Below, piece by piece: positions 1 through 46,672 of a stretch of DNA of 46,672 nt; positions within the stretch are counted from its first letter, which is position 1; every line of letters starts with the position of its first letter. The stretch spans positions 2,716,000-2,762,671 of the forward strand of contig BFEA01000023.1 of assembly GCA_003427395.1 (NCBI GenBank), in the 5' to 3' direction. Under the pieces are notes generated by a model. The model searched no databases, was not told where the DNA came from, and worked only from the letters and a program-made list of their open reading frames with translations. Both the position numbers and the translations under genes were made by a program. Source of the DNA: Chara braunii (lineage: Eukaryota > Plantae > Charophyceae).

Positions 1-3
1 CAC

Positions 4-49
4 GGAGCTACAGAGCTTCAAACATCACCAACTCTGCAAAAGGGGCAGA

Positions 50-99
<50 letters not shown>

Positions 100-149
100 T
101 CCAAGGAGCTACAGAGCTTCAAACGTCACCAACACTGCAAGGGGGGCAG
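4..149. repeat. ~45-bp direct repeat flanking a (TC)n microsatellite
   Basis: ggagctacagagcttcaaac(a/g)tcaccaac(t/a)ctgcaa..ggggcag at ~4-48 and 105-149; (TC)n at 53-96. Confidence 0.85.
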
Positions 150-1057
150 CATGAGACTAGCCAGGAGACAAGCGTATCATGCACACAGGCGATCCACACT
201 CCTTTTACCACGGAGCAGAAATGGCCTCTTCCTTTTCTTGAGAAGGATGGCGCTGTTGCGATTAGAAACGGATGGGCGGTAGAGGGGGAGGGGCGGGGGG
301 GAACGGGGATGTGAAGGAAAGAAACGGGAGGAACGGGAGTGTTTCGAGGGGGGTTAACAACGGTGGACAGTAGAATTGTGTTCTTAGGTAACAAGCTTTG
401 ACGTCATGACGCACCAATACCTTTGTGGGTCTGCAAGATTGGGTTAGCAGCCAGCAGGTGGATAGTAGGGCAGGTGGAATCTGAATGGAGGAGGAACAGA
501 CGAAGGATATTGGCTGATGGTCATCAAACAGCCAGCAGGTGCATGGCAGGGCGGATGGACAAGGAACGAATGGAAGACAGACGACGGACATTGGCTGAAT
601 GGCCATCAAAAAGACACCAAGTGCATATCAGGGCGTATGCAATACGACCGCAGCACAAAATGTGGACATTGGCTGATTAGTCATCATTCAACCCCCATAA
701 TCCCCCCCCTCCCCCCCCTCTTTTTCCCCAAAACCATCCTCCTCCCTTCGCTGCGAGAGAATGTCTCGAGGCGTTCGACGGACAGGAAAAAAGTACTTTA
801 CAGCGTCCCCCTGTAGCCCCACGCGATTGGGACACAAAAAAAAAAAGAAAAAAAAAAACATGACTGAGCCTACGACACGGATGTCGTCGCAAAACCAACC
901 TTGCGCGCTCCGTCAACTTTCCACGCCAAGCTTGTTTTGAAATGAAATTGATGTTTTGAAAATAAATAAATAAATTTAAAAAAAAAAATCTACGCCACCC
1001 CCACTAAAACCCTCGTCCAACTCGGAAACTGAAAACAAAGCCACAGGCGAGAGGAGG

Positions 1058-1102
<45 letters not shown>

Positions 1103-2985
1103 AACACTCCCCCTGTCGTGTATTGGAAAACCTTACGCGGAAGCCAGAAATGATCACACCCCTCTTGCCAGGGGCTATACACGAGTTCCATCACCCAAGC
1201 TTTCCCCCCAAAAAAAATCCACCACCATTCTTCCCAGTGAGGATTGCCGTGTACGAGTGGTCATCTTCGCCCCTCGGGCCCACAACGGCCAAGGGCCGCT
1301 ATGGCGCGCAAGCAAACCAAGACACGCCAGCGACAGAACAAACCAGGTATCACACCCCAAAGAATAAACCAGGTATGGACCAGGAACAGACCAGGAGTAG
1401 ACCAGGAATGGACAACGGATGGAGTGATAATTTATGCACCATCTTCGGCCGAATACAACGCACCGTCCTTCTGCCCGTATTTGAGGTAACTTCAGTCTAG
1501 ATACAGCAATGATGACCGTGCGTTCTATTTGGGGGAACACGGTAGGAATAAAGCCGCCATAGGCGAGAGACAGATCAGCGGTGGCAGGAGTAGAGGATAA
1601 CCACAACCGCGATTTCCCGGCGGTAAGCTTCACAAGCCAAAGGCTCTTAACTCCTCTTAACTCTTCCGTCGCTCGCGCCAGGCCACAGACATCAGCCTCG
1701 TAGGATTTCCGTGAGCTCCACTGATCATAAACACAAGGCTTATTCCCAACACAAGGCTTATTCCCAGCCCATGAGGCTACCCGCGAATAATATACACATG
1801 CGTTCGAATCCTGACGGGACCGGATGGATACAATAAGGTTAAAGACTACCCGCTCTAAAGAAAGAAAGGAAAAAAAAAAAAAAAAAAAAGAAAAAGAGGC
1901 TGGCGAAGATTCCACGTGCACGCTTTCGCTATCACTGCGAGTGTCCGCACGTTGTAGGTCTCACACTTACGGGGAATATGCACGATCACGCAAAATAGAT
2001 CATAACATTCCCCCCGTCATCCTTCCTCTTTCCTCCTCCCCGCCCCTCTCCCCCGTTCTCGCTCCCCCCCACGAACCCGCTTCGTCGAGAGCCTCCGCCA
2101 TCTTGATGGCCAAGAAAAAACGTGCTTGCATCCATGTACGCCTTACTTGCTTAATGATTGTATAATCACTGTGGACAGTACAATCCTACAATCCTACACG
2201 TGTCAACACCTCGGTGAGCCGTGATACCAATCCGCAAAAGCCTGATCGTCACCTACTTGCCATGTGCACGCACTTTCACTCCAGAGCAGAGGCGAATCCG
2301 TTAGCGTAGCCATAAACACATTTACAGTTTATAGCATACACATCTCTCTCTCTCTCTCTCTCCCCCCCTCCCCAAAAAAGGGGGAGTGGGGCAAAAGAAA
2401 GGTGGGCTGTGACAGAGTGCTTCGCGGATTCTACCGATGCATCAGCACGCGAAACTACAAATGCCCTGTTTTTTTTTTCCCCTCTCTTTCCACCCACGGA
2501 TCACCAGGGAGATACTTACCACAACATTGTTGTTGAATCACATATATATTGTCATATATGTATATCCATAGCGTCACATGATTTTGGTGGCCAGGCGATA
2601 AGCTGGCAAGCAGCCGGTCCGGTAACAAATTTGCGGTTTTCTTTTTCTGGGTTCGTTTACAATGCATAGCAACCCCCTCCCACCGTACATCACTCAGATG
2701 CGAAGCGCGCGAGAACGTTCGTTCCTTTCAGCAGTCGGTGTGAAAGAATTCAACACTAAAACCCTTGCTACCCGTACTGCTTTGAAACTCCTTTCTACGT
2801 TTGAGGAAACCTTTTGCATGCAAAATTCAGAGCCCCAACTGTGTCCTGCTTTTCTATCACTCGTCGCAACTTCGACGTGATCTTTCACAACGCGACGACA
2901 GGGAACGCGTCGTGATACATCTACATCATCGAGATTTACTAATCATTAACGCTACCAGGGCGTGCGCGCGGCGGGGGCCGTCGAA

Positions 2986-3036
2986 GGGGGGGGGGGGGGG
3001 GGGGTTCGAACCGCTCCGATACCAGTGTAACGGGGG

Positions 3037-3088
<52 letters not shown>
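2986..3088 (+). repeat. Poly-G tracts
   Basis: Long G homopolymers at ~2986-3004 and ~3040-3087. Confidence 0.9.
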
Positions 3089-3089
<1 letters not shown>

Positions 3090-4174
3090 GGCGAGGGACA
3101 GGATCTTACACTACTAGTAATTCATATCAATATAGTCATTCTTAAGGCTAAATCGTCTGTAGAGCCCGGGGGGGGGAATGGGGGCAAAGGAGCGCAATCC
3201 TATCTTAAACCACCAGTTCATTGCCCACCCAACTTGAGAATGACGAGTCGAGCCGATTTCCCAGAAGCGTGCAGCTCCTCACCAACGGAACGGCGCCATC
3301 TAACAGCCTCTCCTCTGACATGGTGGTGCTCTTATCACCCCGCGAGAGACTTGGAGGAAGGCAAACGAGACGTTTCTAAAAGGAGGCCGGGGGGTGAGAG
3401 GGGGGGGGCGGGGGGGGAAGAAAAAAAAATCGGAGGCTCGGGGCAACCGGACCGAAATGGCTGGCGGCGGCAGCCAAAGCTAAAAAAGAAAGCCGCGCTG
3501 GCGTCTCGGGAAAAACTTGCACGCAGTGGGAATCCGCCTCGTACAAATGAAGGTCGGATGTACTGGTGGTTTAATTATAGATTCACATTCATTCATCAGT
3601 TTAATATCTGATCTGTGGTCCATCGGGCCACACGATATTAAATTATTTTTTCAGGGCTACGGAGGGGTCATAGGGGTAGGCTTGCCTACTCGACCCTTCC
3701 ACCTTTGCCTTCGTATTGCACTGCAGCGGAGCGTCGCGCGGCCCATTTAAAAAAAAAAAATAAAAAAAAAATAAAAAAAAAAAATCCTCCGTAGAGTGGG
3801 GCTACAATCTTCACCTTCAGTTTCAAGACATTTCTCTTCCCATGAGATGTATGTATGTGGGTTGGGACATTTACACCTTGCAATGCATTTACTTGGTCCA
3901 AAACCTGAACTCAGTACATGGTTTACATAATTAGTTACTAAATTACTGATGACGACAAATTATCTGTACCGATAAAAGAACGACTACCTAGCGTCAATAA
4001 TGATGAATTGCCTGTAAAGACGGAACCGATCCATTTTTTATTTTCTATCTCGCTGTGTACTAAGGAGTTAATAGACATTAGTTGTATAATAGTAACACGA
4101 TAATAATGTATCTATTAGGTTCCCTTTTGACTCCCCGAGCAACATCCCACGCTTCAGAGATCACTTGCCTCGAT

Positions 4175-4284
4175 ACCCAGCAGCGCGCGGAAATCCTTCC
4201 GCCCATGCCAGCATTCGTCCACGGATTCGCCGCTCATTCTCTCTCACGTCTCAACACCCAGCAGCGCGCGGAAATCCTTCCGCC
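4175..4284. repeat. 29-bp direct repeat
   Basis: acccagcagcgcgcggaaatccttccgcc at 4175-4203 and 4256-4284. Confidence 0.85.
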
Positions 4285-4649
4285 GTCCTTCATCCCCCTC
4301 GTCCTCCATCTCCTCCCTCCAAGTCGCCCGTTCTTTTCTCTCCCCCCCCACTTCCCCCCGAAGTCACCCTCCCGCGCCAGTCTCTCAAACGGCATTATGC
4401 ACAGCCTCAAAGATTTTATCAAAAGAAATCATAAGCACTGACTCATGATCCTCTATTCTCGGCATTTCTTTCTCAACGCTTACACTTCCTCCTCTCCATT
4501 ATCTTTACTTCTCTACTCATCCTTTTTCTCCTCTTTTATCAAAAGGGCGACGGCCTTGAGATATCATCATTGAACTGACCGGCCCGAAGTAATTCAAATT
4601 ACTTTATTCTGGTCAACTGCTTACATCTGGATTCGGACTTGGGTCTGGG

Positions 4650-5485
4650 AACAAGACGCCACGTCATTGTGTATATTTCAACAAGACGCCACGTCATTAT
4701 ATATATCTCAACAGTTCGTGGGTGTTGTACCAACTGCGCTAGGCTCGTTGGTTCCACTCATCCTTTTCAGTCTTGCAACAAGACGCCACGTCATTGTATA
4801 TATCGTCACACCGTGTATCGGAGCGCGAAGGCGAAAAAAGACAAAACAAAAAAGGAAAGTAAAGCTCCCCCTGTTCATCACCTCTTACGTACACGGCCGG
4901 CCACGTGGATGATATATATCGTCACAAGCATATCAGAGCGCAAAAGCGAAAAAAAGAAAAAGAAAGAAAGAAGGAAAACAGGGAAAAATGAATAAAATGA
5001 ATTCATGATTTAATCTTCTTCCTTATAACTCCCCCTGTTCAGAACCTCTTCCGTACAAGGTCCGCCCACGTGGATGTAGGTTGAGCGGCGGCTGCCCCCA
5101 CCCCCGTGTGTCATATCGACCCACTTGCACACAGCCAGAATATATATATATATATATCGTCACAAACAGAACTGCCCGATAAAACCGTAGGCAGAGAGAG
5201 AGAAGAGGACAACAAACGAGGGGCCGTGACAAACTGTTTCGTCGGAGTTTCACCGACTCATATATATATATATATATATTGTCGCAAGAATATCAGAGCG
5301 CAAATGCGAAAAAAAGAAGAAAAGAAGAAAGAAAAACAGGAAAAAATGAATTCAGTTTTTTATCTTCTTCCTTATAACTCCCCCTGTTCAGAACCTCTTG
5401 CGTACAAGGCCGCCCACGTGGATGTCGGTTGAGCGGCGGCTGCCCCCACCCCCGTGTGTCATATCGACCCACTTGCACACAGCCA
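4650..5485. repeat. Intronic tandem-repeat block: 30-bp GCCACGTCA units, plus ~210-bp units that start after (AT)n
   Basis: aacaagacgccacgtcatt at ~4650, 4680 and 4777. Longer unit (atatatcgtcacaag...tcagagcgcaaa...ccccctgttcagaacc...ccacgtggatgt...cacttgcacacagcca) at ~4911-5137 and ~5275-5485, with a degenerate copy at ~4797-4910. Confidence 0.85.
5226..5261 (-). ncRNA. Truncated hammerhead ribozyme remnant (AUGA + stem II + GAAA; CUG and stem I lost)
   Basis: Minus: ATGA GTCGG TGAAACT CCGAC GAAA CAGTTTGTCAC. Nearly identical to the core at 34253-34311, but (TA)n stands where CUG and stem I should be. Confidence 0.7.
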
Positions 5486-6309
5486 AAAGGCAAAGAGGCA
5501 AAGAAAAGAGGAAGGGAACAGCCAAATAAAAACAGATCCCAGATGACACGTCCCACATGCAAGCACCGCCCCTGCCCACAGGCCAAACGACGGGACAAGA
5601 CCAACCAGGATGTCAAGCATTCTTGTCTGCAAATAAAAAATAAAATAAAAAACGGAGGACCGGTATAGAAAACAATCCCGGATGACGATTCCCATTAACA
5701 ACTTTCTTTTGCCCCCCTTCGCCCCTCGGGCACCTGTTTCCTGCACCCTGCTTCCCCTTACCCCCTTCTTCCACTCGACCTACCCTTCTAATTCCATTCA
5801 GTTTGCTCTTCTCGCTCTTCCACGTGTCAGGTTCGGTAATTCCCGTGTCTACTTTCCCCATCCAGCCATGTGTTCTGTTTACAAAACCTTCCTGGCGCAT
5901 CTCAACAGACCCGCCTCCGCGATAAAGAAGTGAGGGGCATCGGAACACGCGCGCAATATTGACGGTCTGAAAAAGCAGCTCCTTCGCATTGGGTGCGTGA
6001 TTGCTAATTTATTTGCGGGGAAGAGAACACTGCTAGTCTCTTCCCCGCCAATGAATGCACCTATGGATGGAGCTCGTGAAATGGTCAGTCGTCGATAGTC
6101 GACCAATTGATTGATCACTTGCCCCGCCTTGTCCTTCCCGACCATCGGCCTCTCCATAACATGCGAGCGCCACCCCCCCCCCTCCCCCGATCTGTGAGCA
6201 ATTCGTCCACAAGTCATCCATACAGTACTCCATAACTGGTTAACTACTTGCTGGTCAACTTCTTCGAGTCCTCGCTGACACTCTTCGTCATTCCCCCCCC
6301 CTCTCCCCC

Positions 6310-6344
<35 letters not shown>

Positions 6345-6479
6345 CCACCCCGCCCACCCGCCCGCCCTCTCGTGCGCTTCGCAAGGGACCATCGCACCTC
6401 GGAAATATGTTCCGTCAGTCATCCACCCAAGTGATGTGCATTTCCTCCCTCAAATAACGAACACACCCTTACCATGACC

Positions 6480-6529
<50 letters not shown>

Positions 6530-6725
6530 CGCGCGCGCAACACGCAACTCGGCGTACGGGGAGCAAAATCGAGCCAACGTCGGTCCCGATACCTACTTGA
6601 TGACGGGATTTAGAATTGATATCCTCTGATCAAAGAATCGTGATCCCGAACGTCAAGTGAGACGACAGTGAAGCGACGAAATGAAACGTAAAAGGAAAGC
6701 ACGTGGGAAGGACGACAAGACGCAC

Positions 6726-7271
6726 CTTATTTAGCAAGAAGTTCGGGTAGAGCTGATCGTGTGTGAGGAATTGCAAGCACGCCGGGCAGTTGCGTTTATT
6801 CCTCAGGTGGGTAGTGATGCACGTGTAACAGAAGCTGTGACCACACGCCGTCAAGAACGCGTCCTTCATCGTGGACATGCATATCGGGCACAGAAAATCC
6901 TTATCTACTGGTGTTCCACCCGCCCACGCGCCCGTCATCAGCATTCTCGTGGGTGAGATACCAGTACCCCCCCCTCCTCGTCTATTCCTCTCGCTCTCCT
7001 CTCCATAACATTCCGTGGTCATCAGCTCTGTCTTCACACAAGACAGAGAGGGCACTTGCGTTGGCGTTTGGGTGGGCGCCAGCAGTGACCCGTCGCTACA
7101 ATTCGTCGTCATTGATGAAGACAACACGAACGACGACGGGGATCCCGACTGCTGCACTCGGCCGCGACGGCGACGGCCCAGTGGGAAAAGCTGGCGCGGA
7201 AGAATCTTGACGCTTGACGAATGAGGGGAAAGGGAGCTGCCGCCTCCTCCGCCAGCCTCCGAGCTCCCCAT
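6726..7271 (-). CDS. COP1: COP1 E3 ubiquitin ligase, coding exon 1 (N-terminal extension plus C3HC4 RING finger); rest of gene outside the window
   Basis: Translation ...VKTE...PVDKDFLCPICMSTMKDAFLTACGHSFCYTCITTHLRNKRNCPACLQFLTHDQLYPNFLLNK closely matches the plant COP1 RING region (DKDLLCPICM..KDAFLTACGHSFCY.CI.THL.NK..CP.C...L...QLYPNFLL.K). The match ends at AAG|GTGCG, a phase-0 donor at 6726/6725. First in-frame ATG is 7271; a downstream Met (MTTNCS) is an alternative start. Confidence 0.92.
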
Positions 7272-7306
7272 CACCGATAGCGTAGGCCGGCAACACTGCA
7301 GGCCAT
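7271..7306 (-). other. uORF (MACSVAGLRYR*) whose stop overlaps the COP1 ATG (TGATG)
   Basis: Minus strand reads gctATG GCC TGC AGT GTT GCC GGC CTA CGC TAT CGG TGA tg. The A of TGA (7271) is the A of the COP1 ATG. Context is -3 G, +4 G. Confidence 0.5.
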
Positions 7307-7349
7307 AGCGAAGTGCTCGGAGACAGAAGCGCAGGCTCCCAATCAATCA

Positions 7350-9150
7350 ACAAGAGGAAGAGAATGGAAGAGAGAACGGCGATAACAAGGAGGCACAGAG
7401 GAAGAAAACAGGAGGGGAGATAGACGACGTCTCTCGAATATGATCCGTCTTCTTCTTCCTCCGATTAATTATGCTCCTTCTATCAGGTCACCCTCAACCC
7501 TGCATTTACGGGCCAGGCATATATAAGGCGAGAGAGTAATCTTGCACTTTTTCAGCAGGCTTGACACCGCAGTCAACGCAGGTGCCCCCACTCAGAGCGC
7601 CAAGTCCCTTTGGTCGGCCGCGATGGGGGGACACACTTGGACTTCCCATCTTCGACGTTGATCAAACATAACCGCCCGCCCACCCGCACACCTCAGACGA
7701 ACGAGTTCGGGTCGCCAACAATTATCTCAGGGATTGAATTGATTGGATTGATTGATCGATCGAATCTGTATCATAATCGCCTCCACTTCGGCTACTTCTC
7801 CATTTCTCCGTCTGCTTCTCCCTTTCATTTTCCCATCACCGCCACCACCCGTCCCATCCACGTGTTTCAGCCACCCTGATCCCGCAGTCACTCTCAAGGC
7901 TCCCCGCCTCCTGCCTCCCACCAAATCTCACCCCTCCTTCCGATTACCGTACGTACGGGTCGGTCCGTGTTTCGCTAGGCTTCCCGCCTCCTGCCTCCCA
8001 CCAAATTCCACCCCTCCTTCCGATTAGCGTACGTATGGGTCGGTCCGTGTTTCGCTCCCTCCTACTTCCCGCCCCCGCCTCATCTCGCTCCCCTCTTGCG
8101 CACAGTTTTGCATTCCGCGCTACTACGCTTCCGGTTCCTCGGCAGCAACACTGGCTGTCGCGTTCGCTTTCACAGAGGGCAACGTGTGCCACTTGCGCCC
8201 TTGCGCAGTTTTCCGAATCCGAGTGCGCGGGGGTTGCCTCTCGATTTGCACTCTCCCGCCAGTCGGCGCGGGGTGGTTATGTCGAGTTGGCGAGGCGGTG
8301 GCGCTCGCGCCAAATGACTTGCCCGCCGGCCAGGGCGTGGGCGTGGGCGTGGGCGAACACTGTCAAACGAACGAAGGCAGACGTACGTCCGCAACGCAAC
8401 TAGATGGGGAACGTGCACGTGGATCCGAATGGCGGCACCGCTTGATCAAAGCCACCAGCCCGCCTCTAGAACGAATCGATATCGCGCCTCTCCTATCGTT
8501 TGCGCTGGCAGCGCGCTGCCCAATCGAATCTGGAGAAAACCGAAGTTCTTTCCCCGCTTTTTCTCGCCCTTGTGAGCCGATTTTCTCGGACAACAACGCA
8601 ATTGTTGTATTGTAGACTTGGTTTAAATTTTACGACATTTTCATTTTAGTAGCTGTTTTTCGAATTTTATTACCGCCTTGGCGGAATCAGAAAAGATATC
8701 GAGGAAACAAAAGAAGAGGAAGAGGAAAAAAAAGAAACGCAAATAACTGCTGGCGTTCCATTGGCTCACCGCCGCAGCGCTCTGTGTCAAGTCCCACGTG
8801 GTACCTCGTGGGAACACATCCCCGCCGACCTTCGGATCGACGAGAGGGTCGGCTAGCCCATGCCCGCTTCGTCCAGAACTTCTGCAATTTGTCTCTGCTG
8901 AGCCACAAACGACAGTGAACTGTGCAGACTCAGACAGATCTGCAGCGGATTCGAGATACGCTATAACAGATTGTAGAGGGCTTCTCCGAACCATGGAATA
9001 GGAAGGCGTGCCAACGTGTGAAAGGGGAGCCCATCACCGCAGTGTGTGGTTGGGATGACGTGGTTCCTGGTTACGCGCGTTGCAGCTTCCCATCCGTCCG
9101 ATTCCTCAGCTGTACGACTCCCTTACGACGGAGATTTTCCAACACGTGTC
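7350..9150 (-). promoter_or_regulatory. Putative COP1 5'UTR/promoter: CT-rich leader, TATA-like box, G-boxes
   Basis: Pyrimidine-rich leader on minus (7350-7420); TATATAT at 7525-7519; CACGTG at 7859, 8416, 8795 and 9143; TGACGTGG at 9056; CpG-rich, with GGCGTG repeats near 8333-8352. Confidence 0.4.
7897..8056. repeat. 80-bp tandem duplication in the COP1 upstream region
   Basis: aggct.cccgcctcctgcctcccaccaaat..cacccctccttccgatta.cgtacgta.gggtcggtccgtgtttcgct occurs twice (7897-7976, 7977-8056). Confidence 0.9.
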
Positions 9151-10061
9151 AGGACTCTCGCTCGCTCTGCATATAGGCGGGCGAGGGCTGATTCCTCAAA
9201 TAACCCTCCGCAAGTTGACCACACCCTCACGCCGCCGTGAGCCTCAAGAAGAGGCCGCCTCTCAGTGGCCCAGGCTAAACGTTGTCAGGGCCGGCCCTCC
9301 TCTCATGAAGTGGCCAGAAAATGCAGGACTATCTTGGCCTCGCCACACCACCTGGGGGCCCGCACCGTTGAACCTCGTTCATGGTTTCTTTTGAGACCCT
9401 GGACGCGGAAGGTCAGGGCTAACTGGAGGAGAAGCAGACCGAACCATTAGCAGCACAACGGATTGTAGAACAATAGAGCCGCTCTCAAATTGAGGCCTCG
9501 AAAAAGGTTTCAAGACCAAAAAAAAGGTTTTGGGCGGAGGGGCGACGTTAGCGCGACTGCGCTACCTGGGTGCCTGCCCTCGATGTACTACCAGGAACGG
9601 GTTCGTAACTATCGAGGGTTAGGGCTTTGGTGGCGGCGTGGCTTGGGAACACTGTCCAACCCTGGGTATTCCCGAGGGATGGCGGAGCGTTCCTCCTTCT
9701 CACCTAGCGGTTAGCAGGTGTGTGCTCACTGTGAAATATCAGTGGCCAGAGGGATCTCCGACGGTTTGGTCTGTCTGCTGTTTGCTACAATCTCGGCTCG
9801 CGTCTCCGTAGTAAGAGATATTTGGGCAAGGGAAAGGCCTTATGCTGTTGAAGAGAAGATAATGAAGAGAGCTGCAGACTGGGGACAGTATGCTGAAGAC
9901 GCCTTCACGGGTCAACTTATGGTATAACATCTCCTGGCTCTCACCTGGGGGGAGGGGGTGGTGTTTTCCTATGAATTGATTGGAGGCTCCGATAAATTAT
10001 TATTCTATTATTTTTAGCCCTAGTTAGGTTTTGACTGAAAGCGTTGTAAGATTATAAGCAA

Positions 10062-12491
10062 ATGGCGACTGAAAAGTCGCCTTCATCTCCTCCACAGTTA
10101 GATAAACAGCGCATACGCGAAATTCTGACCAAGTGCTATATAGATGGGATCCTCCCACCCCGTCTGGCACCGTCCAAAGTGGAAATCGGGGATGACTACA
10201 TGAGAGTATCCATCAACCAGGATCTATACAAGATCCAGGTTGAATGGTTGCGAGAACACGCTCTTACGATCCTTTTTGGTGATGGGTCCACGACGATCCC
10301 CACGGACATTAAAAAACGCCTCGTACGGATCTATGAGAATGGTTGGGCCTCCTCGAGCCAACTGACCTCTCCACCGAAAAGGGGCTTGTTTCACAACGAA
10401 GGAATGAACCTAGTTACGTATGTAGCTCCTTCAAAGGAAGTTGCAGAGTGGATGCTTCCTGTGTCTACTACGCATATCGAACTCGATAACATTTTGTATT
10501 CGGTCTCTTTTCAACCATGGAAGACCGAACAGGAATTGTGGGAATGGAGGGAGGTAGCCAGGCATCGCTTTTTCTGGATACGTTGTCAACAAGTGCCTGT
10601 GGGAGCTCTTCCTTTCCTACCCGGAGCTATTCGAGATGCTTATGGGTGCGACCTTTTAAAGGAGTACCCTGCGTTCAAAGATAAATTGTGTCCTGCGTTG
10701 ATGAACATCCGCTTTGACCTGGAGTCTGCAGCCAGACTGCGGTACAAAAAATATTTGATTATTGATTTGGGAGACGATGGTTATGTAGAGATTGAAGTGG
10801 TGTGCGCTGATACCCCATGGTGTCCGACTTGCATACAACACTTTCACACGCGTAATAAGAAATCCTTTGCCTCGGCGATAAAAGCAAAAGGGAAAGAGAA
10901 GAATCGGAAGGGGGAAAAATGAGGCAAAGGAGCCAAAGGGGACAAGAAAGCTGACGCAGAGAAAAGGGGGAAGCAAAACAATTCAAAGGACGAACAAACG
11001 GAGAAAGAGAAAGAGGAGGAAGGAAAGGAGAAAGGTACAAGTGAAGAAGGCTCGAAAAGGGAAAAGGTCGGGGGTGACGAGAGGAAGAAAGAAAAGGGTT
11101 TTCCATAAGTCAAGGAGAAGACGACAGATAAGGGTCAGGAAGAGAAGGAGGAGGACAGGGGTCGAAGGGCAGATAAAGATAAATGGGATGTAGTAGACAA
11201 GGAAGTCCCAAGTGGAAATGGCGGAACGCTGGGGGGACAGGGGGTAGAGCATGATGGAGAGAAGATGGAGGAGGACGTTGTCCCTCTTACAAAAGAGAAA
11301 AGAAAGAGATGTAACTCGGAAAGAGATCCCGACGAAGAAGAAGGTCTCCCGAGCTTTGTTGTACATGGCAATGAGTTAGTGATCCACAAGGATCACTCCC
11401 CCTCCCCTTCCTGGGAACGGGAAGAGGAGGAAGAAGAATCTAGTGCGATCAAGATATACGATAATGATATGTATAACTCACATCAATCTGATGACGGTTC
11501 GGATTCGGACCTAGACTTGAAGTCCTTATATGCACCCGATCGGCCTGTAGCCCACCCATCGGAGGGAAATTCAAAATTGTTTTCGCCCTCAGATGGAGAG
11601 GACTTCCGATCGGTGGGAAGCTCCTATAAATGGACTCCGACAGGGACACCAGCACGAGTAGAGAGCCCTCCAAAGGAGAAGTTCCCTCACCCACCTGAGA
11701 AAACACCGAGTATCTCCCCTGCTAAGAAGCAAAAGGCTTCAAAAAAACAAACGGGGAATCTGCTGACAAAAGACAAACCTGGCCAGCTAGTCAAAGTGAG
11801 ACGCCCGGTGAAACAGACCCTAGATTTCGCCAAGCCGATGCAAACGATATCGAGGGAAGATAAAAGGAGAGCACAGATCAAAGAATTTCTCGTGCCCTTG
11901 ATAGTTACACCTTCGGTTCGTGGCCCTATGGTCCTGACGAATATGGATCGGGACGAGCGTTTATCTATTTCCGCCCTTCCAGTGAAAGGATCTCTCCCAG
12001 ATGACCAGTGCATTGATCTGGTCACAAGAGACGTGCTTGGTCGCCATGGAGTTTGCTCTATGGTCCCAGTACCGAGGAGAGGTCGCCATGTGGTGACCAA
12101 TCCAACTGGCGGGAAGATATTGTTGCATATAGCAGTCTTGTGCTTGCATGCGGAAGGATTCGACATGGAGCAATTGCGTATGTAGAGCATTTATTGGTTG
12201 CCTCTCTTTCGCCTTCTGGACACTGATTCAGATGGTCTGAGAGATATTTCATTACCTGAAGCCCTTTTCGCTCAGGATGTGGCTGATTGGGTAGTGCAAA
12301 CAGATGCGGCAGACTCCTTCTCATCGAAATCCTTTGCCATTCACTTGAATACCAAAAAGCTCATGGTTCCGATGGGACAAAAAGAACCGAGCAACAAAGA
12401 CACAAGTCTAACTAGTCTGGCACGAAAACTGTCTACGGGCCGTATCCAAAACCCCCGGGGCAAGGGCGTAGACAATGGTTCTACCAAGTAG
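10062..12491 (+). pseudogene. LINE-A ORF1 (N-terminal domain, partial CCHC knuckle, charged linker, conserved C-terminal domain), interrupted
   Basis: Aligns by eye with LINE-B ORF1 (RIREILTKCYIDG/RVRESISQCYDEG; YENGW/YEDGW; YVAPSKEVAEW/YVAKAKEIADW; TPWCPTCIQHFH/TDWCRRCRWYYH). Several internal stops. Confidence 0.85.
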
Positions 12492-15400
12492 AATCAGGGT
12501 CTTAACCTGGAATGTCAGAGGTTTTGGAGACACAGCCAAAAAGTCTTAAAAAGCTAGATTTAAAGTCTGGTTTCATAAAGAAAACATCCAAATAGCCTGT
12601 ATTCAGGAAACGAAATTGAATTATGACAAGCTGCGGGATATCCATCGCTGGTGGGACGGACCTCAGATATGGTCCCCTGCAGTAGGGTCAAAGGGGGGCG
12701 TTGCAATTTTGGTATCTAAGGATCTATAGATATTGACGTCATTGATTCCTATGCTGACCACGAGGGCCGGTGGGCCTGGCTGGAATTTACTATCAAAGAC
12801 GAGGATTGGGCGGTTATGACAGTATATGCCCCAGTGCATTACGGTGACAGAATTGCTTTCTTTGATAATTTGATTACGAAGACTCCGGATGTGGAAAATT
12901 TGATTATCACTGGGGATTGGAACACAGCTCTAAACCCAGGTTTGGACACAGTGCGTTCAACCCCGCTTAGGGCTAATTCACTCAGATTATCCTCCTTTTG
13001 TCAAACACAAAGTCTGACTGACGTGTACAGGGTCTTTAATCCTCTGGCAAATGGATACACGTGGTTTGGGACCCCCCAAACTCTCATACTTCGGGCCCGA
13101 TGAAAAGGCTAGACTTCTTTCTTGTTCAGGGCACTCCTTGGGATAGGAGTACATGGTGTGACGTGATTCCGGCTTCTGTGTCTGATCACCACCCCGTGGT
13201 ACTAGACATCATTTCCAGAGAAATACTGGACCGACACAGGCCCCCATTGAGGCTTAACATTAATCTTCTGAAGGACCCAGGAATTCTCCGTTGGGTCCAA
13301 ACCCATATGGAGAAATGGGGAGAGGCTAAGGACCTATTCCGGGCTCTCCTGGAGTGGGCGGACACAGGTATAGCCATCATTAGGCACGGTCTGATCACCT
13401 TCTCGATAATGAAGGCGACAAGGAGAAACTGGAAAGAAAGCACATTGCTCCAATCAATAACTCAAGCTGAGGCGGGGATGGGTAATGACCCCTTCTCTGA
13501 TTATTATTGGGCTAAAATCAGAAGCGAGGCTTTGGCTCAATTGGAGGATTTGGAAATACAAAAACAAACAAAATGGACAGAATTTCTGCAATTGAGGAAT
13601 ATTATAGGCTATAATAAGATGACTAAGATGACTTTTCGTACATTGTTAATTAGGCAAAGTCACTCGCCTATTAGGGAATTTTTACATCCATTTGATAAGT
13701 CAGCCCCTCCTGCATTGGATACAGTCCAGATGTGCCCATATGCGTTAGAATATTTTAGAGACATTGTCTCCACTAAACGGCCGTTAGATCACCCCCAACT
13801 AGATCTCTCTGAAAACTCTACCTTTTGGGACCAATCTCAGTATGCCATCTCTAGAGCGTTGGCTGAAGAACTGGACAGACCCATAGAGGAACTAGAACTC
13901 CTTAAGGCAGCCAAAGCCATGGCCAAGGGCAAATATCCTGGCCTGGATGGCCTTCCCATATAATTTTTTTAATCTACCTGGGGGGTCTGGGCTCCCTTCC
14001 TTTGCGAAATTTACAATCAGGCACGTACGACAGGGAAGCTCCCCAAGGGGTTTACCCAAGGGATGATCTCCTTGTTATATAAAAAAGGGGATGAACGCGA
14101 AGTTAAAAACTGGCGTCTTATTTCGGTCTTAAATGTTACATATAAGCTGATGGCTAAAACTTTGGCGTTACGATTGGCCGAACTCCTCCCAAGCCTGATT
14201 GGAATGGAACAGGGGGCTTTTGTTAAAGGTCGGTTTATATTCGATAATATTTTGTCTACGATTCAAACCCTAGAAATCATGGATAAAGAGAAAAGGGATG
14301 TGGCCATCCTTCTCCTTGATATGGAGAAGGCGTATGACAAAGTTGGATGGTGTTTTGTTCACACCACTCTAAGAAAAATGGGGTTTGGCCCAACATTCCG
14401 TACATGGGTCAGTGCAAGTTATGAACAAGCTTCTTCCATGGTGATTGTGAATGGCAGACTTTCAGAGGAATTCAAATTAACACGGTCCCTGAGACAGGGC
14501 TGTCTTTTAGCTCCGCTTCTGTTCGTTTTACAATTAGAAGTTCTGTTAGCAAATATTAGGCGTAATCCTGCTGTGTCAGGTCTAAAACTATCCCATGGTT
14601 TATAATAGAAGGGGGGTGCTTTAGCTGACGACCTAACTGTCGCCTGCGAAAACAATCCGACTGCATTGAATGAATTGAAACTTATTATTGACTCTTATTG
14701 TAACTTATCGAAAACCTCCATCAATTGGGAAAAATCGGTTTATTTTCTCCCCCCTCCCCAGGTGTTGAGTGTGGACTGGGGCCCCAAGCAGATACCTACA
14801 GAGGTGTCAGATCGTTTCCTTGGAGTTCAGGTCTCTCTGTCAGATTGCTCTGAACACCAAGATGTAATTTTGGCGGATAAAGTTTCTGCCCGCATTGCAG
14901 GGTGGGCTCATAACTTCAAATTGGCCCTGTTTGGCAGGGTTTCGGTTTTAACTGCGGCAGCCCTTTCAGTTTTGTGGTTTCCTTTATATGTCCATCGGCT
15001 GAGTAAACGAGCTTATAATCAAATTAAGAGGGATGTGGCACACTTTCTTTGGAAGCCCAGTGCATCAACTCAACAAAGATTTATCTGGAAGGTTGCATGG
15101 GATTCAGTGGCGTGCTCCAGAACCCAAGGGGGTCTGGGTATACTGGACCCAGTCCAACAGAACCTGGTTCTCCTATCAAAATAGATTATTGCAGCAGCAT
15201 TTGGTTTCAGAACCAAACTCTGGTTCAATTAGCAGAATATTTGCTTATGAAGGAATGGTCCCTGAGAGAACGGAGGATGTATGGACCTGCTGCTTTATTC
15301 AGTCTTACACACTTCGCAGACCCAGGATTTGGCACACCATTCTGAGAAATTGTTCCCTCAAGTTTGGCTCCCCCTTCTACAAGAAGAAAAGTCCTTAAAT

Positions 15401-16695
15401 CAAATTATCTTTGAAAATGAGTACATTAAGACACACGAAGGGTTGACCTATAAGGCAGATGGGACTACGGGCTCTTTTGTGAAAGCCTGGATTAAGAAAG
15501 GGGTGATTCAAATCGAAGATATTTGGGACGAAGAGGCAGAATCGTAGCTGTCACCTGCTCACCTTAGACTCAAGTTCCCTCGTCTGCGAAATGTAGAGGC
15601 TAACTACAGACAAATACTATCTAGCATCCCTACTTATTGGCTGAATCTCCTCCCACGCTCAGTGGAGTATGTAGCAGGTTCCTGGGTTCGGGACCCTGGG
15701 TTAGTTCTGAAATATTGAGGATAATTGGTCCAGAGATCCCCCATGGGATAAAGGTTCAGGTTTGGAAACGATGTTTTAGTTCTGTGCTCCCGGGTAAGTT
15801 GGGTTTTGTGGAAGAGTGTGTGATTGACACTTCAATAGGTCTCCTTGAATGCAGGGTACAGAGAGGCAGTCCAGTAGGAAAGGAAAAGACTGTGCTGATT
15901 TCAGATGATGCCTCTCAACTGAAGATTGAACCTCTACTGTGCGGGTGGAAGGGAATCATGGGGCCAGACTCCTTTACACCAGTAATAAACTACTCAACTA
16001 AAATCAGAGTCCAAGTTCAGAGATCCACAGTGGTAAAACAACTGGTGGTTACGACATCAGAAAGATTATCTAAGGAGTCGGGTTTCTCATTGGGTGATGT
16101 AGACCTTTTTGCTTTGTGGAAAGGTCTAAAATCTTTGACTTGTCAAAAGCATGCCAGCCTTTTATGGTTACAATCTCTGCTAGCGATACCCTCTGTTACC
16201 TGGTTGAACTCTAAAGGAATGGACATCAATACTAAGTGTGCTCGCTGTCAGTGGGGATGGGAGACAGCGGCCCATGTGTGGATGTACTGCCCATATTCCC
16301 TGCAAGTTTGGGAGTGGTGGAAAGAACGGTGGAAGGATATGGCTGGTGAACAGTTCTTATGGAGCCAAGATTGGTTTATATATGGTCTGGCCCAGGCGGG
16401 CTCAGACTTCTCTTCTGGTTGGCCTTACGTGGCCCTAACCTGCAGAGGAGTGGTTATGGAAGCCCTGTGGAAATTGTGCAACGAAGCAACATTCAAGTCG
16501 AAACCTCATAATTTCCATAGCCAGAAAGTTGTCGTTCTGTCCTCATTGAAACAGATAATCCGATGTGGCTGGTACAACTCCATCAGACACCCCCGAAAAG
16601 GGCGTATCTGGTTTGCACAAACATGGGGCAAATGTACTAATGCCATATCAATTTCTCCGGACTGAAAGCTCGTGTTCAAAAATTGGTCCTTATAA
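12475..16695 (+). pseudogene. LINE-A ORF2 (APE endonuclease, reverse transcriptase, zf-RVT), multiple stops and frameshifts
   Basis: EN motifs TWNVRG, IQETK, GDWN, RLDFFL, SDH; RT motifs PGLDG, LLDMEKAYDKV, LRQGC, LADD; C-terminal CARC...ETAAHVWMYC. Confidence 0.93.
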
Positions 16696-17009
16696 GAGTC
16701 GCGGGTCGGTGTTAGATCGTCTTAGATCGTCAGAGCTTACAAGCAAGGCGCTTTAGCCCTGAGTTCAATAACTGTTTAGTTTGCCTGGTCATGTATTTGA
16801 TGAAATTACAAGTAGAATCTCTTTAGATGTTTGTTTTATAGATGTAGTTTCAATTTTGGTAGATAAAAGAGATTTGGCATTGAATTTGGTATATTTCTAG
16901 TTTGGATGGAAGATTTCTTTGTTTCGGGTTTCGTTCTGGTTCCAAGAGAAGCGAATCTGGGTAAAGCTCCCAGAGGAATTGCTGTAGAGTTTGATATTTG
17001 GGTAGGATT

Positions 17010-17092
17010 AGTTTCTTAGGCGAATGACTTTAAGCTAAACTGGCTGATGCTGCCAGGATAACACCGGGTAGAATTGTGAGGTCCCCGGCCTC
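17010..17092 (+). ncRNA. Conserved structured 3'-UTR motif, LINE-A copy
   Basis: 67/84 columns identical (hand alignment) to 26444-26526; hairpins CTGGC-tgatgct-GCCAG and GAGGT-ccccg-GCCTC. Confidence 0.6.
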
Positions 17093-17322
17093 GTTTGCTT
17101 TTGGAGAAATATAACGGAAGGGGCTTAAAAAAAAATAAAAAAAAAAATAAAAAAATAAAAAAAATTGAAGCCTTCTATTTGCCAGAGCTGCCTCACCGAA
17201 GGTTCAGAGGTTCGAAGGCAGAGCACATACCATTGTTGTTTATTTATACTGTGGGATCCTGCTACTGCGTAAGTTATTTAGTTATTGCTTCCAGACTACT
17301 GTCGTAGGTGAGCCTTAGATAA

Positions 17323-17387
17323 TTGGTGCTGGAGAATATTATTTTTTATTTATTTATTTTTTTATTTTTTTGGTGCTGGAGAATATT
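17323..17387 (-). mobile_element. Solo poly(A) retro-insertion with 18-bp TSD
   Basis: TTGGTGCTGGAGAATATT at 17323-17340 and 17370-17387 flanks a 29-bp T-rich tract (17341-17369). Confidence 0.75.
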
Positions 17388-18470
17388 GTTATAGCTAAGC
17401 CAATGTTGTTGGCGGAAAAAAGATGGAGGTCAATGCATTGTCGGAAAGGGACGAGCGGCGTTAGCGGGCGGGTAGCGTTAGCGCTCCGCTGACGGCCGTC
17501 GCCGAACGCGAATAGCGCGTTGGGCGCTACCAGGGCGCTTCTCCCGCCGTCGTGACGGGAAACGGTGAACGCGCTGCGCTCTTCCTCTTCGGGAGAGGGG
17601 CTTTGCCTGTACGAGGTGTCGTCCCCTTGGTAGTCTTAGGGCAGGAGTAGGGTAGGAAGTTACTGGCGATGGAGAATGTTTTGTGTGGTGTTTTCAAAAT
17701 TTAATCTCCAGCTATCGTTGAAGGAGGGGTAATAGAACTTCAGTCCAAGATCAGTATACCCGGGACTCATACAGGGTAGCGGGTGGAAGCTGGCAATGGT
17801 CACAACCCAGTGGTGAAATACGATGGAATTGGGCAGTTGTTACTGTTGATGGTGAATGCTCCCAGCGATGCTCGCAGAGTGTACATATCTGCGGTCATCG
17901 AGAGGGGGAAAAGGGATCGCTTGTCTTCTGTTTTGCTGGATGTTACACACAAATATGGGTGGATGCGGGGAGTATTTGGCGTCCAGGAGAAACATCTGGA
18001 GTGTAGTTTGCCTTACCGCCCTTCCTCGGATAAGGTAAATCGTTCGAGTTATCCGAGGTCACCAATTTTACCAGGTGGCGAGGCAACATTTAGCTTTTTC
18101 GACTTTGTGGCTCGAGATCGAAACTGAAGGCTGTTCTTACTGGTATACAGATAGGGTACAGGGCGGCACTCTGAAGGGCAAAGTGGACAGGCGACGGAGA
18201 GTTGTGATTCAGTTGGAGCTGACGGCGAATTATCACCGGGTTCATAGTAAGTTCTCGAATTCTGTGCACAAGTTTTGACACGATTGTACTCTAGGCTTCG
18301 CCGACCGGGATTGGGAGCCAGGGACTAGGTGTCTAACGGGGAAAGACGGTGTGATACATAATTCGTGTTGGATCGTTGGCCAGGTTAAGAGGGTTGGATA
18401 GGTTAAACATCGGGGGTGTATCGGACTGGTCCGAGGAGGATTGCCTGTCCGCCTATGAGGGCTGATGATT

Positions 18471-18764
18471 ACGGAGGTCAGAGATAGTAAGGCACTTCGT
18501 GAACATTGGCCTGGTAATTGTTGGGCTATGTTTTGCTTCAAATCTTGCAGTTTCGAACGATTCAGCAGTTAAGATTGTTTTGGCGTGGCTTTGAAGGTGG
18601 CCCCTTGGAGTAAGAACACGGAAGTCGGAGATAATAAGGCACTTCGTAAACATTCGCTTGGAAATTGTTAGGATATGTTATGCTTTAAATCTTGCAGATT
18701 CGAACGATTCAACAGTTAAGTTTGTTTTGGCGTGGCTTTGAAGGTGGCACCTTGGATTAAGAAC
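18471..18764 (+). repeat. 147-bp tandem duplication in the LINE-B 5' region
   Basis: acgga.gtc.gagata.taaggcacttcgt...ggctttgaaggtggc.ccttgga.taagaac at 18471-18617 and 18618-18764. Confidence 0.92.
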
Positions 18765-19184
18765 AATCATACACGCATCATCAGTAGATGTGGACCCGAA
18801 TTTGGTTGGTTAACGCTTATTCCCTACGCAGATAGAGATTGGGTCCTGCCTCGTCGGTTACTCGGTAACAATTTGTCCGAGTTAGTTGCAGTCCTGGTGT
18901 TCCCTCCCGACTAGCAAAGAATCGGTTTAGCTGGCGATCTCGGAAGCGTAGGTAGGATCTGAACTGGAGTTTCCCGTCTGCAATAGTAAACAGGGTGTCG
19001 GGGAGAGAGCGGGACAATTTGTACACTTAAGGGTCATGCACAGTGAGTCATTGTCCAGTGCCGGCAGGTCCGGTCAAAGTCCGAGATCAATTCTGTTCAA
19101 ATAGTGGCCAGTTCTACCTAAGCTCTCACCTCCCATCAAACGCAAAAGGCAATCTTCAGGTGTGCTCCGAGGGCAAGGGCGGCA

Positions 19185-21877
19185 ATGGAAGGGGTCCCGA
19201 GAGCGGGGCAGTCCCAGCAGCGTCCGGTCCCCATGACTATTGACGAAAACCGGTCCAGGGTACGCGAATCTATTAGCCAATGCTATGACGAAGGGGTATG
19301 CCCAGACGACCTATGTGTAGGCGAGGTGGTGGAAGATGGGGAAGGGAAGAGGTTTGTAGTAAACAAGATGGTCAACGAGGTGAAAGATCAGTTCCTGAAG
19401 GAGCGTTCGGTCCTAGTAATTTTCTAGGGGGAGGCTCGCAACCTCACCAGACAAGTTAAGGAGGACCTGATACGGGCATACGAAGATGGGTGGACAGCGA
19501 AGAGGCTGTTCGAACCAGGTGCTAGGAAGGGCCGGGTGAAATTCGAAGGCACTAATGTCGCTTCGTACGTTGCAAAAGCCAAGGAAATCGCAGACTGGCT
19601 ACTGCAGGAAGGGGAACTGAAGATCAAATTGGAACAGAAGGAGTACTCAGTCCTCTTCAAACCACGATTATCCAAGTTGGAGATGCAGAGCGCCCGTATA
19701 CAAGAGGCAGCCATGAAGTTTTGGATAATGGCGCTGAGAGTACCGCTGAAAGCGTACTACTATCTGTTGAGCGCAGTCAAGGGAATCTTTGGAGAAGTCC
19801 TTGCAGTGCAGAGCCCAAAGTATGACAGGGATTGGCCGAAACTGATGAACGTGAAGTTCGACATTCCGTCAGATGCGCGGTACCTCATAGATGATGAACT
19901 GGTAATTGAATCTCCAGGAGGTGAAAGGTGGAAAGTAAAGATAGTATCTCCCTACACTGATTGGTGTCGAAGATGTAGGTGGTACTACCATACGAAGGAG
20001 AACTGCCCACGACGGCGGAACGACGAAGCTCGAAAGGTAAACGGAGCCCGACAGGGGGGTCACAGAGCGTGGTTTCAAGAGCTGGTCCTGAGTCAGGTCA
20101 GACCAGATAGGGAGGAAGGGGGAGGAGGAGAGGAGAGAGCCCGGCCCCAGGAGCCAGCCTCGCATTCTTTTGCAGCGCAAGGTGAGCTCAAACGCACGTC
20201 TGAACAGAGCTCACATCCAGTTCGCCAAGATACACATGGACAGCGAAGCTGGAATGCAGCTCCGGTCACGCAGCAGCCACATGGCCGGGGGGATCCTTCA
20301 CGAGAGTTCAGCAACAGAGATCTTCCAGGTGGCGCGTCAGGGGGGTACCAGCCCCCCCCCCGAGGGGGGGAAGACGGGTGTTGGCATCAGAACCTGTCCG
20401 GTCAGGGCTCGGAGCCCCAGAGGTCTCTTCCTGAGTGGAACAGGGAGCAAGTTTGGAGAAATGAACCGGTCAAGGGCCCAGGTCCGTCGCTTCTACCCCC
20501 CGGCAACCAAGAGAAGATTGGGCAGGTGGTAGGGGTCTCCCGCACAGGGAATTGCCCATGGAACGCTGTACTTATAGTCTGAACAGGCAGGATTTTCCCC
20601 TCCTGTATGGGCTTCCGGAAGAGGAAATATTCTATAAGCAGCAGCAGTACCAGCCTCAGCCAATCCACCAACGAAGCGAAGTGTATGAGGTGGGCCAGTG
20701 CCTGGTAGAGCAGCCGCAACCAGGATATCCGTCTGATAGCTACGACTGGAGACACCTGGCACCTCCTCGGCCGGACAGATGCTCTCAACATCATGAAGGG
20801 GCTAGGTGGGAAGGAGGCGGAGCCGTATTCAGACGTAGACAAAGCAGCTCATCCTCGCGTTGGTCCTCGTGGAAGGAGGAGAATTGGAGGCAGAAAGGAA
20901 CCGGTAACGGACCCTGGAGACAAGGGCAAAGTCACCCATTCTCACCAGTAAGAGAGGAGGAAGATGTGGCTCAAGGGGGCGGAGGGGGTGAAGGAGGAGG
21001 AGGAGGGGTAGATCCGGGTAGTCTTCAACCAGATATATCTCGACTGAGGGACGAATTATCGAAGACGTCGGTCACCTCACGGTCAAGAGTGAGGTGGGGC
21101 AGTGAATGTGAGGAAGACCTCGAAAGGACAGGAAGACCGAACTCAGCCTCTTTGCTGGACAACTCAGCTGGGTCGGGTCACAAACAAGAGGTCGAGGCAC
21201 AAAAAGGTTCAGTTAGAATTAGGAGAGCAGAGGCAGTGGGTAGAAACTAGATGGAATCAATGCAGAGGCGGTTAGTACCCCTGCTATGCACACACACAGA
21301 CAGGGGTGTATTCTTCCTGGCAACAGCAGATGGTAATGGACCTTTCCTCCCTTCGGCAGAGGTGGACTGCTCCCCTACTCCGACGAAAATCCTCGAATAT
21401 ACGAGAAGGTTATATGGTGAACACGTGTCAGTCAAAATCATTCCACATTCTACGATGGCTAGCATTATTTGTGAGACTGTAGAGGGGTATAGGAAAATGT
21501 ATTTTCCATTACTAGACGCTCGCATACCAGCAGAATCTGTCGAGGTCCTGGCGCAAGCTGGGTTTCTTTGGTACCACAACAGTCTGATCCAAGTGGACCA
21601 GGCTAATGAGTTGGATTCCATTAGGATCCTTCCGGGGGTGTCCGCTGCGGCACTGATAACAGTTAACGAGAAGCTGCTCCAGGAGGAGGATTTCCATTCA
21701 GAATTTCTAAGAGCCAGTCTGACTGAGGAATGGTGTTCAGTGTCTCATACCAGCTCCTCCAGAGGAAGCTCGAGGATCCAGAACTCGAGAAACTCCTTGC
21801 GTAGGCAAGCACAGTCCGTTGCTCAGGGTTCAATCCGCATCCAAGCGAACGCGGTGACAGATGGCACTAATGGATAG
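19185..21877 (+). pseudogene. LINE-B ORF1 (CCHC knuckle WCRRCRWYYHTKENC, disordered linker, C-terminal domain)
   Basis: In-frame TAG at 19425 and 21248, frameshift near 20550; homologous to LINE-A ORF1. Confidence 0.87.
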
Positions 21878-24800
21878 GCTGAGAATGATAACTTGGAACT
21901 TTTTGGGCCTTGGGGATTCCAATGGGAGGGATAAGAGGAGAAGGTTGAAGTCTTGGCTACACGCTGTGTGATGTTGCAGGAAACAAAGTTGAACAAGACG
22001 AAGATCAAGGAAATTGCTCATTGGTGGGAGGGCCCACAGATTTGGGCGCCAGCGCAGGGAACAAGGGGCGGGGTTTGTATTCTGTTGCACCGTGACCTGC
22101 AAGCAACGGTGATGGATGCAGAATCAGACATTTGGGGGAAGTGGGCCTGGATAAAGATCTTAATAGCAAACGAGGAATGACTCTTTATGACGGTGTACAC
22201 ACCAACAGACGTGGGGGAGAGAACGAGGTTTTTCTCGAAACTGGTGACGAATATCCCACCTGCAGAGAAGCTGATTATAGGGGGGGACTGGAACGTGTCC
22301 TTGGACGAAGCTTTGAGGAGTGGTTCTTCATGTGCAGATAGGAGCGACGTGAAGGCACTTTTGGAACTGTGCTGGGATCTGGAAGTGGTGGACCCATTCC
22401 CAATGCTGAATCCGGGTGAACCTGGTTTTACCTGGTTCTCCAACCTCTTCAGGAACAGACAGACAATAACCAGGAGGAGATTGGACTTCTTCTTGATGGG
22501 GGAAGTTATTCAGAATCGCTGTACATCGGTCAAACTGGGTTGCAGTCCCCTTTCGGACCACAAGTCGGTTACTGCAGGTATCCGCCTGTCAATAGATGGC
22601 TCCAGGGGGAGAGGCTTCTTCCGCCTTAACAGCCAGGTGCTTGAAGATCCTGGAGTGAACGAGTGGGTCTCCAGACACATGCAGAGTTGGGAGCATGCGC
22701 GGGGTCACTTTGAGTCTACCGCAGAGTGGATGGATGGTGGCTTAGCCATTACATCAGGCATACTCGACGTCATCTCCAGAATACTGGCAAGAGAAAGGAA
22801 CAAGAAGGAGGCGGGGTGCAAGCGGAGAGTGGAAGACGCGGAGGAGAGGTTGGACGGTCATCCCATTTCAGTGATGATGTGGGCAAAAGAAAGGGAAACT
22901 TAAGACGCATGAAGGAATGGGATATGCTGCAAGAGGAAAAACAGAAAAGGTGGAATGATATCTTGAAGGTAAAGAGTATTGAGTTTAACGACAAGATGAC
23001 CAAGGAGACCTTTCGAAATCTGCAACCGCGCAGTGCCGAACTGCAAATGGTAGAGCTTAGGCACCCGTTCGATGCCACAACCCCCTCAGCCTGTTCAGCC
23101 TCAGGCATGTTGCAGTACGCTAGGCTATACTACAAGGATATTCTGACCACCAGGCGCACGCAAGGCAACAGGACCAAGGATCTGACAGAGGAATCGGACA
23201 TGTGGAGGGACACTAGGGTAAAGCTGCAAGTTACAGGGAGGCTGAACCTGGATCGTCCACTCACACTGGAGGAGACAACACAAACATTGAAGACAATGGC
23301 GAAAGGGAAATCCCCCGGGGTGGATGGCCTCTCGGTAGAATTTTACTCCGCCAATTGGGACGCGCTGGGACCCAAGCTAGTCGACTTGTACAATGAGGTA
23401 CTAACAGGGGCAAAGTTGGGCAAGGGGATGTCACATGGGGTTATTTCGGTTCTATTCAAGAAGGGCGACAAGGCTGAAGTCAGGAACTGGCGGCCAATTT
23501 CGCTGCTTAACGTGTCATACAAGATCCTTGCAAAATCGCTGGCGCGCAGACTTGCACAATACCTACCGGAGTTAGTGGAAGGGGATCAGGGCGCCTTTGT
23601 GAGGGGAAGATCAATCTTCAACAATATCGTGACGGCGATTGAGGTGTTGGAAGTAGTGCAAAGTGAAGGGATGGATATGGCGGTCCTTCTCCTAGACTTG
23701 GAGAAGGCGTATGATAAAGTGGGTTGGGCTTTCGTCCTCACTACGCTGAAGTGGATGGGGTTCAGAGAAGGATTCTGTGCATGGACCAAAGCCTTATACA
23801 CCTTTTCCACCTCGGCAGTCATGATCAATGGGCATCTGTCTGAACCCTTCGCTCTCTCAAGGTCTCTACGACAGGGCTGCCCGCTGGCTCCGCTCGTGTT
23901 TGTGCTGCAGTTGGAAGTTCTGATGAACAGGCTGCGAAGGCACCCGGACATCAGGGGCCTCCAACTGCACACGGGGGTGGAGTGTAAGGTCAAGGCGCTG
24001 GCAGACGACCTGCTGAGCATCAGTGAGAACACGGAAATATCCTTGGGAGCAATCAAATCAGTGCTGACCGAGTACTCTACGTTGTCCGAAGCAACAGTGA
24101 ATTGGAGCAAATCCACGTTCCTGCTCCCAACACAATTTGGTTTGAAGGTTGAATGGGGAATGAGAAGGGTAGGTGTAGGGGAGGAGGAAAGATTTTTGGG
24201 TGTGTTAATCAGTTTGCAAGTGGATGGGTTGGGCCAGGGTCTAATTTTGCAGCAGCAGATTTTCGCCAAACTGAGACTGTGGAACTTCACTGGGCACCTA
24301 TCAGTGGTAGGGAGAGCTCTAGTGGCCAATGTGGCCTTGTTCTCAATCATGTGGTTTGTTTCCACAGTAAAGGAGTTGGCCGAAGGAACAGTCAAAGTTG
24401 TCAAGAGATTGGTTGTCCGGTTCGTTTGGAACACACTCACCTTCCCACGTGTACAGGGCGGACTGGGTCTGCTAGACCCAGCAAGAAGAAGCCAGGCACA
24501 ACTGAGGAACTGGGTGGTAAAGGTGGCTACTATGAGAAGCACTGAACACTGGGTCACCTTAGCGGAGAGACTATCGATGAAGCAATGGGAGCTAAGTAGG
24601 CCGCAAGATGTCTGGGCCTGCTTCTTCATTCCGTCTTTTCGGAAGAAAAAACTCAAATCTGAATTTTGGGAACCTATCCGTAAGGCATGGCACCGTTGTC
24701 CCCCAGATGTGCAGAAACCCCCGTCCTCCAAAGAAGAGGTCCTGAACCAGCTGTTGTTTGAAAACCCGGCGTTCACAGACCCCTCCGGCGTGAAATTCTT

Positions 24801-26091
24801 GGCAGACGGCTCGACGGGCTCATTCGGTAGAGCTTGGGTAAAGAAGGGGGTTGTCAGGATTGCGGATCTCTGATCATCCTTGCTGGGTAGCTGGAAACCG
24901 TTGAGCGAGGTAAAAGCAGTTCTCAGAGGTTTGCAAGGGGTAGAGGTTCATTGGAGGGCACTGATTGACGCTGTCCCCCAAGAATGGAAGGACATTTTGG
25001 GTCCAGAGGGTTCAGACCCCGCTGGTACCTGGTATGTCCCACAGCTAGAGAGGGAAGAAGATTCTGTACTCTGGAAGATGCTGGAGATCCTCCCGAGCGA
25101 TTTCAGAAGGATAGAGAGGTGGAAATGCGAGGGCCCTGAGAACACGCTGTCCCCGATGGGAGAAGTCACTGTTCAGCTCTGGGATAATCCTGCACAGGCT
25201 CGAGTGGTGGAGGTGCGCAGCAGGTCGCCCTCGGCCCCCATTCTGACTTGGGTAGGCAGGAAACCCCTCAAGCTGCTCAGCATTGACCCGACAGCCTGGA
25301 CATGGGCGCCCAAGGCCCCATAGGAGGTGGCCCTAGTCATGCACAAATACTCGGTGGCTGCAGGATACAAACAGTAGAGACAGAAACTCAAGTCGCCTGT
25401 GGAAGTGGCGATCCCCCGTTGGCTGGCAGTGTGCGAAGAGGACCTGTCGGAGTCAAAGTCTGAGTTTGAAAGACTATGGAGCATCCTGTCCTCCCTCCCA
25501 AACGGTAAACAAGTAAGTATTGTGTGGCTGCTCTCGTTAATGGTGACCCCGTCAGCAGTCTGGCTAACCAGCAGAGGTTTGAAGGTGGACCTTGCTTGCA
25601 CAAGTTGCAGATGGCCCTTCGAGTCCACCAAGCACCTATGGTGGGAGTGCCCCGCTTCGAAGAGGATATGGAATTGGTGGGCTCATCACTGGAGAGAGTT
25701 TGGTGGCCAATGTGTGGAATGGACAGAAAAGTGGGTACTCTTGGGGTTCCTACCGAAGAACGTTAAGGGCCATCAGGGTTGGGGTTACGTGGCGCACGTA
25801 GTCAGGGGCCTGATCTGTGAGACGATCTGGATGGACAGGAACAGATCACGGTTCGAAAAACGGCCCCTTTCTGATTTGGAGACCAAGCGCTACATTAAAC
25901 AAGGGTTGAGGCATGCGATTTGGGTGGACTGGAGGCGGAAGGCAAAGTCCGGGACAGGGAGCAGACGCCAACTATTTTGGTTCCTCCGTACCTGGGCGAA
26001 GAACAACAAGTTGGCGACAATACACTCTTAGAAAGGTCTGGTGATCTCGAAGTGGCTCCTAGATGTCCCATCTGCAACTGTTAACAAATAG
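21861..26091 (+). pseudogene. LINE-B ORF2 (APE endonuclease, RT, zf-RVT), few stops and frameshifts
   Basis: ITWN, LQETK, GDWN, RLDFFL, SDH; GKSPGVDG, NWRPISLLN, QGAFVRGR, LLDLEKAYDKV, LRQGCPLAP, LADD; CTSC...ESTKHLWWEC. Confidence 0.95.
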
Positions 26092-26443
26092 GGAGGGTGG
26101 CATTGGAGGGGATACGGTTTAGTTAGTAGTCCTTCTCTTTACCAGGGCACTCGGTACGTAAGGTCGCGGTGGACCGGTAGGAGAGTGCCAGTAGTCTTGG
26201 ACGAGCTCCTCTGGGCCGTTGTAGTCCCAGACTAGTTGTTCTGGTGTTAATATCAGTCAAGAAGCTCAGTGTGAGAGGGTTGGTAACGAGCCAAGATATT
26301 CTACAGACTTTTGAAGGGACGAGAGTAAATTATTAGTAATTCTGAAAGTGCATAGGAAGCTAGTTTTTTCCACTTCAGGCTTGGTTCAGCTGTTGTAGGT
26401 TATGCTGTCAACATGATAGGTATTGGAAAGTTTATAGTATGAG

Positions 26444-26526
26444 AGTTTCTGCAGGCGTAAGCCTGTAAGCTAAGCTGGCTGATGCTGTCAGATACTCCCG
26501 AGTTGAATTGTGAGGTTCCCCACCTC
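26444..26526 (+). ncRNA. Conserved structured 3'-UTR motif, LINE-B copy
   Basis: Hairpins GCAGGC-gtaa-GCCTGT (GNRA loop), CTGGC-tgatgct-GTCAG and GAGGT-tcccc-ACCTC; lies ~23 nt before the poly(A). Confidence 0.6.
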
Positions 26527-29227
26527 CGGTTGTTGATAGTAATAATTTGAAAAAAAAAAAAAAAAAAAAGTTGTTGGCGTTGTCGGAGCAGAAACCCTTA
26601 TAAGGGTATCTGCTCGGGGTTTCTGCTCGGGATTTTCAATGTCGGGCGTTGTCCGACTGATTTCGTTTGAACGATTTGACTTGATGAGATTGGGGTTCTT
26701 GCCACAGTTTATTCAGACCTTACCTTCAACCGAGATACTAAAACTTTTTACCTAAGTCTGGACGTCTGCGGCCTGCGAGAAGAAACGGTGAGGCTCGGCG
26801 GTATGACCGGCCACGTTTGGTAAGGGCGCAAGGACTTACGATCGTTGGAATATTAAATCTAAAATCTATTTTATTGCAGCCTCGCGTTCAGGGTCTACAT
26901 GGCTAAAAAGAGCGGTTGGGTCGTGTGTGGGGCCGTGGTTCAAAATGCGCGGGGGTTCGAAGTCTTTGACTAAAAAATTATCCCTCGTCGGAATTCGAAC
27001 TCGCACTGAAGTGGCAAACGACCAGCGTTGGATGAGTGCTTGATCCGGGAATGGGCGGCCAACCATCTAAGTGGCAAGATCAGGTAAAGCTTGTTAGGCT
27101 ACATATTGAGTTTTTGCTCGGGACAGAGCTCTTCATATTGAATGGTCGCTCCTATTTGATATGAAAACGGAGGTATTAAAAAAAAAAAAAAAAAAACAGT
27201 CAGTAAACGCATTGGACTTTAACAAAGCAGGTAATTGGCTCGAATCTTAAAGCGTCTTACTGGCGCTAGCTCCTTTAACTAGAGCGCCGCGACCCGTGCA
27301 GGGGGAAATAATAGATAGGCGAGGTTGATCTAGACCCCGCGATCATCATGATCTCGACGCCAAGTTCAGTCACGTCGGCGAGAGCAACCCCAGTGCAAGG
27401 ATGACACATATCAATCGACAAATGGTTAAAAATAAAATTAAAAAATATAAGATCATTAAGGAAACTGCCTCGCTAAGTCTGTGGTTGTTGTACGGTCACA
27501 GTTAACCTTTGATCTTGTTGTCGATCAAAGGTCCACAGTGAGTTCGCAATTTTGGTTGGGGGATGGAATGACGGGCCACACTCCTACAGGTAGTACAAAA
27601 GAGGTAGTTGTCCCCCAACCGTCACACAAAGCGCTCATGATGTCAGTGTGTGATAACACACTTGAGTGTCGGAGGAGCTGGAGGTGTTGTTGGCGAAGCT
27701 GCTGGAGGAGTGTTGGAGAAGTGAAAAACTACAGTAGAGGAGTTGAAAGATTAGTTTGGCATCCATAGCCGAGGTTAGAAGCACTCTGCCTCACTCTCAG
27801 GCTGACGCTGACCCTTGGGACTAGTCATGGGTTCACTTTGTTGAATCAGGACCTCGCTCTTAGGCATGGTGTCAACATTTTGGTCCTTGATTGGACCAAG
27901 ACCTCGCTCCAGAGCTAAGGTTAGAAGCACTCTGCCCCAGGTCCAAGGTTTTATTATTTCTGTGAGGTTTTTCGTCAAAGGCAGCAGGTTGCACTCCCTT
28001 CGGTGGGGTTATGATATTGAAATTACGACACTTCGGCAACAATATTTTTAGAAGAGATATGTTGCTGACATCCTGCGGAATCGGTGACGCTTTCATGTGC
28101 AGCGTTATGCTGCTCATTTTGCGAAGCGCTTAATAGTGGTAATTGGGGGGCAAGTGCTGTTAATTTTTTTGTCACAGTGGACCATTTTTGGTGTGGGTGT
28201 CTAGGTGATGGTACTACTTTGTGACCTAGGGCTAGACTGAACGACGCGGCAACCGGTAACCTTCTTTTTTTCTAGAATGATATTTGCATGACGTTTTAGA
28301 TATTTCGTGCAACAACATGGTTTGGTGGTGATATTAATGTTTGGTGCATGACTTGGTTCCACATTTGTGGTTTTGCAGAGCGGCGCTCAGTTTTTTTACT
28401 ACCGATGTGCTTGCGTCGTAAACGAGTGGAGTCATTAGCACCACTTTGCAGTGTCGCAAACTCATAGTGGTATCAACAAGACTTTTTGGAGTGCATGCTC
28501 GCAAGGGATTCACTGTTAATGTGGTTTTTGCACTAAAGTTCGTCGTTAATTTTTTTAGTGCGGAAACTCAAGTGGGGTCGGGGGATATACGCTACGGGAT
28601 TTCCGAGTTGTTCTCAATACTCTAGGTAAACCTTATTCTCGTTATGAAGATTGATGATAATATGAAAATTAAGTTTATTTCAGTTCGACATTTCCTAATT
28701 TTTAGCTTGAGAGAAAATTCGGTAGGCCAAATCGACTTAAATAATTTAAGTTTGATGGTTTGGCGACGATGAGTCGTGGGACTATGTCTGTTGAGAAGTC
28801 AAGAATAATCAGCGTCGTTGTAATTTGCTGAATATCAACTCTATTTTTTTTTAAAAGATTTTTTGTGTGACCAAGTCACGTCTTGAATGTTTGAACTTCG
28901 TATTTTTCGAAGCTTGCCTCGATCCTCAGACTAAGTTAAGGAGAGTAATCCAACACGCTCAAATTGTCGAAACCTGCCTTTGTGACAAGATAAAAGTACA
29001 AGTTTTTAACGTATTTAGTCTGCACAATAAATAAAAAGAACAAAATTTAGAAAATGAACTTATAAAGTTGAAACCTTTGTGATCATACTTTTCGTCAGAT
29101 TGGTTTATGTAACTTAATTGTGTTATATTCAAATTATGCGGTTATCAAATTTGATCAAAATATGAAGTTTGCCAATTTTATTTTGTCGTATCATTTTTTT
29201 TTTTAATGTTTTGAATATTATTGTACA

Positions 29228-30002
29228 CAGGGTTGCCGGCATTCGGGACGGGCCGAACGCCCAAACCCGAACGCCCGAACGTACGGGATTCCTTCGAAAG
29301 GCGTTCGGTTGTTCGAACCGAATGCAGTCAAAAAAAAAAAAAAAAAAAAAAAAAACACAAATTTTCAAAAAATTCCGAAAACAAAATATGTTATGGAGAA
29401 AAGTAAACTAAACAACATTTGCCTGGGCACTACATCCAAATTCTTAACCAAATTTGAATTAAAAATCAAATACATAAAATAAACACTATGATAAAATAAG
29501 AAAAAATAAAAAGAGAATTAAAATGAGTGAGTGTGCCAGCACCTTTTCGACACCGCCATCTTTGCCGATTTTTAATTATTTTTTGGCATTGACGAATGCC
29601 CCGAAAATTTACAGATATGTGGTTTACATAATCAATAAATCATTAAAAGTTTTTTAAAAAATAATAAAATTGTTTAGGCCCCGAAATCAAGTGAAAACAA
29701 AAAGTAAAAAATGAAAAAAAAACAAAATAGTGAGTGGGCGAGCACGTTTTGACACCTCCCTCTTTGACGATTTGTAATGTTTTTTTGGCTTAACAGAATG
29801 GCTTCAAAATTTATAGGCGTGTAAGTTACATTATAGAGAACTCACAAAAAAACATTCAGAAAAAAAAACGTAATTTTAGGCTCCAAAACAATTTTTGGCG
29901 GGGGCCAAACCTAGAGGTGTTCGGCCCCCGAACGGGACCGCGAACGCCCGAACGTTCGGGGGCCAGCTCGGGTGCCCCCGAACGTTCGGTCAGGTAACCC
30001 TG
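29228..30002 (+). mobile_element. Non-autonomous hAT-type MITE (775 bp)
   Basis: TIR CAGGGTTGCC...GGTAACCCTG; 8-bp TSD ATTGTACA (29220-29227 / 30003-30010); clusters of subterminal CCGAACG motifs; AT-rich core. Confidence 0.9.
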
Positions 30003-31289
30003 ATTGTACAATCTATTTTATGCAATTGCATAAATTATTTTTTTTTTTTGTCGGTAGATTGGTTTTACTTCAAATGATTGTATGAATGCTTAATTTTTGT
30101 ATTAACTTATTTTCCAAGGTAAGTATTTTATTAAATGGTCAGGATCAATCCATTTTCACATTTGATTAAATCAGTTATGGTCGATCAACGTTAATTTTGT
30201 ACTTAGGAGATAAGTATCTTGGGTAACAAACGATGTTCCATTCTGACTGAGATTTAACAACGTGTCTATACTACAACGAACGTACAAACAACCTAGGTTG
30301 ATCCACCTTTGCGATTGTATATATAATTTTTTCCTACATGGGTCGATAGCTCGACATAGGATACACCCCAAGGATGTTGATATCTCTTAAGGGAAGGAAA
30401 ATTATGCTAATAAGATTTTGTCATGTCGTAGAGGAATGCGAGAGGTACAAATAACATACCTGGCTAAAGCGACGAACCCCGTTTTTTCCTGTTCGGATGA
30501 CAGGGATGCATTCTTCTAAAGCCAAACTCCTAAGTGATATGGTTAAAAGAGTTCCTTCCAAAAATTGTCGGAACCAATCTTTTCAATGTCGTTTATTTAT
30601 TATTTATAACTTATTTTATAGGAATAATGCTTTGCAACTCGCGTGAGTCTGAACATATGTGACATGGTGTGTGTGTAACACCGTAACACTCAAACATGAG
30701 ATACGTCATGGTTTGTCACTGAAGTGACATATTGAATATGCGCCCCTCAAAGGTTTCGGTATTTGCGCACGATATTCACATGTCAACTGAAAAATAATGT
30801 AGATGTTTAACCTCAACGACATAGAGTTACTAAAAAATAAGTCATTTAGTCATTGAAACGATTTTTCCCTTAGACATGACAGCAAGTGGCAATGATCCGA
30901 TGTCCTCACCTTAAACCACCAGTTAACTGTCGTGCACTGTTGATCGATTGCAACAAACTGCGAACAGGCCTGGGCCATTCGACAGAGGGTGGGTGAAGGC
31001 TTGACAGTTTTTTCCCGTTGGGTCTATAAATTATAAGTTTGCTGCTTACCAATACACATACGCACACACACGAGTTCTAAAAAAAATAATAATAAAATTC
31101 AGAAATCGCCACACCACTCTGAAAATGTGCAAAATGAGAATAACTTCCCGCTATAATATAGTCAGATGCCCCCACCTGATTTTTTTTTTTTTTTTTAAAT
31201 CTTATTTCACATTTCGAGTGTGGTGTGGAGAGACCCTTTGTTTTGTTTTTTACCGTATTTTATGTTTTTTACTTTTTTATTTTTTTTAG

Positions 31290-31600
31290 AGAGAGAGAGA
31301 CAAAGAGACAGAGAGAGACAGAGAGAGCGAGACAAAGAGAGAGAACAATGATGATATGTTGCCCGACTATTGGGCAGACACGTCAAGATGATGGTCGTGT
31401 ATTGTCCCTTCCCTCAGGGAAAGATTCATCCTCTGGTGAATGAATCTTCCCTTAAGAGAAGGGAGGATACACGACCATCATCCGTCGGGATGAATCTTCC
31501 CCTGAGAAAAAGGGAGGATACTCGACCATCATCCCAACGCATCAGCCTAGCAGTCGGGCAACATATGACCATTGTTCTCTATCTCTCTGTCTCTCTCTCT
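31290..31600. repeat. Foldback element with (GA)n/(TC)n ends
   Basis: gagagaacaatg..atatgttgcccgact...gatgatggtcg.gtat...cctcagggaaagattcatcc is the reverse complement of ggatgaatcttcccctgag...atactcgaccatcatc...agtcgggcaacatatgaccattgttctct. The right arm recurs at ~33885-33990. Confidence 0.75.
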
Positions 31601-31601
31601 A

Positions 31602-31662
31602 ACACACACACACACATACACATACACACACACATACACACACACACACATATACACACTCA

Positions 31663-31716
<54 letters not shown>

Positions 31717-31717
31717 N

Positions 31718-31795
<78 letters not shown>
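31602..31795. repeat. (CA)n / N / (GA)n microsatellite junction
   Basis: A (CA)n run, an ambiguous base at 31717, then a long (GA)n run. Confidence 0.9.
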
Positions 31796-31796
<1 letters not shown>

Positions 31797-32884
31797 AAAT
31801 GGTTGGTGGGTCTGGGGGGAGGATGACGTGGAGTGGCGACGTGGATAATAGCGGCGTTGACGTGTACAGGTACTAGGTATCTAGAGAATTCGTATCTTCA
31901 GTTGGGGCACATATGCAATTTTTCCACTGTTTGGCTGGTGGCGCAAGGCGTTTTCGGGTCTGTTGAAGAACAGCAGCGTGACGGGAAAAAAAAAAAAAAG
32001 TTCCCCCTTACTGCCCACCGACAGCAAAAACAAAGCATAAAGAGGAAAAAAAAAAATGGAGGTGTGTCGGTAAGGTACACAAGTGGCATTTAGGAGGTCT
32101 ACGGTTGAATCCCCATTGGCCTCATGCACCTTCCTGGGCAAGCTTGCCTCCCGCAACCCCCCCCCCCCTTAGAGATATGTCGTTTGCCCCTCTGGATGAC
32201 ATTGAGCAGAGACTGCTAACGTTCATAGGGGGACGGGACCGGAGGGGAGGTACAGTGACTGCCCCATCGAAGAAGCTCGGTCCTGATGCTACCGGCTGAC
32301 CCCTGGCCGGTATCACCCACCTGCTGTAGCAGGTATTGCACCTGGTGGTGGGTGCAGCTCCCGCATGTTCCCTCGTTGGAGGCTTGAGCACGGATGTGGC
32401 TGCTACGGGGTTTCCCGTAATACTATAATGACAAAAGAAAAGGCCTGAAAGGCCGTCCTGTCCAGATTCGACATGTCATTGAATTGGAGGGGCCCGGTGG
32501 CCAAGGCTCAAACCGACCGACATACGCCTCTTCCCATTACGACAGGAGGAGTGTTGTTCGTTGCCATTACGCCTGTGGAGAATAGTGGGCTGCGGGTGCG
32601 CAACTTAAAAATTTAGGAGGGGGGCGTGAAAGTATAGCGGGAAGATTTTTTGAAGCGTTTTGAACCGGGTGGACAACAAAAGTCGGCTTTCGAGACGACA
32701 CTGTTTTTTGGTGACATCGACCTTGGAACTCCGCGAACCGCTACAGCACCGTCCTTCGTCATTTGCCGGCCTTGAGCGCGTTGCATGCCGTAGCCGGCGC
32801 CAGTTACTGAGTTTGTCTTTCTGCCGTGGCATGTCGTTCCTCTCGGGTTGATCTTCTTTCCTTCGTAGAACCATCTCTCCCTCT

Positions 32885-32922
<38 letters not shown>

Positions 32923-33115
32923 GCCTGCAACGGAATTGATCTGGTGCTGCATCATGGAAAGAACATGGTGCCAGATGAGCGTGACTCAGTGTATCTTTCC
33001 ATGTTCTAGCGCAATATTAATACTCATTTATTTTTATTTTTATTTTTTTTTATCTGCAGAAAGCCATCTTCCACCGTCCGATCCCTGATGTGATGTTGGA
33101 CGAGGTTGACGAGGA

Positions 33116-33727
33116 GTGGGGGAAGGAGCGGGAGGAGCGGGTTTTAATCGTAGTGTGTTTTATCTTTTCGTAGGAGATGGGTATGGCGGGATCTTTGTGA
33201 CGTTGTTTGGCGAAGGAGGAGCGGGAGGAGGAGGGGGAGGGACGGGAGGAGGAGCGGTTTTATTTTTTGTAGTTTTCTTTTTTTATTTAGTAGTATATGG
33301 CTATGGCGGGATCTTTGTCACGTTGTCTGGCGGAGGAGGTATAGGATGGCGTAGGCATCGTAGTTTTCTTTTGTTTTTTCGTAGGAGATGGGTTTGGCGG
33401 GATCTTTTTCACATTGCTTGGCGGAGGAGGAGCGGGAGGAGCGGCCACAAAAGCGGGGTTTTTTTGGCAGTTCTCGTTGTTTTTTTCAGTAGTACATGGC
33501 TATGGCGGGATCTTTGTCATGTTGTTTGCCGGAGGAGGGGCGAAAGGAGGAGCGGGAGGACCGAGTTTTTATTTGTAGTTTTCTTTTTTTTTCCCGTAGG
33601 AGATGACTTTGGCGGGATCTTCGTCACGTTCTTCAAGTTTGGAGGAGGAGCCGGAGGAGTGGGAGGAGCGGGCGGAGCGAGGGGAGGAGGGGGAGGGGCG
33701 GGAGGACGGGAAGGAGCGGGGGTCAGG
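33116..33727. repeat. Degenerate ~90-120-bp tandem repeat (5 units), GGA-rich
   Basis: Core ggcgggatctttgtcacgttgt..ggcggaggag at ~33185, 33305, 33396, 33503 and 33611; reads PP.NVTKIPP on minus, but frames are not maintained. Confidence 0.8.
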
Positions 33728-33765
33728 CTGTCTCTTATACACATCTAGATGTGTATAAGAGACAG
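33728..33765. other. Nextera mate-pair junction adapter (two Tn5 mosaic ends) - assembly artefact
   Basis: Exact CTGTCTCTTATACACATCT + AGATGTGTATAAGAGACAG. Confidence 0.98.
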
Positions 33766-34860
33766 GCGTTCGTCAGTATTCCGACCTTGCTGTACTACTC
33801 TCCAAATATGCAAAATGAGACTGAATTCACTGCTAGAACATGGAAAGATACATAACCATTTTTATTTTTATTTTTTTCTTGTAGGGGAGGATAGTCGACC
33901 ATCATCCCAACGCATCTGCCCAGCAATCGGGCAACATATGACTGTTGTTATCTGTCTCTTTGTCTCTCTCTCTAACACACACATACATACATGCGCACAC
34001 ACTCACACCCACACCCACACCCCCGCCCCCCCCCACACACATTGTCAAACAAACAAACAAAATAAGCACACACATACGCACATTCCAACGTAGCGCTTTG
34101 GAATGTGCGTTCGTCAGTATTCTGGTCTTGCTGTACTAGTCTCCAAATATGCAAAATGAGACTGAATTCACTGCTAGAACATGGAAAGGTACATAACCAT
34201 TTTTATTTTTATTTTTTTCTCGTAGAGATTAGTGCAGTGATGTGTGTGAGCCACGGACCGTTTCGTCGGACTTTCACCGACTCATCAGGAGGTTGAACCC
34301 CAACAGTCTGCCCATGATGCGTTAGACTGATGGACAAGGACTAAGTGTGTGTGTATAGGCATCGCTCCTCTGCTGTCCACATGACGGAGGGGAAAAAATC
34401 ATGGTGGTGTATCTTTCTATGTTTTAGTGAAAGATTCAGGGCCTCGCTTCACTACTCTCCAAATGTGCAACATGAGAACGAACCTTCCATTACAACATGA
34501 AAAGATACACAACCATATTTTTTTATCTTTTATGCATGCGGAGAGTAGTGTAGCGAGGCCCTCAATGTCGTTTTGCAAACGTAGAGAGTAGTGTAGGGAG
34601 CCTCTTTGTATGTGTGTATGTGTGTGTTTGTGTGTGTGTGTATGTGTGTGCGCTTGCATGTGTAGGCCTCGCTCCACTACTATCCATATGCAGAACGGAA
34701 AAAAATCAAGGCGGTGTATTTTTCCATGTTTGATCCACTACTGTCCACATGCGGGAGGGAAAAAAATCATGGTGGTGTATCTTTTCATGTTCTGGTGAAA
34801 GATTCATTCATCATTTTATATATGTTGAGAGTAGTGTAGCGAGCCACTGAGTGTGTGTGT
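33766..34860. repeat. Complex repeat block (direct and inverted modules with CA/GT microsatellites)
   Basis: ~115-bp direct repeat 33766-33880 / 34107-34222; atcatggtggtgtatctt module at ~34398 and ~34766; inverted repeat 34438-34460 / 34540-34562; hairpin 34076-34110. Confidence 0.75.
34253..34311 (-). ncRNA. Type III hammerhead ribozyme
   Basis: Minus: gcaGACTGT-T-GGGG ttcaa CCTC-CTGATGA-GTCGG tgaaagt CCGAC-GAA-ACGGTCcgt. Full core (CUGAUGA, GAAA, GUU triplet) and all three stems pair. Confidence 0.88.
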
Positions 34861-36119
34861 GTGTGTGTGTGTGGAGTCGGTTATGTAAGGCGCGTTGGCG
34901 TACCCTCCACTTCGTGAAATGTAGGGCAGCCATGTGCCTGGCATAGCCCACCACCATCTCAAAACAAATAACGAAAAACAGAACACAGTTAGGCGGCAGG
35001 GTGACGAATTATAAATGGGGACGCGACCTAAAATGATTTCTAGTCGGGGCACCTCTGCAACAAGTGGAAACACTGAAAAAAGAAAGTACGAAAAAAAAAA
35101 AAAAAAAAAAAAAACACGACGACCTATTTCGTGGACCTCATGTCCATTTTTTCTAAGAGTCTGAACCTTGGTATTGATACCACGTTCTTTTCCAGAGACC
35201 GGTACCGGAGTCTTGGAGTTTTGGGTAAACGAATTTCCAAAGCCTAGGAAAGAAGTCTGGGTGAACTGGTGGTGTAAGAGTGACCTCGTAGGTTGAACAA
35301 GGACCTTGACTTTCGGTCAAGAACTTTGGGTGGAGGATACACGTATCCAACAATCGACTTTAAAAACTGAAAGTTAAACTAACTAGAGTTGGCTTGCACA
35401 TGTATGCATGCAGTAGGTGATCAAGTTGAGGACTTAAACAACATTAGGTGGTCACATAAGGCATCCAATAGTCATTCTCACTGTTATAGGTGCAATTTGT
35501 CCATCAACTTGCACATATTCAATCATACGATATAAATAAATTCGTACTTTTTCAAGCATACATGCACCTATAATCAAATAGTGTCACTGTCATGCACTAA
35601 TGTGGTGCCAGTGAACACTTTAATCACCTTACCATCTCCCTTACACCTCTCCCCAAACCACTCTCGGGGAGATATCACCCAACATGTTCATTTTTTTAAT
35701 CCCTACACAACAATTCAAGAGATGTTGAGATGAAAATTAAGGGAAATACCATTTATTTATAGGGTCTTAGATTTGGGTGTTGATTCCAGAATATATGATG
35801 GTGCATTGCAAACTAACCTATTGTCAATTGATAATAACACTTGACAATCCTTGAAGGTTTCGGATATTCGACAATATTTGCGAGTAAAAGTGATAGGTGG
35901 TCACACTTGAAAACAAAAATAATTGTAAGAGTTCACACCAAGGGAAAGAAACTTCATTAAATCATTGGTACCTTCGAGCCTATTTTTGTCAAGCATGAAT
36001 TTCACTGCGCTCCGAGTTTTCCCAAGTCGGGGTCCCTCTCTATTTTCTTTTCTCGTACTCTCACAGAAAGAAAAAAAAACGAAAAAAAAAGTGGCAGTCG
36101 TGAAACTTACAAAAGATAG

Positions 36120-36397
36120 AACCGTTATTTCGTCAAAACGGACATATTATATTTTTTTAACAAAATTAAAATAAAGTTTTTTGGTCGAAATACGGTCCAA
36201 ACTTTTTGTTCCTTGAGGTTCGGTGGACCCCCTAGATGAATCTGGCCCCAAGATGAGACCAGATACATCTAAAGGGGCCGGCGTTCTAGGAATGCCGGAC
36301 CCCCACGAACCAAAAGTTTGGACCGGATTTCGGCCCAAAAACTCAATTTTAATTTCGTTAAAAAAATATAATATGTCCGTTTCGACGAAATGGTTGT
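36120..36397. mobile_element. Foldback MITE with ~100-bp terminal inverted repeats
   Basis: atttcgtcaaaacggacatattatatttttttaac...cggtccaaactttt (~36126-36223) is the reverse complement of ~36295-36393; inner hairpin cccctagatgaatctgg...ccagatacatctaaagggg. No clean TSD. Confidence 0.75.
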
Positions 36398-36827
36398 TAA
36401 AGGAATAAAAAAAAATAAAATTGATGTGAAATGAAGCTATTTATATTTTTTGAAGTGGTAATGTGAGTGTGCCCTCAGTGAGGATGTCTCATCCCCGTGA
36501 CCCGGTTGTCAAATTAAGGAAATACTCAGAGTGAAAGTTAAAGGAAACACGAATTTGGTTGTAATATTGGTTAGATAGCTTTCTCTAAGTGGAAGTGTGA
36601 TCACCATTACAATCCTCTAAGGAAAAACAGTTCCAACAAATCACGGACTATGCAATGCATCGCTAGCAGGAAACTAATAAGAATAACAAAAGAAAAAAAA
36701 AGAAAAAAAAACAATAACATTCATACACTTACCGTTTTATTGTAAAATGTATTATGTGGAGGACTATTGTTATCACGATCTCGTAGACTTACAACGCTTT
36801 TGGAGTATATATATATTTATATATATA

Positions 36828-37448
36828 CAGGGTTACCAGCCCCTACGTACGGAGGTCCTTGGGCAGATCTCCGTACGACCTCCGTACGTACGGGCGTTCG
36901 GGGTCCCGTACGGGGTCCGAACCCGACGGCGTTCGGCCCCCCGCCAAAAATGATTTCGGAGCCTAAACATATATATTTTTTTCTGATTTGTTTTTTTGTG
37001 AGTTCTCTATAACGTGAGGTACACGCCTATATATTTCAAGTAATTTGGCTCAGCCAAATAAGAATTAAAAATCACCAAAGATGGCGGTGTCAAAACGTGC
37101 TTGCCCACATTTTTTTTCACTTTTTACTTTTTGTTTTCACTTTAGTTTGGGCTGTAAACAATTTTATTATTTGTGAAACTTTTTTTGTGTGTTTTGCATT
37201 ATGTGAAGTACACATATCTAAATTTTCAGGGCATTTAGCTATTCCAAAAAAAATGAAAAATCGCCAAAGAAGGCAGTGTCGAAAACGTGCTCGCGAACTC
37301 ACTAATTTTTTATTTTTTATTTTTTTATTTTTTTTTTATTAGTATTTTGTTTTCGTAATTTATTTGTATTTTAAATTTGGCAAGGAATTTGGATGTAATG
37401 CTTGGGCAAATCTTGTTAACTTTATTTTTCTTCATAACATTTGTTTTT

Positions 37449-37481
<33 letters not shown>

Positions 37482-37585
37482 CGGTCCGCGTTCGGCCTGA
37501 ACGGTCGAACGCATCCCCAAGGGGTCCCATACGTTCGGGCATTCGGGTTCGGGCGTTCGGCCCGTCCCGAACGCCAGTTACCCTG
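36828..37585 (-). mobile_element. Second copy of the hAT-type MITE (758 bp), inverted relative to 29228-30002
   Basis: CAGGGTTACC...GTTACCCTG termini; 8-bp TSD TATATATA (36820-36827 / 37586-37593); CGTTCGG motifs. Confidence 0.9.
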
Positions 37586-37624
37586 TATATATAACAATAT
37601 ATATAAAAAGTTCATCAAAAAAAT

Positions 37625-37935
37625 GTGAAAAGATATGTTATGGAGAAAAAAAAATTAAACAAGATTTGCCTGAGCATTACATCCGAATTCCTTACCAAAT
37701 TTGAAATAAATATAAAATACAAAAAACAAATACTAATAATAAAAATAAATAAAAATAAAAAGAGAATTAAATTTAGTGAGTGCGAGAGAATGCTTTCGAC
37801 ACCGCCATCTTTGGCGATTTTTTTATCTTTTTTGTGCATAGCTAAATGCCCTGAAAATTTACAAATGGGTAATCACATAATACAAAACCCACTATAAAAG
37901 TTTCAAAAAATAATAAAATTGTTTAGACCCCGAAC
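37625..37935 (+). mobile_element. TIR-less internal fragment of the same MITE family
   Basis: atatgttatggagaaaa...ttaccaaatttga...ttcgacaccgccatcttt...taataaaattgtttag matches ~29385-29685. Confidence 0.8.
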
Positions 37936-39383
37936 GAAAGAATGCTAATCAAATAACAACCATTAGTTAAAAAAAAGTAAACGGATCAGCGACACAGAGA
38001 TCTGAGTTGAAGTTTTATGTTTTTTTTTTCCAAGGTAAAACTGCATCAAAATAAACACTTAGATAAACCATCCACAATGAAACTTAAGTAACTTGTCATA
38101 TAATAATCATCCGTAAAGAAAAATATGTAAGAAGACCATCGACACTTAAATATTTATGACTCTACGTTAATGATCAATAAATACTCAACTTGACTACCCG
38201 CAGTAAAACATGTAAAACTTTAGGAAAAAAAATAAAATAAAACATGCGACTAGACCACCGACATTATGATATGTATAACCCTTTCAAAAACCAATTAAAC
38301 ATAAAACATGATAATCTGCACAGATTATTGTTTTGTCTTCCATAAAATAGTCATCTAACAGACAAGTGGACCATGTGCGCTAGGACATGTCCAATCTGTT
38401 AGAGATCAATCCAATAAAAACAAAATTGAATAACCCATACTAGGACATATCCAACCAGTCATAAAATATTAAAGCAACATTGATTGAACCACATGTTTAA
38501 CTTTTCAATAAAAAAATAAAAAATATATATAACTTGACCACTTGCACCAGGATATGTTAACCTTTGAGAAAGTTATCCAAATAGATACACAGTCGGACCA
38601 CCAGCATTAGGATATGTCAAATTTTCATAAACGGATTGTTGGACTGTACTATCACATAGTACAGTTTGTTCGAGCATTTTTTTTTACAAGCATACCAATT
38701 TAATCTAAATTAGTATGAGTCTCGATTCAGAATACAATTGAGATATTTATTTAAGTTAATCATCATAAGTAAACGGTAGAGAGTCGTATAGGTATAAGTA
38801 TATAGAAGATAGCGAGAAAAAAAATATATGTGTAAGCATTCCTTGCCTGTAACACTCATTTTGGGTTCCAGCAAAACTCTCACAATCACGTGGTCTGTTG
38901 AGGGCCTATGGAATAAAAAATATATAGTATGATCAGGATGAAATCCTAATAATTATCCTCCTCTCAAGAAGCCTCATATGATGTAACAAAGAGTGAGAAA
39001 TACAAAACAAATGCACAAACTCTCAAAACCCTTAGACAAAACAAGGGGTCACTCAAATGTTCACAAGAGGACCTCAAAGGTCAATTAAAGTAGCATACCC
39101 AAACGTCGAAGTATAATCGCTTTAAGTAACAACATAAAAGACCTGCAAAACTAGCAATGACGATATTTTTTTTATAGAATAACGATAATAATTTGACACA
39201 ACTATAGAGGCACAAAAGTTACAACAAACTCTACAAAGCAACAATAGCTTAGCGAAGACAATGACAATTAAAGGTACATATAAGTGGCATTGGTGGACAA
39301 CAATAATAGGTAGTAACCTCAACATGAGCACAACAACATAAATACTTTCTGTAGTAGACATAAGCACAACAACAAACTCATCT

Positions 39384-39879
39384 TCGGTGTTACACACTCG
39401 CAAAACCTTGGCTATGGTACCATCGGCTTCACTAACCTTTACCCAACCACCTCTTGTCGTACTTCAGCTTGATCGACGATGGTTGACCAATAACTTTCTT
39501 TTTTGTCTTCTCCTAAATACAACAGACCTGTTTTTTTTTCTTCGAATAATGTACGCATATGTACTTCTCTTTTCTCATCACTTTATCTCACTTGCTTAGT
39601 GATCACTTACACATCCACCACAACTATCTTCTTCATCACCTCCACACACCTTGCCGATCATTCAAAATTTTGGCAACACCTTCCCTCTTCAGTCGAACAT
39701 GCAGCCCACTATGGATTTGGGCAGCATTTCCCCTCACCACTCCAACATGCAGCCCACCATGGAGTTGGGCAGCGTTTCCCTTTTTCACTCCAACATGCAG
39801 CTCACCATAAAGTTGGGCAACACCTCTGCTCCTTACTCTAACAACACCTCCCTCTATTCCACCGACACCTCCTCTCTAC
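39384..39879 (+). repeat. ~500-bp dispersed repeat, copy 1, containing three 48-bp units
   Basis: cacactcgcaaaaccttggctat...cttagtgatcacttacacatccacca...(cactccaacatgcagcccaccatggagttgggcagc)x3; second copy at 45893-46395. Confidence 0.85.
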
Positions 39880-41849
39880 GAAGCTTCCAGACCCCCATAT
39901 TTATGCTAACTCTCCAACAATCTTTCCCCCTCACTTCTCCAACAACCTTTCCCCTTTGCAGATGCAGCATTTGTTGTTTAGCAAATGAGCAACATCATTG
40001 CCTCACGACTTTGAGGCAGTTGAGGGCAATGATGACTTTTGTAGTTGTGAGAGTTGGTGGTAGCAACCTGGACCCTCAACTAAAAATCCGAGCTCAGGAT
40101 GAGCCCTTGATCTGCAAGTGAGAACAAGGATATCTACCAGCCCTACGCAGCCCAGAGCCAGGTCTATCCATTGGAAAAAGGACCTAACTCTTTTTCTGAG
40201 GTAAGTAGACCAAGGGGAGACTATACCCAGGTAACCCAGTCTCTCCCTTATTATTCTGCTATTGCTAAGGCCTATTCCGAGCAATGCACCTTCACCTAAA
40301 TCTGACCACATTCATAGCCAGCTCCATAGTTGGTCTGCTGCACAAAGTGCAGCAAACCACATGGGAACCTGACCCAGACAGTGGTCAGGTGCACACCCAC
40401 ACGAAGGCAAAAATCTAAATTTTTTTTTTTATTATTAGACCCTACCTATGGCAAGGCAACTTGTGGCTTTCAAACCACGAGCCTTAGGTTCAAACCCCAA
40501 GGCTAGCAGGCGTCTCCCTTTGTTGTTGTGCTACAACAACCTCGTTTTCCTACACTCTTAAGAAAAATGAGAGAACAAAAAAATAAAAAAAATCAACCTT
40601 TTTTTTTCTCCAGTTTCCCTTACGAACAAGGCAGGATGTAATTCGTGGAGTCATGGGTAGCCCACGACCTATTGAAATATAAATCAGAATTTGAACACAA
40701 CTGCAATTAGGTGCGATCTTCCCCATGCGCCACGCCACGACCTCGTACCCTTTTAATAATGAAAAAAAAAACGAGAAAATGAGAATAAAAAATAAAAAAA
40801 AAGAAATAATAATAAAAAAAATAAAACCCTTACGTGGTTCCAAGCCCTGCTAACGAGGTATGTGCAGCTCATGGGTAGCATCATGCAAATCATCGCGAAG
40901 GATTTCCGTCGTGCGATCTCCACGACCGTGCGGCCAAAATCGGTTGCGCCCCAGTGCTTTTACCCCAGCCATGGGCTTCTCCAAAACAAGCTAGCCTAGA
41001 GGGGCGAGTGCGGTTCGATCGAGGTCTCTGTCGGCTGAGAATCAATCCCGATCCCTACTGGGCTAACTCCTATCACATAAGTAATAAAAACAAATATTCT
41101 ATAAGAAGATCCTCAACCCAACTGCCCTCTGATCGTGGCATAGTGGTTTCATCCTCGCACACGGCTAGCCACCCGACTTCAGCTCGGATGGGTGCCCAAG
41201 TTGGTAGACAAGAGCATTGGGTTCCAAACCCTTGACACGATACTCAAACCACATAGGCATGTGAAGTCTACTAGGGAGAATGAAAAACTAATTTAGGCGG
41301 CCTATACCTCCTGTGTCGTGGTCACAGACTCAATGCGACCATTCTTTTTAGTCATTCATGCTTTGAATCGCAGGTATGTCATTAAGTTCAGTAAACTTTG
41401 TTTAACTGTGGTAACCCAATTACCGCCTGTCCCAGCGGTCTCGCATGAAGCGAAACACATTCGGTCACATTGTCGGTCACCACTCATCCCTTCTGGACGT
41501 CGGCAAGCGTGCCGACTCACCCAATAACTTTTTGTTAGGCCTTTCCATTATAGGTAAAGTTTGAGTAACTTTTGACAGATAATCCGATTTCATCAAGTTG
41601 CGAAGCCTGGGAAACGTTTGTCGAAGTCAGACATTGTTCGACACTTAAAAATACCGGGCACATACCCTTGTCAGGATTTTCGTCCCGACAGCGTTTCCAG
41701 GCCTCATTTAACGAGGCCCCCTTCGTTCACCGTCAAAATAAAGAGTCGGGATTGTTATGAAATTTTCATGTGAGAACAATGATCATAATACACAACAATT
41801 CAAACAATCGTCTGAAACCAAGTTGAACGTTTTTTATCAATAAAACTTG

Positions 41850-42080
41850 ATTCAGGCTTCAGAAACCCAAATATAATAACATTGACAAAACTGGATTATG
41901 CCTCTAGAAGCCTAAACAAAAACAACACTAGATAATGCCTCGAGAAGCCTAAACAAAACCACAACAAAACTGGATTCTGCTATGAGAAACCTAAACGTAA
42001 ACATGAAAAAAATTGGATTATGCTTCAGAAGCCTAAACAAAAACACAACAAAACCGGATTCTGACTCCAAAAGCCTAAGA
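41850..42080. repeat. ~40-bp degenerate minisatellite
   Basis: aaactggattatgc.tc.agaagcctaaacaaaa.ca recurs about 5 times. Confidence 0.8.
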
Positions 42081-43568
42081 CTTAACAACCACTCACTCAT
42101 CCATTGAAATAATACCAGATTCCGCCCCTGACAAACATAAAATCCAAACTTGGACCCAGATGACGACCATGGAAGTCAAAAATAGAGAGGATTTTTTTCA
42201 GAATGGTCCTAGCATCATCCCGTTAGCGGCCAACAATTTTAACTCTCTCAATGGTTACAAGATTACACGATTGGTAAACCTAAAAACCAACAACCCTTAT
42301 GTTGATATCACAATAGTTCAACCTTTGGAAAGTTGTTCAGACATGGTCTGAACAACCCATTCAGAGAGCAGCCATTCATTCAAAGTTATCGCCCAAGTTT
42401 TTAGTCTATTCCAACTTCCGAGATAAATAACGACTCACATAGTTATCATGTTTGATGCTTTTGAACTGTTTGTATCTTGCTTTCGAGGAGTGGTGTGATC
42501 TTTTTCGTTGGGTAGCATCTCGACATCAAACCCCGGTTTAGATTCGAGCCTCACCACATTCCCTCCGATTCCAGCGTCATGACCTCATCAATCCCCTTCC
42601 AATCTAGCTAGACATCTTCACCCCACACAACCTAGGTGGGTTAGGCCTCGGCTATAGAGGTCAAGTGACCCTACTCGAGAAGAGGTTAGGTAACAACTCC
42701 TTCTCTCGTAGCAAACAATAATCGTCTCCTCTTAAGCAGTGTCTTAATAAGGTCACAACACCTTCCTTTTTTTAATGATAGTGAAACCTCCCTTCCTTAA
42801 ATGACATAAGATTCGGAAGATAGCATATCGTTATGAACCAGAAGCACAATGCCGGTGTGAGCCTCACTACCACCTACAGAGTTCACAATTGCATCATAAA
42901 AATATTGTGACATGATAATGAATAAATAACTATTATATCAAAATCAACAATGATATAACTCAAAATAATTTACAACAAATACTCTCACATGAAATTTCAT
43001 AATGATCCGATTCCATCATTCCTTAATCTCGTAAAGATTCATCCCTATCACACAAAAAGATGAATGTGGTCTTAGCAAAATAACAAAATAAATAACCAAG
43101 TATAACATTTATAAATTATTAATGATACGAGTTCACTTAGGTGGACAAAACTATTTATGTTTTGAAATAAAACCTAGCCAACCCATAATTAACGCCATGT
43201 CAGAACTCCCTCGATGTCCACTTCATTGTATAAAACAAAATTCAAATTAGTACTAATGTAAATCCAATTAGTATACAAAAATATATCTTGTGAAAATAAA
43301 ATTCTTCATATTGTGTTTTATCCCCAAAGTGAGAGAACCAGAGTTTTATGTTATAGACATGGATACCGAAGTATTCATAATATGATAAAATCAATGCTTT
43401 TTTGATAATGCCTAAAAGTACCCCGGAGTCAAGTAATAATGACAATCGACTGAAGAACGGAAGCGGAATCTAGGATTTACTCTAATTCTGCAATCCCCCC
43501 CACATGCAATAAAAAAAAAAAAAATCTCTAATAAATTTGTATCCTTTCCTAATAGGGAAGACGAACAC

Positions 43569-43980
43569 ATGATTCCAATCTTTACAGATTCAATTTTCTC
43601 GCCTGCTTATAATTCTCCCTCCAATATCATAGTCAAGGCGTCTGGAAAATCTTATTCTATGACCCCACATGTCACAATATGTACATTTCTAAAGCTTGCG
43701 AGATCCAAAAGTCTTATTTGCCTTAACTCCTTAATTCGAACATTCACCTTGGTTCAAATTCTCATCCGGAGCATTGCAAATGTTTTCATGAGATTCGTGC
43801 TAACCTATAGTTTGTTTCCCTTTCTGACAAGTCCCTTGACCCCCTCGGACCAAATTACGCGCAACCCTTTCGACTTCAGTAAGTTTGCGAGGTCGAGCCA
43901 ACTGATTGGATTCATTATCGAACTTCTTTTTATCCTTATGCACCCTATCCTCAGGGGATTCCTGAAACTTGGATGACATC
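43569..43980 (-). pseudogene. Unidentified degenerate coding fragment (probably TE-derived)
   Basis: One minus frame reads HPSFRNPLRIGCIRIKRSSIMNPISWLDLANLLKSKGLRVIWSEGVKGLVRKGNKL*VSTNLMKTFAMLRMRI*TKVNVRIKELRQIRLLDLASF... It looks protein-like with scattered stops; no family recognised. Confidence 0.3.
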
Positions 43981-45892
43981 AGTCTCTCGAATTCATCCCA
44001 AGTCTCAAACGCTTGCTAAAGAAGTCCGATATCAAGTTTCAACCTTTCGGCGGTGAAATTCAAGATGATTTTTTTTTTAATGATATTCTTCCCAATACAT
44101 TAGCAACATTGCCAAACGTTGAAATGCCTGCAATAATTCGTTGACCTCGCTGCCTTCGAAGAGATGACTCATATAAACAAATGTTCCTTTTCTTATTATG
44201 GTGTCTTGCAAAAGGCAAAATACTTCGTTAATAATTGAAACCAGTTGGGGAAATAACTACGTGAGTTAATTTAAAAAATATGTAACCTGATGATTTCAAT
44301 ACTAGTGAGGTCAATTTTAGCTAGCTAATTAAAAAAAATCGTTAATACCACTCGCTTCGTAAACGAAACGATGATTGGTTAAATTATTTTATAGTTAATT
44401 TTGAGTTACAAATAACATTCAATCCAATTCTTAGTAACATTTAACAATATTATCTGAGTGCCTTTCCGCCAAAGACAATAGTAAGTAGCATTAATTCCCG
44501 ATAACGGCGCCACCTGTCGAGTGCATCAGCTCCCGCCTTTTCTCGCAAAAGGCGAGAACCCTCGAGACCATGTCACGCCAGAGTTAAAAAAAAACTTAAA
44601 AACAACTTGAGGACGACGCATAGATAATCCCGCGAGCTGTCGAGACAGCCGTGGTTGCATCACCCCTTCGCCGCTTTAGACGGGTGTGCCAACCATACCT
44701 CTCGTTGTCCCCTACGACAGGATAGGTTATTACAAGGTACAACTTGCCTTGCCTAAGAGGTTGTCACCACTCTTAGGGGCGTATCCCTATCGAGCTACTG
44801 ACTCACAACGCTACCAACCCTCTAGGAAGTGGTCCGTGGATACTCCTTTCCCTCGCCCGATCAGGAAACTCGGATTTCAAAGGTTGGGTCGTCACCACCG
44901 AGTCGGCATAGTACCACCCCTGATAAATCGGTTCCACTCCAAGTCGATAACAAGGTCGACTCCTAAAGTATACGAACACCCTCCTTGGATGCTTCCTCGA
45001 GAGAGAGGACGATCAAACCTAAAGCGAAACCATCCATCTCGTCCTCTTACTTAACTTGGGACTTTGGACGAAAAAGGAAGAAGAACTGACGAGGGATTAG
45101 AAAGAAGATGGACATTTAGGATAAAACGGGTTACCTTGGGAAAAGAGGCTACGTTCGTTGATGTTGTTCATCTTCTTTTTGTTTTTTCACTTTTTTTCTT
45201 TTCTTTTCTTTTCGGTCGCTCTAATTCCCTCTTAATTCAAAACATCCCGTGCCGCATGAAGTTTCAGGGAGAGAAAATAAACTCATCCAAACCATTCACT
45301 TTTCTTTTCCCTCCAAGCATGCATCATTTCTTTCACACAACTGCACACATCATAGCCATCATAATTCCAAAGAAAAAAAAAGAGAAAGAAAACCGTTCTC
45401 ACATGCAGCCAGATTTTCCATTCATATCCACAACCGTGGTCCCACACCACCTTCACTACCGTTTCTTTCCTTTCAATCTTCCAAGCAAAAAGTAAAGGGT
45501 CATACAACGTGTGGGAACAAACGGGGTGAAGGAAAAGAAGAAACGTAAGTCACCCATTGACCTTGAGTAAGTGAAGTTAAAATGACACCACCTCCTTGGC
45601 GACGATAAACAACAATATCGTTTTCCTCCTTCGTCTATGACTGTTAAGCTCACCAACTATGGTTGTCAAACTCACCAGCTATGGCCACCAAGCCCGCACC
45701 CCGAACTTGCGTTGCAATTCTCATTGCAACGGCAAACTTTCGCTACCTTGCCGCACAACAATTTGCAGCTGCCTCTTTGTGGCTATGACTGTCGACGTTC
45801 GACTCTGGCAACGGAGCATCCGACTATGACCGTCCTTCACCTCCTTCCATCACCACTTCCACTTTCACTTACTTCTTCCTCCTTCCACTTCA

Positions 45893-46395
45893 TCGGTGTC
45901 GCACACTCGCAAAACCTTGGCTATAGCTCCCACCGACTTCACCAACCTTTACCGAACCACCTCTTGCCATACTTCAACTTGGTCGACGATGGTTGACCGA
46001 TAACCCCCCTTTTCCTCTTCTCTAAAATACAACACACCTGTTTGTTTGTTTTTTTCTCCAAATAGTGCACACATGTGTATTTCTCTCTTTTCCTCACTTT
46101 CTCTCACTTGCTTAGTGATCACTTACACATCCACCATAACTACCTTCTTCACCACCTCCACACACCTTGTTGACCATTCAAAATATCGGCAGCACCTTCC
46201 CTCTTCACTTCAACATGCAGCCCACTATGGAGTTGGGCAGCATCTCCTTTCTCCACTCCAACATGCAGCCCACCATGGAGTTGGGCAACATTTCCCCTCT
46301 TCACTCCAATATGCAGCCCACCATGAAGTTGGGCAGCATCTCCCCTCTTCACTCTAACAACACCTCCCTGTATTCCAGCAGCACCTCCTCTCCAC
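45893..46395 (+). repeat. ~500-bp dispersed repeat, copy 2
   Basis: Collinear with 39384-39879, including the three 48-bp units. Confidence 0.85.
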
Positions 46396-46672
46396 TAACA
46401 ACAGAAAAATTGTCGCCGAAATTCAACAAAAATTCTTTTTGATGTCTAACTTATTCACGCCAGAAGGGCTGTGACCAACTGTTGAAACTGGGTCTTCTGC
46501 TCTGTTCAACTACTCATCAACATTATCAACTTATTCCCAACGAGTCCAACATGGTTTCCAACAGGTTTGTCAACGATTCCAACATGGTTTCGTACAGGCC
46601 TCCAACATGAACCAACACGTATCCAACATGGTTCTTGACCCACATTTCGGTACATGATAGGTGAGAGAGTGC

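Follow-up and report, generated by a model that had tools for sequence, protein, structure and literature searches.

A decayed type III hammerhead ribozyme fragment in the Chara braunii genome and its probable origin from a Penelope-like (Chlamys-type) retroelement

The closest described counterparts of the locus reported here come from the same species. The Chlamys-2 element of Chara braunii has a canonical hammerhead ribozyme in its 3' part, and canonical hammerheads are also found in a third, nuclease-less C. braunii type (Craig et al. 2021, PMC8557442). Insertion of Chlamys elements is directed to (CA)n and (C)n; the elements are frequently 5'-truncated, form tandem or inverted insertions and include non-autonomous members whose 3' ends are in common with those of the autonomous ones; the role of hammerheads for Penelope-like elements was left open in that study (PMC8557442). 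The plant LTR retrozymes are non-autonomous retroelements with a type III hammerhead (PMC4918200). The animal non-LTR retrozymes are short non-coding hammerhead retroposons that depend on the reverse transcriptase (RT) of another element and are characterized by type I hammerheads, tandem arrays of 170-400 nt and circular RNAs (PMC7229834). According to one proposal, they derive from Penelope-like pseudo-LTRs as non-autonomous elements (bioRxiv 10.64898/2026.07.22.740005).

The analysed stretch of C. braunii DNA (46.7 kb, hereafter the window) carries a complete type III hammerhead motif within a family-homologous fragment at 34242-34344 on the minus strand. The best reading of this fragment is a decayed copy of a Penelope-like (Chlamys-type) hammerhead retroelement or of a non-autonomous derivative. 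More specifically, with a probability of roughly 0.7, it is a truncated and mutated copy of a very abundant non-coding C. braunii retroelement that is copied by a Penelope-like (Chlamys-type) RT and bears a genuine type III hammerhead. The Penelope-like link is drawn from the insertion signature and the literature, not from sequence identity.

The motif lies at 34255-34309 (minus strand) and, according to the model alignment, the fold and a descriptor, is composed of three helices, of which I and II are capped by loops and III is open. It begins with the 5' strand of stem III (34310-34303), followed by the predicted cut at a GUU site between 34302 and 34301, stem I of the form GGGG(U)/(A)CCUC (34301-34297 and 34293-34289) and the core CUGAUGA (34288-34282). 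Next come the 5-bp stem II, GUCGG/CCGAC (34281-34277 and 34269-34265), with its 7-nt loop UGAAAGU (34276-34270), the GAAA element (34264-34261) and the 3' strand of stem III (34261-34254). Stem III pairs GACUGU with ACGGUC and can be extended to nine positions, one of them an A x C mismatch. The catalytic core is complete (C3 U4 G5 A6 N7 G8 A9 ... G12 A13 A14), the A15.1-U16.1 pair is formed by A34261 and U34303, and the NUH triplet rule is satisfied by GUU. GUU is a poorer hammerhead substrate than GUC. An earlier note on this DNA had described the same anatomy on minus-strand positions 34311-34253, and its stems, triplet, core, loops, GAAA and cut were all recovered as claimed.

An Infernal-type check with Rfam RF00008 (Hammerhead_3) upheld the class assignment, with an end-to-end alignment over all 54 model positions and a score of 45.0 bits (E 5.5e-9 in a 271-nt scan), which does not reach the gathering score of 48.5. 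Being 3.5 bits short, the hammerhead is missing from the whole-window gathering scan, which lists only a U2 spliceosomal snRNA. The lower score is due to the GUU site, two non-standard outer pairs of stem III and a weak stem I. Our own descriptor, which demands CUGAUGA and GAAA, four or more base pairs in each of stems I and II, five base pairs in stem III with a terminal U-A, and an H17 other than G, has its sole match in the window at 34257-34307(-) and gave none in 300 dinucleotide-preserving shuffles. Folding of the 59-mer gives the hammerhead as the minimum-free-energy (MFE) structure, and the hammerhead persists when the 103-nt element is folded. The model alignment, the shuffles and the folds thus establish that the type III hammerhead motif is genuine and not a chance match. 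A candidate inactivating hairpin, in which upstream CAUCAG (34332-34327) would pair with CUGAUG of the core, is absent from the 96-nt and 103-nt MFE folds and is not supported.

A chance match or an assembly artefact could be suspected from the score below the Rfam threshold, from a Nextera mate-pair junction adapter about 490 nt away (33728-33765) and from a stem II so close to the consensus that an unrelated phage-type hammerhead has it exactly. This explanation is already effectively refuted, and hardly any probability attaches to it, as it is contradicted not only by the shuffles but also by thousands of related contigs in independent runs, including an exact 113-nt contig that spans 34310-34422, and by homologous copies on other scaffolds.

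The extent of the family was studied by mapping two DNA runs and two oligo-dT RNA-seq runs of Chara braunii to 34130-34470 at a likeness of at least 80%. In the DNA runs 4883 and 4690 distinct contigs match this stretch, nearly all of them on the ribozyme core, with a peak at 34262-34297, and such numbers indicate a huge repeat family. Depth stays at the single-copy level in the unique flanks (34226-34249 and 34346-34393). On the 3' side the similarity ends abruptly at 34253-34260. On the 5' side the depth drops about 5-fold across the cleavage site and then declines upstream (200k, 30k, 6k and 1.6k) as far as 34342; the step at the cleavage site could partly reflect divergence between subfamilies rather than cDNA ends. 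Head-to-tail ribozyme copies are present in a few DNA contigs.

At 34302 the family majority is C (80%), at 34259 it is A (97%) and at 34255, where the depth is low, it is U (69%); the majority letter is C at 34271 and G at 34293. This majority corresponds to a GUC site together with a stem III that is Watson-Crick throughout, CAGACUGU/ACAGUCUG; both features recur in the copies at loci L008 and L006 described below. The copy at 34255-34309 departs from this majority by its GUU triplet, by a single U.G wobble and a single A x C mismatch in stem III, and by alterations in both loops. The earlier note had derived the triplet and the stem III defects from an ancestral sequence by transitions, mostly at CpG. 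The change of GUC to GUU at a CpG was confirmed by the majority C at 34302. The ancestral C at 34305 and G at 34309 were not confirmed, since most of the family has U and A, respectively, at these positions. In stem III this copy is changed on the 3' strand instead, by A to G at 34259 and U to C at 34255. In the per-position tables, which are unlinked, all stem changes are one-sided: U-A/U.G at 34305:34259, G.U/A-U at 34300:34290 and A-U/A x C at 34309:34255. No compensatory double changes could be scored from these tables and the five related copies, most of which are decayed.

The fragment at 34242-34344, placed by contig coverage and by alignment to the copy at L008, is about 100 nt long and belongs to subfamily i. 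It contains 35-40 nt upstream of the ribozyme, the ribozyme itself and a short GGCUCA.. tail whose alignment to the tail of the family is weak, and it is devoid of the family U-run and the 3' terminal part. The longest contig pieces from the DNA runs span 34253/6-34342 at 80-88% identity, and outside this interval the depth falls to single-copy. Other copies run on upstream of 34342, as seen in the loose-end consensus and at L008, so the copy is 5'-truncated. Directly 5' of the fragment stands a (CA)5 microsatellite (34345-34354, minus strand), likely the target or the tail of an earlier insertion; L006 has a junction of the same type, in which a truncated copy comes after (CA)n. Downstream, CACACACA may represent an element tail that has mutated, not a target microsatellite. 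The note's description of the ribozyme as intact is too strong in view of the GUU triplet, the two stem III positions that depart from the majority, the truncation of both ends and the silent flanks. At 848-895 (minus strand), GGCUCAGUCAUG followed by a U-run is a possible very short 3'-terminal fragment of subfamily i, matching the consensus of the family tail over 19 nt (E 5.6e-4); with low confidence it may be a third fragment of the hammerhead family.

Related copies were sought in 237.6 kb of Chara DNA, comprising the window and eight loci from GCA_003427395.1 that surround homologues of the window's LINE RT, and five related pieces were found. The piece at L008:21631-21810 is a longer relative of the window copy and aligns to 34342-34242 at 74.6%. 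It begins after (CT)n with about 35 additional nucleotides upstream; the site is GUC, the 9-bp stem III is perfect and the core is decayed. Downstream of the ribozyme the piece continues with GGCACA.., a U-run and the terminus AUGACAA(CA)n. The copy at L006 follows a (CA)n junction, and its truncation lies at another upstream point; it has a GUC site and an internally deleted core, and a further tail fragment ending in AUGACGU(CA)5 is placed head-to-tail before it. The best copy of subfamily ii is L005:14050-14167, in which (AT)n is followed by GGGUUCAACC, 1-2 nt past the cleavage site; this copy retains an intact core and intact stems I and II and terminates with UUUGACG(AT)n. Locus L007 has a tail only, and (TA)n connects this tail with another short repeat in inverted orientation.

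The remaining piece lies in the window itself, at 5158-5260 (minus strand), and was located by blastn and by its sequence. It is the second copy that the earlier note had reported 29 kb away; such a copy does exist (5233-5261, 27/29 identical), although it holds only the 3' half of the ribozyme. It is a member of subfamily ii, 94-95% identical to L005:14050-14167 and 5'-truncated inside the ribozyme core, with stem II, GAAAC and a tail of about 75 nt ending in GUGACG, and it is situated between (AT)n runs at 5261-5279 and 5141-5157. With only 13.4 bits in Rfam it is not a ribozyme. Among the copies read directly, both stem III strands and an intact core are combined only at 34255-34309. The Rfam scores are 45 bits for this copy and 26.9 for that at L005, with nothing listed for those at L006 and L008. 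An attempt to derive a permuted or tandem unit, in which the tail of subfamily ii would correspond to the region upstream of the site in the 34242-34344 copy, was abandoned, as its score was reached by 424 of 2000 shuffles.

The copies sampled are 100-180 nt long, and none of the five related ones contains a gag-like, GIY-YIG or RT ORF. Their junctions and tails are (CA)n, (AT)n, (CT)n or (GA)n, and their 5' ends, compared among the 34242-34344 and 5158-5260 copies and those at L005, L006 and L008, differ from one another. Together with the (CA)5 at the window copy, these junctions correspond to the microsatellite insertion described for Chlamys (PMC8557442), while 5' truncation with tandem or inverted partial copies is seen in the head-to-tail arrangement at L006, the inverted neighbour at L007 and the depth gradient. 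The family thus carries the signature of the Naiad/Chlamys description: variable 5' ends, microsatellite junctions, head-to-tail and inverted neighbours and no poly(A). In comparison with Chlamys-2_cBra and the EN-less PLE-X of the same species (PMC8557442), the resemblance includes a canonical hammerhead near the element 3' end, high copy number, (CA)n-type junctions, 5' truncation and tandem or inverted neighbours; the differences are the lack of the three kinds of ORF and the small length of the copies. This likeness was drawn from the published description of these elements, not from their ribozyme sequences. No Penelope-like ORF is present in the window, where the RTs are LINE-type, or among the ORFs checked at L003 and L007, which are host genes: the large gene at L003 is MOV10-like and the 672-aa gene at L007 encodes a TPR protein. 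According to the earlier note, Penelope-like elements typically carry type I hammerheads, in contrast to the type III motif found here. The canonical hammerheads of the C. braunii Chlamys elements (PMC8557442) run counter to this, and the contrast is consequently no bar to a Penelope-like origin.

Under the Penelope-like (Chlamys-type) interpretation, the family RNA would be copied by an RT of this type into simple-sequence repeats. The hammerhead near the end of the RNA would cut the transcript and so trim the template, with the result that many copies would start at or just after the cleavage site. The copy at 34242-34344 keeps about 40 nt upstream of the site and was thus presumably made from RNA that had not been cut, or from read-through RNA. 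It would then have landed beside (CA)n and lost its 3' tail, and later drift may have turned GUC into GUU by CpG deamination and introduced one wobble and one mismatch into stem III. The depth step at the cleavage site makes it testable whether the ribozyme sets the 5' end of the template.

The topology of the ribozyme is that of the plant LTR retrozymes (PMC4918200), with which the family also has in common the green lineage and the nature of a non-autonomous retroelement. An origin as a plant-type LTR retrozyme, or as its solo LTR, is nevertheless highly improbable. No direct repeat with a second hammerhead was found, there being one complete motif per 46.7 kb, and none of the flanking direct repeats around 34242-34344 carries a ribozyme; the segment common to the family is about 100 nt in length as against LTRs of about 350 nt, and the copies have microsatellite junctions and are 5'-truncated at many different points. 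The absence of LTRs and paired ribozymes, the far shorter length and the non-LTR insertion signature set the family apart from these retrozymes.

The animal non-LTR retrozymes (PMC7229834) are similar to the Chara family in being short, non-coding and dependent on the RT of another element, and the same logic is proposed for both, namely that the ribozyme processes the element RNA. Unlike them, the Chara family is of type III, and its copies are mostly solitary or form short piles at microsatellites. The 34242-34344 locus, with its solitary copy, is not an animal-type tandem retrozyme. An independent, undescribed, non-autonomous retrozyme-like family, propagated via self-cleaved and possibly circular RNA and not derived from Penelope, would agree with the short, ORF-less and extremely abundant copies, with the head-to-tail ribozyme copies in a few DNA contigs and with the fact that Craig et al. 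2021 describes no short hammerhead elements in Chara. Such an origin is considered unlikely, because the insertion signature (microsatellites, 5' truncation, tandem or inverted neighbours) fits the published Chlamys/Naiad description, hammerhead-bearing Chlamys elements exist in the C. braunii genome and the window copy is solitary. Circular junctions were likewise not seen in the RNA reads, although the mapped stretch, 34130-34470, could not capture them.

The earlier note had suggested an undescribed family of non-autonomous ribozyme-bearing repeats in an algal genome. The short, ORF-less, very abundant and algal character of the family was borne out, and the word undescribed has to be given up for the kind of element, which is already known in the form of the hammerhead-bearing Chlamys-type elements of C. 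braunii (PMC8557442). In a full-text search, Craig et al. 2021 was the only literature linking Chara braunii with the hammerhead, and for this reason the short ORF-less copies may be undescribed as such.

A broader proposition is given somewhat less than an even chance: the family may be the first green-lineage counterpart of the animal non-LTR retrozymes, with tens of thousands of self-cleaved mini-elements copied by a Chlamys-type RT into microsatellites via a UGACG-plus-microsatellite terminus. Self-cleavage would then set the 5' end of the RNA, and the 34242-34344 copy would be one dead member. If true, this would link the plant (type III) and animal (Penelope-associated) retrozymes. The family represents a very large type III hammerhead population of a streptophyte alga in a non-LTR, microsatellite-targeting context, and as such bears on the kinship of the plant LTR retrozymes with the animal Penelope-associated ones and on what hammerheads do for Penelope-like elements.

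Transcription was assessed in the two oligo-dT RNA-seq runs, in which 1716 and 4090 reads fall on the core. As many as 96% of the mapped reads continue into unlike sequence, and the unique flanks of the 34242-34344 copy are silent (depth 0-1.3); the reads on the core come from other loci, not from this copy. RNA ends are not piled up at the cleavage site in these oligo-dT runs, in which the locus is silent, and reads cross it. As stated in the earlier note, no LTR, RT or other ORF is found at the locus, and the single complete motif of the window leaves it without a partner ribozyme. The lack of a partner, of an ORF and of detectable transcription marks the copy as a relic. A functional ribozyme recruited by the host and acting in cis on a local transcript could be imagined from the intact catalytic core and from the hammerhead fold being the MFE fold. 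This role has very little probability in view of the silent flanks, a copy more degraded than the family consensus and repeat-dense surroundings with no ORF nearby. The relic has no evident role at its locus, might still cut weakly in the test tube, and does not warrant annotation as a functional ribozyme gene or a retrozyme.

Type III hammerheads were also detected in two metagenome contigs, Ga0114902_1000484 (L001:8190-8244, minus strand) and Ga0114903_1000585 (L002:3440-3494, plus strand), at 53.6 bits, above gathering. The contigs are near-identical and prokaryote- or phage-like, and the hammerhead is intergenic, between two coding regions. In stem II and its loop it matches the Chara family majority exactly, and elsewhere the two have nothing in common, so these core matches were rejected as relatives; on sequence comparison the likeness looks like convergence on the consensus, not homology. 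Since unrelated hammerheads have the exact stem II, the sequence of this stem alone is no proof of homology.

The surroundings of the ribozyme fragment are formed by a very high-copy repeat of about 120 nt (33766-33884, 34107-34225, 34423-34541 and inverted partners up to 34850), whose direct and inverted copies are interleaved with (CA)n/(TG)n. The part at 34130-34225 is too repetitive for read mapping, and at 34394-34470 the summed depth reaches 10-37 thousand. This repeat could be another microsatellite-targeting non-autonomous element. The adapter at 33728-33765 is a perfect 38-nt Nextera mate-pair junction adapter, with the Tn5 mosaic end followed by its reverse complement; it lies inside assembled sequence and abuts the repeat unit ending at 33766. 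The sequences on its two sides are therefore probably not contiguous in the real genome, which points to an assembly artefact that may also include the near-duplication of 33766-33884 and 34107-34225.

A further repeat of about 350 nt is present as 2.3 tandem units at 4850-5500 (minus strand) and also at L004:2271-2408, L005:17084-17178 and L007:22637-22799. Its units end with CUUGUGACG followed by (AT)n, a UGACG-plus-microsatellite terminus as in subfamily ii, and the 5158-5260 hammerhead copy is inserted at the (AT)n of one unit. Such a common 3' end would be consistent with a single reverse transcriptase serving several non-autonomous families.

The same hammerhead copy lies in an intron, upstream of which a RING-finger exon was recognized at 6630-7346 (minus strand). 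An exact-product look-up of one window ORF gave no match. Two LINE-type retroelements with RVT_1 and zf-RVT ORFs and many Chara braunii paralogues extend over 10000-26500 (plus strand); the RT ORF at 22726-24873 has homologues of 90-40% identity, nearly all of them CBR_g.. entries of Chara braunii. The U2 spliceosomal snRNA gene is located at 3577-3748 (plus strand; RF00004, 56 bits, above gathering) and is followed by an A-rich run.
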